Assembly (NCBI GenBank): GCA_964457625.1
Contig: CAYWES010000001.1
Location: 83,725-144,523 of the forward strand
DNA length: 60,799 bases
Source: an uncultured Candidatus Saccharibacteria bacterium
Lineage (GTDB): Bacteria; Patescibacteriota; Minisyncoccia; Phycocordibacterales; UBA1550
Direction: 5' to 3'
The notes under the pieces are model-generated. The model ran no database searches, was not told where the DNA came from, and worked only from the letters and a program-made list of their open reading frames with translations. Positions 1 through 60,799 of this stretch are shown piece by piece. Each line of letters starts with the position of its first letter. The stretch's first letter is position 1. A program made the position numbers and the translations under genes.

Positions 1-381
1 CGCATGACGAAGGAGGCTGAAATGAACGCGACAGAAGATGCGAAAAAGCGCGACGCTGCGGAGAATAAAAATATCCTCGAACAGATGGTATATACTGCAG
101 AGAAAGCACTTCGAGACAACGGAGATAAAGTTCCCGAAGATGTCAAAAAAGCCGTTGAAGAAAAAATCACCCTCGCAAAGACCGCTTCTTCCGGTACCGA
201 CACGGAAGTGATGAAAAAAGCAGGAGAAGAGCTTTCGGCTGAGCTTTCAAAAATTGGCGAGTTTATGGCAAAAGAAGCAAGCACTCACGAAGGTGAGCAA
301 GCCCCTTCAGACGCAGAAAACCAGGAAGGAAAAGTACACGACGCGGAATATAAAGAAGGGGAGAATCCTGAAAATAAATAA
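1..381 (+). CDS. dnaK: Chaperone DnaK (Hsp70), C-terminal fragment; the 5' part lies outside the window
   Basis: Frame 1 is open from base 1. The tail (EAEMNATEDAKKRD..ENKN..YTAEKAL..GDKV..) is a typical Hsp70 lid/C-terminal region. The gene sits directly upstream of dnaJ. Confidence 0.85.
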   Translation, partial: RMTKEAEMNATEDAKKRDAAENKNILEQMVYTAEKALRDNGDKVPEDVKKAVEEKITLAKTASSGTDTEVMKKAGEELSAELSKIGEFMAKEASTHEGEQAPSDAENQEGKVHDAEYKEGENPENK

Positions 382-438
382 GTGGTCTAAGGGTTGATCC
401 TTGGCGTATTGTGCTTTTGGTTCTATACTCTGGCTAGC

Positions 439-1500
439 ATGGCAAAAGACTATTATAAAACTCTCGGCGTGGAAAAGAACGCTTCCAAGGACGATATAAA
501 GAAAGCGTTCCGTCGCCTTGCGCATAAATATCACCCGGACAAGAGTGGTGGTGATACGGAGAAGTTTAAGGAGGTAAACGAGGCATACCAAGTACTCTCT
601 GATGAGACCAAGCGTGCTCACTATGATCGCTTTGGGGATGCGCATGGAGCTCAAGGGTTTGGTGGGGCAGAGGGATTTGATTTCTCGGGCTTTGGAGGGC
701 AAGGATTTGAAGGAGTAGATCTCAATGATATCTTTGGAGATATTTTTGGTGGTCGCGGAAGAGGTCGTTCGCAAGTACGTCGCGGGCAGGATATATCGGT
801 GGATGTGCCAATTAGTTTTCGTGACGCGGTATTTGGCGTGGAGCACAGGATATCACTCACACACCATGTCTCCTGTGAGTCTTGCAAAGGGAACGGCGCA
901 AAATCGGGGACCAAAGAAATCTCCTGCACACGCTGTGGGGGCAAGGGGCAGATTACTGAGACGCGCCAGTCAATACTCGGTGCTTTTGTGCAGACGAGAG
1001 TTTGTGATAGCTGTCATGGCGTAGGCAAGGTTCCCGAAGAAAAATGCCCAACATGCAAAGGGCAGGGGATTACGCGCAAGAAAGAAGATATCACCATTGC
1101 TATCCCCGCAGGAATCCAAAGCGGAGAGATGGTGCGCCTTACGGGGGCGGGGGAGGCTATCTCGCACGGTACGCCGGGAGATCTCTATGTGAGGATTCAT
1201 GTGGCTCCTCACAAGGTCTTTGCGCGTGATGGTGCGCATCTCATCGCAACACTTGAAGTAAAGCTCTCCGACGCACTCCTGGGCGCGGAATATCCTTTTG
1301 AAACCCTGGATGGGAATATCGCGCTTACTATTCCACGAGGAATCTCTTCGGGGGAGGTCCTCCGTATTCGAGAAAAGGGTGTCCCCATCGACAAAAAGCG
1401 TCGTGGCGATATTTTTGTAAAAGTACTCATCAAAAATCCCGCAAGACTCTCAAAAAAAGCAGAACAGCTCATCAAAGAACTCAAAGAAGAGGGGATATAA
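439..1500 (+). CDS. dnaJ: Co-chaperone DnaJ
   Basis: J-domain with an HPD motif (KYHPDK), a G/F-rich linker, four CxxCxGxG zinc-finger repeats and C-terminal client-binding domains. I prefer the ATG at 439 ([11 protein letters not shown]) to the TTG at 394 in the ORF track. Confidence 0.95.
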
Positions 1501-1548
1501 CAAGAAAGACAACGAGGGGTTCTATGGTACTATTAAGAAAATTTTTCT

Positions 1549-3333
1549 ATGACCTCATCTAAACATAAAAAACAAGACACGCTCAAAGGGCTGTATGTTC
1601 TTTGGCAGTATATACGCACGTATCAAAAGGAACTCACCATCCTTTCGATCCTTGGTATTTTCTCAGCGTTTGCAAATGGTTCTGTTCCTTATATCTTAGG
1701 TAAGTTTTTTGATGCGATTATTAGTCAGCCTAATCCTTTGTATATCGGAGGCGAGGCAATAGCATGGTGGGCAATTCTCCTTGCTCTGTGGGCTATGGTG
1801 CAATGTATTGCGATAGCTTCGGACTGGACCAATGATAGGAGGCTCCATCTGTGGGGAGGACAGATGTATATAGATTATCGCGTGAACGCCTTTACGCGCC
1901 TCATTCTTCTCCCACTTCAATTTCACAAAGAGAAACGACATGGAGAAGTCATGGAAGCGACAGGGCGCGCTGCGAATGGTTTATATTCCATTATTACGTA
2001 TACTTTGGTGCGCTTGGCGCCCCAATTCATCAGCATTATTATCGGTCTCGGTTTTATGCTCTCTATGAATGTCCCCCTCGCACTTGTCCTTTTGGCAGGG
2101 GTATTATCGTATGTTTATGTTTTGGTGCGAATAGCCCCACAGAGCGTCGCGCTTCAACGTTCCGTTCATAAAAAATGGGGAGAAGCGTATAGTGCGGGAT
2201 CGGAAGCACTTGTAAATATTACGACGGTAAAACAGTCTGCTGCAGAAGAAAATCAATTCGGTCATATTTCCCGAATGTATACCGCGGCGCATCTACTCGG
2301 GACAAAAATTGAATGGCTTTGGTCAAACCTCAACTTTTCTCAAAAGATTATTGTGGTAGGGACACAGCTCGTTATTTTTATATTATCGGTTTTTTCTATC
2401 ATGGCAGGAACGCTCACGCTCGGAGAGCTCGTTGCGTTTAATGGCTATGCGGCTATGGTCTTTGCGCCATTTGTTACACTCGGGCAAAATTGGCAGACAG
2501 TCCAGAATGGTCTCACTGCTCTTGAGCGTGCGGAAAAGATTTTTGCTGCAGAGCCTGAAGTATACGAACCCAAAAATGGAATAAAAGACATTCCCCTCAG
2601 TGGCGCTATAGAGTTTAAAAATGTTTCTTTCTCATATGGGAAGAACATCCCCGTGCTTCAAGACGTGAGCTTCACGGCAAAACCGGGCGAAACGGTGGCA
2701 CTTGTAGGAGAATCTGGCGCGGGGAAGTCAACACTCATTGATCTCATATCCGGGTACAATTTCCCCACAAAGGGGACCGTTTCTATAGATGGTTTTTCTA
2801 CAAAAAAGTTTTTCCTGAAGTTCTTGAGAAATCAGATTGCGATTGTTCCTCAAGAAGTCGTTCTTTTCCATGATACGATAAAGAAAAATATTGGCTATGG
2901 TCGCCCTCGAGCTTCTTTTGCGGATATTCAAGAAGCGGCACGTATCTCCCATGCAGATCATTTTATCGAAGCATTTCCTAAGAAATACGAGACGCTCGTA
3001 GGAGAGCGAGGGGTCAAGCTCTCGGTGGGGCAAAAGCAACGCATCGGTATCGCCCGTGCAGTACTTCGTGATCCAAAAATTCTTATTCTTGATGAGCCTA
3101 CCAGTGCCCTTGATAGCGAGACAGAAAGATTTGTCACCGATGCGCTTAATCACGTCATGCAAGGACGCACCACATTTATCATTGCACATCGACTAAGCAC
3201 CGTGCGCAGAGCAGACAAAATTCTTGTTTTAGATAAAGGAAAGATTGTTGAACAAGGAACTCACGAAGAACTAATGCAGATTGAAAACGGTAACTACCGC
3301 CGCCGCTATGAGTTACACATAGGGCTAGTGTAG
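1549..3333 (+). CDS. ABC exporter, fused permease/ATPase (MsbA/lipid-multidrug exporter-like)
   Basis: N-terminal multi-TM exporter domain. C-terminal NBD with Walker A GESGAGKST, signature LSVGQKQR and Walker B ILILDEPTSALD. Confidence 0.9.
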   Translation: MTSSKHKKQDTLKGLYVLWQYIRTYQKELTILSILGIFSAFANGSVPYILGKFFDAIISQPNPLYIGGEAIAWWAILLALWAMVQCIAIASDWTNDRRLHLWGGQMYIDYRVNAFTRLILLPLQFHKEKRHGEVMEATGRAANGLYSIITYTLVRLAPQFISIIIGLGFMLSMNVPLALVLLAGVLSYVYVLVRIAPQSVALQRSVHKKWGEAYSAGSEALVNITTVKQSAAEENQFGHISRMYTAAHLLGTKIEWLWSNLNFSQKIIVVGTQLVIFILSVFSIMAGTLTLGELVAFNGYAAMVFAPFVTLGQNWQTVQNGLTALERAEKIFAAEPEVYEPKNGIKDIPLSGAIEFKNVSFSYGKNIPVLQDVSFTAKPGETVALVGESGAGKSTLIDLISGYNFPTKGTVSIDGFSTKKFFLKFLRNQIAIVPQEVVLFHDTIKKNIGYGRPRASFADIQEAARISHADHFIEAFPKKYETLVGERGVKLSVGQKQRIGIARAVLRDPKILILDEPTSALDSETERFVTDALNHVMQGRTTFIIAHRLSTVRRADKILVLDKGKIVEQGTHEELMQIENGNYRRRYELHIGLV

Positions 3334-3345
3334 TCTGAAATTCGT

Positions 3346-3942
3346 ATGGAAAAATTTACATTTTTAAGCGGAGAACATCAAGCACCGCGCCCGATTGTCG
3401 AGAGTGGCGCTCAGTATATTCAGCCTGGCTCACGAGTACTTGATTTTGGTATTGGAAGTGGTCGCAATAGTGTTTTTCTCGCAGAGAAAGGTTTTGAGGT
3501 TGATGGATATGATATTTCAGAAAAAGCTGTTGCAGAACTGGAGCATGTTGTTGAGGAGAGAAAGCTTCCGATGCATGTGTACCAAATGGATTTTCAAGAG
3601 AATACACCGTCGTTTGCCCAGTATGGTTTTGTGAATGCGTTGTTTGTACTCCACTTTTTGTCGAAGGAGCGTGGTGAAGAGATCGTAAAGAGAATGACTC
3701 AGGACGCTCCTTCTGGAGCGGTACACGTTCATGCGGTGATTACGGCAGAGGGAGATTTTTATGCAGTCCCAAAGAATCAGGACAAATATTATCCGAAACC
3801 TGGAGAACTCAGAGAATTTTACGAAAATGCGGGTTGGGATATCAAAGAATTTTTTGAAAAATCTCAACCTATGCTGGCGAAACATGAGGACGGCACACCC
3901 GCTCAAAACCTTGTGTCGTTTCTTGTCGCAGTAAAAAAGTAA
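3346..3942 (+). CDS. Class I SAM-dependent methyltransferase (TehB-like)
   Basis: SAM-binding motif VLDFGIGSGRNSVFLAEKGFEVDGYDIS. The 198-aa single-domain size fits the family. Confidence 0.7.
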   Translation: MEKFTFLSGEHQAPRPIVESGAQYIQPGSRVLDFGIGSGRNSVFLAEKGFEVDGYDISEKAVAELEHVVEERKLPMHVYQMDFQENTPSFAQYGFVNALFVLHFLSKERGEEIVKRMTQDAPSGAVHVHAVITAEGDFYAVPKNQDKYYPKPGELREFYENAGWDIKEFFEKSQPMLAKHEDGTPAQNLVSFLVAVKK

Positions 3943-3948
3943 GGTCTT

Positions 3949-4251
3949 TTATAAAGGAGCCTTTAAATCGTAGAGCACTTGGGTAGGAATAACAGATTCA
4001 ATACATTCCTGCATGATTGCACGGTGGGTACGATTGATTTCACGTTCTTGATTGCTTGGAGTAATGTTGTTGCCCTCCATATGGGCTACAACATACATAT
4101 CGCCATTAATTTCAAAAAGCTCAAAGATCTCATGAGTGCAACCTTCTTCCTGCAAGGTATCAACTGCTTCATCATGCAACTCTGTACGAACCTTTGCAGT
4201 CCAAGCCCTAAATTTCTCTACCTTGTCAGCCTTTAATTTAAATATTTTCAT
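3949..4251 (-). CDS. Small hypothetical protein (100 aa); possibly DUF6176-like, recalled from memory only
   Basis: Clean 100-aa ORF filling the gap between two plus-strand genes. I recognise no catalytic motif. Confidence 0.55.
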   Translation of the reverse strand: MKIFKLKADKVEKFRAWTAKVRTELHDEAVDTLQEEGCTHEIFELFEINGDMYVVAHMEGNNITPSNQEREINRTHRAIMQECIESVIPTQVLYDLKAPL

Positions 4252-4253
4252 TA

Positions 4254-4262
4254 TGTTACAAT
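4254..4262 (+). promoter_or_regulatory. Extended -10 box TGtTACAAT, 6 nt upstream of the ATG at 4269 (predicted leaderless start)
   Basis: Read directly from the sequence. The whole intergenic spacer to the divergent gene is only 17 nt and contains no SD. Confidence 0.5.
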
Positions 4263-4268
4263 GGTAGC

Positions 4269-4883
4269 ATGACTAATGCAGAGAAAAAACAACAAGTACT
4301 GATTATCCATGGAGGGACGAGCTATAAAGACAGGGAAGATTTTTTGGAAGGGCTCAGACAAAAACAGGTGAACCTTGAGTGGATTGTGGCTCAAAATGAT
4401 TGGAAGGATTACTTACCAGAGAATTTAGGTGAAGATTTTGTGGTATATGCGCCGTCAATGCCCAACAAGCAAAACGCTCAGTATGAAGAGTGGAAAATTA
4501 TGTTTGAGAAGATTTTCACACTTCTTGATGAAAACCCAATTCTCATAGGACATTCTCTAGGGGGAATTTTTCTCGCAAAGTATCTCTCAGAAAATACTGT
4601 TGCCAAAAAGATAAAAAAGACATTTCTTGTAGCTGCCCCACTTTATGACGACCTTGAAGGCGAAGGACTTTATTCATTTGCGCATACAGGAGATTTGCAA
4701 GGGCTCCACAAACAGGGAGGAGAGATCTATATCTATCATAGCGAAGACGATTATGTCGTACCATGTAGTCATGGAGCGGGTTATCATGAAGCACTCCCTG
4801 GTTCAATATTACGCAGTCTCAAAGATCTAGGACACCTAAAGGTTCCTCACATTCCTGGGCTCATAGAAGATATCAAAAAGTAA
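4269..4883 (+). CDS. Alpha/beta-fold serine hydrolase (YdeN/RBBP9-like)
   Basis: Nucleophile elbow GHSLGG. Single-domain size of 204 aa, with Asp and His downstream (SEDDYVV ... GHL). Confidence 0.7.
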   Translation: MTNAEKKQQVLIIHGGTSYKDREDFLEGLRQKQVNLEWIVAQNDWKDYLPENLGEDFVVYAPSMPNKQNAQYEEWKIMFEKIFTLLDENPILIGHSLGGIFLAKYLSENTVAKKIKKTFLVAAPLYDDLEGEGLYSFAHTGDLQGLHKQGGEIYIYHSEDDYVVPCSHGAGYHEALPGSILRSLKDLGHLKVPHIPGLIEDIKK

Positions 4884-4964
4884 ATCTGAGATAATAAAGA
4901 CCAAAATAGTTCTCGTTGAGGAATTTTTGTGGTATTATAAATGTGTTGAAGGTTCTCTCGTAGA

Positions 4965-5669
4965 ATGAAAATTATTCCCCTCGTAACTCAGACAATTCTG
5001 TGGCTCATTACTCGGCCACTTTTTTTGATGTTCGTAAGGGCGAAGACTTATGGGAAAGAGGGTTTGAAAAAAGCTCCGCGGAATGCGATTCTCGCGGTAA
5101 ATCATGTCAGTCAGCTTGACCCAATCATGGTTCTGGTGACACTGGGGCCTTGGTCTCATCTTATGCCCGTGTTTTCTGTTTCTCAGCAAAAGGAATTTTA
5201 CAAGAAAATAGGTCTCTTCGCTCGGTTTTTTTATGGAGGTGTTCTTTTCCGTGCTTTGGGGGCTCATCCCATCCATGTTGGAGCAGGGAACTACGAGCTT
5301 TCTCTCAAAACGCATATTACCATCCTTGAAAAAGGCGGAACCGTAGGTATTTTCCCCGAAGGAAAGAGGACAATAGACGGCACGGTGGGAGAGGCAAGAC
5401 CCGGAGTGGCGTACCTTTTGTGGCGCACAGGAGTTCCTGTCGTCCCCGTGGCGCTCCACGGGCACTATGATATGACAGCAAAGAGTTTCTTTACGCGTAA
5501 GCGCACGATTTCAGTTCATTACGGCAAGCCAATATATAGAGAAGAGCTTTTCCCTCATAACCTAGAAAACAACCCTCCCTCAAAAGAGCAGTTTAAGGCT
5601 GCCGCGCAAGTCATCATGGGGCGAATAAGAGAGATGCATGAAGCAAAAGAAATTCATAAAAAGACGTAG
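4965..5669 (+). CDS. plsC: 1-acyl-sn-glycerol-3-phosphate acyltransferase family (PlsC-like)
   Basis: HX4D motif NHVSQLD, FPEGKRT motif and an N-terminal membrane anchor. Confidence 0.85.
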   Translation: MKIIPLVTQTILWLITRPLFLMFVRAKTYGKEGLKKAPRNAILAVNHVSQLDPIMVLVTLGPWSHLMPVFSVSQQKEFYKKIGLFARFFYGGVLFRALGAHPIHVGAGNYELSLKTHITILEKGGTVGIFPEGKRTIDGTVGEARPGVAYLLWRTGVPVVPVALHGHYDMTAKSFFTRKRTISVHYGKPIYREELFPHNLENNPPSKEQFKAAAQVIMGRIREMHEAKEIHKKT

Positions 5670-5687
5670 TGATAGTATCTGTGCTTG

Positions 5688-5696
5688 TGGTATAAT
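5688..5696 (+). promoter_or_regulatory. Extended -10 box TGgTATAAT, 7 nt upstream of the ATG at 5704 (predicted leaderless start)
   Basis: Read directly from the sequence. No SD lies between the box and the ATG. Confidence 0.55.
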
Positions 5697-5703
5697 GTGA
5701 GAT

Positions 5704-6411
5704 ATGTTGGATTCTAAATTTTGGGCAAAATACTTCCGCGTCTATGATGCTTTAAATCAGCTCATCCCGTACCAAGACCTAATGTCTTTGTTTGTGGAAA
5801 AAACAAAAGAATTGGCGAGAGGGGAAGAGATTCTTGATCTTGGTTCTGGGACAGGCAATCTCTATTCTCGCCTTGAAGCTGAAGGATATATTCTGAAAGG
5901 AGTTGATTTCTCTGAAGAAGGAATTGCTTTACATAAAGAAAAGAAACCTAATGGAGAAGTGATACACGCGGATATTACCAAAATATTACCCTTTCACGAT
6001 GAGGCTTTTGATGGAATAGTAACCAATAATGTCATTTATACACTTTCCCCCGAAGAGCAGATAAAAGTTTTTAAAGAAGTATATCGCAAGGTTAAGCCTA
6101 GTGGGTTTCTCATTAGCTCCAATCTCGCTCCCGATTTTCGGGCGGGTAAAATTTACAACGCACACATTAAACAGTCACTTATTCGAAAAGGACTTTTAAA
6201 AACATTGCTTGATGTAATTCGTTTCTCGATTCCTACTGTTAAAATTTTTTACTATAATTTTTTAATTAAAAGACAAAATATGGGAGGCGGATATCACTTT
6301 CTAGATGAAGCCACTCAAGAACGTTTAATCTCTGATGCAGGGTTCCATATTCTTGGAAGCACAAGAACGTATGGGGGCCAAGCGGTTTGCACGTGGGCCA
6401 GGAAGGACTAA
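5704..6411 (+). CDS. Class I SAM-dependent methyltransferase
   Basis: Motif I ILDLGSGTGNL and a post-I acidic residue (GVDFS). The stop TAA is followed immediately by the ATG of the next gene. Confidence 0.8.
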   Translation: MLDSKFWAKYFRVYDALNQLIPYQDLMSLFVEKTKELARGEEILDLGSGTGNLYSRLEAEGYILKGVDFSEEGIALHKEKKPNGEVIHADITKILPFHDEAFDGIVTNNVIYTLSPEEQIKVFKEVYRKVKPSGFLISSNLAPDFRAGKIYNAHIKQSLIRKGLLKTLLDVIRFSIPTVKIFYYNFLIKRQNMGGGYHFLDEATQERLISDAGFHILGSTRTYGGQAVCTWARKD

Positions 6412-7164
6412 ATGAAAATATACGAGCGGTTAAAATTTAATCACGAAGGTAAGACCAAAGAGATATTTTTCGGAGTACCAGAAACTGCTGAGGAGCTTGA
6501 AAAAATGTATTCTCTCCGTTTTGCTGTGTATGACAAAAAAGATTATTTTAAAGAAGACCTTGATATTAAAACAGACCAAGATCTTTTAGACCAAGAAGGG
6601 AAGTGTCTCTATATTGTTGCTCTTGTAGATGATGGGAGAATCTTAGGAGCGGTTCGGCTCATTCGTGACGATGTGTTGCCTACAGAAAAGTTTTTTAAAT
6701 TTAAAGAACCTGTTGAAATTTCAAGGATTCCTCGGAGCGCTCGAGGTGAGATAGGGCGGTTGGTCGTTCAGCAGTATTCGGGAGACTCCTTTTTTCCAAG
6801 AAATCTTATTCTCTTGTTCATGTTAAAATCTCTTCTTCGCCTTGGGTCAGAAGTTGGCATAGAGGGAGGATATTCATTTGTGAAAAAGACCCTTTGGAAT
6901 AAGCTTGCAAAGCTTGGTGTCCCTATTCATTTGATTCCTGACTATGTGCAAACATATCCAGAAGACGGCTCCCTTTATAATTATTTTAATCAAGAAAAGG
7001 ATCCAGTTTCCCCTACTTTTTTCTTACTTTCTGAGGCAGAAAAATATTTTGAATATTTGCTCGGCGCAAACTCTAAATTGGTACACAAAGAAAAGGACAC
7101 GGATGTATATATACTCAATGATTCACTGTACACAAAGTTTCTAAAACAAATGAAGGTTTTATAA
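6412..7164 (+). CDS. GNAT-fold N-acyltransferase of the FeeM / LuxI-like (N-acyl amino acid or acyl-HSL synthase) type
   Basis: The pattern LRFAVY..(D..D)..ILGAVRL..P.E..F......GEIGRLVV matches the autoinducer-synthase/FeeM core arrangement as I remember it. The gene is translationally coupled to the upstream methyltransferase. Confidence 0.5.
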   Translation: MKIYERLKFNHEGKTKEIFFGVPETAEELEKMYSLRFAVYDKKDYFKEDLDIKTDQDLLDQEGKCLYIVALVDDGRILGAVRLIRDDVLPTEKFFKFKEPVEISRIPRSARGEIGRLVVQQYSGDSFFPRNLILLFMLKSLLRLGSEVGIEGGYSFVKKTLWNKLAKLGVPIHLIPDYVQTYPEDGSLYNYFNQEKDPVSPTFFLLSEAEKYFEYLLGANSKLVHKEKDTDVYILNDSLYTKFLKQMKVL

Positions 7165-7169
7165 AAACG

Positions 7170-7178
7170 TGTTAAAAT
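7170..7178 (+). promoter_or_regulatory. Extended -10 box TGtTAAAAT, 6 nt upstream of the ATG at 7185
   Basis: Read directly from the sequence. Confidence 0.5.
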
Positions 7179-7184
7179 ATAAGG

Positions 7185-8840
7185 ATGGAAGCAATGATCC
7201 CGCCCCTGCTCGCAATCTCGGCTGTCGCTAATTTTCTTATTTGTGTCTTGATAGTCCTTCAGGGGTATCGAGGCGTTTTCATCTTTGCTATTCTTGGTGT
7301 TGCGTGTTGGGATGTATCAATTCTTTTTTTCCATCTAAACGTATTTACGTTTTTGAATTGGGTGTCCTTTGCTCACTTCTTTGCTCTTGTTGTTGTTTTC
7401 TCTTATTATCTCTTTGCTTTTAAATTTCCACGCGAAACCATAAAAGAGAAAAATAAAATATCCCTATATATCTTACCCGCGGTATGTTTCCTTGTTGCCA
7501 CGGTTGCAATTTTCCTTACAAATTGGGTGGTAGGGGATGTTGACTATGGGAATCAAGTATATGTAATCGGTAAATATTATCCGATATACGGCACTCTCAT
7601 CACATTTTATTTCTCTGTAGGTTCTTTTGTTCTCTATAAACAGTTTATTGATTCGACTGACCAAACAGAGAAACAACAGGTTCGCTTGGTTCTAGCTGGT
7701 GCAATCGTATCTATTTTGATTGCCACTGTTGCTGATTTATTGCTTCCTTATCTCTCGTCATTTGAGTATATATGGATAGGTCCTTTTTCGACAATTCTAT
7801 TGGTGGTCGCAGTATCGGTTGCGATTCTTAAGTATCATCTATTCAGTATTAAGTTAATCATTGCAGAGGCCGCGCTTATTTTGTTGAACTTTCTGCTATT
7901 CGCTAACGCTGCTTTTTCTCAAGACAGCACAATCTTGGCACTAAATGTTCTACTCTCTTTCTCAGTTTTGTTTTTCTCCATCCTTATCATCCGCGGTATC
8001 TACAAAGACATCAAAGATCGTGAACGTATCCAAAAGCTGGCAAATGATATGACTACTGCGAATAAGCGCTTGCTTGCCCTTGAGCAACAAAAAACAGAGT
8101 TCATCTCTATTGCGTCTCACCAGCTACGCACACCGATGACGGTTATTAAAGGCTATGCGTCCATGGTGCTTGAAGGAGCTTTTGGGAAGCTTTCGCCGGG
8201 GGCCTATGATGCGATGGAGAAACTCTATAAGGCAAGTGAGAAAATCGTTGCCCTTATTGAGGACCTTCTCACGGTGTCGCGCCTTGAGCAGGGGAGAGGG
8301 TTGCCTATTTTTGAAAAGGTGCTTTTTGCAAAATTCCTTCGAGAAACCCTTGAGCCCTTTTCCAAAGAAGCCGAGGAGATGGGACTTCGCCTCTCCTTTG
8401 TGGCGGCAGAGGGAAGCGAATCTACGCTTGTATCCATTGATAAGAAAAAAATTGCACAAGCGCTCAAGCACCTCATTGATAATGCCATGAAATATACGAA
8501 AGCTCCCGGCAGAATCAGTGTCACCTTGGCACACGATGGATCCAAAGGACGCGTGTATCTTTCCATCTCTGATACGGGTATCGGTATGACCGAGGAAGAA
8601 ATCACCTCGCTTCTCCATACAGGGAGCCTCAACGATACCGATACGCGAGGATTCTTTGGTAATAGTGATGTATCTTCAGAGAAGTCTTCTTCAAAAAAAC
8701 TCCTTTCAAGCGAGCGTGTCGTAGGAATAGGTTTTTATATCGCGCAAGAAATCATCGTTGCTCACTACGGGGCTATTCATATAGAGTCTGAGGGAGCAGG
8801 ACGCGGTACTACGGTGACGGTAGAGCTTCCCGAGGTTTAA
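7185..8840 (+). CDS. Sensor histidine kinase with a multi-pass (about 7-8 TM) N-terminal sensor domain; atypical ATP-lid
   Basis: H-box SHQLRTPMT, N-box LIDNAMKYT and G1 ISDTGIGM. The G2 region is degenerate (VGIGFY) and preceded by a Ser-rich insertion. Confidence 0.85.
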   Translation: MEAMIPPLLAISAVANFLICVLIVLQGYRGVFIFAILGVACWDVSILFFHLNVFTFLNWVSFAHFFALVVVFSYYLFAFKFPRETIKEKNKISLYILPAVCFLVATVAIFLTNWVVGDVDYGNQVYVIGKYYPIYGTLITFYFSVGSFVLYKQFIDSTDQTEKQQVRLVLAGAIVSILIATVADLLLPYLSSFEYIWIGPFSTILLVVAVSVAILKYHLFSIKLIIAEAALILLNFLLFANAAFSQDSTILALNVLLSFSVLFFSILIIRGIYKDIKDRERIQKLANDMTTANKRLLALEQQKTEFISIASHQLRTPMTVIKGYASMVLEGAFGKLSPGAYDAMEKLYKASEKIVALIEDLLTVSRLEQGRGLPIFEKVLFAKFLRETLEPFSKEAEEMGLRLSFVAAEGSESTLVSIDKKKIAQALKHLIDNAMKYTKAPGRISVTLAHDGSKGRVYLSISDTGIGMTEEEITSLLHTGSLNDTDTRGFFGNSDVSSEKSSSKKLLSSERVVGIGFYIAQEIIVAHYGAIHIESEGAGRGTTVTVELPEV

Positions 8841-8858
8841 AGAATGAGTGAGAACTCG

Positions 8859-8867
8859 TGATATACT
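8859..8867 (+). promoter_or_regulatory. Extended -10 box TGaTATACT, 6 nt upstream of the ATG at 8874
   Basis: Read directly from the sequence. Confidence 0.5.
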
Positions 8868-8873
8868 ATAGCC

Positions 8874-10550
8874 ATGATAATGCCTCTTTGGAATCTTTTT
8901 TCTCAAATCCCAACCCTCGGGTGGAGCATGATTCTCTTTGGGGCAGCGTGTTGTTTTTTCATGATTCTTATCTTCGCGGAAGACAAGAAAAAGGGGAGCA
9001 ATAAAGCACTCCTTCTTTTGAGCGCGATTATTCTTTGCTGGGGTCTCATGTACTGGGTCTGGGTCGTATCGTCGGGTGACATAATCCGAGAGCGAATACT
9101 CATACTGTTTTACAGTATTACGGCGCTCATTCCTCCCGCAACACTCCTTTTGACGTATCTTTTTGCTTATCAAGAAGAGGCGCTTGCGGAGATTCCCAAA
9201 AAAGCCGCAGCTGTCCTCCTCCCGTATATCACCCTCGTCATACTCATGCTTGCGTTCCCGGGGTTTATCGTAGGATATAATGCGCAGGCGATACATGCCC
9301 CTCTCGTGTTTGGAGGAGGGTTCGCCTTGTTCGCATTATACGCACTTGTGTGTCTGTCGCTGGGATTTTATCTCCTCTATAAAAAGTACGCGAGAAGCGC
9401 GGGTATATTCATTGCGGAGCTCAGGTATCTCCTCGCGATATTTATTGTTGCCGGGGGCTTTGGGCTCTGGTTTGCAATCTTTTTGCCATTATTTTCGCAC
9501 AACCTTGATCTCTTTTGGGTGGGACATCTGGGGGTCGTCACGTTCCTTTTCTTGTCCGGTCTTTTTACGATTCGCTACAATTTCTGGAGCTTCAAGGTAA
9601 TCGCAACGGAATTCTTCGTCTCGTTCATTCTCGTTATTTTGCTCGTTGAGCTCTTTTTGGCAACCTCACTCTTGGACCTTTTTATGCGCACAAGTATTGC
9701 GTTTTTGATTTTGTGCGCAGGGTTTTTTCTTATCAATAGCATTAAGCGTGAGTTTGATTCACAAAATAGAATCAGACACTTGCTCCATGATTTGGATGAA
9801 GTCAATGCGCGCTTGAAGATTCTTGATAGAAAGAAATCAGAGTTTTTGCTCACTGCGTCACACCACCTCCGCGACCCGCTCACGTCAATAAAGGGGTATG
9901 CGTCTATGATTGCAGAAGGATCTTTTGGTCCCGTTGACGCACCGATGAAAGAAGCGCTCACAAAAATCTTTGATTCAAGCAAGCAACTTGTTACCGTTAT
10001 CTCAGACTTTCTTGATATTTCGTCTATTGAATCAGGAGATATCAAATATGAATTTGCGCGCGTTGATATGGGAGATCTCGTTTCCGGTCTCGCGCTTGAT
10101 ATGCAACTCTATGCAAAAAATGCGGGCATTACTTTGGAATCAGCCATTGATACTCCCGCGGGAGGGCTTTGGGTCAGAGGAGATTATGGCAAACTCCGCC
10201 AAGTGTGCTCAAACCTGATTGATAATGCGATCAAATATACACCCCAGGGTACGGTCACGGTGGGGCTTGCCAAAAGTGATGACGGAAAGGATGTCGTCTT
10301 TTCTGTCACGGACACGGGTATTGGTATGAGTGCGGAGACAAGGAAAAAGCTTTTCAAAAAATTTAGCCGAGCACAAGGTGTAAGCAAAGTGTATACAGAA
10401 GGCACCGGCCTCGGCCTCTATGTGGCAAAGGAAATTATCAAGAAACATAAAGGCAAAATATGGGCGGAGTCATCAGGAGAAGGAAAGGGGTCGTCGTTTC
10501 TCGTATCTTTGCCTATTCAGACACAAACAGCTGATGCTGACCCAGCCTAG
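8874..10550 (+). CDS. Sensor histidine kinase with a multi-pass N-terminal membrane domain (canonical catalytic core)
   Basis: H-box SHHLRDPLTSIKGY, N-box LIDNAIKYT, G1 VTDTGIGM and G2 GTGLGLYVAKEII. Confidence 0.9.
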   Translation: MIMPLWNLFSQIPTLGWSMILFGAACCFFMILIFAEDKKKGSNKALLLLSAIILCWGLMYWVWVVSSGDIIRERILILFYSITALIPPATLLLTYLFAYQEEALAEIPKKAAAVLLPYITLVILMLAFPGFIVGYNAQAIHAPLVFGGGFALFALYALVCLSLGFYLLYKKYARSAGIFIAELRYLLAIFIVAGGFGLWFAIFLPLFSHNLDLFWVGHLGVVTFLFLSGLFTIRYNFWSFKVIATEFFVSFILVILLVELFLATSLLDLFMRTSIAFLILCAGFFLINSIKREFDSQNRIRHLLHDLDEVNARLKILDRKKSEFLLTASHHLRDPLTSIKGYASMIAEGSFGPVDAPMKEALTKIFDSSKQLVTVISDFLDISSIESGDIKYEFARVDMGDLVSGLALDMQLYAKNAGITLESAIDTPAGGLWVRGDYGKLRQVCSNLIDNAIKYTPQGTVTVGLAKSDDGKDVVFSVTDTGIGMSAETRKKLFKKFSRAQGVSKVYTEGTGLGLYVAKEIIKKHKGKIWAESSGEGKGSSFLVSLPIQTQTADADPA

Positions 10551-10587
10551 ATAGTCCTCTTGGGACCTTTAAATAACGGCGCTTTTT

Positions 10588-10596
10588 TGATATACT
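10588..10596 (+). promoter_or_regulatory. Extended -10 box TGaTATACT, 6 nt upstream of the ATG at 10603
   Basis: Read directly from the sequence. It is identical to the box at 8859. Confidence 0.5.
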
Positions 10597-10602
10597 GCCT
10601 CC

Positions 10603-11580
10603 ATGAATAAAAGATTGCTTTCGGGAGTGAAGCCGACAGGGGTTGTCCATTTGGGCAACTATTTTGGTGCAATGAAGCAATTCGTGGATCTCCAAGAAAA
10701 GTACGAGTCACTCATTTTTATTGCCAATTATCACGCACTTACGAGTATAGAGGATGGAGAGAAGCTCAAGGTACTCACCCTGGACCTCGCAATGGATTAT
10801 TTAGCAATTGGCATTGATCCTAAAAAAACAACGCTATTTCTTCAGTCCGATGTGCCTGAAGTTACGGAGCTCTGTTGGATTTTCAACAACATCACCACGA
10901 TGCCGTATCTCATGCGCGCACATGCATACAAAGACGCCGAGGCGAAAAACAAAGAGGTGAACGTAGGACTCTTTGATTATCCTATTCTCATGGCGGCGGA
11001 TATTTTGATCTATGGTGCCGACGTCGTGCCGGTAGGACAAGACCAAAAACAACACGTCGAGATTACGCGTGACACGGCAGAAAAGTTTAATCGTATCTTT
11101 GGCGAGACCTTCAAAATGCCTGAGCCTGTCATCCTTGACGCGGTAAAGACCGTCCCTGGTACCGACGGGCGCAAGATGAGCAAGAGCTACAACAACGGCA
11201 TCTCACTTTTTGCTTCTGATGAGGAAATCAAAAAAGCCGTGATGAGTATTCCTACCGACTCAAAGGGTATTGAAGAGCCAAAAGACCCCACGACATGCAA
11301 AGTATTTGCATTCCACGAGCTTCTCGGAGCGTCTGACCTTGAGGAGGTGCGCGAGCGATACATCAAGGGAGGTATTGGTTACAAAGAATCCAAAGAGATT
11401 CTCATCAAAAACATGATTTCGTTTATAGCGCCTCTCCGTACGCGCCGCGAAGAGATTGCGCGTAATCCTGAAAAAGTCCTCGCCATTCTTCGTGAGGGTG
11501 GAGAAAAGGCACGTCGTATGGCTCAGGAAACCTTGCGTGACGTGAGAGCGCGTGTAGGGCTTGAGGTAGGAACAAACTAA
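10603..11580 (+). CDS. trpS: Tryptophan--tRNA ligase
   Basis: Class I aaRS of TrpRS size (325 aa), with an HLGNY (HIGH-like) motif and KMSKS. Confidence 0.95.
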   Translation: MNKRLLSGVKPTGVVHLGNYFGAMKQFVDLQEKYESLIFIANYHALTSIEDGEKLKVLTLDLAMDYLAIGIDPKKTTLFLQSDVPEVTELCWIFNNITTMPYLMRAHAYKDAEAKNKEVNVGLFDYPILMAADILIYGADVVPVGQDQKQHVEITRDTAEKFNRIFGETFKMPEPVILDAVKTVPGTDGRKMSKSYNNGISLFASDEEIKKAVMSIPTDSKGIEEPKDPTTCKVFAFHELLGASDLEEVRERYIKGGIGYKESKEILIKNMISFIAPLRTRREEIARNPEKVLAILREGGEKARRMAQETLRDVRARVGLEVGTN

Positions 11581-11592
11581 TTACAAAACATT

Positions 11593-12918
11593 ATGGCACG
11601 CGTATACATCAAAGATTTAAAAGATTATATCGGGAAGGAGGTAACTATCGCGGGATGGGTTGATATTCGTCGCGACCATGGGAAGCTCATCTTCCTTGAG
11701 CTCCGCGACGTCAGCGGTAAAGTGCAAATGGTGGCACTCCCAAATCATGCTGAAGCGCACACACTCGCAGGGACTGTTCGTTCTGAGTGGGTTCTTGAAA
11801 TTCGTGGACAAGTAAACGCACGCCCGGAGCGTAATGTGAAAGAGGGCCTCAATGGTAACTTGGAGATTGAAATGCTTGAGGTAAGGGTTCTCGGTCAAGC
11901 TCAAGAGCTCCCATTTGAATTGAGTGCTGAAGTCAACCTCGATACGTATCTCGACCACCTTCCGCTCACGCTTCGCAGTGCTAAAGCGAGTGCAGTTTTT
12001 AAAGTACAGGCGGTCATCGTCGCGGCATTTCGTGAGTTCCTGATGTCTCAAGGATTCACTGAATTCCAAGCACCAAAACTCATTGGTGAAGATGCCGAAG
12101 GTGGTGCAAACTCTTTTGATGTAACATATTTCGGACATGTAGCACACCTCGGTCAGAGCCCCCAGCTCTACAAGCAGATTATGGTGGGCGTGTTTGAGCG
12201 CGTATTTTCTACAGGTAACGTGTATCGTGCAGAAAAACATGCGACCACGCGCCATATCAATGAATACACAAGTCTTGATATTGAAATGGGTTTTATCAAA
12301 GACCACACGGATATCATGGAAATGGAGAACAAGATTCTCGCGTTTATCATGAAGAAGATTTCGGAAACATGTGCGGAGGAGGTTGCACTCTTGGGCTCAA
12401 CGATCCCAAATGTACCCGAGCAAATTCCACGCCTCAAGCTTCGTGAAGCGCAAGAGATTATCAAAAAGGAAACAGGGGAGGACTGCACCAATGAACCAGA
12501 TCTCGAGCCTGCGCATGAACGCTTTCTTTGTGAGTATGCAAAAAAGACCTGGGACTCTGATTTCCTCTTTGTGACACATTTTCCGGTTTCAAAACGCCCC
12601 TTCTACACGTATGAAGATGAAGAAGACCCTGGGTTTACAAAGGGAGCCGACCTTTTGTTCCGTGGTATTGAAATTACGACGCTCGCTCAGCGTATCCACG
12701 ACTACGATACTCTTGTCACCGCAATGAAGGCAAAAGGACTTGACCCTCAAAAATTCCGCTACTATCTCCAAGCCTTTAAATACGGTATGCCCCCTCATGG
12801 TGGTTTTGGTCTTGGGCTTGAGCGTCTCACCGCAAAACTCCTTGGTATTGATAATGTAAAAGAAGCGACCCTGTTTCCACGCGATATCAATCGTATCGAC
12901 AACCTTCTTTCTGAATAA
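11593..12918 (+). CDS. aspS: Aspartate--tRNA ligase, archaeal/eukaryal type (type 2, 441 aa)
   Basis: N-terminal OB fold and a class II core. Motif 3 region GGFGLGLERL followed by FPRD. It lacks the bacterial GAD insertion, hence the short length. Confidence 0.92.
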   Translation: MARVYIKDLKDYIGKEVTIAGWVDIRRDHGKLIFLELRDVSGKVQMVALPNHAEAHTLAGTVRSEWVLEIRGQVNARPERNVKEGLNGNLEIEMLEVRVLGQAQELPFELSAEVNLDTYLDHLPLTLRSAKASAVFKVQAVIVAAFREFLMSQGFTEFQAPKLIGEDAEGGANSFDVTYFGHVAHLGQSPQLYKQIMVGVFERVFSTGNVYRAEKHATTRHINEYTSLDIEMGFIKDHTDIMEMENKILAFIMKKISETCAEEVALLGSTIPNVPEQIPRLKLREAQEIIKKETGEDCTNEPDLEPAHERFLCEYAKKTWDSDFLFVTHFPVSKRPFYTYEDEEDPGFTKGADLLFRGIEITTLAQRIHDYDTLVTAMKAKGLDPQKFRYYLQAFKYGMPPHGGFGLGLERLTAKLLGIDNVKEATLFPRDINRIDNLLSE

Positions 12919-12926
12919 AATTACCC

Positions 12927-13670
12927 ATGGCAACAGGCTACAATGTAAAACTTGAGACATTTGAAGGACCGCTAGAGCTTTTGCTGGATCTCATTGAGAA
13001 ACGGAAACTTTTTATCAATGAAATTTCGCTCGCGCAGATTGCCGATGACTATATTGAGGAGCTCAAGAAGTTTGAGTCCTTCCCCGTAAATTTCGTATCA
13101 AATTTTCTTGTAGTCGCGGCGACGCTTGTCTTGGTTAAATCAAAATCCCTTCTCCCCACACTTTCGCTTACCCCGGAAGAGACACAAGATATTAAAGAGC
13201 TTGAGGATCGCCTCAAAGAATATCAGCGCATTCGAGAGCTTTCTCTCCACATCAAATATCGTTTTGGGAAGACGCCTATTTTCTCACAAGGCATGCGTCG
13301 TAAAGAAGTTGTTTTTACTCCCACACAAGAGATACAGTCGCTTGGCCTCGTATCTGCTCTCCGTGATGTTATTGCGCGCTTTCCTCAAAAGACCGCCTTG
13401 CCAAAGGTCCTTGTAAAGAAAGTCGTTTCTCTCGAAGAGGTTATGGACAAGCTCGCGACGCGCATTACCTCGCACATGCGTATGAGTTTCAAGGAATTTG
13501 CAGGGGTAGGAAAAGAGGAGAAGGTAAATGTGATTGTAAGTTTTCTTGCAATGCTTGAGCTTGTAAAGCAGGGTGTTATCGCGGTGACACAGCATCAAAT
13601 CGGTGAGGATATAGAAATAGAAACAAACGTCGTCAGCACTCCCGCGTACGGTGTGGGTCCCACGACATAG
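12927..13670 (+). CDS. scpA: Segregation and condensation protein A
   Basis: N-terminus (FEGPLELLLDLIEKRKL.I.EISLAQI.DDY) is typical of the ScpA kleisin. It is followed by scpB. Confidence 0.9.
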   Translation: MATGYNVKLETFEGPLELLLDLIEKRKLFINEISLAQIADDYIEELKKFESFPVNFVSNFLVVAATLVLVKSKSLLPTLSLTPEETQDIKELEDRLKEYQRIRELSLHIKYRFGKTPIFSQGMRRKEVVFTPTQEIQSLGLVSALRDVIARFPQKTALPKVLVKKVVSLEEVMDKLATRITSHMRMSFKEFAGVGKEEKVNVIVSFLAMLELVKQGVIAVTQHQIGEDIEIETNVVSTPAYGVGPTT

Positions 13671-13691
13671 TGTGGTAGTATAAAGAGAATT

Positions 13692-14285
13692 ATGAGTGAA
13701 TCATTGTCCATCCAAGCGCAAATAGAATCAATTCTTTTCTTCAAGGGAGAGCCTGTTGCGATTTCGCTTTTGAGCTCCGTTTTAAAAATCTCCCCCGAAG
13801 TCGTAGAGCAGGAAATCCAAAAGCTCGAAGAATATTTTTTGAGAGAAGGGCGGGGGATTGTGCTCCTCAGAAATGGAGACAAAGTTTCTCTCGGCACGAC
13901 CCCCTTCATGCATGAGCTCATTGAGGCTCTCAGAAAGGAGGAACTTGGAAAAGAGCTCGGAAAGGCAGGTCTTGAGACCCTTGCGCTCGTGCTCTATCGT
14001 GGACCTATTTCTCGCGCGGAAATAAACCATATTCGAGGAGTAAACTCAAACTACACCCTGCGAAATCTTTTGGTGCGAGGCTTGATTGAAAAAGATGAGT
14101 CAAAGGGCGTTCGTGGCGCGCTCTACAAACCAACCTTTGAGCTCCTGGCTCATATGGGGATTACAAAGATAGAGGACTTGCCGGAATATCAGACGCTCAA
14201 TCAAGAAGTGGCTACGTTTGTTGAGGCTGACAAGGAGGACACCTACGAAGAAGATGAAGTTCTTGATGAGGTCGTCGAGGAATAG
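13692..14285 (+). CDS. scpB: Segregation and condensation protein B
   Basis: Tandem winged-helix ScpB pattern (IESILFFKGEPV ... ETLALVLYRGPISRAEI..IRGV). Acidic tail. Confidence 0.9.
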   Translation: MSESLSIQAQIESILFFKGEPVAISLLSSVLKISPEVVEQEIQKLEEYFLREGRGIVLLRNGDKVSLGTTPFMHELIEALRKEELGKELGKAGLETLALVLYRGPISRAEINHIRGVNSNYTLRNLLVRGLIEKDESKGVRGALYKPTFELLAHMGITKIEDLPEYQTLNQEVATFVEADKEDTYEEDEVLDEVVEE

Positions 14286-14294
14286 GAACATATT

Positions 14295-15275
14295 ATGAAG
14301 GATTATATTTCCCCCATACTCGAGCAAGCTCGACACAGATTGGCATTTCTCCTCCTTGGGATTGCGAGCATGGTGGTCATTGTGGGTACGTTGCTCGTGA
14401 TAGGGACACAAGAAACCTCTGCAACGCGGGATAATCCAGAAGAGATTTCTTCTCTCGAGGAAGAAGCACCCGACCCCTTCAAAGACATTCGTCTTGAAGC
14501 TCGGGGAGCATATGTCTTTGACCTTGCAAGAAACGAAGTACTCTTTGCACAAAACGAAAACGAACAGTTACCCCTTGCTTCTCTAACAAAAATTATGACG
14601 GCGCTTGTCGCGTATGATTCACTGAATCCAAGCGCGCTCATTACGATAATTCCCAGAGATCTTTTGGAGGAAGGGGATTCAGGGTTGTACGTGGATGAGC
14701 GTTGGCGTATGGAAAACCTCATTGATGTAATGCTCATCGTTTCATCAAATGACGCGGCATATGCCGTTGCTCGCTTTGTAGGAAGCGCGGGAAATACACA
14801 GACAGAGCAGTCTCTCGGCTACGACCGTTTCATCTCTGCTATGAACGAAAAGGCACAAGAGCTCGAGCTTGATTCATTACAGTTTTATAATTCTTCAGGA
14901 CTTGATCTCGTAAAAGATGCGACCCCTGTCGTCTCAGGAGGATATGGCTCTGCGCGCGATATGGGACTTCTCCTTGCGCGTCTTTTCCAAAATCATCCCA
15001 CCTCTCTTGAAGCAACACGCCGTGACGTGCTTCACGTGGTCTCGCAAAGCAATCTCTCCCATACGTTTAGAAATACCAACTCTCTTTTGGGAGAATACCC
15101 CGGACTCATTGGCTCAAAAACGGGCTTTACCGATCTTGCGGGGGGGAATCTGGCACTCCTTATCAATATAGGGATTGACCACCCCGTGGTCGCGGTGGTT
15201 TTGGGCTCCACACGAGAGGGGAGGTTTTCTGACATGCGAAAGCTCACCGCTGCGACTATCAAGTATTTTGAGTAA
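14295..15275 (+). CDS. D-alanyl-D-alanine carboxypeptidase (S11 penicillin-binding protein)
   Basis: SxxK (SLTKIMT), SxN (SSND) and KTG (SKTGFT) motifs, plus an N-terminal membrane anchor. Confidence 0.85.
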   Translation: MKDYISPILEQARHRLAFLLLGIASMVVIVGTLLVIGTQETSATRDNPEEISSLEEEAPDPFKDIRLEARGAYVFDLARNEVLFAQNENEQLPLASLTKIMTALVAYDSLNPSALITIIPRDLLEEGDSGLYVDERWRMENLIDVMLIVSSNDAAYAVARFVGSAGNTQTEQSLGYDRFISAMNEKAQELELDSLQFYNSSGLDLVKDATPVVSGGYGSARDMGLLLARLFQNHPTSLEATRRDVLHVVSQSNLSHTFRNTNSLLGEYPGLIGSKTGFTDLAGGNLALLINIGIDHPVVAVVLGSTREGRFSDMRKLTAATIKYFE

Positions 15276-15323
15276 ATAAAGGACTTTTTCTTTTATCTCA
15301 TTGTTTAGTATACTTACTCCTAT

Positions 15324-16373
15324 ATGGACCTCATTAAGATTTTTCTTCCCACAGTACTCTCGTTTTGTATTGGTATGGCGCTCACCCCATACCTCCTTAC
15401 ATTTCTCCATCGTCATAAAATGTGGAAGAAAAAAAGTGTCTCTATGGCAACTGATGGGGGCACAGCCACGTTGACAAACAGTCTTCATAACGACGAAGAA
15501 CGAAAAACACCTCGCATGGGAGGAATTATTATATGGGCGTCGGTTTTTGTCACGACCTTCCTTTTAGCATTGTTGGGGCTAATATTCCCCGAGACGGTTT
15601 TTGAAAAGCTTTCATTCTTGTCCCGCAATCAAACGTGGCTCCCACTCTTTACCCTTATCGCCGGGGGAATGTTTGGTCTCATTGATGATTATCTTGTTTG
15701 CAATGATCGCGGATCATACAAGGGAGGAGGACTTTCTCTCCGCGCGCGATTGGCGTTTGTGATGGCACTCGGCGCACTCGGTGCATGGTGGTTTTATGCA
15801 AAGCTTGGCATGGCGAGCATCTACATTCCGTTTGTAGGAGATTTTTATGTGGGATTTTTCTTTATCCCTCTGTTTATATTCACCATGATTGCCATGTACT
15901 CCGGGGGAGTTATTGATGGTGTTGATGGGCTTTCCGGAGGGGTTTTTGCCACGATATTTGGTGCGTACGCGGTTATTGCGTTTACGGCGGGGCAGGTGGA
16001 TATTGCGGCATTTACCATGGTAGTAATTGGAGGTATTCTTGCCTTCCTTTGGTCAAACATTCCTCCGGCAAAGTTTTTTAATTCAGAGACGGGGACGATG
16101 GCGCTTACAACCTGTATTACCGTTATCGCGTTCCTTACCAATGCAGTCGCGGTACTTCCGCTCATTGCATTCCTCCCGCTTCTTTCAGCTGCTTCAAGTC
16201 TCATACAGATTGCTTCAAAGAAATTACGCGGAGGAAAGAAAGTATTTCTCGTCGCGCCAATCCACAACCATTTTCAACTCAAAGGCTGGTCGCCTTATCA
16301 GGTAACGATGAGGTACTGGATCCTTTCTATCATGTGCGCGGTTGTCGGGACGATAATTGTCCTTGTTGGCTAA
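15324..16373 (+). CDS. mraY: Phospho-N-acetylmuramoyl-pentapeptide transferase
   Basis: Polytopic membrane protein of MraY size, with conserved Asp-rich loops (GLIDDY, DGVDGL) and the HHH-like NHF region (PIHNHFQLKGW). Confidence 0.93.
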   Translation: MDLIKIFLPTVLSFCIGMALTPYLLTFLHRHKMWKKKSVSMATDGGTATLTNSLHNDEERKTPRMGGIIIWASVFVTTFLLALLGLIFPETVFEKLSFLSRNQTWLPLFTLIAGGMFGLIDDYLVCNDRGSYKGGGLSLRARLAFVMALGALGAWWFYAKLGMASIYIPFVGDFYVGFFFIPLFIFTMIAMYSGGVIDGVDGLSGGVFATIFGAYAVIAFTAGQVDIAAFTMVVIGGILAFLWSNIPPAKFFNSETGTMALTTCITVIAFLTNAVAVLPLIAFLPLLSAASSLIQIASKKLRGGKKVFLVAPIHNHFQLKGWSPYQVTMRYWILSIMCAVVGTIIVLVG

Positions 16374-16379
16374 AATCCT

Positions 16380-17489
16380 ATGGCTCGAGAGAAAGGTAAA
16401 CAGCATATCGACAAACCTCTCTTGTTTCTTACCGCAGCGCTTGCTTCTGTAGGATTTTTCATTTTCACCTCTGCTTCGTTCGGGCTTTTCGCGCGAAAAG
16501 GATTTTCTCTTCAAGAACTTTTTTTTGATCAAATGATTCTCGGGCTGTTGCTTGGTATCGCCGCACTGTTCATTGTGTCGCGTATTCCTCTTAAGTTTTT
16601 CCGCACCTACTCCCTCTATTTTTTCCTAGGTTCTCTTGTGCTCAGCCTTCTTGTGTGGTTCCCGGGATTGGGGATTGAGCACGGTGGCGCACGACGATGG
16701 ATTGCATGGGGCGGGGTTTCTTTTCAACCATCAGTGCTCTTGAATTTTTGTACCGTCGTATATCTTGCGGCGCTTCTCCCGCTCGTACGCCATCGTCTTG
16801 GCGAGATTAAATATGCCCTTGGTGTGGCGGTGGGGGTACTGATTCTCCCCGGGGCAATCCTTCTTTCTCAACCTGACACGGGTACATTTGGAGTACTCTT
16901 TGTCGCAGTGAGTGCCATGTTGCTTGCTGCGGGGATGAAGATACGACATTTTCTCGTGCTAGGACTTCTTTCTCTTTTGGCGGTGGGGATTCTCATCCTG
17001 GCTCGTCCGTACATGAAAGAGCGTATTCTGACGTTCGTAGACCCTTCCCGTGATCCTCAAGGCGCAGGATACCAAATCCAAAAATCACTCACCGCGATAG
17101 GGTCGGGGGGTATCACAGGACGCGGATTTGGACAAAGTATCCAAAAATTCGGCTCTCTTCCCGAGCCTACAGGGGATTCGGTTTTTGCGGTCGCAAGCGA
17201 GGAATTCGGCTTTATTGGTGGCGCGGGAATCATCCTTTTGTTCCTTCTTTTTGGTATTCGTGGCCTTCAAATTGCGCGGAGAACCACGGATCCGTTCGGT
17301 GGACTTTTGGCCGTTGGAATTGTTATACTGATCGTCTGGCAGTCATTTGTAAACATCGGGGCTATGCTCGGTGTCATGCCCCTTACAGGAGTTCCTCTCG
17401 TGTTCATAAGCCATGGGGGGACGGCGCTCCTCTTTGCCTTTATTCAGGTGGGTCTTTTGCTTAATATTTCTAAAACAAAACGCATATGA
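16380..17489 (+). CDS. ftsW: SEDS-family peptidoglycan glycosyltransferase FtsW/RodA
   Basis: About 10 TM segments with conserved SEDS motifs (PSVLLNF, GYQI.QSL.AIGSGG..G.G, LPEP.TDSVFA). Located between mraY and murG. Confidence 0.9.
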   Translation: MAREKGKQHIDKPLLFLTAALASVGFFIFTSASFGLFARKGFSLQELFFDQMILGLLLGIAALFIVSRIPLKFFRTYSLYFFLGSLVLSLLVWFPGLGIEHGGARRWIAWGGVSFQPSVLLNFCTVVYLAALLPLVRHRLGEIKYALGVAVGVLILPGAILLSQPDTGTFGVLFVAVSAMLLAAGMKIRHFLVLGLLSLLAVGILILARPYMKERILTFVDPSRDPQGAGYQIQKSLTAIGSGGITGRGFGQSIQKFGSLPEPTGDSVFAVASEEFGFIGGAGIILLFLLFGIRGLQIARRTTDPFGGLLAVGIVILIVWQSFVNIGAMLGVMPLTGVPLVFISHGGTALLFAFIQVGLLLNISKTKRI

Positions 17490-18613
17490 AAGTAGTCTTT
17501 ACCGGAGGGGGCACAGGAGGGCATTTTTATCCTCTCATTGCCGTCGCTCAAAAACTCCACACCATTCTTGAGGCAGAAAAAATCGCAAACGTGGAGTTTG
17601 TGTTTATGTCTGTCGATCCGTACAACGAGGATGTCTTGAAGCAGAATAACATTGCCTTTAAGCGTGTTACGGCAGGGAAGATGCGCACCTATTTTTCTCT
17701 TGAGAATATTACCGATGTCTTCAAAACTTTTTTTGGAACCATAAAAGCAATTTTCCAGATTTTTTCATTGTACCCTGATATTATTTTCAGTAAGGGAGGC
17801 TACCCGAGCTTTCCTGTTTTGGTCGCGGCGCGTTTTTTCAGAATTCCCGTGATTGTGCATGAGTCTGACAGTGCCCCCGGGAGAGTAAACGCATGGTCGG
17901 GTAAGTTTGCACAAAAGATAGCTATCTCGTACCCTGATGCTTCGCAATATTTCCCGGAAGGGAAGACGGCACTCACCGGAAACCCTATCAGAGAAGAGCT
18001 CATCCGTCCTTCTGAAAAGGATCCTTTTGCAGAGCTCGGTCTTGAGCCGGGTGTTCCCGTGCTTTTTGTCCTCGGCGGGTCTCAGGGTGCGCAAAAAATC
18101 AACGACACCATCGTCACCCTCGCACCTCGTTTGATTGAGCATTATCAGGTCATCCATCAAGCAGGCCCCACTAATGAAGTAGAGGTAAAAACCCTCGTGC
18201 ATGGACTCACCGCGAAAAGTCCCAAGGCTTCTCGATACAATGTATACGGCTACTTGGATTCACGTACGATGAAGCTTGCGGCAGAGGCCTCATCCCTTGT
18301 GGTATCGCGCGCGGGATCAGCTATTTTTGAGATTGCGGCGTGGGGGATTCCTGCTATCTTGGTGCCCATTGCCGTCTCCAATGCCGACCATCAGCGTAGT
18401 AATGCCTTTGCATACGCGCGTACGGGCGCGGCAAATGTCATTGAGGAAGCAAATCTCTCTCCTCACCTCATGTTTTCAGAGATTGAGCGCCTCATGGGTG
18501 ATCAGGAGAAACGTAATGAGATGAAAACCGCGGCACTTGACTTTGCCGAGCTCGACGCGGCGGAAAAAATAGCACGAGAAATCTCCCGTGTACTCCTTCG
18601 TCATCAGAAATAG
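17486..18613 (+). CDS. murG: Lipid II synthase MurG (UDP-GlcNAc transferase)
   Basis: GGTGGH motif at the N-terminus and GT28 architecture. ATGA overlap with ftsW. Confidence 0.93.
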   Translation: MKVVFTGGGTGGHFYPLIAVAQKLHTILEAEKIANVEFVFMSVDPYNEDVLKQNNIAFKRVTAGKMRTYFSLENITDVFKTFFGTIKAIFQIFSLYPDIIFSKGGYPSFPVLVAARFFRIPVIVHESDSAPGRVNAWSGKFAQKIAISYPDASQYFPEGKTALTGNPIREELIRPSEKDPFAELGLEPGVPVLFVLGGSQGAQKINDTIVTLAPRLIEHYQVIHQAGPTNEVEVKTLVHGLTAKSPKASRYNVYGYLDSRTMKLAAEASSLVVSRAGSAIFEIAAWGIPAILVPIAVSNADHQRSNAFAYARTGAANVIEEANLSPHLMFSEIERLMGDQEKRNEMKTAALDFAELDAAEKIAREISRVLLRHQK

Positions 18614-18615
18614 TC

Positions 18616-19968
18616 ATGTCTGAATCCGTATCTCCGATTGTCACACGATTTGCTCCTTCTCCCACGGGGCTTCTTCATGGGGGGAACTATCGCACCGCGG
18701 TATTCTCATACCTTTTCGCACGCGCCCATGGAGGAAAATTCATCCTCCGCATAGAAGACACTGATCGTGAACGCTCCAAAAAAGAATATGAAGAAAATAT
18801 CATTGAGTCTTTGGCGTGGCTCGGCCTTGAATACGACGAATTTCATCGACAAAGCGAATACGTAGAGAGACACACAGAGGCACTTCAAAAACTTATTGAT
18901 AGTGGACACGCATATATCTCCCAAGAAGAAGCAAAAGACGGCTCGGGGGTTATAAAGGATTTGGTGCGCTTCAAAAATCCAAACAAGAAAGTCACATTCC
19001 ACGACACTATTCGTGGTGCTATTGAGACAGACACTACAGACCTCGGTGATTTTGTCATTGCAAAAAATATCCACGAGCCCCTTTTCCATCTTGCCGTTGT
19101 CGTGGATGATGCGCTCATGGGAGTCACGCACATTATTCGCGGGGAAGACCATATTGCAAATACACCTCGTCAGATTCTCCTCTACGAAGCATTGGGGTAC
19201 AATATTCCCACCTACGCGCACTTGCCTCTCGTGGTGGATGAGAAACGCGCAAAGCTCTCAAAGCGTCGAGGTGCGCAACCACTCACATTCTATCGCGGCC
19301 AAGGGTATCTTCCTCAAGCCCTCTTGAACTTTCTCGCACTTATCGGCTGGAATCCCGGCACCGAGCAAGAAGTTTTTTCCAAAGAAGAACTCCTCAGAGC
19401 CTTTACCCTTGAGCGTATTCAAAAAAGCGCAGGATTCTTCAACCCTGAAAAATTAAATTGGTTCAACAAGGAACACATGAAATTGCTTTCTTCCGAAGAA
19501 AAGGAAAAGAGGATTGAGGCATTTATTCCCGAAAATATACGAGCGTTGCCGGGATATTCAAACGACATTCTCAAAAAAGCGCAATCTGTCCTCGTTGACC
19601 ACATAAGTCACTTTGGTGAAATTGCCGAGATGGCAGGGAAGGGGGAACTCACCTATCTCTTTGAAGACCCTGCATACGCGCCCGAAGCGCTCATCTGGAA
19701 GACAAGCGACCAAGCCTCAACGCGTGGGTATTTGGAGCACATCATCAATACACTGTCAGCCATTGAAACGGAGCAGTTTTCTGCGGAAACGGTAAAGGCA
19801 AGTCTCTGGGACTATGCGAGCGAACAGGGGCGTGGCAATGTCCTCTGGCCCATGCGCTATGCACTCTCAGGACGTGAAAAGTCTCCTGATCCCTTTACCC
19901 TTGCCGAAATCCTCGGGAAAGAAGCAACCCTCAGACGCCTACAAACCGCTCACGAAAAAATGTCCTAA
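18616..19968 (+). CDS. gltX: Glutamate--tRNA ligase
   Basis: RFAPSPTG..H.GN (HIGH region) and KLSKR (KMSKS variant). 450 aa. Confidence 0.95.
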   Translation: MSESVSPIVTRFAPSPTGLLHGGNYRTAVFSYLFARAHGGKFILRIEDTDRERSKKEYEENIIESLAWLGLEYDEFHRQSEYVERHTEALQKLIDSGHAYISQEEAKDGSGVIKDLVRFKNPNKKVTFHDTIRGAIETDTTDLGDFVIAKNIHEPLFHLAVVVDDALMGVTHIIRGEDHIANTPRQILLYEALGYNIPTYAHLPLVVDEKRAKLSKRRGAQPLTFYRGQGYLPQALLNFLALIGWNPGTEQEVFSKEELLRAFTLERIQKSAGFFNPEKLNWFNKEHMKLLSSEEKEKRIEAFIPENIRALPGYSNDILKKAQSVLVDHISHFGEIAEMAGKGELTYLFEDPAYAPEALIWKTSDQASTRGYLEHIINTLSAIETEQFSAETVKASLWDYASEQGRGNVLWPMRYALSGREKSPDPFTLAEILGKEATLRRLQTAHEKMS

Positions 19969-19996
19969 TTCTCTATATTCCCAAAAAAGAGCTTTT

Positions 19997-20005
19997 TGGT
20001 ATAAT
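19997..20005 (+). promoter_or_regulatory. Extended -10 box TGgTATAAT, 8 nt upstream of the ATG at 20014
   Basis: Read directly from the sequence. Confidence 0.5.
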
Positions 20006-20013
20006 GGATTCAT

Positions 20014-21297
20014 ATGGTTTCTCAGGTATCTCGATTGCATATCCTCGCAGGGGTTCTCGGTGTTCTTTTTGGGGTCTTTGCGTTCATGCACACGACGAGT
20101 GCGCAGAGCGTGGATGAGCTCCGTCAGAGTATCGCTGAAAAAACGAGCCAGATTCAAGATATTGAAAAGGAGATTGAGCGGTACAAAAACGACCTCGGGA
20201 AAATCGCAACGCTCAAAGCGAATCTCAGTAATCTCATCGCCTCCCTTGAAACAACACAAAAGAAGTTGGACACGGAGATTAGGCTCACGGCAACAAAAGT
20301 AGACAACACCGACTTGAAGATTCGCCAGCTTGATACCGACATCACCTACAAGGAGAACGAAATAGAAAATCTTCGCGCGGCACTTCGCCAGTCAATGCGC
20401 ATTATGTATGAATATGACGAAAAGACTCTCGCCGAAATAGCGCTTTCCGGAGAGAGCTTTTCTGGTATATGGGGTGACCTTGCCGCTATGGCGGAAGTGA
20501 ATGACTCCCTCACAAACAACGTCATTAGGGTCAAAAATGCCCGAGAAGAGCTTCTCATGAAGCAAGGAGAACATAGGGAAGAAAAAGGACAACTCATTGA
20601 TTTGAAGAGCGAGCTTTCCGACAGGATGAAAATCGCCGAAGATAACAAGAAAGAACAAACGGCAATCCTCGCTCAGACAAGAAATCAAGAATCCGCGTAT
20701 ACAAAACTTTTGAACGAACAGCTCGCGCTCAAGGAAGCATTTGAACGAGAAATCCGCGACTACGAGACAACGCTCAAGTTTATCCTTGACCCAAGCTCAA
20801 TCCCGCCTCGTGGGACGAAAGTCTTTTCTTGGCCACTTGATAAGGTCACCATTACTCAGCGCTTTGGAAGGACAAGCGACTCAGGGAGACTCTACGCATC
20901 AGGAACACACAATGGTGTGGACTTTGGCACGCCTGTAGGCACTGCGGTAAAGAGTGTGCTTGCGGGGACGGTGGTCGGCACAGGTGATACCGATCTCGTA
21001 TGTCCAAGAGCATCCTATGGTAAATGGGTGCTTGTCCGCCACAACAACGGCCTCTCTACGCTCTACGCGCACCTTTCGCTCATCAGAGTGTCAGCGGGGG
21101 ATACGGTGCAGACAGGGGAGGTGATTGCCTATAGTGGCAACACCGGCTACAGCACCGGTCCGCACCTCCATCTCACGACCTTTGCCACAAGCGCCGTGAG
21201 TATTGAAAGTCGCCCCAGCGTCGCGTGTGGTGGAAAGACCTATACCATGCCCGTCGCGGCGGTAAACGGATATTTGGACCCGCTGGATTATTTATAA
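20014..21297 (+). CDS. Secreted M23 (LytM-type) peptidoglycan endopeptidase with a long coiled-coil N-terminal region (EnvC-like architecture)
   Basis: Signal/anchor sequence, about 240 aa of heptad-rich coiled coil, then an M23 domain with HNGVDF and GPHLHL motifs. Confidence 0.9.
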   Translation: MVSQVSRLHILAGVLGVLFGVFAFMHTTSAQSVDELRQSIAEKTSQIQDIEKEIERYKNDLGKIATLKANLSNLIASLETTQKKLDTEIRLTATKVDNTDLKIRQLDTDITYKENEIENLRAALRQSMRIMYEYDEKTLAEIALSGESFSGIWGDLAAMAEVNDSLTNNVIRVKNAREELLMKQGEHREEKGQLIDLKSELSDRMKIAEDNKKEQTAILAQTRNQESAYTKLLNEQLALKEAFEREIRDYETTLKFILDPSSIPPRGTKVFSWPLDKVTITQRFGRTSDSGRLYASGTHNGVDFGTPVGTAVKSVLAGTVVGTGDTDLVCPRASYGKWVLVRHNNGLSTLYAHLSLIRVSAGDTVQTGEVIAYSGNTGYSTGPHLHLTTFATSAVSIESRPSVACGGKTYTMPVAAVNGYLDPLDYL

Positions 21298-21321
21298 AAA
21301 ACACAGTACACTAAAGGTATT

Positions 21322-21516
21322 ATGATACGAGTTATTCTTTTCATCATCGGGCTTATCGTCATTTTTAATTTTCTTGGCATCGGGCGCTTTATAGAAGATA
21401 CCCCAATTTTGGGGAGTATTTGGGGAATCTTTCAGACGGCATGGAATATGTACCTCGTTCCTTTGGGACAATTCCTCTGGACGAGCGTTTTAGGGCTTTT
21501 TAGCGTAGGAGAGTAG
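21322..21516 (+). CDS. Small membrane protein (64 aa, 2 predicted TM segments)
   Basis: Hydrophobic ORF between M23 and the next gene. No recognisable family. Confidence 0.5.
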   Translation: MIRVILFIIGLIVIFNFLGIGRFIEDTPILGSIWGIFQTAWNMYLVPLGQFLWTSVLGLFSVGE

Positions 21517-21525
21517 TATAAGTAA

Positions 21526-22593
21526 ATGGCAATCATAATTTCAAACCAAGGCAGAAATGCCGTTAAAATAGATAGATCATCATTCGACAAAGAAGACCAT
21601 CTTCAACGATATATCTACGAAAACCCAGAGAGCATTCCACTCTACGACATCAAGGAAGACATCCGCCTTTTGATACTTGCTCGCGAATTTCCAACCAATA
21701 GCGGTCCCATTGATGCTATCGGAATTGACCAATACGGAGAGTTGTATATCGTAGAGACCAAGCTCTATAAAAATCCAGACAAGCGCACGGTCATTTCCCA
21801 AGCCCTCGACTACGGGGCCGCACTCTGGAAACACTCTAATGATTTCAATGAATTTCTTGGTATCCTCGACGAACATACACAACGAGTTTTCAAACTACGC
21901 ACAACCGACAAGATCAAAGACTTCTTCCATCTTTCCGACGACGAAGTTACTACGACCATAGACAAGGCACGAGCCAACCTAAACAACGGCGTGTTTCATT
22001 TCGTTGTCTTGATGGACAAGCTTGATGATCGCCTTAAGGATCTTATTTTGTACGTGAATCAAAACAGCCAGTTTGATGTATATGCTGTCGAGCTTGAATA
22101 CTACAAACACGATACCTACGAAATCATTATTCCCAAGATTTTCGGTGCAGAAGTGAAAAAAGACATTGCGGTCTCGTCTTCAAGCGGTTCTCGCAGGAAG
22201 TGGACGGAAGAATCTTTGTTTGAAGATGCACGAAATAAACTAACCCAGGACGAGTATCGTGGATTCGAACGCATATATAATTTTTCTAAAGAGTATGCCA
22301 CTGAGATGCGGCTGGGTACTGGTTCATATGGATCTTTCAGTCCGATTTTTGGTAATCTCTCTGACCGCTCACTCTTTACGCTCTCGACCGACAAGCGTCT
22401 CGCGTTCAATTTTGAATGGACTGCTAAGGTAAACGAGTCTTTGGTAGAGGAATACAAGAATAAGCTCGAATCCATCGGCTTCTTGTTTTCTGAAAACTAT
22501 AAGGAATTACGCCCGAGTGTCATGACGGAGGAATGGTTGGCAAAAACCGATGATTTCTTGGGAGTTATCGGGGACCTACTCAAATCCTCTTAG
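21526..22593 (+). CDS. PD-(D/E)XK nuclease-fold protein (NucS/DUF91-like N-terminal module) with about 220 aa of uncharacterised C-terminal extension
   Basis: The N-terminal segment EDHLQRYIYENPESI...GPIDAIGIDQYGELYIVETKLYKNPDKR has the D...(D/E)xK arrangement and the flanking pattern of NucS-type endonuclease domains. Confidence 0.55.
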   Translation: MAIIISNQGRNAVKIDRSSFDKEDHLQRYIYENPESIPLYDIKEDIRLLILAREFPTNSGPIDAIGIDQYGELYIVETKLYKNPDKRTVISQALDYGAALWKHSNDFNEFLGILDEHTQRVFKLRTTDKIKDFFHLSDDEVTTTIDKARANLNNGVFHFVVLMDKLDDRLKDLILYVNQNSQFDVYAVELEYYKHDTYEIIIPKIFGAEVKKDIAVSSSSGSRRKWTEESLFEDARNKLTQDEYRGFERIYNFSKEYATEMRLGTGSYGSFSPIFGNLSDRSLFTLSTDKRLAFNFEWTAKVNESLVEEYKNKLESIGFLFSENYKELRPSVMTEEWLAKTDDFLGVIGDLLKSS

Positions 22594-22630
22594 CAATAAG
22601 AAAAAAGCTCTTAGTTGTTTGTTCTCTATT

Positions 22631-22669
22631 TATATAATGTCGCAAAAGATATATTGTGCGACGTATATA
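22631..22669 (+). promoter_or_regulatory. Imperfect inverted repeat (TATATAATGTCGCA-N10-TGTGCGACGTATATA) containing a TATAAT box
   Basis: GTCGCA/TGCGAC and TATATA arms read directly from the sequence. It lies about 125-160 nt upstream of the small ORF at 22793. Possible promoter/operator, or the 5' end of a long leader. Confidence 0.35.
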
Positions 22670-22792
22670 CATAAACCCGCCCCTGCGTAATATTAGCTTC
22701 CCTTTTGAAACACCATCATGTATACTCTCGGCTAGAGGAGGTTCCTTTTCCCTGTCTCCAAAAAATAAAAACAACTCAAGGAGGTTCTCCAC

Positions 22793-22966
22793 ATGTTCAC
22801 ATCTTCGTTTCTTCAAGGCACGTACGCGTCGTTCGTCCTCTTGGGCTCACTTATTTTGGCCCTTGTTGTAGTTGGGACGTTTTTGTTCCTCGTTTTTGCA
22901 TTCATCATCAGTTTGGGACGATTCGCAATATGGGTCTTCTTAACCAACCCTGACGATGAAAGTTAG
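22793..22966 (+). CDS. Unannotated small hydrophobic protein, 57 aa (MFTSSFLQGTYASFVLLGSLILALVVVGTFLFLVFAFIISLGRFAIWVFLTNPDDES)
   Basis: Translated by hand; it falls below the ORF-track cut-off. It has the strongest SD in the window (AAGGAGG, 22778-22784, 8 nt before the ATG). A hairpin plus T7 terminator follows 20 nt after the stop. Confidence 0.55.
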   Translation: MFTSSFLQGTYASFVLLGSLILALVVVGTFLFLVFAFIISLGRFAIWVFLTNPDDES

Positions 22967-22984
22967 CCTAACCCCCCTACCCAA

Positions 22985-23017
22985 AACCGCACGGCTTCAC
23001 AGCTCGGCGGTTTTTTT
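22985..23017. terminator. Hairpin plus T7 tract between convergent genes (small ORF on plus, ATP-grasp on minus)
   Basis: CCGC..GGCT/AGCT..GCGG imperfect stem followed by TTTTTTT (23011-23017). Confidence 0.55.
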
Positions 23018-23042
23018 ATTTGTCTCGTTTTTGTAAATTAAT

Positions 23043-24068
23043 CTAATTAAGCTTTCTGATATAAACGTCTACTGCCTCAGTAAAAATTTTCTCCAATTTT
23101 GGTTCTTCTTTAACCTTTTCCCAAGTGAACTCCTTTCTACGAAAGAAAAATGATGAATGTTCTACAGCGTATTGCCCAAAGCTTAAGAATTGAAACTCTA
23201 AGAGGAAGTACTCCCCTTCTTTTGTCCCGACATCGATAGAAATAAAGGGGACATTGAAAAACGCAAAAACTTTTTCCGCAAAGTTTAATAAATTTGGCGA
23301 TACATCTTTTGGAAATGATAAAATTCCACTACCGCTTGCTCGGAAATCTCCTGGGCGATTTTTTCTCTCAAGGACATAAAACCTATCACTGTATATAATT
23401 ATTTTATAGTCACAGGAAAGACCTGAGATAAAATTTTGGGTTATAAATTTCTTGCGAAAGTTTGATATTGCTTTAAATCCTCTTCCGTTTAAAGTGCCAC
23501 GAATAAATCTTTTTAAGTTTGTGGTAGAATAACTTTTTGATACCCAACGAGCCATATGAAAAGCTTCTCTTTGGGATAAAGCAAGTCGTATCCCCCTACT
23601 CTTTGACCCAGCTGCTGGCTTTATAACAAGTGGGAGTGAATTTTTATTAAGAGATCTTTGAAACTCGTCAAATGTTCCATATTTTTCTGAAACAAAATTT
23701 TGAATTAAGGAGAGGTTACTAGTATCCCTTAGGATTTCCATAAATACTTTATTGTGATGTGCTCTAAATTTTAAAAAATCCGGTATTAATATAGCACCTT
23801 TAATTTGAAGTCCTAATAAGACATCTTCAATATAGTCTTTATAATAAAGTCCAGGATCCTCTGCGGATTGGTACAGTATAAACGCCTCTGTGTATTTATT
23901 AGAGTAAAAATTTATATCTGAGAATTTTTCAATTTCAACACGATACCCCATCTCTTCGAATAAACTTTTAATACAGGAGGTATCCATACTTCCCGCTACT
24001 TCTTTTGTTGATGAATAGAAGGTGTTTCTGTAATCTACTAAAATGAAAATTTTTTTAAGTATTTTCAT
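23043..24068 (-). CDS. ATP-grasp fold ligase (RimK-like/unassigned subfamily)
   Basis: LPLVIKPAAGSKSRGI (phosphate-binding strand), DFRASGSG, and the Mg/ATP site pattern ISIDVGTKEGEYFLLEFQ. AT-rich codon usage. The start overlaps the NUDIX stop (ATGA). Confidence 0.75.
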   Translation of the reverse strand: MKILKKIFILVDYRNTFYSSTKEVAGSMDTSCIKSLFEEMGYRVEIEKFSDINFYSNKYTEAFILYQSAEDPGLYYKDYIEDVLLGLQIKGAILIPDFLKFRAHHNKVFMEILRDTSNLSLIQNFVSEKYGTFDEFQRSLNKNSLPLVIKPAAGSKSRGIRLALSQREAFHMARWVSKSYSTTNLKRFIRGTLNGRGFKAISNFRKKFITQNFISGLSCDYKIIIYSDRFYVLERKNRPGDFRASGSGILSFPKDVSPNLLNFAEKVFAFFNVPFISIDVGTKEGEYFLLEFQFLSFGQYAVEHSSFFFRRKEFTWEKVKEEPKLEKIFTEAVDVYIRKLN

Positions 24069-24592
24069 TTTTTAAATATTTCTTCAAAAAAAATCTGGTC
24101 CCTGACCGCGTTAAACGCAGTATTGTAAAATTTTACCCTCCCACTTCTAACTTTCTCTACTTGTTCCTTTAGAGTTTTTCTGGCAAAATCCTCTTGAAGC
24201 CAGACAAAGGATAGATTATTTGCGCGCTCATCTTCCGTCCTTAAGTCCTCGCTTGTTTTTTCTCTTGGTTCTGACAAAAAACAAACTGTTTGGTACTCTT
24301 TGGCGTCTCGATTACGAAACTCAAGTATCCTTCCAACCTCTTTTGTAATTTTAGTATTGTAACCCGTTTCCTCTATACACTCTCTTTTTATTTCTTTCTC
24401 TAGGCACTGACTATCAGAGCCCCCACCAGCCAAGAGGTATAATCCATGAATGGAATTCGTTATAAAGCCATATTCTCCATTTTTATTTTTGATAATAGCT
24501 TTCACTGTGGTTCTCTTTTCATAATGATTCGGGGTAGCATATTCTGGCTGAGAAAAGATATCCTTATCATGTAAGACTGCTAAGTAGTTCAT
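24065..24592 (-). CDS. NUDIX hydrolase
   Basis: Complete Nudix box GGGSDSQCLEKEIKRECIEETGY (GX5EX7REUXEEXGU). Confidence 0.9.
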   Translation of the reverse strand: MNYLAVLHDKDIFSQPEYATPNHYEKRTTVKAIIKNKNGEYGFITNSIHGLYLLAGGGSDSQCLEKEIKRECIEETGYNTKITKEVGRILEFRNRDAKEYQTVCFLSEPREKTSEDLRTEDERANNLSFVWLQEDFARKTLKEQVEKVRSGRVKFYNTAFNAVRDQIFFEEIFKK

Positions 24593-24598
24593 ACTTCC

Positions 24599-24607
24599 AT
24601 TTTATCA
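24599..24607 (-). promoter_or_regulatory. Extended -10 box TGaTAAAAT (minus strand), 6 nt upstream of the NUDIX ATG at 24592
   Basis: Read from the reverse complement. Confidence 0.5.
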
Positions 24608-24644
24608 TAAAAATAGGACTCTTCAGAAAAAATTGAAGAGTCCT
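24605..24644 (-). terminator. Intrinsic terminator after the histidine phosphatase gene
   Basis: Perfect 11-bp stem AGGACTCTTCA / TGAAGAGTCCT with an 8-nt loop, followed on the minus strand by ATTTTTAT. Confidence 0.65.
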
Positions 24645-24650
24645 AAAGTT

Positions 24651-25295
24651 TTAGACGATGTCAAAGCTAATTTTGGGCAAAGGTTCTTTTAGTATAAAAT
24701 CCCCAGTACCCAAATGGTTAAGCGTTGCCACATAGCAATTGGGTGGGTTTGCAAGAAGTCTGAATTCTTCATCGCTAATATTTAAAAAAGCTTTGACGAT
24801 AACCCTCAACGCAAACCCATGTGTAAAAATTACAACACATTCCGGGTGTTCTTTAGATAGCCCGTCTTTTTTCAATGTCCTTACAAAAGTCTCAATTTTA
24901 CGTACAAAATCAGGAGTAGAGTCTCCTTGAGGAAATTGAAAATGTAATACACCAACGCGGTACCTTTCCTTCTCTACTTCTTTTATGCTTTTTTCATCTA
25001 CGTTGCCCCAATTTAGGTTCCTAATGCATTGTTCAGTTTTGATGCAAAAATCAACCAAGGGAAACTTCGAACAGAACAATGTCATTGTTTGTTCAGCACG
25101 GTTTGAAGGAGAAGTGATTATCTTTACCTTTTTGTGTTTGGATATCAGTGGAGCTAAAATCCTAACAATCTCCAAAACCTGTCCTTTGCCCATCGTTGTA
25201 ATTGAGATACGTCGATCAGAAACGTAGTTACGTATACCAGGTCTAGTATCTTCGCTCGACTGAGCATGTCTTACAAGAAAGATTTGCTCTAACAC
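24651..25295 (-). CDS. Histidine phosphatase superfamily (PGAM/cofactor-dependent mutase-like branch)
   Basis: RHA motif (LVRHAQS), SPSNRAEQT and a distal THG histidine. GTG start preceded by AGGAGG with a 6-nt spacer. Confidence 0.85.
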   Translation of the reverse strand: MLEQIFLVRHAQSSEDTRPGIRNYVSDRRISITTMGKGQVLEIVRILAPLISKHKKVKIITSPSNRAEQTMTLFCSKFPLVDFCIKTEQCIRNLNWGNVDEKSIKEVEKERYRVGVLHFQFPQGDSTPDFVRKIETFVRTLKKDGLSKEHPECVVIFTHGFALRVIVKAFLNISDEEFRLLANPPNCYVATLNHLGTGDFILKEPLPKISFDIV

Positions 25296-25334
25296 AGTAC
25301 ACCTCCTATTTTGAGTATAAAAGAACTACTTAAA

Positions 25335-25362
25335 ATTTTATAAAAAAGAATACAAACGTCAA
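25335..25362 (-). promoter_or_regulatory. Sigma70-type promoter TTGACG-N16-TAAAAT (minus strand) for the histidine phosphatase gene
   Basis: Read from the reverse complement. The -35 box abuts the epimerase stop codon. Confidence 0.5.
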
Positions 25363-26262
25363 CTATGTTTTTTTATCAAGTTTAGTTGACTTAATTATTT
25401 TTCTAATTCCAAGAGACCATGGCGTTTGCGCTCTCCACCCTAATAATTTTTTTGCCTTGGAAACACTTATTTTTTCGTGCAATATTTGGTTCCTTCTTTG
25501 CCCTACATGAATAATTTTACTTTTTGATTTTATAATTTTTTTAATATCTTTCGCCATAGTTAGCGCTGATATATTTTCAGAAGTAGAGAGATTGATTGTT
25601 TGGTTAACTACTCTATTTTTGTTTTTCAAAACCTTAACACATGCATCAATAAGATCCTCAACGTAAGTTAGTGTTCTTGTTTGCTTGCCACTCCCATGGA
25701 CCGTTATATCTTCATCTCTTCGAGCTTGATCTATAAAAATTTGAACCCCCAAAGCGGATCTCATCCCTACTCCATATGTTGTTGGAAATCTTAATATGGT
25801 GTATTCAAGGTCAAATGATTTGTTAAATCCTTTTATTATGGATTCAGCTGCGTACTTAGAGTATGCATACATCTCAGATGGGTTCGGTAAGATAGTATCT
25901 TCAATCCCAGACTTTTTAATATTTCCATAAACACATAATGTAGAAGCAAAGATTAACCACTTCTGATATTTGGAACAAATAAGTGCAATATTTTGAGTAG
26001 CTACAATATTTATATTTAATCCAATTTTTACTTTATCAAGGTTCTTAACCATCTCATTTAAATCAGCTTGTGCTGCGATGTGGTAAACAATATCTACTTT
26101 TTTTATAGCACGTTCGACTTTATCAAAATCTAGCAAGTCGTCACCGTCTATGAGATCAAAGCCATAAACTTCATAACCTAGCCCAACTAGCTTTCTGTAA
26201 AGATGGCGACCAATGAATCCACGATGTCCGGTTATCAATACTTTTGGTTTGGTAGTCTTCAT
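25363..26262 (-). CDS. NAD-dependent epimerase/dehydratase (extended SDR, nucleotide-sugar type)
   Basis: Rossmann motif ITGHRGFIGRHL and catalytic YAYSK (YxxxK). 299 aa. Confidence 0.85.
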   Translation of the reverse strand: MKTTKPKVLITGHRGFIGRHLYRKLVGLGYEVYGFDLIDGDDLLDFDKVERAIKKVDIVYHIAAQADLNEMVKNLDKVKIGLNINIVATQNIALICSKYQKWLIFASTLCVYGNIKKSGIEDTILPNPSEMYAYSKYAAESIIKGFNKSFDLEYTILRFPTTYGVGMRSALGVQIFIDQARRDEDITVHGSGKQTRTLTYVEDLIDACVKVLKNKNRVVNQTINLSTSENISALTMAKDIKKIIKSKSKIIHVGQRRNQILHEKISVSKAKKLLGWRAQTPWSLGIRKIIKSTKLDKKT

Positions 26263-26282
26263 GTTTTTCTGATTTAATATAT

Positions 26283-26939
26283 CTATTTTCTTACATTTTT
26301 AGTCTTCCCGTGGAACTTTTTGAGTGGACAATGCGCGTGATCGTGCCGAGTTGCTTTGCAGTAGGTCCTGCCGTATTCAATGAAAAGATACGTTGCCTTG
26401 AACCAATCTTCTTGCGGAATGATTGCCATGAGGTCTCGTTCAATATGTATCGGATTCTCTGATTTGGTCAGCCCAAATACCCTTGCCAAGCGCTTCACAT
26501 GGGTATCCACCGCTACGCCTTCCACTACCCCATATGCATTCCCGAGGACTACATTTCCTGTCTTGCGTGCTACACCAGGTATTAGGAGTATTTCTTTCAT
26601 CGTTCGAGGGATTTCTCCGCCGTATACTTCCTTTACCATTTTTGCTGCCGCGAGGATGTTTTTTGTTTTTGCGCGATAGAACCCCGTCTGAAAGATATCT
26701 TTCTCAAACTCCCGCGGATTGGCATGCACATAGTCATCAAGCGTTCTGTATTTTTTGAAAAGCTTTTCGGTCACCTCGTTTACCTTCTTGTCGGTGCATT
26801 GCGCTGAAAGCTCCACAGCGACAAGGAGCTCCCAATTGTTTGAATACTTGAGAATCATCCCCGCAGTTGGAAAGAGCTTTCTCAATTCAGAGAGAATCGC
26901 CCCAGCTTTTTCTTGGAGTTGTTTATTCTTTGATGGCAT
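26283..26939 (-). CDS. nth: Endonuclease III-like HhH-GPD DNA glycosylase/lyase, without the canonical 4-Cys Fe-S motif
   Basis: HhH motif LLIPGVARKTGNVV with the catalytic Lys, and Asp in VDTHVKRL. The C-terminus has only CKATRHDHAHC. I prefer the start at 26939 (MPSKNKQ); the ORF track extends to 26993. Confidence 0.85.
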   Translation of the reverse strand: MPSKNKQLQEKAGAILSELRKLFPTAGMILKYSNNWELLVAVELSAQCTDKKVNEVTEKLFKKYRTLDDYVHANPREFEKDIFQTGFYRAKTKNILAAAKMVKEVYGGEIPRTMKEILLIPGVARKTGNVVLGNAYGVVEGVAVDTHVKRLARVFGLTKSENPIHIERDLMAIIPQEDWFKATYLFIEYGRTYCKATRHDHAHCPLKKFHGKTKNVRK

Positions 26940-27744
26940 AGAGTCTTCCCTGCTTATGAATAAATCCTTCTTGCATGAGGTCTTTGATGACATGCTCTAC
27001 GAGATTTTCTTGTGTGACGAGTTCTTTTTTGAGATGCGCAAGTGTTTGAGCTTCTTTTGTAAGAAGTTTTATGATATTTCCCCGCACTTGCCGACGGGAA
27101 CCTTTGAAAGTGCTTTGGCGCACATAGTGCTTGCTCTTAGTATTTGCGTTCCCTCCCCTGCGCGGAAGCTCTGATCCGTAGTCCATCAGCGCCCAGCACC
27201 ATGTGCGGGGGTCTTTTTGATCGAGTGATTGTTCAATGAGAGGAAAAAGTTCTTTATCATGAATCCCCTCTCTATCTTGAAAAAAATGGTGAATAAATAC
27301 ACGACGGATGTTTGTCTCAATAAAGACTTCAGGCTCATTCCATGCAAACGTGCGAATTGCGCCTGCGGTATAGGCCCCGATGCCGGGCAGGGATTCCAAA
27401 TCTTTGCGGTCTTGTGGGATTTTGCCATGAAAGCGACGCGTCACCTCATCTGCAATGCGTTTCAAGGCAAGTGCGCGCCTGTTGTAGCCCATCCCTTGCC
27501 ACACGGCGAGCACTTCACTGAGCGGTGCTTTGTGGAGCGCAGTAATGGTCGGAAACTTTTTCAAAAACTCAGGATATTTTTGAAGCACACGACTTACTTG
27601 CGTCTGCTGGAGCATTACTTCAGAGACAAGGATGTGATACGGGTTCTTTGTCTTTCTCCACGGAAGCGAGCGTTTGTTCTTGGCATAAAAGTCCAAGACA
27701 GTATGCTGAAAAGACGGTAAGTTTTTCTCGGTTCTTGATGCCAT
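26923..27744 (-). CDS. MutY-like adenine glycosylase catalytic domain (HhH-GPD) with a non-canonical C-terminus
   Basis: LPWRKTKNPYHILVSEVMLQQTQV is the MutY N-terminal signature, and the HhH motif LPGIGAYTAGAI is present. There are no Fe-S cysteines and no NUDIX-like 8-oxoG domain; a short basic/helical tail takes their place. Confidence 0.8.
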   Translation of the reverse strand: MASRTEKNLPSFQHTVLDFYAKNKRSLPWRKTKNPYHILVSEVMLQQTQVSRVLQKYPEFLKKFPTITALHKAPLSEVLAVWQGMGYNRRALALKRIADEVTRRFHGKIPQDRKDLESLPGIGAYTAGAIRTFAWNEPEVFIETNIRRVFIHHFFQDREGIHDKELFPLIEQSLDQKDPRTWCWALMDYGSELPRRGGNANTKSKHYVRQSTFKGSRRQVRGNIIKLLTKEAQTLAHLKKELVTQENLVEHVIKDLMQEGFIHKQGRLYAIKE

Positions 27745-27765
27745 AAGAAATTAAGCGCACAAAAC

Positions 27766-28356
27766 CTAAAGGGTATGCGCCAAAGGGTATTGCGCAAATT
27801 CAGGGAGGAGATTTTTCTCATAGAGAAGTCTTGAAAACGCTTCCGCCTCCATGACGGCTCCCGTGAGCCCATTGTGAGGTTTCGGTTCCGTAGGAAGCCC
27901 TACGTAGGCGAGGATAGCATCAAGAGACATTTCGACGCGATTGTTTTTTCGAGGAATTTCTTTTCCGCGTCGAACCATATCCATGTAGCACACGGTATGG
28001 AGATCAAGTGTTCTATAAGAAAAATGCCATGAGATGTGCGCGCGTGAAAAAGAATCGTTTATAAAGTCACGATCAAAGGATGGGTTTTGCCCCGCGAGAG
28101 TTTTGTCTCCGGTCTCCTCCACCCACTGCAAAAAATGCTCCATGAGCTCTTGGAGAGATTGCTTCTTGGGGTCGTGGCACTCCTCCTCGGTAAAACCATT
28201 TACTGCAAGAGCGTCTTTTTGAATCTTTGCGCCGTCCCAGATGCGACACTCATCATAAAAGCGCCGTTCGGGGTTTTCAAAGTCGATAGCCCCAATACTG
28301 AGAATTGAATGTTTGCGGTAATTAAGCCCGCTTGCCTCCATGTCTGCGACAATCAT
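27766..28356 (-). CDS. DEDD-family 3'-5' exonuclease (DnaQ-like)
   Basis: ExoI motif VADMEASGL, ExoII GQNPSFDRDF, and an ExoIII His (PHNGLTGA). Confidence 0.8.
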   Translation of the reverse strand: MIVADMEASGLNYRKHSILSIGAIDFENPERRFYDECRIWDGAKIQKDALAVNGFTEEECHDPKKQSLQELMEHFLQWVEETGDKTLAGQNPSFDRDFINDSFSRAHISWHFSYRTLDLHTVCYMDMVRRGKEIPRKNNRVEMSLDAILAYVGLPTEPKPHNGLTGAVMEAEAFSRLLYEKNLLPEFAQYPLAHTL

Positions 28357-28385
28357 AATACCCTCAGTATACTATATTTTCCTCC

Positions 28386-28826
28386 CTAAAGCCCCTTACA
28401 GTTTGCTGCCGGTGTGTACCCTTTTGCTTCCGCCTCTTGTTTGGAAGCAAAAAATACCTTGTTCTCTTCTTTTATGCGTTGTGCTCCTGAACACCAAGGA
28501 TAATGGTATTTGTTGCCCGATTTTGACCCCACGAGCTGTCCTGAAGACTGTGTGGAGGGTGCTATGGCGTTGATAGTGTTTGCGCCTTGAGATTGCCCCT
28601 GAGGAGACGCTGAGGCAGTGAGAGGTGCGGATGTACCGTCTGCGTATTCTATCCGTACCGGCGTGCGCTCGCCTTCAAGTGCCGAGATACGGCCTAGACC
28701 AAAAGCTCCCAATGTGGCAAAAATAAACAAAAAGGCTAAGAAAAAATCATCAGAAATATCAGGGAGCATTCTACCCTCCCCTCTCCCCTGCCTCTTGATT
28801 TTTAAGACAATATCTTTTATACTCAT
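28386..28826 (-). CDS. Membrane-anchored protein with a C-terminal Cys-containing 'sunset'-type small domain
   Basis: N-terminal TM segment, a low-complexity linker, and a C-terminal SGNKYHYPWCSGAQRI..N.VFF.S..EAEAKGY.PA.NC pattern. Confidence 0.55.
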   Translation of the reverse strand: MSIKDIVLKIKRQGRGEGRMLPDISDDFFLAFLFIFATLGAFGLGRISALEGERTPVRIEYADGTSAPLTASASPQGQSQGANTINAIAPSTQSSGQLVGSKSGNKYHYPWCSGAQRIKEENKVFFASKQEAEAKGYTPAANCKGL

Positions 28827-28889
28827 ACGACATTTGAGTTACAAATGCATTATACGTTTTTATTCAGTATTTAGGCAATTTTTTAGACT

Positions 28890-29162
28890 ATGGCAACCAA
28901 AAAAGCTGGAGGTACAGCATCAAACCTAACCGATTCAAAGCCAAAGTTCCTCGGAACGAAGCTTTACGCCGGAGAAGTTGCAAAACCGGGTTCTATCATC
29001 GTGCGTCAGCGCGGCACAAAGATTCTTCCGGGAACAAACGTGGGCATGGGCAAGGATCACACCCTCTATGCGCTCAAGGAAGGTACTGTTGAGTTTACGG
29101 AGAAGCGCAAGAAGAATTTTGACGGCACGAGCAAGCGTCGCAAGGTTGCAAATGTAAAGTAA
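28890..29162 (+). CDS. rpmA: 50S ribosomal protein L27
   Basis: [17 protein letters not shown]...G......[23 protein letters not shown] is the canonical L27 sequence. Confidence 0.95.
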
Positions 29163-29184
29163 CTCTTCTTCTCAAAGATTAAAC

Positions 29185-29216
29185 AAAAACCTCGCCATCT
29201 TGTGGTGAGGTTTTTA
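29185..29216. terminator. Bidirectional terminator between rpmA and rplI
   Basis: AAAACCTCGCCA-tctt-GTGGTGAGGTTTTT: a hairpin flanked by an A-run and a T-run. Confidence 0.7.
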
Positions 29217-29239
29217 TTTGGCAGAGGATTTGCGCCAAA

Positions 29240-29680
29240 CTATGCCTCCTCCACAACAACAGTAAAGGACGCTTCTTCCCTCTGCGCGACAATTTTCAAC
29301 GTATGTTCGCCGAGTTCTTTGAGAGGTTTTTCAAGTATGAGAAATTGTGGGTCCATATCAAGGCGCGTAGACTCTTTGAGTGCCGCTAAAATCTCGTCTT
29401 TGTGAATACTTGCAAAAAGATGTCCCTGTTCATTCGCCTTTCCTTTTAACACGACGCGTGACCCACGAATGTCTTCAAGATTTTTTGCAAGAAGGTCTGC
29501 GTGAACTTTCTTTTGTGCAACATCTGTCGCGTTCTTGCGCTCAAGGCGAGCCATTGTCTGTGGTGTTGCGATTTCTGCAACGCCTGTCGCGACAAGATGA
29601 CGTCCGTATCCGTCGGGAACTTCTTTTATTTCATATTTTCGTCCGATACGAGGTGCGTCTTTGGTAAAAATTATTTTCAT
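29240..29680 (-). CDS. rplI: 50S ribosomal protein L9
   Basis: N-terminus MKIIFTKD....G.KYEIKEV.DGYGR.L is typical of L9. 146 aa. Confidence 0.92.
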   Translation of the reverse strand: MKIIFTKDAPRIGRKYEIKEVPDGYGRHLVATGVAEIATPQTMARLERKNATDVAQKKVHADLLAKNLEDIRGSRVVLKGKANEQGHLFASIHKDEILAALKESTRLDMDPQFLILEKPLKELGEHTLKIVAQREEASFTVVVEEA

Positions 29681-29692
29681 AGGTTTCTTTTA

Positions 29693-30916
29693 TTATAGGG
29701 GGTGAGTAAATGATGGGTCAAGAAGCATGGTGACAGCTTTCAAAAGCTGAGGATCGCGCTCTTCTTTGAAATCTGCTTCGGTAAGATCAACAATCTCGTC
29801 TGGAGTTATTCCTTCTTCCGAGATTGAGATACCGTTTGGAGTGAGCCAGCGCGCGATAGTAATCTTCAAAGAAGTATCCGGGGTAAGGTTTATGAGTTCC
29901 TGTACCGAACCTTTCCCAAAACTTTTTTTGCCGACAACGTGCGCAATCCCATGGTCTCTGAGCGCTCCCGCGAGAATCTCAGATGCTGATGCGGAGCCTC
30001 CGTTTATGAGGACAACCATTTTGAGATTTTTGTTGAAAATGTCATACCCCTTACTGCGGAGAATTTCTTGACTGGTATGAGGCCCCCTATCTTCTATGAC
30101 CACCGCTTTCCCGACCGGGAGAAAGAAGCTTGCCATATCAATAGCGAGCTCGAGATACCCTCCGGGGTTGTTGCGAAGATCAAGGATAAGCTTGTCGCTC
30201 CCCGAAAGAATAAACTCTCGTAATGCATTGCGAAAATCATTTGATGCATTTGCTGAAAAATTATGGAGAGAAACAACAAAGATTCCATCTTCGCGTAATT
30301 CAGTATCAATTGTGGGGACAACAATCGTGTCTCGCGTGACAGAAATGTCACGCACACCTGAGTCACTTCGCTCAATGGTAAGGACAACGGTTGTTCCTTT
30401 TTTGCCACGTATTTTTAAAACAGCAGTCTCGGTAGTCATGCCGTCTGTCGGTTCATTGTCAATTTTGAGGATTTTATCTCCCGCCTTGATCCCTGCTCGT
30501 TCGGCGGGGGTATTTTTGAGCGGTGCAATAACGACAAGATTCCCCTCTTTGATACCAATCTCCATTCCCACTCCACCAAACTCGCCACTTACGTCAGCTT
30601 TGAAACGCTCTGCCTCTTGAGGAGGGAAAAACATGGTATAGGGGTCACCAAAGCTTGTCGCAAGCCCTTGGATGGCTCCGTATACCTTTTCTTCGTCGGT
30701 GGGGAGGGTTGTAGTTTTGCCCGTGGGGACAAACTTTTTATCAAGTGCATCAAGGGCTGCCCAAAACGGAGTCATATCCAAGCTGTTGTGATTTTCCGGA
30801 GTATAGCGAACCTTCCTTTCCGTGTACTTCCCTGCCTCAAACCCAATCCCGAGAAAAACTAATCCAACAAGAATCGCGATGATAACGAGATAGTGCTTCC
30901 GCAAAAATGATTTCAT
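29693..30916 (-). CDS. S41 carboxy-terminal processing peptidase (Ctp/Prc-like)
   Basis: TM anchor, a PDZ segment (GIKAGDKILKIDNEP) and an S41 core with NGGSASASEILAGAL. The start at 30916 (MKSFLRK) is supported by a TGcGATACT box 6 nt upstream. Confidence 0.9.
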   Translation of the reverse strand: MKSFLRKHYLVIIAILVGLVFLGIGFEAGKYTERKVRYTPENHNSLDMTPFWAALDALDKKFVPTGKTTTLPTDEEKVYGAIQGLATSFGDPYTMFFPPQEAERFKADVSGEFGGVGMEIGIKEGNLVVIAPLKNTPAERAGIKAGDKILKIDNEPTDGMTTETAVLKIRGKKGTTVVLTIERSDSGVRDISVTRDTIVVPTIDTELREDGIFVVSLHNFSANASNDFRNALREFILSGSDKLILDLRNNPGGYLELAIDMASFFLPVGKAVVIEDRGPHTSQEILRSKGYDIFNKNLKMVVLINGGSASASEILAGALRDHGIAHVVGKKSFGKGSVQELINLTPDTSLKITIARWLTPNGISISEEGITPDEIVDLTEADFKEERDPQLLKAVTMLLDPSFTHPL

Positions 30917-30922
30917 GGTATC

Positions 30923-30931
30923 AGTATCGCA
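30923..30931 (-). promoter_or_regulatory. Extended -10-like box TGcGATACT (minus strand), 6 nt upstream of the ATG at 30916
   Basis: Read from the reverse complement. Confidence 0.45.
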
Positions 30932-30965
30932 GAAGATCCCGTAGTGGTCAAACACGCGCTTCAAA

Positions 30966-30974
30966 TGCTATAAT
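30966..30974 (+). promoter_or_regulatory. Extended -10 box TGcTATAAT, 8 nt upstream of the cysS ATG at 30983
   Basis: Read directly from the sequence. Confidence 0.5.
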
Positions 30975-30982
30975 GGTCCATT

Positions 30983-32344
30983 ATGTATCGCTCCCCTGTT
31001 TTCTTGCACAACACTCTCAGCGGAGAGAAAGAACCTCTCGTTCCTATTCGGACAGACGGCGTTCGTATTTACAACTGTGGTCCTACCGTCTACGATTACG
31101 CGCATGTGGGAAATTTTCGTACGATTATTTTCAACGATGTCCTTCGTCGCACCCTTGAATACACAGGATACAATGTAATCCAAATGATGAACATCACGGA
31201 TATTGATGACAAAATCATTGCGCGTGCCAAGCGTGATGAGATATCGATACAAGAGCTCACAAAAACATACACAGAAATATTTTTTGAAGACCTCGTACAG
31301 CTCAACATAAAAACCCCCACCCTTCTCCCCCGCGCCACAGAGCATGTGGACCACATGATTGCTCTTATCGAAAAGCTCCTCAAATCAAACCACGCATACG
31401 TAGCAAGTGACGGTGTGTATTTTGACGTAGCAACTTCTCCGGAGTATGGCAAACTCGCGCGCCTTGATATGACCGCAGAAACAGAGTCGCGTATCAAAGA
31501 AGAGCATTTAGACAAGCATAACGAGAGGGACTTCGCTCTGTGGAAATTTTGGACAGAAGATGATGGGGACTGTGTGTATGACGCTCCCTTTGGGCGAGGT
31601 CGCCCGGGGTGGCACATTGAGTGTTCTGCGATGGCAATGGGAGGACTTGGCGAGACGCTTGATATTCACACGGGAGGTGCGGATCTCATCTTTCCTCATC
31701 ACACCAATGAAATCGCTCAATCCGAAGCAATATCGGGCAAACCATTTGCACATCTCTGGGTACACCACGAATTCATTATGATTGAGGGACAAAAGATGTC
31801 TAAGTCTCTCGACAACATCATCACGCTCAAGACGATTATTGATCGAGAATTTTCCCCTCTCGCATTTCGCTATTATGTCCTCGGTGGGCATCATACGGCA
31901 AAGGCAAATTTTACGTGGGAAGCACTCCGGGGTGCAGAGACCGCCCGTGAGCGTATCCAATCACATATGACATCCGAGATTGGCACTCCTGACAAACACT
32001 ACACGGCACGCTTCCGTGAGCTCATATCTGACGATCTTGATACCCCTCAAGCAATTGCTCTCCTATGGGATGTCATAAAGAACTCTCGTTTATCCCCCGA
32101 AGACAAAACTGCCACGATTCTTGATTTTGATACCGTACTTGGCCTTGGTTTTTCCGCCTCAACGACGCCAATATCCGAACCCATCCCAGAGGCCATACAA
32201 TCGCTTCTGGAGCGCCGAAATACCGCACGCGCGGAAAAGGACTGGTCTATCGCAGACGGCCTGAGAGACGAGCTTGTCGCCCTTGGCTATGAAATCATAG
32301 ATACCCCACAAGGAAACAGTATTGTAAAGCCTTTTCGTCCTTAA
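30983..32344 (+). CDS. cysS: Cysteine--tRNA ligase
   Basis: CGPTVYDYAHVGN (HIGH region), the KMSKS motif and WHIECSAM zinc/cysteine site residues. Confidence 0.95.
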   Translation: MYRSPVFLHNTLSGEKEPLVPIRTDGVRIYNCGPTVYDYAHVGNFRTIIFNDVLRRTLEYTGYNVIQMMNITDIDDKIIARAKRDEISIQELTKTYTEIFFEDLVQLNIKTPTLLPRATEHVDHMIALIEKLLKSNHAYVASDGVYFDVATSPEYGKLARLDMTAETESRIKEEHLDKHNERDFALWKFWTEDDGDCVYDAPFGRGRPGWHIECSAMAMGGLGETLDIHTGGADLIFPHHTNEIAQSEAISGKPFAHLWVHHEFIMIEGQKMSKSLDNIITLKTIIDREFSPLAFRYYVLGGHHTAKANFTWEALRGAETARERIQSHMTSEIGTPDKHYTARFRELISDDLDTPQAIALLWDVIKNSRLSPEDKTATILDFDTVLGLGFSASTTPISEPIPEAIQSLLERRNTARAEKDWSIADGLRDELVALGYEIIDTPQGNSIVKPFRP

Positions 32345-32406
32345 ATCTTCTCCCCAGGATTTCCCCTTTTGTATCCCCAGTGAGGGGTGCAGAGGTCTGT
32401 CTCAGG

Positions 32407-32415
32407 TGCTACAAT
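32407..32415 (+). promoter_or_regulatory. Extended -10 box TGcTACAAT, 7 nt upstream of the ATG at 32423
   Basis: Read directly from the sequence. It argues for the dnaB start at 32423, not the GTG at 32387 or the ATG at 32414. Confidence 0.5.
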
Positions 32416-32422
32416 GACACCC

Positions 32423-33826
32423 ATGGCAGACAAGCAATTCAAATCTCGTACCCTTCGCGTCCCCCCTCAAAATATCGACAGCGAAAAGGCTCTCCTCGGC
32501 GCACTGATGCTTTCCCCTGAGAGCATGTATGACGTGAGCGATGTTATCACGCGGGAATCTTTTTATGTTGATAAGCACCGTATTATTTTTGACACCATGC
32601 TCGATCTTCACGAGCGTCATGAGCCACTTGATCTCCTCTCTATTTCGAGCCGTCTCAAAGAACGCGGGGCATTTGAAAGTATCGGCGCAGGTACGTATCT
32701 CGCTGAGCTCCTCGATACCGTTCCCTCTACAAGCAACGCAAAGTATTACGCGGAGATGGTACAAAAGAAGCATATTCTCCGTACCCTTATCGGAGCTGCT
32801 GAGCACATTTCCGAGCTTGGCTACAACGAGTCCGAGGAAATAGAGACCATACTCGATGAAGCGGAGCGCAAGATTTATAGTATTACGAATAGTGGTGTTG
32901 CCAAGAAGTTTGTAAACATTCAATCAACCTTGGGTGAAGCATGGACGCGTCTCGACAATCTTCACAAAGCCGGAGGCACGCTTCGTGGAGTTGCGACAGG
33001 ATTTGAAGCGCTCGACAATATGCTCTCGGGGCTCCAAAATTCCGACCTCATTATTCTCGCCGCGCGCCCTTCCATGGGTAAAACAACGCTTGCACTCGAT
33101 ATCGCGCGCCAAGCAGCAATTGAAAACAATATTTCTGTCGGCGTCTTTTCTCTCGAAATGAGCACGCAACAGCTCGTGGACCGCATGCTTTCCGCTGAAG
33201 CGCGTGTGAACGCATGGAAGCTCCGGACAGGAAAGCTTTCTCAGGAATCTGAGTTTGACCAGATACGCGGTGCCTTAGATCGCCTCTCAAAAGCCCCTAT
33301 TTATATTGATGATCAAGCGGGAAACTCGATCATGAAAATGCGGTCCGCGGCGCGCAAGCTTAAAAGTGAGCACGGATTAGGGCTCATTATTGTTGACTAT
33401 CTCCAACTCATGACTACCTCCAAGCAGTATGACTCGATGGTAAATCAGGTAACGGAAATTTCCCGTTCTCTCAAGGGTCTCGCGAAGGATTTGGATGTAC
33501 CGGTCCTCGCGCTTTCCCAGCTCTCGCGTGCGGTCGAAAGTCGTGGAGGAAGACCAAAACTCTCCGACCTTCGCGACTCAGGCTCTATTGAACAGGATGC
33601 CGATGTGGTGATGTTTATTCATCGCGAAGACAAGATGGACAAGAATATAGAAAAAAACAACGAAGCCGAAATCATTATTGAAAAACATCGTAATGGTCCC
33701 ACAGGAAAGATAAAGTTGTATTTCGACGAAGAGAAATCAACATTCCTTTCTATCGACAAGAATCACGAAGAGTATTCTCAATCAGGAGACGCTCACTTTG
33801 GAGCCGGTAATGTTGATGACTTTTAA
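32423..33826 (+). CDS. dnaB: Replicative DNA helicase DnaB
   Basis: PPQNIDSEKALLGALM N-terminal signature and Walker A ARPSMGKTT. RecA-like C-terminal domain with no intein insertion. Confidence 0.95.
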   Translation: MADKQFKSRTLRVPPQNIDSEKALLGALMLSPESMYDVSDVITRESFYVDKHRIIFDTMLDLHERHEPLDLLSISSRLKERGAFESIGAGTYLAELLDTVPSTSNAKYYAEMVQKKHILRTLIGAAEHISELGYNESEEIETILDEAERKIYSITNSGVAKKFVNIQSTLGEAWTRLDNLHKAGGTLRGVATGFEALDNMLSGLQNSDLIILAARPSMGKTTLALDIARQAAIENNISVGVFSLEMSTQQLVDRMLSAEARVNAWKLRTGKLSQESEFDQIRGALDRLSKAPIYIDDQAGNSIMKMRSAARKLKSEHGLGLIIVDYLQLMTTSKQYDSMVNQVTEISRSLKGLAKDLDVPVLALSQLSRAVESRGGRPKLSDLRDSGSIEQDADVVMFIHREDKMDKNIEKNNEAEIIIEKHRNGPTGKIKLYFDEEKSTFLSIDKNHEEYSQSGDAHFGAGNVDDF

Positions 33827-33838
33827 TTGTCTTTGCGT

Positions 33839-34453
33839 ATGAGCTCTATAGACCACCTCGCGTCACTCTTTATGAAATTCCCCGGCATTGGTACCCGCCA
33901 GGCACGGCGATTTGTATATTTTCTCCTCGCACGTGACCCACGCTTTCTTGAGACTCTTGCGCGAGAAATCGCAAACTTGCAACACAACGTACACCAATGT
34001 ACCTCGTGCTTCCGCTACTATCCGCGCATGGAGACGGTGGCGAATATCTGTATTGCCTGTGGTGATGAAGCTGACGAAGCACTCCTCATGGTTGTGGAAA
34101 AAGATAGCGACTTTGAGTCGGTCCGAAAGAGTGGTGTGTTTTCGGGAAGATATTTCATACTAGGTGGGACACTTCCCATCCTGGGAGAAGACCCTGCTTC
34201 AAAAATCCGTATCAATGAGCTCGTACAGCAGATACAAAAGAAAGGGGCTGAAGGGTTATCTGAAGTCATCCTCGCCCTTTCCGCGAATCCCGACGGAGAT
34301 ACCACGCGAGAGTATGTTCTCCAGACACTCGCTCCCCTTTCTCAAGAATACGGCTTCACCATATCGTCATTGGGACGAGGACTCTCAACAGGAAGTGAGC
34401 TTGAATACTCTGACAGTGATACGCTTCGGCACGCGCTCAAAAATCGTGGGTAA
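33839..34453 (+). CDS. recR: Recombination protein RecR
   Basis: HhH N-terminus (FPGIGTRQARR), a C4 zinc finger (CTSC...CIAC) and a Toprim domain. Confidence 0.92.
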   Translation: MSSIDHLASLFMKFPGIGTRQARRFVYFLLARDPRFLETLAREIANLQHNVHQCTSCFRYYPRMETVANICIACGDEADEALLMVVEKDSDFESVRKSGVFSGRYFILGGTLPILGEDPASKIRINELVQQIQKKGAEGLSEVILALSANPDGDTTREYVLQTLAPLSQEYGFTISSLGRGLSTGSELEYSDSDTLRHALKNRG

Positions 34454-34484
34454 ATACCACACCTAAACGTTTGTCGAGTAAACT

Positions 34485-34514
34485 AAAAAAACCGCCTTCA
34501 AAGGCAGTTTTTTT
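34485..34514. terminator. Probable bidirectional terminator between recR and rplU
   Basis: A7-CCGCCTTCAAAGGCAG-T7: a short imperfect stem extended by A/T pairing. Confidence 0.5.
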
Positions 34515-34522
34515 AGTTTGAA

Positions 34523-34840
34523 TTATTTAATCGCGTCGATAGTTACTTTCATAAAAGGCTGGCGATGGCCGTTCTTTTTGAAATAGCGACTCTTTTGGCG
34601 GTAGCGGATAACAATCACCTTCTTTCCCCTTCCTTGGTCGGTGAGCGTTCCTTGTACGCTTGCGCCGGAAACGAGAGGCGCCCCCACGAGGGTCTTGTCA
34701 CCGTTGTTTACGAGGAGAACTTGATCAAAGGTTACCTTGTCGCCAACCTTGAGATCATCAGAGATCTTCTCAATGCTAATAGTATCGCCGGGAGCAACTT
34801 TATACTGCTTTCCGCCTGTCTGGATTACTGCAAAATTCAT
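34523..34840 (-). CDS. rplU: 50S ribosomal protein L21
   Basis: MNFAVIQTGGKQYKV..GD is the canonical L21 N-terminus. 105 aa. It has its own promoter, TTGCAA-N16-TAGAAT, within 40 nt upstream. Confidence 0.95.
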   Translation of the reverse strand: MNFAVIQTGGKQYKVAPGDTISIEKISDDLKVGDKVTFDQVLLVNNGDKTLVGAPLVSGASVQGTLTDQGRGKKVIVIRYRQKSRYFKKNGHRQPFMKVTIDAIK

Positions 34841-34915
34841 AGTAATCGTAATTCTACATGAAAAAAATGAAATTGCAAGTACTGGTAGCCCACGAGCGCC
34901 TCTTTTCCCAGATAC

Positions 34916-34943
34916 TTGACAAATATTCTAGATATGATACAAT
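34916..34943 (+). promoter_or_regulatory. Near-consensus sigma70 promoter TTGACA-N16-TACAAT with a TG extension (TGaTACAAT), not followed by a recognisable protein gene
   Basis: TTGACA at 34916-34921, TG at 34935-34936 and TACAAT at 34938-34943. It points toward the 3' end of the convergent rmuC. Confidence 0.6.
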
Positions 34944-34949
34944 GAGGAT

Positions 34950-35186
34950 TAGAGGTAGTCATGAAGGGTAATCTCAAAAGTCCCCGGGTCGGTATCATCT
35001 CAAGGGAGCGTCACTCATATGAGAAACCAGGCACGCTTGAGATTTAAAGCCCTCATGACATGTTTACCACAGCACCCCTGAATTTAATCCTAGATTGGGT
35101 TTATTCATTCAGGAAACGTGCGGCCTGTTCGGTTGGTTTGTGGGATGGATATATTCATCACCAAAACCACCGAGCGGGCTTTTTTA
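34950..35186 (+). ncRNA. Candidate structured small RNA of about 235 nt, class unknown
   Basis: Bounded by the promoter above and by a roughly 24-bp bulged hairpin (35123-35179) plus a T6 tract (35180-35185). An internal 15-bp helix pairs 34960-34975 with 35039-35057. Two ATCTCAA copies compete for a single TTGAGAT. Confidence 0.4.
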
Positions 35187-35192
35187 TTTCCC

Positions 35193-36305
35193 CTAGTCTT
35201 CCTGCTGAGGCTTATCGAGAACAAGAGGATCTATCCCCGAGGCCTCTCCCGTGATTTTGAGGACATCTTTATCAATCTTCTTGAGCTCTTTGTAGGATGT
35301 GTTGTAGTGGTTTACGGTCGTACCCAGAGCATTGCCGAGTTTTTTCATATACTCTTCGTAGGCGGTAATGTGTTTACGCAAATCCTCCACGCGCGCGATG
35401 ATTTGCTGGGCCGACTCTTCAATCTTAAAGGCACGAAAGCCATACAACACTGACTGGAGGTATGCGGAAAACGTTGTCGGCGATACGATAATAACCTTTT
35501 TTTCATTTGATGCGTAATCGATAAGATTGCGCGTATTTACTTTTATGGAGCCGACTTCATTAATGAGAAGGTCGTAGTAGATTCCTTCTGCGGGAATAAA
35601 CATAAAGGCAAATGGCAGTGTCCCCTCCTCGGGGCGTACGTACTTTGCCGTCTCATCAATGCGCTTTTTTAAGTCATTCCTAAAATCTTTTTCAAGTTCT
35701 TCTCGGCGCGTGGCGTCTGTTTCAACGATCACGCGATTGTAATTGTCGAGGGAGAACTTGGCATCAATAGGAATGATACCTTCTTTCGTTTCAATAATTG
35801 CATCCACCGTCTCGCCGTTTTTAAACGCATGCTGGAGTTTATAGGCTGTGGGAGGGAGAATATTTGAGAGGATGAGCTCAAGCGCCGCCTCGCCGAGCGC
35901 ACCGCGCTGTTTTTGGTGCTTGAGGACTTTTTCAAGGCTGTGAAGCTGGTCAGTAATGGTGAGAACTTGCTTGCTCGCTTCGTTTGCCGCGGTCATTTCT
36001 TTTGCGACGTGGAGGAGATTCTCTTTTACCTGGTCGTTGATCTGACGAATGAGTTTTTGGGATTCATTAAACTGAACATGCACCGCTTCTTGCGTCTCGC
36101 GATTCGTCTGACTCACTTTTGCATCAACGGTTTTCATAAACTCCCCTATCTGTGCTTGAAATGCGTTGATTTGGTTTTGAATGAGAAAGAGTGAGTCGTT
36201 TGAATCTTTCTGTATACCACCCTTTCCTCGGATGACAAAGAGAAGCACGAGGGCAATGACGAGCCCAATAAGTACTCCTATGATGATAGCGGTGAGTGGT
36301 GACAT
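35193..36305 (-). CDS. rmuC: DNA recombination protein RmuC
   Basis: N-terminal TM segment, a long coiled coil and a C-terminal RmuC nuclease-like domain (FMFIPAEGIYYDL ... VIIVSPTTF.AYLQ). Confidence 0.88.
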   Translation of the reverse strand: MSPLTAIIIGVLIGLVIALVLLFVIRGKGGIQKDSNDSLFLIQNQINAFQAQIGEFMKTVDAKVSQTNRETQEAVHVQFNESQKLIRQINDQVKENLLHVAKEMTAANEASKQVLTITDQLHSLEKVLKHQKQRGALGEAALELILSNILPPTAYKLQHAFKNGETVDAIIETKEGIIPIDAKFSLDNYNRVIVETDATRREELEKDFRNDLKKRIDETAKYVRPEEGTLPFAFMFIPAEGIYYDLLINEVGSIKVNTRNLIDYASNEKKVIIVSPTTFSAYLQSVLYGFRAFKIEESAQQIIARVEDLRKHITAYEEYMKKLGNALGTTVNHYNTSYKELKKIDKDVLKITGEASGIDPLVLDKPQQED

Positions 36306-36311
36306 GACTGA

Positions 36312-36872
36312 CTACCTACTCCAAAGGCGCTGGAAGAAACTGCGTACGCGCTCCGTTGTCCTCTGTACGAAAGAGCCCTCTCTTGCTTCCCTTCTTACTT
36401 CTTGTTGCTCAGCACGCTCTCTGAGAGTGTCTTCTGTGGCACGGCCTCCTCTGAGGAGATCTATCGCATTTACACGCTCTGGGCGATTAAGGGCCTCTTC
36501 TCGCTCCTGTCTTTCTGTGGGAGTTACTTCAGTATCTCTCATGAGCCTCTCTCGTTCAGGAATGCGTTGTTCAATTTCCCTTTTAAGAGGAGTGGGGATG
36601 ATTTCCTTCTGCAAGGACTCGCGCGCCGCTTCTATTCTCTTTTTTTCTTGCAAGAGACGATTTTCTTCTTCAAGGCGGAGTGCTTTTATTCTTTTCTCTT
36701 CTGCCATGAGACGAAGGCGCTCATCTTCCGCTTGCTTTTTGAGAAGTAATTCTCGTTCGCTTATTTCTTGGCGCTGTTTTTCCTGAGCCGTTCCCGTCTC
36801 TGCGGAAGTAACAGCTTGAACAAAAAACGGAACCGCAAACATCAACCCTACAATCAAAGGTAATTTGTGCAT
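36312..36872 (-). CDS. Secreted Glu/Arg-rich coiled-coil protein (186 aa), function unknown
   Basis: Signal peptide MHKLPLIVGLMFAVPFFVQA, then highly charged low-complexity E/R/K/L sequence. It ends 6 nt before the rmuC start. Confidence 0.6.
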   Translation of the reverse strand: MHKLPLIVGLMFAVPFFVQAVTSAETGTAQEKQRQEISERELLLKKQAEDERLRLMAEEKRIKALRLEEENRLLQEKKRIEAARESLQKEIIPTPLKREIEQRIPERERLMRDTEVTPTERQEREEALNRPERVNAIDLLRGGRATEDTLRERAEQQEVRREAREGSFVQRTTERVRSFFQRLWSR

Positions 36873-37038
36873 ATGTTTATGTTAATTAGCGTATATCCCA
36901 AGTATAGCATATTTCACAGTGGGTCAAGGGGTCGGAAGAATTTGAGGAGCATTGACAAATAGATGTTTTAGCTGTATTTTGGTGGGAGTAGTTATTTTGT
37001 CATTAAAGCTTTGTTCACCCATAAAGGAGAGTATAATT

Positions 37039-37479
37039 ATGACTAAGGTATTCGAATTTACAGACCTGATAGCAGAGTACTCATGGTCCATCGGAAAAAA
37101 ACTCGGTGGAGATGGCGTCCTGGTTCATCCAGTTATCTCGCAGGGGACCACTGGTGAGGAATGGATTAAAATACATCAGAAAAAAGGATACGTTTCGGAT
37201 CAGACCAAGAGCATACTCCGTTCACCCAACTTTAACCCCACAACCGGTGTGAAGACCTATGTTGTAATATTTAAGGTGCCTGCACACAGGAAACATGTCC
37301 CTAATAAGATTCGTACCGAAGCGATCAAGCGTGGATGGAAAATTCCCGACACCGAAGTATCCCAGCTTTTTCGTGCAAGATACAGGGACGGAAGAACCAT
37401 GGATGAGCTTGACGACGACTATTGGTATCGTAAGCTCGGGTTCGTGATTGATGTCTCGCAAGCCGCTTCTTTCCACTAA
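37039..37479 (+). CDS. Hypothetical protein (146 aa), no recognisable family
   Basis: ATG at 37039 preceded by the SD AAAGGAG. It has its own promoter (TTGACA-N17-TATTTT, about 36953-36981) and a strong terminator. I reject the ORF-track N-terminal extension from 36952. Confidence 0.6.
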   Translation: MTKVFEFTDLIAEYSWSIGKKLGGDGVLVHPVISQGTTGEEWIKIHQKKGYVSDQTKSILRSPNFNPTTGVKTYVVIFKVPAHRKHVPNKIRTEAIKRGWKIPDTEVSQLFRARYRDGRTMDELDDDYWYRKLGFVIDVSQAASFH

Positions 37480-37502
37480 TCCCTTTTTGAGTTTAATCGT
37501 TA

Positions 37503-37537
37503 GCCCTACCCCGAGGAATCGGAGTAGGGCTTTTTTA
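37503..37537 (+). terminator. Intrinsic terminator
   Basis: GCCCTAC..CCG/CGG..GTAGGGC stem followed by TTTTTT. Confidence 0.75.
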
Positions 37538-37618
37538 TAAAAACAAAAAAGTGCGCTAGATTTATGCGCATAAATACGCTATAATCGGAACATTATATAT
37601 AAAAAATATTAGATTCAT

Positions 37619-38074
37619 ATGGCTCTACACGAAGATATTAAGGCATCTCTCAAGCCGGCAATGCTTGCAAAGGATACCGTCCGCGTTTCCGTTATCCGTG
37701 GCATGATGGCATCATTTACCAATGAGCTTGTCGCGACAGGTGGTATGCCTCAAGACACCCTCTCTGATGAAGGAGTGCTTAAGGTCATCAAGCGCCTTGC
37801 AAATCAGCGCAAGGATTCTATTGAGCAGTTTGTCGCAGGAGGTCGCCCTGAGCTTGCTGAGGGAGAAAAGGCAGAGCTCGCAATCCTTGAATCATATCTC
37901 CCTGCCATGATGTCAAAGGAAGACATCAAAAAAGTTGCGGAAGCAAAGAAAGCGGAGCTTGGTGTCACGGACAAAGCAAAAGCGGGTCAGCTCGTCGGGG
38001 CAATCATGAAAGAGCTCGCGGGAAAAGCAGACGGCAACGATGTGAAAGCTGTTGTGGATGAGTTGTTTGGGTAA
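37619..38074 (+). CDS. GatB/YqeY domain protein
   Basis: I..LK.AM.AKD..R...IR.......NE pattern. 151 aa, the typical stand-alone YqeY size. Confidence 0.88.
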   Translation: MALHEDIKASLKPAMLAKDTVRVSVIRGMMASFTNELVATGGMPQDTLSDEGVLKVIKRLANQRKDSIEQFVAGGRPELAEGEKAELAILESYLPAMMSKEDIKKVAEAKKAELGVTDKAKAGQLVGAIMKELAGKADGNDVKAVVDELFG

Positions 38075-38096
38075 GAGGTACGAAGAGTTACTAATT

Positions 38097-38133
38097 CAAA
38101 AAGCGCGGGGGCTGAAAGCCCCCGCGCTTTTTG
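38097..38133. terminator. Bidirectional intrinsic terminator (perfect GC-rich stem)
   Basis: AAAAAGCGCGGGGGCT-gaa-AGCCCCCGCGCTTTTT. Confidence 0.85.
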
Positions 38134-38154
38134 AATTTTATCTATGCACGAGCG

Positions 38155-38718
38155 TTATTGCCTTATAAACACAAAGGTGTCTTCCCCTTTTATGGTGAGC
38201 GTAGCCCCTTCAAGCGTGTATGTTGCGCCGTTGGTGAGATTTCGAGAAAAGGACGCCTCGTGTTCCATAATATCTACAGGAGAATTACAAAGTTTTTTTG
38301 TAGAAGCGAGTCCTGTCGTACTGATACGCGTTCCGCTAATGGAATATGTTCCCGTCATTGAGTTACAAAATGAAGCATTTATCTTTCCTTCATTGAAACC
38401 AAGGAGATACGTTGTCCCGGGAAGAAATCCGACCCCATTGTAGGTCAAAAGTCTAAATCCCAATCCATCAAGAGGTCCCTTAACATTCACTCCTCCCGTA
38501 GAAACCTGTACGGGAGGCGTGGTCGTCGTAGATACATTTGCGCTTGCGGTATCACGAATTCCCGTATCAATACCACTCTCCTCAGAGAGAACCTGTTCCA
38601 AGTACTCCTGCGTATCAAGAGGCTCTGCCGAAGGCGCCTCACGAGAAGCCGAATAAACTCCACCCAACACAACAATCCCCAATACAATAATAGCCCCTGT
38701 GATTATTTTCTTATCCAT
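38155..38718 (-). CDS. Membrane-anchored META (HslJ-like) domain protein
   Basis: N-terminal TM segment. The C-terminal domain has two Cys residues and the ..CN...G.Y...G..I......T...C......E..F...L......Y.L.G..L.. pattern typical of META domains. Confidence 0.65.
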   Translation of the reverse strand: MDKKIITGAIIVLGIVVLGGVYSASREAPSAEPLDTQEYLEQVLSEESGIDTGIRDTASANVSTTTTPPVQVSTGGVNVKGPLDGLGFRLLTYNGVGFLPGTTYLLGFNEGKINASFCNSMTGTYSISGTRISTTGLASTKKLCNSPVDIMEHEASFSRNLTNGATYTLEGATLTIKGEDTFVFIRQ

Positions 38719-38773
38719 AATGATTAAGTATACCTCTTCTCTGTCTCTAGACGCAATATATAGCGATTGAGGA

Positions 38774-40012
38774 TTACTTTTTCTTGCGCTTTAATACTTG
38801 CTTCTCTCGGAGACCTCTATGGTATGCAATCGCAAAGCGATGTGCTTCGTTGTTTGCAAGGAGGACGAGGCGCTCGTGAGCTTTCTTTGCTTTTGCATCG
38901 CCGATGATATCGCGTGGGCGATGGTGTTCGTCTTTCACCACTCCCACCACAGGAATACTCATTTCAAGAGACTTCAGCACACTCTTTGCTGTGTTGAGTT
39001 GCGCGGTGCCTCCATCCACGACGATGAGCGTGGGCATACTCCATTCAGCATGCCCAAAACGTCGCGTGAGCATTTCACGGAGGGATGCGTTGTCATCATT
39101 GGTACTTGTACGAATACGAAACTTCCGATATGCCTGCTTTTGCACTTCCCCATTCTCTACCACCGTCATCACCCCCACCGTGTTGGTACCTGAAATATGC
39201 GCTACATCATACGCCTCAATACGCACTGTTTTCTCGGGGTCTACCGCATCAGCATTAAACCCTTGTTTTATGAGTGCCACATCTTGAATATGGTTGAGCG
39301 CAAAAATCATACGCTTGATACGCCCTGCTTCTTCAAAGCGGAGATCTTTGCCCGCCTTCTTCATGTCGCGCTCAAGTGATTTCAAAAGTTCTTTCTTTCG
39401 TCCTTCAAAGAAAAGTTTAATGCGTTGTATCGTCTGCGCGTATTCTTTCTTGGTCATGTTTCCCAGGCATACTCCCGGACAAAGTCCTATCTGCGCATTG
39501 AAACAGGGTTTGCCTGAGTTTGGTTTACAGGTGTCACGAAATGGAAAAATCTTGCGCACGAGACTGAGCGCTTCGCGAAGAATGCCCCCCGAAGGAAACG
39601 GACCAAACACATATTTCGCTCCCTTTTCCGTAAACGAAAGCTCTCTTCCACGCGCGATGGTCACTCTTGGGAATTCTTCATCGGTAATAACCACGTAATT
39701 AAAACTTTTGTTGCTCTTTTCTTTTGTGTTGTAGGGCGGTTGATATTTTTTGATGAGATGCGCTTCAAGGATGAGAGCTTCCAGTACAGAATCAGTCTCA
39801 ATGTGATCTACTGAGCGTGATGCTTCAATCATGCCCACGAGAATAGGCCCACGCGTCTCGATGAGGTTAGTGTTGAAATAGCTCCCCACGCGACTTTTCA
39901 AAGATGTCGCCTTGCCAATATAGAGGATCTCTCGTTTCAGACCACGGAAAAGATACACCCCCGGCTTGTTGGGAAGCTTTTTGCGCAGATTTTTGACTAC
40001 TGAAGCCTTCAT
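38774..40012 (-). CDS. uvrC: Excinuclease ABC subunit C, compact form (412 aa)
   Basis: GIY-YIG (GVYLFRG...ILYIGKATSLKSRV), a Cys-rich segment, a UVR domain (RFEEAGRIKRMIFAL) and an RNase H-like endonuclease domain (RIEAYDVAHISG ... VVDGG.AQ). No C-terminal (HhH)2. Confidence 0.9.
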   Translation of the reverse strand: MKASVVKNLRKKLPNKPGVYLFRGLKREILYIGKATSLKSRVGSYFNTNLIETRGPILVGMIEASRSVDHIETDSVLEALILEAHLIKKYQPPYNTKEKSNKSFNYVVITDEEFPRVTIARGRELSFTEKGAKYVFGPFPSGGILREALSLVRKIFPFRDTCKPNSGKPCFNAQIGLCPGVCLGNMTKKEYAQTIQRIKLFFEGRKKELLKSLERDMKKAGKDLRFEEAGRIKRMIFALNHIQDVALIKQGFNADAVDPEKTVRIEAYDVAHISGTNTVGVMTVVENGEVQKQAYRKFRIRTSTNDDNASLREMLTRRFGHAEWSMPTLIVVDGGTAQLNTAKSVLKSLEMSIPVVGVVKDEHHRPRDIIGDAKAKKAHERLVLLANNEAHRFAIAYHRGLREKQVLKRKKK

Positions 40013-40035
40013 CGTTCAGATATATGTTGGACACT

Positions 40036-42609
40036 CTATTTTCCTTTCTTCTTCAAGACCCTCTTCAAATACTTCCCTGTATACGAATTTGGGTTTGAAG
40101 CAACTTGTTCGGGGGTACCGCGGGCGACGATTTGCCCACCACCCACGCCACCTTCAGGACCAATATCCAGAAGGTAATCTGAGGATTTAATTACATCCAT
40201 ATTGTGCTCAATGGTAAGCACGCTGTTGCCCTTATCCACGAGCTTTTGGAGGATCTCAATAAGCTTGCGCACGTCTTCATAGTGAAGTCCCACCGTCGGC
40301 TCATCGAGGAGGTAAATCGTGCGCTCAGTATACGGACGATAAAGCTCTGAAGAAATTTTCACACGCTGAGCTTCACCGCCTGAGAGCGTCGTTGCAGACT
40401 GCCCAAGCTCAAGGTAGCCGAGCCCCACTTCATTGAGTGTCTTCAAACGATCGTAAATAGCGGGAATATCAATAAAGAAGTCGAGCGCTTCCTCCACAGT
40501 CATCTTGAGGACTTCGTAAATATTCTTCTTTTTGTATTTCACATCAAGCGTCTCTTTTTCAAAGCGCTTGCCACGGCACACATCGCAGGTCACATATACC
40601 GTCGGCAAAAAGTGCATCTCAACGGCAATCGTGCCATTTCCCTGGCATGTCTCACAGCGCCCACCTTTTACATTGAAAGAGAAGCGCCCGGGACCCCATC
40701 CACGCAAGCGTGCTTCCTCAGTAGACGCAAAGAGGTCTCGGATAAAGGTAAACGCTCCCGTGTAGGTAGCGGGGTTTGAGCGCGGAGTACGACCAATCGG
40801 CGACTGATCAATGAGTACCACGCGACTTAAGTATTCGGTACCCGTAAACGATTCACAGTTGAATGTCTCAGGAGAGCGATAGCGACGCTCAAGGCGCGCC
40901 TGAAGATTTTTGTGAATAATCTCATAGAGAAATGTTGATTTCCCTGATCCTGAGACTCCTGTAATCGTTACGAGCTTTCCGAGGGGAACTTCGGCATTAA
41001 GGTGCTTGATATTAAACGCCACTCCTTCGCGAATCCTTAGGTGTCCCTTGTCTTCGTCACGACGCTTTGGTATCTCTACTTCAGCATCACCGCGCAAGTA
41101 GTCCAGGGTGAGAGACTTATGCTTCTTGGGATTCATGAGGAGCTCTTCGAGGTAGCCCTCGGCGACGACATTTCCTCCATGCACACCCGCCCCCGGTCCA
41201 ATATCTACAAGATAATCAGACGCAAAAATCGTGTCTTCATCATGCTCCACAACAATAATCGTATTCCCCAAATCACGAAGCTCTTTGAGGGTCTTGATAA
41301 GGCGATCGTTGTCGCGCTGATGGAGTCCGATTGTTGGCTCATCAAGCACATAGAGCGCCCCCACAAGGCGCGATCCGAGTTGTGACGCAAGGCGAATACG
41401 CTGAGCTTCTCCTCCGGAGAGTGTCCCTGCTTTGCGATCAAGCGTAAGGTATTCGATGCCCACATTGAGCATGAAGGAAAGTCTACTGGTAATCTCTTTT
41501 ACCACAGGTACGGAAATATCTTTATCACGCGCTGAAATCTTGAGGTGCGCAAAGAATTCGCTCGCTTCCCCAATAGACATACGCGCGACATCCACGATAT
41601 TTTTGTCACTGACTTTTACATGAAGCGCTTCTTTGCGGAGACGCGCGCCTTCACAATCGGGACATGGCTCAGACCCAAAGAAGTGCTTACTCCCGATACC
41701 GTTACATGCGGGACATGCACCATACGGAGAGTTAAAAGAAAACAGACGTGGCTCAATTTCCGGGTACGAGAAACCATCGTTGGGGCAGGAGAACTGATTC
41801 GACATAATGTTGTCTGCCGTATCAACTCCATCTTTGGTAAAGACAATGCGCACAAGGCTTCCTGATTCCGTGAGCGCGCGTTCTACCGCCTCACTCAACC
41901 GCTCACGACCTTTGTCTGTCTTATTTTTGAAGTCAGCAATATTGATTTCGTCCACAAGCACATCAATCTCATGCTTCTTGGTTTTTGAGAGCACAATTTG
42001 CTCACGAAGATTTTTCACTTCTCCGTCCACGCGCACCATGAGGTATCCCTTTCCAAGGAGGTCATAGAGAAGCTGATAGTATTCCCCTTTTCGTCCGCGG
42101 ACAAGGGGGGCAAAAATCCGCACGGTAGAGGCGCCTTTCCCACTCCCCGTCTTTATATCGTCGAGAATAAAGTTAATGATTTCTTCTGTGCCGAGGCGCT
42201 TTATTTCTTCACCACAAATAAGACAATAGGGCTTCCCGATGCGCGCAAAAAGCACACGAAGATAATCGTAAATCTCCGTGATAGTCGCCACCGTTGAGCG
42301 AGGGTTTGAAGAGTGGGACTTTTGGTCAATGGAAATTGCGGGAGAAAGACCGGTGATTTCGTCCACATCAGGCTTTTGCATTTGGTTCAAAAACTGCCGT
42401 GCATAGGCGGAAAGTGATTCCACATAGCGTCGTTGCCCCTCGGCGAAAATAGTATCAAAGGCGAGCGACGACTTCCCCGACCCGGAAAGTCCCGTAAAAA
42501 CCGTCATCGTCCCGCGAGGTATTTCAACAGAAATATTTTTGAGGTTGTGGGTGCGTGCTCCCGAAACGGTAATCACCTCAAGCCCTTGTTGTTTTTTTTG
42601 ATTACTCAT
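40036..42609 (-). CDS. uvrA: Excinuclease ABC subunit A, short form (857 aa)
   Basis: Two ABC modules ([24 protein letters not shown]; LSGGEAQR twice) and zinc modules. The segment between CPAC and CPDC is only about 13 aa. Confidence 0.95.
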
Positions 42610-42611
42610 AT

Positions 42612-44621
42612 TTATTGTCCTATTTTTAATGCGGCAATCTCGTCTCGTAAAATGGCAGCGGTTTCAAAATCAAGCTCTTTGACCGCTTTTGCCATTTCTT
42701 TCTCTTTGAGTTTGATAAGTCTTGCGAGGTCTTTTCCAAATATTTCTGTATCAAGAGAAAGATTTGATTTCACCGCTTTCATGTGTTCGGTCTCAAGATG
42801 CTCGGTGATATCTTTGATCCTTTTGATAACCGTCTTTGGCGTGATTCCATGTTCTTTGTTGTACGCCATCTGTAACGCGCGACGACGATTTGTTTCTCCC
42901 ACAGCGCGTTCAATGGAACCCGTGAGAGTATCCGCATAGAGTATCACGCGTCCGAGAACATTGCGCGCGGCGCGTCCGATAATCTGAATGAGTGCACTTT
43001 CCGAACGAAGAAATCCTTCTTTGTCCGCGTCAAGAATACCAATGAGTGTCACTTCAGGGAGGTCTAATCCTTCGCGGAGGAGATTCACACCCACAATACA
43101 ATCAAATGTTCCCTTTCGAAACTCGGTAAGAATCTGAATACGCTCAATTGTTTTGATGTCGCTGTGAAGGTACTCCGCCTTAATCCCCTCTCCCTTGAGA
43201 TAGTCAGCGAGGTCTTCCGCCATTTTTTTTGTAAGCGTCGTAGCGATAACACGCCCTCCTTTTTCCACTGCCTGCTTGGTTTCTTTGATAAAATCTTGAA
43301 TCTGCCCCAGATGAGCGCCTGACTCCTGAATAGGACGTACGGAAATCTCAGGGTCAATAAGTCCGGTGGGGCGGATAATCTGCTCTACAATTTGTTTTGA
43401 AACTTCGCGCTCATAATCTGCCGGAGTGGCGGATGTATACACGACCTGTCCCACACGCTCCGTAAACTCATCAAAGGTAAGGGGGCGATTGTCTTTTGCG
43501 CTCGGAAGACGAAAGCCAAACTCAACAAGTGTCTTTTTGCGCGATTGATCCCCTGCATACATACCGCCGATTTGCGGTACGGTCACATGAGATTCATCAA
43601 TAATCGTGAGGAAGTCCGGCGTACCGTCATCTTTGTGGGGGAAGTATGAAAGAAGGGTATCAGGGGCAGATCCTTCAGGACGCCCCGCCATATGGCGTGA
43701 ATAATTTTCAATGCCGTTACAATAGCCGACCTCGCGAATCATCGCAATGTCATACATGGTACGACGACTGAGGCGTTCGGCTTCAAGAAGTTTCCCTTCT
43801 TTTTTAAAAACTTTAAGTTGAGCTTCAAGTTCCGCCTTGATTGCCTTGATGGCTCGATCTTTCTCCTTTTTGTTTGTAATAAAGTGTTTTGTGGGGAAAA
43901 GGAAAATACTATCTTCAGAATTTTGTATTTTTTGTGAGACCGGATCTACTTTCTGTATCGTAGCAATACCCCGCGCGTCGAGAGTGATACTCCACACTAT
44001 TTTTTCTGAGACCGGCATAATCTCGATCATGGGTCCGATGGAACGAAACGTCCCCGGTGTGAGATCCGCGTTTGTTCGCTCAAAATGAATCGCAATAAGT
44101 TTTTGCATAATCTCCTTGCGATCAATTGCTTGCCCCACAGAAAGACGAAGATTTTCCTTTGCGTATTCCTCAGGAGATCCCAAACCATAAATACACGAAA
44201 CCGACGCAACGATGATAACATCCTTTCGCGTGAGGAGTGCCTGCGTAGAGGCATGGCGGAGACGGTCAATCTCTTCATTGATCTGCGCGTCTTTTTCAAT
44301 ATACGTATCCGTCACCGGCATGTAGGCTTCCGGCTGATAGTAATCGTAGTACGATACGAAATAGTGCACCGCGTGATTAGGGAAAAACTCCTGAAACTCT
44401 TGAGCGAGCTGTGCTGCCAAGGTTTTGTTGTGGGCAATGACGAGCGTCGGCTTGCCATGCGCGGCAATCACATTTGCCATCGTAAAGGTCTTTCCCGACC
44501 CCGTAACACCCAAAAGCGTCTGACGGTCGTATCCGTCTTTCAAGCCCTTTGTGAGCGATTGTATGGCCTTTGGCTGGTCCCCTGCCGGTGGCCAATCTGA
44601 TGTAAGGGTAAATACGGACAT
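42612..44621 (-). CDS. uvrB: Excinuclease ABC subunit B
   Basis: Helicase motifs (GVTGSGKTFT, DESH), a beta-hairpin region and a C-terminal UVR domain (LDFETAAILRDEI). The start at 44621 (MSVFTL) is supported by TGgTATTAT 7 nt upstream. Confidence 0.95.
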   Translation of the reverse strand: MSVFTLTSDWPPAGDQPKAIQSLTKGLKDGYDRQTLLGVTGSGKTFTMANVIAAHGKPTLVIAHNKTLAAQLAQEFQEFFPNHAVHYFVSYYDYYQPEAYMPVTDTYIEKDAQINEEIDRLRHASTQALLTRKDVIIVASVSCIYGLGSPEEYAKENLRLSVGQAIDRKEIMQKLIAIHFERTNADLTPGTFRSIGPMIEIMPVSEKIVWSITLDARGIATIQKVDPVSQKIQNSEDSIFLFPTKHFITNKKEKDRAIKAIKAELEAQLKVFKKEGKLLEAERLSRRTMYDIAMIREVGYCNGIENYSRHMAGRPEGSAPDTLLSYFPHKDDGTPDFLTIIDESHVTVPQIGGMYAGDQSRKKTLVEFGFRLPSAKDNRPLTFDEFTERVGQVVYTSATPADYEREVSKQIVEQIIRPTGLIDPEISVRPIQESGAHLGQIQDFIKETKQAVEKGGRVIATTLTKKMAEDLADYLKGEGIKAEYLHSDIKTIERIQILTEFRKGTFDCIVGVNLLREGLDLPEVTLIGILDADKEGFLRSESALIQIIGRAARNVLGRVILYADTLTGSIERAVGETNRRRALQMAYNKEHGITPKTVIKRIKDITEHLETEHMKAVKSNLSLDTEIFGKDLARLIKLKEKEMAKAVKELDFETAAILRDEIAALKIGQ

Positions 44622-44628
44622 TCTCGCA

Positions 44629-44637
44629 ATAATACCA
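44629..44637 (-). promoter_or_regulatory. Extended -10 box TGgTATTAT (minus strand), 7 nt upstream of the uvrB ATG at 44621
   Basis: Read from the reverse complement. Confidence 0.5.
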
Positions 44638-44683
44638 CAAAATCCTTCTTTTTGTAAGAGGTTTGAGGATCCTCTCACAGGCT

Positions 44684-45913
<1,230 letters not shown>

Positions 45914-45916
45914 CAT

Positions 45917-47074
45917 TTAATCACGAATCACCTTTTTGATCGCATCCACAACCCCGAGGTCAAATGCCGTGGGAAGTACTTGCTCTGGCGTCGGATCCTC
46001 CACATACCCCGCGAGTGCCTCAGCAGCGGCAATGAACATCCCCTCATGGAATTGCTTGATACGATTGTCCAAAGCTCCACGAAAAATCCCAGGGAACGCA
46101 AGAGAATTATTAATTTGATTAGGGAAGTCAGAGCGCCCTGTCGCCACGATAAACGCTCCCGCTTCTTTTGCGATGTCGGGCATAATTTCAGGAATTGGGT
46201 TTGCGAGAGCAAAAATAATAGGACGCTCTGCCATGCCCTGTACCATCTCTGATGTGAGAATACCTCCCTTGGAAACACCCACAAAAATATCGGCGCCCTT
46301 TAGTACTTCCGCAAGTGTTCCGGAAACTTTTTGCGGGTTTGTGAGCTGCGTGAGTTTTTGCTTTTCTTCGTTCAGTCCGGGGCGCCCTTCGTAAATTGCC
46401 CCTTCTGAATCACAGACGATGAAATCTTTAAAACCATACGCGAGCAAGAGATTAATAATCCCCGTCCCCGCTGCTCCCGCACCACTCATGACAATACGCA
46501 CAGACTCTTTGGTGCTTTCCCGAAGCTTGAGTGCGTTGACAAGACCTGCAAGCACCACAGTCGCCGTGCCGTGTTGATCATCGTGCATAATGGGAATAGA
46601 AAGTTCTTTGCGAAGCCTCTCTTCAATTTCAAAACAGCGCGGCGCGGAGATATCCTCAAGGTTGATAGCGCCAAAGACAGGGGCAATTCGTTTTACCGTA
46701 GCAATAATTTCCTCTGTATCCTGCGTATCAAGACAAAGAGGAAACGCGTCCACCCCCGCAAACGCTTTGAGGATTGCCGCCTTCCCTTCCATAACGGGAA
46801 TTGCCGCCCCTGCGCCGAGATTGCCCAAGCCAAGAATTGCTGATCCATCAGAAACGATAGCAACGGTATTCCCTTTTATCGTATGCGTGTAAGCAAGCGT
46901 CGCGTCATCTCCAATTGCTCGGGAGACCTCCGCAACCCCCGGTGTATACGCAAGAGACAAGTCGTCTACGGTAGACAAAGGGACTTTGGGAACCACCTCT
47001 ATCTTGCCACGATGAGTTTTGTGGAGATCTAGAGATTCTTCGTATACGTTTTTCTGTGTGTCTATGGGTTCCAT
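45917..47074 (-). CDS. NAD(P)-dependent malic enzyme, short form without a PTA domain
   Basis: LSLAYTPGVA, VAIVSDGSAILGLGNLG and the Rossmann motif SGAGAAG. 385 aa. Confidence 0.9.
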   Translation of the reverse strand: MEPIDTQKNVYEESLDLHKTHRGKIEVVPKVPLSTVDDLSLAYTPGVAEVSRAIGDDATLAYTHTIKGNTVAIVSDGSAILGLGNLGAGAAIPVMEGKAAILKAFAGVDAFPLCLDTQDTEEIIATVKRIAPVFGAINLEDISAPRCFEIEERLRKELSIPIMHDDQHGTATVVLAGLVNALKLRESTKESVRIVMSGAGAAGTGIINLLLAYGFKDFIVCDSEGAIYEGRPGLNEEKQKLTQLTNPQKVSGTLAEVLKGADIFVGVSKGGILTSEMVQGMAERPIIFALANPIPEIMPDIAKEAGAFIVATGRSDFPNQINNSLAFPGIFRGALDNRIKQFHEGMFIAAAEALAGYVEDPTPEQVLPTAFDLGVVDAIKKVIRD

Positions 47075-47185
47075 AAAAAATATTTCCTCAGTGTATCACA
47101 TCTTGGTATCCTCACGAAAAATATTGACAATACGCGTATATTTAATATACATTAGTTGCTAGATAGTTAACCAAGAGGATTTGAT

Positions 47186-47569
47186 ATGAAAAATGTTCTT
47201 GTTGTTACGCGTTATAATGACGCGCTTTCCTACAGAGGGAAACCTCCGTGGCCGAAACGATTTCGCCATGAAATTCGTGACCTCGTTGAAAAAGAAATGA
47301 ACAATCTTGGAAGCGCAACGCTTCTCGTAAATCACGAACCCTGTGAATATCACTCTGCATTGAGTACCGCAGAGCGAGTAGTATGCATGAAAGTGCATCC
47401 TTACATTGATAATGAAGAGTACGAGGATGAGGAAGAGTTCCTATATTTCCCAAAACTCTCTCGAGAAACTTGGGATTTAAAACCTGATCTCTACCGTCAA
47501 CAAGAAAGCTCGCACCATACGTGGGTAATGAGATACTACACGTACGAGCGCAATCGCGTGAGTCCCTAG
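47186..47569 (+). CDS. Hypothetical protein (127 aa), no recognisable family
   Basis: SD AAGAGGA 6 nt upstream of the ATG, a TTGACA -35-like element upstream (about 47125-47130), and a perfect terminator overlapping the stop codon. Acidic central stretch DNEEYEDEEE. Confidence 0.55.
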   Translation: MKNVLVVTRYNDALSYRGKPPWPKRFRHEIRDLVEKEMNNLGSATLLVNHEPCEYHSALSTAERVVCMKVHPYIDNEEYEDEEEFLYFPKLSRETWDLKPDLYRQQESSHHTWVMRYYTYERNRVSP

Positions 47570-47590
47570 GGACTCACGCGATTTTTATTT
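47555..47590 (+). terminator. Intrinsic terminator (12-bp perfect stem) overlapping the stop codon of the preceding ORF
   Basis: CGCGTGAGTCCC-ta-GGGACTCACGCG followed by ATTTTTATTT. Confidence 0.8.
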
Positions 47591-47608
47591 GAAAGTAAAT
47601 AAAAAATA

Positions 47609-47617
47609 TGGTATAAT
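47609..47617 (+). promoter_or_regulatory. Extended -10 box TGgTATAAT, 8 nt upstream of the ATG at 47626
   Basis: Read directly from the sequence. The spacer TAGGAGAT also contains GGAG, but only 3 nt from the ATG. Confidence 0.5.
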
Positions 47618-47625
47618 TAGGAGAT

Positions 47626-48345
47626 ATGAGTAACGACGCCATCCAGTACCCCATCCGTATCAACCGATACCTCGCCCTTAAAGGCATTGCCACACGCAAA
47701 GGAGCCGATGATTTAATCGAGCGTGGCCTTGTGAGCATCAATGGCAAACGAGCCTCTCTGGGCGACAAAGTAGAAGAAAAAGATGCCGTTGTAGTGCGTG
47801 AATCTGCACTGAAAAAGATTTCTTCTCAATATAGATACATTGCATACCACAAGCCTCGCGGTGTTTCTACGGACACCCAAGGAGACACGCGTTCTATTCG
47901 TTCAGAAATCCCCGCCCTGCGCGGACTCTTTCCTGTTGGGCGTTTGGATAAAGATTCACATGGACTCATTATCCTCACCAATGACGGGCGTATCACCGAA
48001 CGTCTCTTAAATCCCGCTCGCAACCATGAAAAAGAGTATCATGTGCGTGTCGACAAATCAGTCACTGACACGTTTATGCGCCACCTCTCACGAGGAGTGC
48101 TCATAGAGGGATACAAGACGCGTCCCGCAAAGGCGCGCCGTGTGGGAGAAACGGTCTTCAATATCACCCTCACCGAAGGAAAGCGTCACCAAATTCGCCG
48201 TATGTGCGCCGCTCGTGGATATGTCGTTCTTGATCTTGAACGTATCCGCATTATGAATATCAAGCTCGGCGCACTCAAAGAAGGGGCGTATCGCGACTTA
48301 ACCCCAAGCGAGCTTGTCTCGTTGTTCAAAGCAATCAATCTCTAA
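47626..48345 (+). CDS. Pseudouridine synthase, RsuA/RluB family
   Basis: N-terminal S4 domain (IRINRYLALKGIATRKGADDLI) and catalytic motif GRLDKDSHGLIILTNDG. Confidence 0.88.
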   Translation: MSNDAIQYPIRINRYLALKGIATRKGADDLIERGLVSINGKRASLGDKVEEKDAVVVRESALKKISSQYRYIAYHKPRGVSTDTQGDTRSIRSEIPALRGLFPVGRLDKDSHGLIILTNDGRITERLLNPARNHEKEYHVRVDKSVTDTFMRHLSRGVLIEGYKTRPAKARRVGETVFNITLTEGKRHQIRRMCAARGYVVLDLERIRIMNIKLGALKEGAYRDLTPSELVSLFKAINL

Positions 48346-48701
48346 ACCACGAAATTGAGGTAGCTCCCCACGATAACAAGCAACCCAATAACACCTGCCG
48401 TCAGTGCGACGAGGAGTACAAATCCCCCCATCATGTCTTTGATTTTTCCAATAGCAGGATCGGTCTGAGGCTCCACCTTGTTGCACAAATCTTCAATAGC
48501 AGTATTGAGAATTTCCGCACTGAGTACTGAGGTAATACATGCGGCAATAATAATCCACTCAAGAATAGTAAATCCCAAGTACACTCCTATCCCCACGACC
48601 AAGAGAGCGACGACGCTCTGAATTCTAAAATTTACTTCTTCGCGCCACACAGAAGCAATTCCATGCATCGCCCACCCAAAGCTTTTCAATAATTTTTTCA
48701 T
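48342..48701 (-). CDS. dgkA: Diacylglycerol/undecaprenol kinase (DgkA family)
   Basis: Three TM segments and the EILNTAIE motif. I prefer the start at 48701 (MKKLLKSF) because the ORF-track extension runs through the csp terminator hairpin. Confidence 0.85.
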   Translation of the reverse strand: MKKLLKSFGWAMHGIASVWREEVNFRIQSVVALLVVGIGVYLGFTILEWIIIAACITSVLSAEILNTAIEDLCNKVEPQTDPAIGKIKDMMGGFVLLVALTAGVIGLLVIVGSYLNFVV

Positions 48702-48736
48702 ACAATAATTATGTGCGTATAATATCCCCAGTATAG

Positions 48737-48770
48737 CAAAAAACACCCATGCGTGCATGGGTGTTTTTTG
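48737..48770. terminator. Bidirectional intrinsic terminator downstream of csp
   Basis: AAAAACACCCATGC-gt-GCATGGGTGTTTTTT. Confidence 0.8.
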
Positions 48771-48795
48771 CTATACAAGAATGTGCTTTGTTTTA

Positions 48796-48996
48796 TTAAA
48801 CACGAGCCACGTTCTTTGCAGATGGTCCTTTTGTATCTTCTACGATATCAAAAGAAACCGTGTCTCCGACCTTAAGGTCTTCAAACATAACATCGATAAG
48901 ATCCTTAGCGTGGAAAAAGAGGTCCTTAGGAGCTCCTTCGCGAGCGATGAAGCCAAAGCCTTTGTCCGTAAGTGTCTTAATTGTTCCTTCCGTCAT
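48796..48996 (-). CDS. Cold-shock protein (CspA family)
   Basis: GTIKTLTDKGFGFI (RNP1) and the FFH (RNP2-like) motif. 66 aa. Confidence 0.95.
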   Translation of the reverse strand: MTEGTIKTLTDKGFGFIAREGAPKDLFFHAKDLIDVMFEDLKVGDTVSFDIVEDTKGPSAKNVARV

Positions 48997-49103
48997 ACTA
49001 CGTTATATATTATCTGATAAACCATCAAACGCGACTCCCGTTTCAAGTTTGCACATAGTATCATAGGTTGGAATAATGACAAAACTTTGGGATACTAGTA
49101 CAT

Positions 49104-49727
49104 ATGAAGACTCTTACCACTAAAGAACGAGCTCTTTTTAAAAAGCTCAGTACTCCGCGCAAAATTCAGGATTTTCTCGATACACTCCCTTACAATTATG
49201 AGAAAAATGGTGATACCTGTAGGTCCGTCCGAAACGCACTCAAGGCGCGCAAAGCACATTGCATTGAGGGGGCGTTCATTGCTGCTGCGGCACTCCAGTA
49301 CCATGGGCACAAACCTCTCATCCTCGACTTTAAATGTCTTCCCATTGATGAAGATCATGTCGTGACTTTGTATCGTATAAACGGATACTGGGGTGCCATC
49401 AGCAAGACAAACCACGCGATTATCCGCTTTCGAGACCCGATTTATCGCACCATCCGAGAGCTCGCACTTTCCTATTTCCACGAATATTTTATGTTTGAAA
49501 ACGGAGCAAAGACCTTGCGGTGGTATTCACGACCTCTTTCTCTCGCTCGTTTTGGGGATGACTGGATAACAGGAGAAGATTGCTGGGATATTGCATACGC
49601 ACTGGATACGTCGCCTCATTACGCATTTGTTCCTTCTCAAAACATACACCACTTGAGACCCGTACCAGGTTTTGAGCGCAAAACCCTCACCCCATTGGAG
49701 TGGAAAAAAGAAGACCCTCGTACTTAG
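49104..49727 (+). CDS. Hypothetical protein with a possible transglutaminase-like/papain-fold Cys-His-Asp core
   Basis: AHCIEGAFIAAAAL (Cys at a helix N-terminus) followed by DHVVTLY and GYWGAISK, which resembles the transglutaminase-core order. This is a weak call made by eye. Confidence 0.4.
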   Translation: MKTLTTKERALFKKLSTPRKIQDFLDTLPYNYEKNGDTCRSVRNALKARKAHCIEGAFIAAAALQYHGHKPLILDFKCLPIDEDHVVTLYRINGYWGAISKTNHAIIRFRDPIYRTIRELALSYFHEYFMFENGAKTLRWYSRPLSLARFGDDWITGEDCWDIAYALDTSPHYAFVPSQNIHHLRPVPGFERKTLTPLEWKKEDPRT

Positions 49728-50890
49728 CTTGAAGATCGTTTTCTCGGCTCCTTGAGATAGCGTTTCTTTTTAAGTTTTTCCGGGAGAAAATCTTCCTTGG
49801 TGTAATGTTCATATTCATCACCGTATCCGAGTTCTTTGTTGAGTTTGGTGACAGGATTGCGAATCTTAAGGGGCACGGGAAGATTGCCATATGTTTTTAC
49901 ATCTTCTAGCGCAGCATTGAGCCCATCATACGAGCTCCTGTCTTTCTTTGATAGCGCAAGGTACGTTGCCCCATGCGCAAGATTGATTGCGCACTCAGGA
50001 AGTCCGATGGTCTCTACGGCACGGAAGATTTCATTTGCAACGACGAGCGCTGTGGGTTGCGCGAGGCCGATGTCTTCACTCGCAAAAATAACCATTCTCC
50101 GCGCAATGTATTTTGGGTCTTCACCAGCATCAATCATGCGCGCGAGGTAATACAGTGCAGCATCAGGTTGCGAAGCACGCATGCTTTTGATAAATGCGCT
50201 GATGAGGTTGTGGTGTTCTTCTCCTTTTTTATCATACCGAAGAAATTTTGATTGAAGGGTTTCCTTGAGCGTTTCTATGGTGACGGTACCGTACAGCTCT
50301 TTCGTCGCCTCAAGCATGAGAATTGCCTGCCGTGCATCTCCGTTTACCATGGAGACAAGCCACTCCCGTGCTTTGCGATCCAGTTTAATCTTGGTACGAC
50401 TTATAATCAAAGATACTTCTTTGCCAGCAAGCTCATGAAGCACAAATACTCTACAGCGAGAAAGGAGTGCCGAAATCACCTCAAAGCTTGGATTTTCTGT
50501 TGTTGCACCGATTAAGGTCAGTTGCCCGCTCTCAACATACGGGAGAAGGAAATCTTGTTGAGCTTTATTAAACCGATGGATCTCATCCAAGAACAATACT
50601 TTTGGTTTCTTGTTAATCGGAAGCTCTCCGCGCCCCTCATTGACGATTGTCCTAATGTCTTCTTTTCCTGCTGAAACCGCGGAAAGCTCGTAAAAGCTTG
50701 CCCCGAGAGATTGTGCATAGATGCGCGCGAGTGTCGTCTTTCCTACTCCCGGTGGACCCCAGAGAATAAACGAGAAAAGGTGTTTTTTCTCAATCGCCAC
50801 ACGAAGAGGCTTGCTTGGGCCGACAAGGTGCTCCTGCCCAATGAAGTCTTTCAAGTGTTTTGGCCTTATTTTTGAAGCGAGAGGTTCCAT
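49724..50890 (-). CDS. rarA: Replication-associated recombination protein A (AAA+ ATPase RarA/MgsA)
   Basis: [11 protein letters not shown], Walker [10 protein letters not shown], Walker [12 protein letters not shown] and the MgsA C-terminal domain. Confidence 0.92.
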
Positions 50891-50896
50891 GGGAAT

Positions 50897-50905
50897 ATTT
50901 TACCA
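50897..50905 (-). promoter_or_regulatory. Extended -10 box TGgTAAAAT (minus strand), 6 nt upstream of the rarA ATG at 50890
   Basis: Read from the reverse complement. Confidence 0.5.
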
Positions 50906-50939
50906 TGGAACCTCAAAAGATTTTCTATGTTTCTTTTCT

Positions 50940-51557
50940 TTAGAATCCTAGAGCTTCTTTGACCAAAATGACTCGGACGGTGCGCCCCATAAATGCGGGC
51001 TCTCGTTCAAATGTGAGAATTTTTGAGAGCACGGTTCCTCCCATGCCTACGGATTTCATGCGCTCGTCTTCAAGCGCTACCACATGATTCTTGAGCCGTT
51101 CAAGAGCTCTTTCGTATGTGGGTACAATTTTTTGAGCACCAACTACAAAAATGAGATTTTTTGATGTAAACACGATATGAGGAAGCTGACTTCCCGAAGC
51201 GGAGGCAATAATGATTTCTCCCGTCTCTGCGAGCGCGTGCACGCTTCCCAAATAGTAATCTGAAAAGAGCGCAAGATTACGAAGTTCTGCTTGGCGAGCG
51301 GGATCTGCCTCGAGAACAACTGCTTCCTTGAGGTTGTTCCAAGGGTGCTTATTTGATTTGAGGTACTCAATAAAGCCAATCTCTTCGAGCGTACGCGAAG
51401 ATCCGTTATTAATTGAAGCGCCTTGAGGAATGAGGGTCTTAATAGTTTCAAGTGCTTCTTCTTTAGTTTCAACAACAAAAGATTCGATATTGCGCTCTTT
51501 TAATGCACGCACTGTTTTTTCGATACTCTCTATGCTCGGTATGTCAGTGTAACTCAT
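50940..51557 (-). CDS. LUD-domain protein (LutC/YkgG-like, DUF162)
   Basis: 205 aa. The overall pattern (..L..R.I...VV....EAL..I..LIP.GA.I..G.S.TLEEIG ... GSVHA....GEI) matches the lactate-utilisation LUD fold as I remember it. Confidence 0.7.
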   Translation of the reverse strand: MSYTDIPSIESIEKTVRALKERNIESFVVETKEEALETIKTLIPQGASINNGSSRTLEEIGFIEYLKSNKHPWNNLKEAVVLEADPARQAELRNLALFSDYYLGSVHALAETGEIIIASASGSQLPHIVFTSKNLIFVVGAQKIVPTYERALERLKNHVVALEDERMKSVGMGGTVLSKILTFEREPAFMGRTVRVILVKEALGF

Positions 51558-51616
51558 GGAAATATCTTGTTATATAAATAATTATTTTGTTATTTCGGAA
51601 ACTCTTGTGATCATTT

Positions 51617-54364
51617 CTACGCGGCACGCAAGCCGGCATTCGTACGTTTAAAATATTTTCTCTTAAAGTGATCAATGATGAGGATTTCAACAATATTTAT
51701 GGAGATAATAAGCCCCCATGCTCCGAGAGTAAGTGGCACCAAATGGAGTGTTGACTGAAACGGCTCAACATACACCATAGCAAGGAGAATGGCGAAAGAA
51801 ATGACCACCGCACCTGTAATAAACTTATTATCGAAAATATCTTTTCGAATAATAGGCTTTCTGAATGAACGGAGGGAGAGTGCCAAAAAGAGTGACTCAA
51901 GACACAAAAAGGTCATAATCATAGTACGTGTAAGTTCCAAGTCATTTAGGGTCGTGTACAGACAAAAATAAAAGATTGCTACAATTCCACCACTCACCCC
52001 AAAAACGGAAAACATGAGCGCGAGAGACGATTTGTCAACGATTGATTCATGAGGGTTGCGAGGAGGTTCCTGCATAATACCGTCACGTTCTTCTTCTGTA
52101 GTGAGAGCCAAGTCAGGAAGTCCACTCTCAACAAGGTTCACGAGGAGCAACTGTGCCGCAAGGAGCGGGAGGGGAAGCCCGAGACCCACACACACAAAGA
52201 AAAGGAAAAACTGAGAGAAATCCTGAGTGATGAGATAGAGAAATACGCGCCGGATATTCAAGAAAATAATCCTCCCCTGCTCTACCGCCTTTACAATCGT
52301 TTTAAAACTCCCATCAAGGAGCACAATATCAGCTACCTCGCGCGCCGCGTCAATCTCACTATTTACCGCAACACCGATATCGGCAGCTTTAAGAGCAGGC
52401 GTATCATTTACTCCATCGCCAAACATGGCAACCACCTCCCCTTGCCGCTGTAAAAGCTGTACAATACGAAGTTTGTGACGAGGCGAAACGCGGGCAAAAA
52501 GAAGTACTGTTGAAAGACGTTTGTCGAGCTCCACATCGTCCATTTCTTCCAAATCGCGCCCTTCGAGAATTTGGTCGTCTTGAATAACAAATCCTATATT
52601 TGCCGCGACAGCCTGAGCCGTAGCTTTGTTGTCCCCCGTCACAATGATGGTACGGATACCCGCGGTTGCGGTCTCTCGAAACGCTTCTGCAACATCGGGG
52701 CGCACCGGATCATCCAGCACAATAATCCCCATAAGCACAAGATCTTTTGCGTGTTCTTCAAGATTCCCCTTGAGAGTTTCCACGGGGACATCCTCAAACG
52801 TGCGGTACGCAACGGCAATGATACGATACCCCTTCTTACTAAACTCTTCCCATGTATCAATAATGTTCTGATATTTTTTTCCTTTTGCAGGAACGACTCC
52901 TTTGGGTGTACTGAGACTTGTTATACGCTCAAAAATTCGCTCCGGCGCGCCCACCACGGAGAGCTCAAGGACGTTGTTGGGAAATGCGCGCAGGTTTCCG
53001 GAATATTTTCTATCTGAAGAAAAGAAAATGGTATCAATCTCCGGATATTGCTGATCTAGGGTATTTTGAATGATACCAAAATGTACACCCAACTTCAGAA
53101 ATGCTTGTTCTGTGGGGCGTCCTCGAAAAATCATTTCACTTTCAGCTTCTCCGGGATTTTCAATATACGCGTCAATGGAAAGAATCCCTGTGGTAAGAAT
53201 CTCGTGCTCTTCGGGAGAAATCTCTTTTATGTCGGGAGTAATTTCCAACAACCCCGATGACGTGACGATGTGACTAATGGCCATGTTCCCTTGGGTGAGA
53301 GTTCCTGTTTTGTCGGTACAGATTACCGTTACACCACCGAGCGTCTCTGTCGCCGCGAGACGACGCACGAGGCCACGATGTTTGAGAATGCGACGCATTC
53401 CGAGCGTTAGCACGATGGTAATGGCGGGCAAGAGACCTTCAGGAATAGCCGACACAAAGAGTGCAAGAGCGGTTGCGCCGAGGTCCTCAACAGGCTTCCC
53501 AACTATAAATCCTTCAAGGAGAATGATTCCTACAACGAGGGTAATAAAAATACCAATAACTTTAGAGAGGTGTGCGACCGTTTTTTGAAGAGGGGTTGCT
53601 TCTTCTTCTGTGTCTGCGAGCATGTGTACAATATCTCCATACTCAGTGTGTATCCCCGTTTCCACAATCATCACATGAGCAGTCCCTTCTTCCACAATAG
53701 TCCCCATGAACACCATATTGGTCCTATCGGCAATTTCAATGTTGTCTTCAAGAATTGTGTCGTTCTTCAAAACAGCCCTGGACTCTCCCGTGAGGCTCGC
53801 TTCATTAACTTTAAAATTTGATGATGTGACGACACGCCCATCGGCAGGAACCTTGTCTCCCGCACGCAGGACGATCACGTCACCGGGAACAAGTCCTTGG
53901 ACGGAAACCTCTTGTTCATATCCGCCTCGCACGACGCGGGCTTTTTGTTGAATAAGTGCTTTGAGAGATTGGAGAGATTTGTTCGCCTTATATTCCTGAT
54001 AGAATCCTACGACAGCATTACTAATCATCACCACGGAAATAAAAATCGCGTCAGAGGTATGCTGAATGAGGATAGAAACAATCGTTGCCACAAGCATGAT
54101 ATACATGAGAGGGCTGTTGAATTGAGAGAGAAAGAGTTTCCACGCGGGATCTCCCTTTTTCTGCGGCATTGCGTTGGGGCCATATTCCGCGAGGCGCTCA
54201 ATGGCGACAGTTCCCGCAAGACCGTCGGGACTACTCTTGAGATCCTCAAATACTTTCTCAAGAGGATACGTATGCCATGGTGTACGCGCCAATCGCTCCG
54301 TAGTCTCACCGATGCGAGATGCTTTTTCAAGAATATTGTTAAACAATGAAATCATAATGCTCAC
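51617..54364 (-). CDS. P-type cation-transporting ATPase (type II, Ca2+/Mg2+-ATPase-like)
   Basis: TGES (SLTGESRAV), phosphorylation site ICTDKTGTLT, the hinge GDGVNDTPALKAADIG, and 10 TM segments. The track start is a GTG at 54364; an ATG at 54355 is an alternative. Confidence 0.93.
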   Translation of the reverse strand: MSIMISLFNNILEKASRIGETTERLARTPWHTYPLEKVFEDLKSSPDGLAGTVAIERLAEYGPNAMPQKKGDPAWKLFLSQFNSPLMYIMLVATIVSILIQHTSDAIFISVVMISNAVVGFYQEYKANKSLQSLKALIQQKARVVRGGYEQEVSVQGLVPGDVIVLRAGDKVPADGRVVTSSNFKVNEASLTGESRAVLKNDTILEDNIEIADRTNMVFMGTIVEEGTAHVMIVETGIHTEYGDIVHMLADTEEEATPLQKTVAHLSKVIGIFITLVVGIILLEGFIVGKPVEDLGATALALFVSAIPEGLLPAITIVLTLGMRRILKHRGLVRRLAATETLGGVTVICTDKTGTLTQGNMAISHIVTSSGLLEITPDIKEISPEEHEILTTGILSIDAYIENPGEAESEMIFRGRPTEQAFLKLGVHFGIIQNTLDQQYPEIDTIFFSSDRKYSGNLRAFPNNVLELSVVGAPERIFERITSLSTPKGVVPAKGKKYQNIIDTWEEFSKKGYRIIAVAYRTFEDVPVETLKGNLEEHAKDLVLMGIIVLDDPVRPDVAEAFRETATAGIRTIIVTGDNKATAQAVAANIGFVIQDDQILEGRDLEEMDDVELDKRLSTVLLFARVSPRHKLRIVQLLQRQGEVVAMFGDGVNDTPALKAADIGVAVNSEIDAAREVADIVLLDGSFKTIVKAVEQGRIIFLNIRRVFLYLITQDFSQFFLFFVCVGLGLPLPLLAAQLLLVNLVESGLPDLALTTEEERDGIMQEPPRNPHESIVDKSSLALMFSVFGVSGGIVAIFYFCLYTTLNDLELTRTMIMTFLCLESLFLALSLRSFRKPIIRKDIFDNKFITGAVVISFAILLAMVYVEPFQSTLHLVPLTLGAWGLIISINIVEILIIDHFKRKYFKRTNAGLRAA

Positions 54365-54422
54365 ATTAAAGCATATTTGAATATACCTTGACCAGGAATT
54401 ATTTTGCCTTCATACTGTCCAT

Positions 54423-54869
54423 ATGCTTACGCAAGGAACCATAGCGCCGGATTTCACTCTTCTTGATCAGAACGGTGACGCGCACACCTTATCAGATTAT
54501 CAGGGGCGATATGTGCTTGTGTATTTTTACCCAAAAGACGACACTCCCGGATGCACCACAGAAGCCTGCGCCATCCGTGATCTCTATAGCGACTTTGAGA
54601 GCAACAATGTCAAGGTACTTGGTATCAGTGGAGATACAAGCGCAAGCCACAAAAAGTTTTCTGATAAATACAACCTCCCTTTTACGCTTCTCGCAGATAC
54701 GGAAAAGACTGTGATTGAAATGTATGGAGCGAAAAAGAACCCTGTAGGGATTAGTCGTATTTCCTATCTCATTGCTCCCGATGGTACGATTGCAAAAACA
54801 TACCCAAAAGTAACCCCTGCGGATCACGGCGCGGAGATTCTCAAGGATATATACGCACTCAAGGCATAG
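54423..54869 (+). CDS. bcp: Thiol peroxidase Bcp (peroxiredoxin)
   Basis: Active site FYPKDDTPGCTTEAC. 148 aa. Confidence 0.93.
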   Translation: MLTQGTIAPDFTLLDQNGDAHTLSDYQGRYVLVYFYPKDDTPGCTTEACAIRDLYSDFESNNVKVLGISGDTSASHKKFSDKYNLPFTLLADTEKTVIEMYGAKKNPVGISRISYLIAPDGTIAKTYPKVTPADHGAEILKDIYALKA

Positions 54870-54883
54870 TCTCTGGAGACACT

Positions 54884-54928
54884 CCTAAAAAGAAAAATTC
54901 CTCTTTGAGAGGAATTTTTCTTTTTAGG
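54884..54928. terminator. 21-bp perfect AT-rich inverted repeat between convergent genes (probable bidirectional terminator)
   Basis: CCTAAAAAGAAAAATTCCTCT-ttg-AGAGGAATTTTTCTTTTTAGG. Confidence 0.75.
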
Positions 54929-54941
54929 GGGGCCTTGCTTC

Positions 54942-55812
54942 TTATAGACCCAAAGGATTCTCCAGGTTAAGAAACGGTCCAAGCTCGTCCCATGTGAACA
55001 AAATTTCGGGCATCCCCACAGCGTATGGTGCGACCTGGTACTGATTCATCACAAACACAATACCATCATCTTCTATGATAAAGTTTTGAAAATTCGAAGG
55101 GAAGAAAAAGCCATCACAACGACACGCATCTCTGTTGAAGGTAATCCCATCCGAGGCAAGATATGCCAACCCGAGACCACCATCCACCATTGTTTTATTT
55201 GTCATATCTCCAAGTTGGGCGAGAGCTTTTTGTGCCAAAAGACGCGTGAGGAGAATATCATTACGATTGCTCACAAAATCAATAATATCCTCGATAGCAA
55301 TGCGCCCCTGGGAACCAAAGGTAAAGGTCGCGGGAATGGTGAGTCCATGAGCTCCTCCTGTAAATTCGTATGAACCTAGGAGATATGACACGGTCTGAAA
55401 ACGCTCCGATGCAAAAGATTTGTAGTTAATATTAAGCTCATAAATCATTGCGGGACGATCAGGAAAATCAGTGGACACTTGCTGTTCGGCAGTATATGCT
55501 TCCCCGCCAATCCTCCACTCTTCTTGCTTTTGTGCCACAAGATGTTCTACATACTCTTCCACTACATTGAGGGTGTCGCGCGTATCGAGAGGAAATTTTG
55601 CGGTAATGGTATAGAAACTTGTTATATCCTCTATCTTTCCTACACTCACGAGAGGAGGAGTTATGATTTTCTGAGAGGGCTTCATCCCTCCTTTTTCACG
55701 CAAACACAGAAAAGCAATTGTCACGGCAAAAATAATCAAACCCACAAAAAGAACTTTCTGATAACGAGAGCTTATAGTATTGAAAATTTTCATATACCTT
55801 AAGCCTATCATG
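54942..55812 (-). CDS. Membrane-anchored DUF3298/DUF4163-type (RsiV-like) domain protein
   Basis: TM anchor, then a domain containing YEFTGGAHG, which is characteristic of DUF3298. The start at 55812 (MIGLRY) has AAGGGAG 7 nt upstream; 55793 is an alternative. I reject the ORF-track start at 55919 because it overlaps ogt. Confidence 0.65.
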
Positions 55813-55827
55813 TTCTCAACTCCCTTC

Positions 55828-56337
55828 CTAGGTTTCGCTTCCACAAACACCGAGTGTCTCGCGTGCAAGCATTGCTTGTTTCCTCTCAATACCCCAGTGG
55901 TATCCCCCAAGACCTCCATCTTTTCTCACCACACGATGACATGGGACAAGATACGCCACGGGGTTTTGTCCCACTGCGCTCGCCACGGCACGCACCGCTT
56001 TCGGCTTCCCTATCCGACGTGCAAGTTCTTCATAGGTGACAGTCTCTCCCTTTTGTATATTCTGAAGCTCGTGCCACACGTCTTTTTGAAATGGAGTCCC
56101 TTCAAGCACGATTGATATATCCTTTTGGGCATTATCACAAATATACGCACGTACATCGTCATGCACCCTTTCGTTCAAGCATGTAATCGTAGCGCCCTCC
56201 TTAGAAAAGCGGTCGGAAAATTCTCTCACAAGCTCTTCCTCGGTGTCACCAAAGAGCACACTGGAGACCACGCCACCCTCACTTCCCACGAGACAGAGCC
56301 CAAAAGGGGTTTCAAAAATACTATAAGAAAAATTCAT
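55828..56337 (-). CDS. ogt: Methylated-DNA--protein-cysteine methyltransferase
   Basis: Active site LVPCHRVV and an HTH (TYEELARRIG). The start at 56337 (MNFSYSIFETPFG) is supported by TGgTATAGT 6 nt upstream. Confidence 0.9.
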   Translation of the reverse strand: MNFSYSIFETPFGLCLVGSEGGVVSSVLFGDTEEELVREFSDRFSKEGATITCLNERVHDDVRAYICDNAQKDISIVLEGTPFQKDVWHELQNIQKGETVTYEELARRIGKPKAVRAVASAVGQNPVAYLVPCHRVVRKDGGLGGYHWGIERKQAMLARETLGVCGSET

Positions 56338-56343
56338 GCCATC

Positions 56344-56352
56344 ACTATACCA
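56344..56352 (-). promoter_or_regulatory. Extended -10 box TGgTATAGT (minus strand), 6 nt upstream of the ogt ATG at 56337
   Basis: Read from the reverse complement. It abuts the divergent plus-strand box. Confidence 0.5.
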
Positions 56353-56361
56353 TGATATACT
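56353..56361 (+). promoter_or_regulatory. Extended -10 box TGaTATACT, 7 nt upstream of the ATG at 56369
   Basis: Read directly from the sequence. It lies back-to-back with the ogt box inside a 31-nt spacer. Confidence 0.5.
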
Positions 56362-56368
56362 GAAGGTT

Positions 56369-57493
56369 ATGCATACCTTACGATACATCCTTATCGCAAT
56401 CTTTGCCCTACTCATTATTGGATATTTTGCAGTCACATATTATACATCACATCGGATAGACGATATCCCAAGCTCAACCTTTACCGCTCCTGACCAAGAG
56501 GAGAGAGAATCCACCGAACCTCCCTCAATATCCGTCTATGCAACAAACCGCCAGATAATTTGGGCGATGGACTTTCTTCCCGATGGGCGAATGATTTTCA
56601 CAGAGCGAGGAGGTGCTGTACACCTGATTGAAAGCGACGGGACAGTGACACCCCTCGGCACATTTGACGTGCGGACCGTGAGCGAGAGCGGCCTTCATGG
56701 CGTTGCCATTGATCCCGATTTTGCGCGCAATAATTTTGTTTACTTTTACTACACCTATCGTGCAATGGGAAATGAGACACAAAATCGCGTCGTACGGACG
56801 ATTCTTGAAGACAACATCCTCTCTCATGAGGTGGTCATCGTAGATGGCATCCCCGGGGCATCTACCCATGATGGCGGAAGAATCAAGTTTGGACCCGACA
56901 AATACCTCTATATCACGACAGGCGACGCGCAAAATCCTTCTCAGTCTCAAGATCTTGATTCTCTCGCGGGGAAAATCCTCCGTGTCACCCGTGAAGGTGC
57001 TCCAGCTCCGGGGAATTCTCTTGGAACCCTTGTGTACTCCTACGGCCACCGAAATCCTCAGGGAATCACCTGGGATGATAAAGGGCGACTTTGGGCGACA
57101 GAACACGGCCCCTCAGCACACGACGAGCTCAACCTCATTGAATCGGGTAAAAATTATGGATGGCCGTTTATCCAAGGCAATGAACAGGAAGAAGGTATGG
57201 AGACCCCTATCCTACACTCAGGCACTACCACATGGGCTCCCGCAGGAGCACAATTCTTAGACGGCACTATCTTTTTCACAGGTCTTCGCGGATCGGCGCT
57301 CTATGCGTACGATATTGAGACAGACACTCTCACCACCTATCTCAAGGATAAGCTCGGCAGAATTCGTGATGTCGTCGTAGGACCTGACGGCTTTCTCTAT
57401 ATCGCGACGAGTAATCGCGACGGTCGCGGTATTCCCGGACGCCAAGACGACCGCATATTTCGTATCAACCCCTCAAAACTCTCAGAGCTTTAA
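56369..57493 (+). CDS. PQQ-dependent sugar (glucose/sorbosone) dehydrogenase-like beta-propeller, membrane anchored
   Basis: GLHGVAIDPDF, HDGGRI.FGPD, YSYGHRNPQGITWD and WATEHGP motifs typical of the sGDH/sorbosone dehydrogenase family. I prefer the start at 56369 (MHTLRYILIAIF). Confidence 0.85.
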   Translation: MHTLRYILIAIFALLIIGYFAVTYYTSHRIDDIPSSTFTAPDQEERESTEPPSISVYATNRQIIWAMDFLPDGRMIFTERGGAVHLIESDGTVTPLGTFDVRTVSESGLHGVAIDPDFARNNFVYFYYTYRAMGNETQNRVVRTILEDNILSHEVVIVDGIPGASTHDGGRIKFGPDKYLYITTGDAQNPSQSQDLDSLAGKILRVTREGAPAPGNSLGTLVYSYGHRNPQGITWDDKGRLWATEHGPSAHDELNLIESGKNYGWPFIQGNEQEEGMETPILHSGTTTWAPAGAQFLDGTIFFTGLRGSALYAYDIETDTLTTYLKDKLGRIRDVVVGPDGFLYIATSNRDGRGIPGRQDDRIFRINPSKLSEL

Positions 57494-57502
57494 GAGCGCG
57501 TA

Positions 57503-58975
57503 TCATCTATCCAGTTCCAGCACTTCGTCAATTCTAATCTGCTCAACGAATTCAGGCACGTGAGAGACGAGGATCATCGCGCCTTCGTATTGATCAAGCG
57601 CCTTTGCGATGACGGGCAAGTGACGAAAGTTGATATGATTTGTCGGCTCATCGAGAATGAGGAGTCCCGGTTTCTGGAGGACAAGCCGCGCAAATGCCAC
57701 CAACCCCTTTTGCCCTTCTGAGAGAGCGCCGATTTTTGTAGACATAAATTCTCCCGTAATCAAGAAATTTGCCGCGACGGCACGCATGCGTTCTTCGTCA
57801 AACTTTTTTTCCACGCCCATCATGACTCCCTTTAATGACTCGTACACACTATCGTCAAAATTGAGTGTTGAAAAATCCTGGCGATAATACCCGACAGAAA
57901 TATTTTCTTGCATCTTTGCATCAGGATTCTGACCGCTTGCAAGCGCCTCAAGCAAGGTCGACTTTCCAATTCCGTTTGGTCCTCTGAGCAAGAGATGGTG
58001 GTGCCTTCGAAGCTTCACGTTTACTGACTTACTCTTGAATGTTCCACCCTTCATCACGGAAACTTTTGAAATATCAATAATCACCCCCGTTAAATCCGAC
58101 TGACAGGGAATAGTAAACGCGCGGATAGGTTTGTCTTCTCTGCGAATATCAACCTTCTGGTCCTCCAAATCCACCGCGAGCTCACGCATACGCTTTGCGA
58201 CCGCGCGCAAGTTACCACCCTTCATGGCAAAGGCATTCGCCTGGTCCTTTTTAGCTTGAATCTCTTTTGAGAGGAGGGCGTTTTTACGATTTTCTCGCTC
58301 AATACGCGCCTTGATATCTTTCACCACGTCAAAGTAGTTTCCCGCATACTGTTCAACCTTTTTTGTAAAAATATCTAAATACAACACGCCGTCGGTAAAT
58401 GCGTTCAAAAATTCCGCATCATGAGAAATAACGATAACGGTCTTTTTATATGCAATCAAAAATTTCGTGAGATGTTCAATCCCCTCTTTGTCCAGATTAT
58501 TTGTCGGCTCGTCGAGGAGAAGAATATCGGGATTTTGAATCAACGCAGACGCCAAAAGCAGGCGTGCCTGTTGCCCACCGGAAAATGATTTTACAATGCG
58601 GTCATGCACGAGCTCGTGTCCCACGAGGTTTACCACTTCAAGCACCTCATCAATGCGCGGATCGATATCATACACAGGCTTATCAAAGCATTTGAGGAAA
58701 AATTCGCGTACGGTTAAATCCAGTTCGTTGCGTGGGATGACTTGGCGAGCGAGGGCAATCGTAGAGCCTTTATTGATGTGAATATCTCCGTCAGCAGCCT
58801 CACGAGTTCCTGTGATGAGACCAAAGAGCGTTGACTTCCCCGCCCCATTCTGCCCCATAATCGTTATTTTTGACCCCTTGCGTACCCCAAAGGATACCTC
58901 ATCGAGAATTGGCTTGTTCGTATTGTATTCAAAAGATATCTCGTCAAAGCGAATAATTGTCTCGTTTTTGCTCAT
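57503..58975 (-). CDS. ABC-F family ATPase (two tandem NBDs, no TM domain)
   Basis: Walker A GQNGAGKST and GPNGIGKST, two signature motifs (FSGGQQARL, LSEGQKGLV) and an inter-domain linker. Start at 58975 (MSKNETII). Confidence 0.9.
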   Translation of the reverse strand: MSKNETIIRFDEISFEYNTNKPILDEVSFGVRKGSKITIMGQNGAGKSTLFGLITGTREAADGDIHINKGSTIALARQVIPRNELDLTVREFFLKCFDKPVYDIDPRIDEVLEVVNLVGHELVHDRIVKSFSGGQQARLLLASALIQNPDILLLDEPTNNLDKEGIEHLTKFLIAYKKTVIVISHDAEFLNAFTDGVLYLDIFTKKVEQYAGNYFDVVKDIKARIERENRKNALLSKEIQAKKDQANAFAMKGGNLRAVAKRMRELAVDLEDQKVDIRREDKPIRAFTIPCQSDLTGVIIDISKVSVMKGGTFKSKSVNVKLRRHHHLLLRGPNGIGKSTLLEALASGQNPDAKMQENISVGYYRQDFSTLNFDDSVYESLKGVMMGVEKKFDEERMRAVAANFLITGEFMSTKIGALSEGQKGLVAFARLVLQKPGLLILDEPTNHINFRHLPVIAKALDQYEGAMILVSHVPEFVEQIRIDEVLELDR

Positions 58976-59059
58976 GAAGAATGCAGTGTAGCATACGCTA
59001 TTTACATTTTCAATGAAATGTATCAGAATGAGCTTGCTTTTGAGATACACAATATTTTT

Positions 59060-60304
59060 ATGTACGAAACTCTATGGGATGTGATTGTGGTAGGCGGAGG
59101 ACCGGCAGGAATGATGTCAGCAGGCAGAGCGGGAGAGCGCGGACTCAAGGTGCTCCTTATCGAAAAGAACGACACGCTCGGCAAAAAGCTTCTCATCACG
59201 GGTGGCGGTAGGTGTAATGTCACCAATGCGGAATTTGACACCCGCAAACTCCTTTCTAAATACAAAGATGCGGGGAAATTTCTCTTTTCTCCTTTTTCGG
59301 AATGGGGCGTGACCGAGACGCTTGAATTTTTCAATACCCATGGCATGGAGACAAAGGTAGAAAAAGAAGGGCGCGTATTCCCTGTTTCCAACAAGGCTCA
59401 ATCAGTATGGGATGTCTTAACTGAGAATCTCCAGAAACACCACGTAGAAATCCTCTCCAAGATAACCGTCACGGGGTTTGAAATACAAGATGGAAAAATC
59501 CTTGGCGTAAAAACCAAAAAAGGAGTCCTTCGTGCAAAAAATATCATCTTGGCAACGGGTGGGACGTCGCGACCCGAGACAGGCTCAACGGGAGAGGGAT
59601 TCACCTGGCTCAAAGAAATCGGGCATACCGTCACCCTCCCCGAGCCTTCACTTGTGCCCATTGCCGTCAAAGACTCTTGGGTCAAAAGAGTAGCAGGCGT
59701 AAGTTTCCCTGAAGCAAAAATTACCCTCATACAGAATGGACAGAAACAAGACGTGCATAAAGGAAAGATCCTTTTTACTCACGTAGGCCTCAGTGGCCCG
59801 GGAATTCTCAATATCAGCAAAGATATTGGAGAATTACTCAAGTATGGGGAGGTGAATCTTCTCATTGATATTCTCCCGACGCTTGATCACGCGGAGCTCA
59901 ACACAGCGCTTCAAACCCTCTTCAAAGAGTACTCCAACAAAAAATTCAAAAACGCGCTTTCAAAGCTCATTCCTCCTGCTTTTGCAGCAATCATTATTGA
60001 TCTCTCACATATTAACCCCGATACGCAGTGCAACAGCATCACCCGAGAAGAGCGCATGAACCTTATTGCCCTACTAAAAAATATTTCTCTAGAAGTGAAA
60101 TCTCTCCTCGGGAGCAACAAAGCCATCATCTCAAGCGGGGGCATTGCTCTCAACGAAGTTGACTTCAAAACAATGACTTCACGGAAATATCCAAACCTCT
60201 GCATCGTCGGAGACCTCCTCAACATCGACCGCCCTTCCGGTGGCTATAGCCTCCAAATCTGCTGGACCACCGGCTTCGTCGCAGGTAATTCTATTTCAAA
60301 ATAG
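59060..60304 (+). CDS. HI0933/YhiN-like FAD-dependent oxidoreductase
   Basis: DVIVVGGGPAGMM dinucleotide motif, GGGRCNVTN, and a C-terminal GGYSLQ..W.TG pattern. Start at 59060 (MYETLWD). Confidence 0.88.
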   Translation: MYETLWDVIVVGGGPAGMMSAGRAGERGLKVLLIEKNDTLGKKLLITGGGRCNVTNAEFDTRKLLSKYKDAGKFLFSPFSEWGVTETLEFFNTHGMETKVEKEGRVFPVSNKAQSVWDVLTENLQKHHVEILSKITVTGFEIQDGKILGVKTKKGVLRAKNIILATGGTSRPETGSTGEGFTWLKEIGHTVTLPEPSLVPIAVKDSWVKRVAGVSFPEAKITLIQNGQKQDVHKGKILFTHVGLSGPGILNISKDIGELLKYGEVNLLIDILPTLDHAELNTALQTLFKEYSNKKFKNALSKLIPPAFAAIIIDLSHINPDTQCNSITREERMNLIALLKNISLEVKSLLGSNKAIISSGGIALNEVDFKTMTSRKYPNLCIVGDLLNIDRPSGGYSLQICWTTGFVAGNSISK

Positions 60305-60513
60305 AATTACAATGAGGTCTTCAACGACGCCGAACAGAACACCGATTACAAAAAATTTAATCAGTCGATAGAGTACTTTTTATATAACATAATGGGTAAA
60401 GAGCCTCTCCTTTACCTTACTTGTGTGTAATTATGACTGCTCTTATTAAGCGAGATTCTCTATATCATAAACCTAAGCTTTATATTGAAGATATAAGTCT
60501 CTACCAACAGCCT

Positions 60514-60799
60514 CTACTTTGATTCTCTGATTAGAAAATCGAAATTAAAACTATCTTGATTTAGTGTAACCTTCATCCTTTCAATTAAAAGGTGATCAAG
60601 GGCCATTAGTCTAGTTATTTCTTGGTGTCTATTTGCTATCATTTCTGCACCCTGCACTAAACGTAATAATGCTTGTGGGTCAAGAATCTGGATTAAACAG
60701 TTTGTTTTATCATGAAAATCTTTTGTTAGGATTTGAGGGGTATCTGGAAATCCGTCTATTAAACTTAAGTCAGGAATTAAAATTATTACATGTCCCGAT
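60514..60799 (-). CDS. 3' end of an unidentified protein gene whose 5' part lies outside the window
   Basis: Hand translation of the reverse strand is open from the window edge to the TAG at 60514-60516: ..GHVIILIPDLSLIDGFPDTPQILTKDFHDKTNCLIQILDPQALLRLVQGAEMIANRHQEITRLMALDHLLIERMKVTLNQDSFNFDFLIRESK. AT-rich. It is absent from the ORF track because it has no long Met-initiated segment. Confidence 0.4.
   Translation of the reverse strand, partial: SGHVIILIPDLSLIDGFPDTPQILTKDFHDKTNCLIQILDPQALLRLVQGAEMIANRHQEITRLMALDHLLIERMKVTLNQDSFNFDFLIRESK

Follow-up and report, generated by a model that had tools for sequence, protein, structure and literature searches.

A linked ATP-grasp, NUDIX and histidine phosphatase gene trio of Patescibacteria in an AT-rich block of a Candidatus Saccharibacteria genome

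The analyzed stretch of 60,799 nucleotides from an uncultured Candidatus Saccharibacteria bacterium (contig CAYWES010000001.1, positions 83,725 to 144,523; hereafter the window) carries at 23043-26262 a block of four minus-strand open reading frames (Table 1), whose products belong, one each, to the ATP-grasp ligases, NUDIX hydrolases, PGAM-type histidine phosphatases and extended SDRs, as described in an initial annotation made from the sequence. Its family assignments agree with Pfam matches for the SDR and the phosphatase, and with AF2-modeled folds for the NUDIX and ATP-grasp proteins. The block stands out by its composition: its G+C content is 34.6%, compared to 46.1% in the rest of the window (z = -5.9), and none of the 512 other segments of equal size has a value as low as 0.346 (their minimum is 0.397); GC3 is 0.26-0.34 in the block genes and 0.48-0.56 in adjoining genes, and the tetranucleotide distance is 0.432, compared to 0.17 +/- 0.026. 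The compositional shift that the initial annotation had proposed from hand counts therefore survives a computed profile; the counts were accurate for the four lines concerned (0.283, 0.217, 0.417 and 0.517), but overstate the contrast when read as region averages.

Table 1. Features of the four-gene block and its downstream edge; coordinates refer to the window.
Feature	Coordinates	Strand	Remarks
GC-rich hairpin, A and T runs on either side	22984..23016		between ATP-grasp stop and convergent ORF
ATP-grasp ligase ORF	23043..24068	-	341 aa
NUDIX hydrolase ORF, divergent	24065..24592	-	175 aa
Intrinsic-terminator-like element	24604..24645	-	between phosphatase and NUDIX genes; 12-bp perfect hairpin 24614-24645 and U-tract
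Histidine phosphatase ORF, PGAM-type branch 1	24651..25295	-	214 aa, GTG start
Sigma-70-like promoter candidate TTGACG-N16-TAAAAT	25335..25362 (25362-25335)	-	5' of phosphatase gene; 10/12 consensus matches
Extended SDR ORF, NDP-sugar epimerase/reductase type	25363..26262	-	299 aa

At the downstream end, a convergent small membrane-protein ORF (22793-22966, plus strand) faces the ATP-grasp stop across the GC-rich hairpin. This hairpin, where the AT-rich block ends, likely terminates transcription in both directions; its predicted fold is weak (dG -17.4, z = -1.9), and it was missed by the terminator/promoter scan. Within the block, the NUDIX stop and the ATP-grasp start overlap in an ATGA (24065-24068), an arrangement from which the two genes are predicted to be translationally coupled. 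The perfect hairpin with T-tract noted earlier between the phosphatase and NUDIX genes was found, with a predicted stability (dG -18.6 kcal/mol, z = -5.7) that was equalled by none of 200 shuffles; an equivalent hairpin occupies the same place in another locus (L104), with a compensatory C-G to U-A change. The element is probably an internal attenuator; since the NUDIX and ATP-grasp genes lie behind this conserved terminator-like hairpin, they are probably expressed less strongly than the phosphatase gene. The phosphatase gene has the previously annotated AGGAGG SD (25307-25302) and GTG start (25295-25293); the proposed promoter sequence is also present, as a consensus match only, in a region where promoter-like sites are no commoner than in shuffled sequence.

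The ATP-grasp protein of the window had no matches in Pfam; its AF2 model (pLDDT 90) was closest to ArgX, LysX and RimK in Foldseek (E = 1e-14 to 1e-11, TM 0.55-0.69), and the protein is a RimK/LysX/ArgX-like member of an unnamed family that lacks a Pfam model. More than 1100 homologs were found, and K150, R243, D279, E291 and Q293 are invariant residues of the family; 9-10 of 30 homologs gave weak matches to RimK or ATP-grasp_4 models. The window protein shares the fold of the RimK/LysX/ArgX clade of carboxylate-amine ligases and retains the ATP-binding Lys and the acidic metal ligands (K150, D279, E291); its RASGS loop is presumably the counterpart of the xNxxRGG loop of RimK and LysX. Yet it is only 12-16% identical to the RimK/LysX/ArgX structures, and its family differs from this clade by a Gln in place of the usual Asn metal ligand, by invariant N-domain motifs of its own (DYR, YQSxED, RAHHNK), and by its gene partners. 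Homologs outside the CPR are 35-45% identical and keep nearly all invariant residues; they are located in polysaccharide clusters, almost always adjoining a GT4 glycosyltransferase, together with genes for Wzx, UDP-GlcNAc 2-epimerase, DegT, AsnB, PGA_cap and DUF362. The ATP-grasps of polysaccharide clusters and those of the gene trio described below differ at the otherwise fixed positions R14, Q67, N184, Y226 and Q299, and therefore their substrates may differ.

The NUDIX protein of the window scored 18.4 bits, under the Pfam cut-off of 21.1; PF00293 was found in most of its homologs, and its AF2 model (pLDDT 94) has the NUDIX fold. Its Nudix box (G-x5-Q-x7-REcIEEtGY), previously described as intact, is nearly so: GGG and REx2EE are invariant in the family, but Q replaces the first E; the C-terminal FYNTxFNxxRD is a family-specific motif. 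The nearest structures and sequences were 2azw, MutT1, DR1025, DIPP1-3, Ddp1, and Ap4A and Ap6A hydrolases, with structural matches that were all modest (TM 0.5-0.6, E = 1e-7 to 1e-8); NDP-sugar hydrolases ranked lower (TM 0.42-0.48). The NUDIX profile aligned with DIPP1-3 and Ddp1 over the whole domain (E about 2e-8), including basic substrate-binding positions. The protein thus looks like a MutT1/DIPP/ApnA-hydrolase type rather than an NDP-sugar pyrophosphatase.

The phosphatase belongs to Pfam His_Phos_1 (2.7e-18), with family-invariant residues R9, H10, R66, E108 and H159; the solved structures most closely related to it are those of the Fru-2,6-bisphosphatase domain, PspA and Shb17. The SDR matched Pfam Epimerase (4e-41), with full-length matches to both Epimerase and RmlD_sub_bind, whereas all its matches in NCBIfam were far below the cut-offs and no equivalog cut-off was reached. 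Its motifs (GHRGFIG, T108, and Y-x3-K as YAYSK) represent the GxxGxxG and T/Y/K triad shared with SDRs of the GalE, UDP-GlcA 4-epimerase and GDP-fucose synthase types, but the Asp/Glu pair of the 4,6-dehydratases is lacking (T-L-C for T-D-E as read from the sequence, with Cys in place of the dehydratase Glu). Homologs that share about 55% identity are found in clusters for the modification of NDP-sugars, together with a second SDR, DegT and a GT.

Three of the four genes form a conserved unit. A forward search with the ATP-grasp profile turned up 64 genome loci; in those from CPR, histidine phosphatase and NUDIX genes adjoin the ATP-grasp gene. The reverse search with the phosphatase profile yielded 34 loci, all from CPR, with NUDIX and ATP-grasp genes adjacent in about 30, and thus both searches agree on the linkage. 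After de-duplication, the trio is linked in about 34 distinct loci of Patescibacteria, mostly Paceibacteria/Parcubacteria, in four gene orders; NUDIX and ATP-grasp are fused into proteins of 519 and 520 aa in L083 and L092. In some trio loci, extra NUDIX paralogs, small P-loop kinases, and cytidylyl- or nucleotidyl-transferases are found nearby. The flanks of the CPR loci contained no glycosyltransferase, flippase or polymerase, extending the initial observation on glycosyltransferases and flippases to other genomes; Ter genes, nucleases, toxins and sensor genes were likewise missing from the flanks, and a conserved small carrier or precursor-peptide gene was not found beside the module. No characterized pathway was matched, in keeping with the initial annotation, which could not assign the block to one from sequence; since the trio is linked in dozens of CPR genomes, it very likely encodes one uncharacterized pathway.

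The proposed co-conservation of all four genes applies to the trio, but only in part to the SDR, which is absent from most trio loci. SDR orthologs of 69-72% identity adjoin the trio in L100-L104, and two or more other lineages likewise have the SDR beside the trio, in two different positions. Comparison of loci with trio proteins of only 39-50% identity gave 70-78% for their SDRs; such closely related SDRs beside divergent trios, inserted at different positions, indicate that the same SDR was recruited repeatedly to the module. At 65% identity or more, the SDR subclade occurs only beside the trio. The SDR is thus an accessory gene, limited to one trio subclade. In another clade, where the SDR is absent, an AsnB-like (asparagine-synthase-like) gene lies directly downstream of the module in 11-12 loci, and no other family recurred among 95 flanking genes; the AsnB-like protein scores above the cut-off of the equivalog model of ordinary asparagine synthase, and could be a plain asparagine maker.

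We consider a cytoplasmic pathway in which amide ligation on the carboxylate of a nucleotide-linked or phosphorylated, probably sugar-acid, substrate is followed by removal of pyrophosphate and phosphate as the leading, still tentative reading (probability roughly 0.4), and we infer its chemical steps from fold and gene context. All enzymes would be cytoplasmic, and would share one small nucleotide-linked or phosphorylated carboxylate substrate, for which an activated acidic sugar is the most plausible candidate. The SDR would epimerize or reduce an NDP-sugar; the ATP-grasp ligase would convert a carboxylate to an acyl-phosphate and couple this with an amine, either an amino acid or a phospho-amine; the NUDIX hydrolase would cleave the pyrophosphate link, and the histidine phosphatase would take off the remaining phosphate, releasing a neutral compound with an amide link, either a product or an envelope precursor. 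Where an AsnB-like amidotransferase stands in for the SDR, in other clades, it may amidate that substrate, or the product, at a carboxylate. The invariant residues of the ATP-grasp, NUDIX and phosphatase proteins count toward predicted catalytic competence; the ATP-grasp homologs in polysaccharide clusters, the SDR recruitment and the AsnB-like neighbor speak for a link to glycans or acidic sugars. As caveats, the structural affinities of the NUDIX protein favor polyphosphate and nucleoside-polyphosphate hydrolases over NDP-sugar hydrolases, an envelope-glycan role finds no support in the module flanks in CPR, and the NUDIX and phosphatase, as a hydrolytic pair, could belong to a catabolic or regulatory rather than a biosynthetic branch.

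This order of reactions has a parallel in capsule amidation in Campylobacter jejuni, where the ATP-grasp domain of Cj1438 and the phosphatase Cj1435 ligate a phospho-amine to the carboxylate of glucuronate and then dephosphorylate it (PMC11800379). In both cases an ATP-grasp ligase is paired with a phosphatase, and Cj1438, with its C-terminal amidoligase, resembles the homologs of the window ATP-grasp in its polysaccharide-locus setting. The components differ, however: Cj1438C is a TupA-like ATP-grasp, a model touched, weakly, by one of 30 members of the window family; Cj1435 is a HAD phosphatase and not a histidine phosphatase; a NUDIX partner is lacking; and the C. jejuni pair works on a polymer during its growth and is encoded in a GT-rich locus, in contrast to the CPR module with no GT nearby.

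Alternatively, the NUDIX and histidine phosphatase could be a MutT1-like pair for nucleotide or polyphosphate housekeeping or signaling-metabolite turnover, by which a nucleoside polyphosphate, dinucleoside polyphosphate, polyP, PRPP or damaged NTP would be broken down in steps as far as a monophosphate or nucleoside, while the ATP-grasp makes or recycles the same phosphorylated compound or couples it to an amino acid; we regard this as rather unlikely. The best solved NUDIX relatives (M. smegmatis MutT1, D. radiodurans DR1025, DIPP1-3, Ddp1, Ap4A/Ap6A hydrolases), the whole-domain DIPP alignment with its basic positions, the range of DIPP-type enzymes, which cleave PP-InsP, polyP, Ap5/6A and PRPP (PMC13573052), the kinases, transferases and NUDIX paralogs near some trios, and the sugar-bisphosphatases nearest to the phosphatase (Fru-2,6-P2ase, Shb17) are all consistent with turnover. 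Mycobacterial MutT1 itself unites an N-terminal NUDIX and a C-terminal RHG histidine phosphatase (branch-1) in one unit (PMC11784022), matching two enzyme classes of the module, and its NUDIX domain was one of the best matches by structure (ranks 2, 5, 7 and others; TMq about 0.58). MutT1, however, is a fusion where the window has separate genes, the module NUDIX fuses with the ATP-grasp in some loci, MutT1 has no ligase partner, and the C-terminal domain of MutT1 was not among the solved structures found with the module phosphatase profile. The modest NUDIX matches carry limited weight, as NUDIX specificity is poorly predicted by global similarity; and turnover leaves unexplained the obligatory linkage and even fusion to a RimK/LysX-type ligase, the repeated recruitment of an NDP-sugar SDR or AsnB, and the ATP-grasp homologs in polysaccharide clusters. 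The eukaryotic inositol-pyrophosphate toolkit (the PPIP5K ATP-grasp kinase with its histidine phosphatase domain, and DIPP NUDIX enzymes) has three superfamilies in common with the module, but its phosphatase is of branch 2 and that of the module of branch 1 (PGAM); the module ATP-grasp is nearest to ligases, with PPIP5K and ITPK1 absent from its top 50 fold matches and from its sequence matches; PPIP5K-type enzymes have been reported absent from prokaryotes (PMC13573052); and the only recurrent module partners found point to sugar-acid/amide chemistry.

Protein or peptide modification, with the RimK-like ATP-grasp adding amino acids to a protein or peptide carboxylate and the NUDIX and phosphatase as regulatory partners or (phospho)protein phosphatases, is quite improbable. 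The nearest ATP-grasp structures do modify proteins (RimK ribosomal protein S6, LysX/ArgX the LysW carrier), the NUDIX domain of mycobacterial MutT1 acts as a phosphatase on phospho-NDK and sensor kinases (PMC11784022, PMC12407098), and in yeast the putative active site of the Pby1 ATP-grasp domain accommodates the NUDIX domain of Dcp2 (PMC7293026); but the module comes without a conserved carrier or precursor-peptide gene, its SDR and AsnB accessories point to small-molecule chemistry, and non-CPR homologs occur in glycan clusters, not beside ribosomal or carrier proteins. An anti-phage defense or inter-microbial conflict island, Ter-type and nucleotide-centered, would fit the island-like composition in a variable region, the enrichment of the module beside tRNA genes, and the adjoining 355-aa gene (21526-22593) that matches the PADLOC candidate family PDC-S11 (2e-16). 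The Ter-operon link of the initial annotation is not supported, however: ATPgrasp_Ter matched none of 30 family members and PADLOC none of the four block proteins, there are no linked Ter, nuclease, toxin or sensor genes, copies in phage and plasmid collections are essentially absent, and inheritance is stable with housekeeping synteny in two genomes, all of which makes defense very improbable. That unrelated housekeeping genes without shared function came together by chance in a locally AT-rich stretch is scarcely credible; the missing SDR in most trio loci, the shuffle-like frequency of promoter-like sites and the splitting of the block by a terminator-like hairpin would be compatible with it, but the linked loci in their different gene orders, the gene fusions and the agreement of both searches effectively refute chance for the trio, and the same SDR was recruited repeatedly.

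The enzyme folds of the module are already known, but the module itself is undescribed. Its mobility is visible at the level of the whole family: the module has a G+C content of 0.30-0.46 in hosts of 0.30-0.51, and lies 5-12 G+C points under its flanks in about 16 of 42 compared, partly redundant loci; 7 of 34 loci have a tRNA gene at most 300 nt from the module edge, compared to 1.4 expected (P = 6e-4). In this respect the proposed horizontal acquisition stands; for this genome it holds only in part. The window is collinear with a Yonathbacteria relative (L001) that carries the trio at the syntenic position; the trio proteins are 67-69% identical, and the flanking proteins 45-81%. With a divergence like that of its housekeeping neighbors, any acquisition of the trio must be old, and the module in this lineage predates the split from the Yonathbacteria relative; an AT bias persisting since before this split fits poorly with a simple recent transfer. 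The module would thus spread among CPR genomes as a small AT-rich island, of which the copy in this lineage appears to be a long-term resident.

The four minus-strand ORFs of the AT-rich cassette were recovered by ORF calling exactly where the initial annotation had placed them (see table); that annotation had treated them as one four-gene unit, but comparison of gene neighborhoods reduces the conserved core to a trio of ATP-grasp ligase, NUDIX hydrolase and histidine phosphatase, linked in about 34 loci, and the SDR gene is missing from most of these. A profile scan for the ATP-grasp protein in one genome per GTDB species yielded 64 loci; in those of Patescibacteria (CPR), homologs of the histidine phosphatase and the NUDIX protein directly adjoin the ATP-grasp gene, an arrangement not seen in other phyla. 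Searching in the opposite direction, with the phosphatase profile, gave 34 exclusively patescibacterial loci, approximately 30 of them with NUDIX and ATP-grasp genes adjacent. After de-duplication, the roughly 34 trio loci fall into four arrangements (G, ATP-grasp; N, NUDIX; H, phosphatase): G>H>N in about 15 loci; H< >N>G in 12-13, with an AsnB-like gene next in 11-12; H>N>G in the window, in the Candidatus Yonathbacteria contig L001, and in L021 and L104; and G> <N<H in L014. The H>N>G order is found both in near relatives, at about 69% identity, and in a remote one, at 44%; the genes have therefore repeatedly been reordered without losing their linkage. In loci L083 and L092, the NUDIX and ATP-grasp domains form a single ORF, the sole fusion type seen. 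Linkage, order changes and fusions together are strong evidence, drawn from gene organization, that the three proteins work together. The fusion proteins would be the best constructs for structural work; in both loci, an AsnB-like gene follows directly and the phosphatase gene is divergent.

Coordinates of the cassette genes and of other features in the window and in compared loci
Feature	Locus	Position	Strand	Description
ATP-grasp ligase gene (G)	window	23043-24068	-	341 aa
NUDIX hydrolase gene (N)	window	24065-24592	-	175 aa
Histidine phosphatase gene (H)	window	24651-25295	-	214 aa
Extended SDR gene	window	25363-26262	-	
Hairpin	window	24614-24645		between phosphatase and NUDIX genes; 12-bp perfect stem plus T-tract
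355-aa ORF	window	21526-22593	+	PADLOC candidates PDC-S11 (2e-16) and PDC-S18
Nth-like gene	window	26283-26993	-	236 aa; HhH-GPD DNA glycosylase
MutY-like gene	window	26923-27744	-	273 aa; HhH-GPD DNA glycosylase
Second low-G+C stretch	window	5704-7164	+	G+C 0.37-0.39
rnk-leader match	window	29117-29223	+	34.5 bits vs. gathering score 50; E = 0.006
L27-like gene	window	28890-29162		
NUDIX-ATP-grasp fusion	L083	4315-5874	-	519 aa
NUDIX-ATP-grasp fusion	L092	about 4311-5876	-	520 aa
Gene run preceding and including trio	L100	1636-8900	+	
Gene run preceding and including trio	L009	7055-12660	+	

Among 95 genes flanking 32 trio loci, asparagine-synthase-like proteins were the sole recurrent family (11 genes, passing the TIGR01536 cut-off); extra NUDIX paralogs, small P-loop kinases and nucleotidyltransferases appeared sporadically. 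The glycosyltransferases, flippases and polymerases reported as lacking beside the cassette were likewise not found in this census. In L100 and L009, a same-strand GNAT (Acetyltransf_3) gene and a small cytidylate-kinase-like P-loop protein precede the trio, accompanied in L100 by a type-I phosphodiesterase/nucleotide pyrophosphatase and a nucleotidyltransferase-like ORF, and in L009 by two extra NUDIX paralogs; these runs may represent an extended operon. Some loci have irregularities of their own: in L005, L019, L026 and L051/L095, the ATP-grasp or NUDIX gene is split in two ORFs by a frameshift or stop, reflecting either MAG sequencing errors or decaying copies. The near-identical trio contigs L007 and L008, filed under "Pseudomonadota" and "Woesearchaeota" MAGs, are probably a mis-binned Patescibacteria contig, and many "Saccharibacteria" labels in the same TPA set may be generic.

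The ATP-grasp assignment is borne out by the predicted fold. An AF2 model built on 30 homologs (pLDDT 90, pTM 0.88) has the three-domain ATP-grasp architecture, and its search against the PDB gave 442 matches at E <= 0.001, headed by ArgX, RimK and LysX (E = 1e-14 to 1e-11). The ATP-binding lysine (K150) and the Mg-binding triad (D279, E291, Q293) are invariant across 30 to 65 homologs, as is R243; the triad has Gln at position 293, where Asn is usual, and the N-domain contains many invariant charged residues (DYR, YQSxED, RAHHNK). The window protein has zero matches in Pfam and reaches 15-16 bits in NCBIfam against cut-offs above 600, and RimK or ATP-grasp_4 models match just 9-10 of 30 homologs, weakly. 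The protein is best described as RimK/LysX-like, with a predicted ATP-dependent carboxylate-amine ligase activity. As an inositol or PP-InsP kinase, the protein gave only noise-level matches (2odt, E = 1; Ins134_P3_kin in 2 of 30 members, E = 0.011). It belongs to a family of more than 1100 homologs, nearly all without a name, for which no characterised member was found and which lacks a Pfam model. The family extends to polysaccharide loci of Bacteroidota, Myxococcota, Planctomycetota and Lachnospiraceae; these non-CPR homologs are 35-45% identical, keep nearly all invariant residues, and are encoded inside polysaccharide clusters, almost always with a GT4 neighbor and also with Wzx, UDP-GlcNAc 2-epimerase, DegT, AsnB, PGA_cap and DUF362 genes. 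One such homolog, at locus L056, belongs to the cultured species Algoriphagus mannitolivorans (DSM 15301). Five otherwise fixed positions (R14, Q67, N184, Y226, Q299) differ in the trio-linked ATP-grasp proteins.

The NUDIX protein was also correctly placed in its superfamily: its AF2 model (34 homologs, pLDDT 94) has the NUDIX alpha/beta/alpha fold and finds 395 NUDIX matches in the PDB, and PF00293, which most homologs carry, scores 18.4 bits on the window copy, slightly under the cut-off of 21.1. The Nudix box had been called intact; the REx2EE core is indeed invariant, but the first Glu of the box (GX5EX7REUXEEXGU) is Gln in the window, at a position unconserved in the family. The first Gly is invariant; the final Gly is present in the window copy and variable elsewhere. 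By its residues, the catalytic core is kept within a non-canonical box. The best solved relatives in profile comparison are the Enterococcus faecalis protein 2azw, of unknown function, and then DIPP1-3 and Ddp1, which align over the whole domain (E about 2e-8); YEKR and FRxRDxK correspond to YKKR and ERKHR of the DIPPs, and PGGG is common to both. As a caveat, bacterial MutT1, DR1025 and 2azw score equal to or above the DIPPs, and in Foldseek searches with the model DIPP-type entries occupy ranks 9 to 36. The fold relatives comprise 2azw, Mycobacterium smegmatis MutT1, DR1025, DIPPs, and Ap4A and Ap6A hydrolases, with NDP-sugar hydrolases placed lower; a census of the NUDIX family (726 clusters at E <= 1e-10) provided no annotation or context bearing on function.

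The histidine phosphatase, read from the start as PGAM-type, matches Pfam His_Phos_1 (2.7e-18; 66.8 bits, cut-off 21.7) and has the full, invariant branch-1 catalytic set (R9, H10, R66, E108, H159). It lies under all cut-offs of the NCBIfam equivalogs CobC, dPGM, PspA and SixA, the best being CobC with 48.7 vs. 162.9 bits; its nearest solved relatives are a fructose-2,6-bisphosphatase domain, the phosphoserine phosphatase PspA and the sedoheptulose bisphosphatase Shb17.

The remaining cassette gene encodes an extended SDR, as originally assigned (Pfam Epimerase, 4e-41, 141 bits), with the GxxGxxG motif GHRGFIG and a T/Y/K triad formed by T108 and YAYSK. A 4,6-dehydratase of the RmlB/LegB type was rejected for this protein: T-L-C, with Cys, stands where the acid pair (D/E-E) is expected, and TIGR01181 and TIGR04180 score 96-97 bits against cut-offs of 365 and 475. 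The view that the SDR is unrelated to the trio was based on its absence from 40 or more trio loci, and the scan of representative genomes found only relatives of 22-23% identity; it was overturned by a protein search and contig look-ups, in which the nearest relatives of the SDR (69-72% identity) each adjoin a trio on independent metagenome contigs. The order is G>H>N>SDR in L100-L103 and SDR>H>N>G in L104. The SDRs of the window and L100 share 70.5% identity, and the trio proteins 50, 44 and 39%; between L104 and L100, the corresponding values are 78% and 40-51%. The occurrence of closely related SDRs beside divergent modules, at different positions, argues for a genuine accessory gene that is functionally tied to the module and no hitch-hiker. 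At the next tier, SDR homologs of 55% identity are accompanied by a second SDR, a DegT aminotransferase and a glycosyltransferase, an NDP-sugar context; one of these (P0201, in L105/L106) is found in a phage- or mobile-looking region with SU10_adaptor and NUMOD3 matches and an SDR-SDR-DegT-GT set of sugar-modification genes.

The compositional shift noticed by eye persists in the computed profile: G+C is 34.6% in the cassette and 46.1% in the rest of the window, below every other window of equal length (z = -5.9); GC3 is 26-34% vs. 48-56% in neighboring genes, and the tetranucleotide distance reaches 0.432 against a maximum of 0.268 elsewhere. The ATGA overlap of the NUDIX and ATP-grasp genes, the string TTGACG-N16-TAAAAT, and the AGGAGG and GTG start of the phosphatase gene are all present in the sequence, and the hairpin with its T-tract is a stable one (dG -18.6 kcal/mol, z = -5.7). 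It recurs between the same two genes in L104 with a compensatory change and is therefore probably functional. No Rfam family, such as a riboswitch or leader that could name a ligand, was found beside the module, either in the window or in the 10 loci scanned. Elsewhere in the window, a sub-threshold match to the enterobacterial rnk leader spans the end of an L27-like gene and the downstream spacer and is probably due to chance. A second low-G+C stretch encodes a 235-aa methyltransferase-like and a 250-aa ORF, and two 7TM histidine-kinase-like genes follow immediately downstream; this stretch may be another acquired block.

Horizontal acquisition, as first proposed, is consistent with the deviant composition, but the trio occupies a syntenic site in L001, and integrases, convincing repeats and tRNA genes were not found at the borders in the window. 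The module has 30-46% G+C regardless of its host (30-51%); in about 16 loci of the 42 compared, a partly redundant set, this is 5-12 points under the flanking DNA. In 7 of 34 loci, where 1.4 would be expected, a tRNA gene lies no more than 300 nt from the edge of the module (P = 6e-4); ARAGORN detected neither tRNA nor tmRNA genes across the entire 60.8-kb window, compared to about one tRNA per 15 kb in other CPR loci examined. Convincing flanking repeats are lacking around the cassette, and no integrase was found among the neighboring ORFs. Phage and plasmid collections contain practically no copies of the module: tblastn of the ATP-grasp protein gave no match in either, and IMG/VR contains one ATP-grasp-only locus and no histidine phosphatase. 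The window and L001 are collinear over at least 16 genes, with the trio at the matching site (67-69% identity; flanking proteins 45-81%); there, only the SDR and nth differ. The segment between the M23 peptidase and MutY-like genes is otherwise variable; in the window it contains, besides the SDR and nth, the PDC-S11/NucS-like 355-aa ORF and a small membrane ORF. Since the trio is syntenic with housekeeping-like divergence and the SDR is not, the trio is old in the lineage of the window and the SDR the newer addition; the AT bias of the cassette is undecayed despite the age of the trio. The 355-aa ORF, which has a weak NucS endonuclease N-terminal match and no Pfam match, is missing from the L001 site; these features place the cassette in a variable segment that is possibly defence-island-like. 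The Nth-like and MutY-like genes overlap by 71 nt as called, and the stop codon of the Nth-like gene and the SDR start are just 20 nt apart; L001 has the MutY-like gene and gave no Nth-like match.

The trio is tightly linked and, judged by its residues, catalytically intact: a ligase, a pyrophosphatase and a phosphatase, with an optional SDR or AsnB. With a probability of about 0.4, these proteins form one cytoplasmic pathway whose substrate is a carboxylate that is phosphorylated or linked to a nucleotide, an activated acidic sugar being the most plausible; amide formation would fall to the ATP-grasp enzyme, the SDR would epimerise or reduce the sugar, or AsnB would amidate a carboxylate, and NUDIX hydrolase and histidine phosphatase would remove nucleotide and phosphate. 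In Pseudomonas aeruginosa, the AsnB-like protein WbpS probably forms the uronamides of the O6 antigen. A biochemical precedent for the proposed ligate-then-dephosphorylate step is the Cj1438/Cj1435 pair of Campylobacter jejuni, in which a phospho-amine is ligated to glucuronate and then dephosphorylated (PMC11800379). The main rival, rated unlikely, is that the module turns over nucleoside polyphosphates or polyphosphate in the manner of MutT1 or the DIPPs, the ligase having some coupled role. DIPP-type enzymes cleave PP-InsP, polyP and Ap5/6A, and PRPP weakly (PMC13573052), and the pairing of NUDIX and histidine phosphatase resembles mycobacterial MutT1, where NUDIX and RHG phosphatase are fused in one polypeptide (PMC11784022); in contrast, the module has them as separate genes in all loci. 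Modification of a protein by the module is improbable. A defence function is rated lower still: the surrounding segment is possibly defence-like, but PADLOC had no match for the four cassette proteins, and PHROGs gave just generic NUDIX, SDR and unknown matches.

A more speculative proposal, to which we attach very little probability, would make the trio a prokaryotic system that both forms and breaks down a phosphoanhydride metabolite, such as a pyro- or polyphosphorylated sugar or inositol-like messenger: the ATP-grasp protein would act as kinase or phospho-ligase, the DIPP-like NUDIX would take the beta-phosphate and the histidine phosphatase the monoester. Its specific support comes solely from the NUDIX-DIPP similarity and from a coincidence of superfamilies, all three being combined in the eukaryotic PPIP5K/DIPP toolkit as well; PPIP5K-type inositol-pyrophosphate enzymes have so far been reported absent from prokaryotes (PMC13573052). 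If true, that inositol-pyrophosphate toolkit would have a bacterial analogue, or an evolutionary relative, in the module. Mere chance clustering is hardly credible; what stands out is linkage maintained through repeated rearrangement, the fusion of two of the enzymes, and the repeated recruitment of either an AsnB-like amidotransferase or an SDR of the NDP-sugar type. The initial annotation holds for the protein families, the composition and the co-conservation of the trio, and fails in the Ter or conflict-system connection that it had suggested: ATPgrasp_Ter (PF15632) matches none of 30 family members, and no Ter gene occurs among the 95 genes neighboring trio loci.

Sequence searches of Pfam, NCBIfam and PDB for a characterised pathway gave superfamily-level matches only, all under equivalog cut-offs, and no description of this three-family combination in CPR was found in the searchable literature. 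The module is assembled from known superfamilies and, on present evidence, does not amount to a fundamentally new type of system; it is a metabolic module, uncharacterised so far, with an ATP-grasp family for which there is no curated model. The resemblance to MutT1 or to PP-InsP enzymes would be of wider interest if confirmed, and the function of the ATP-grasp family, if solved, would annotate many glycan clusters. In Patescibacteria, where metabolism is minimal and much gene content has no assignment, the module offers a cloneable target of 2.3-3.2 kb and a good candidate for a new CPR metabolite or envelope modification.
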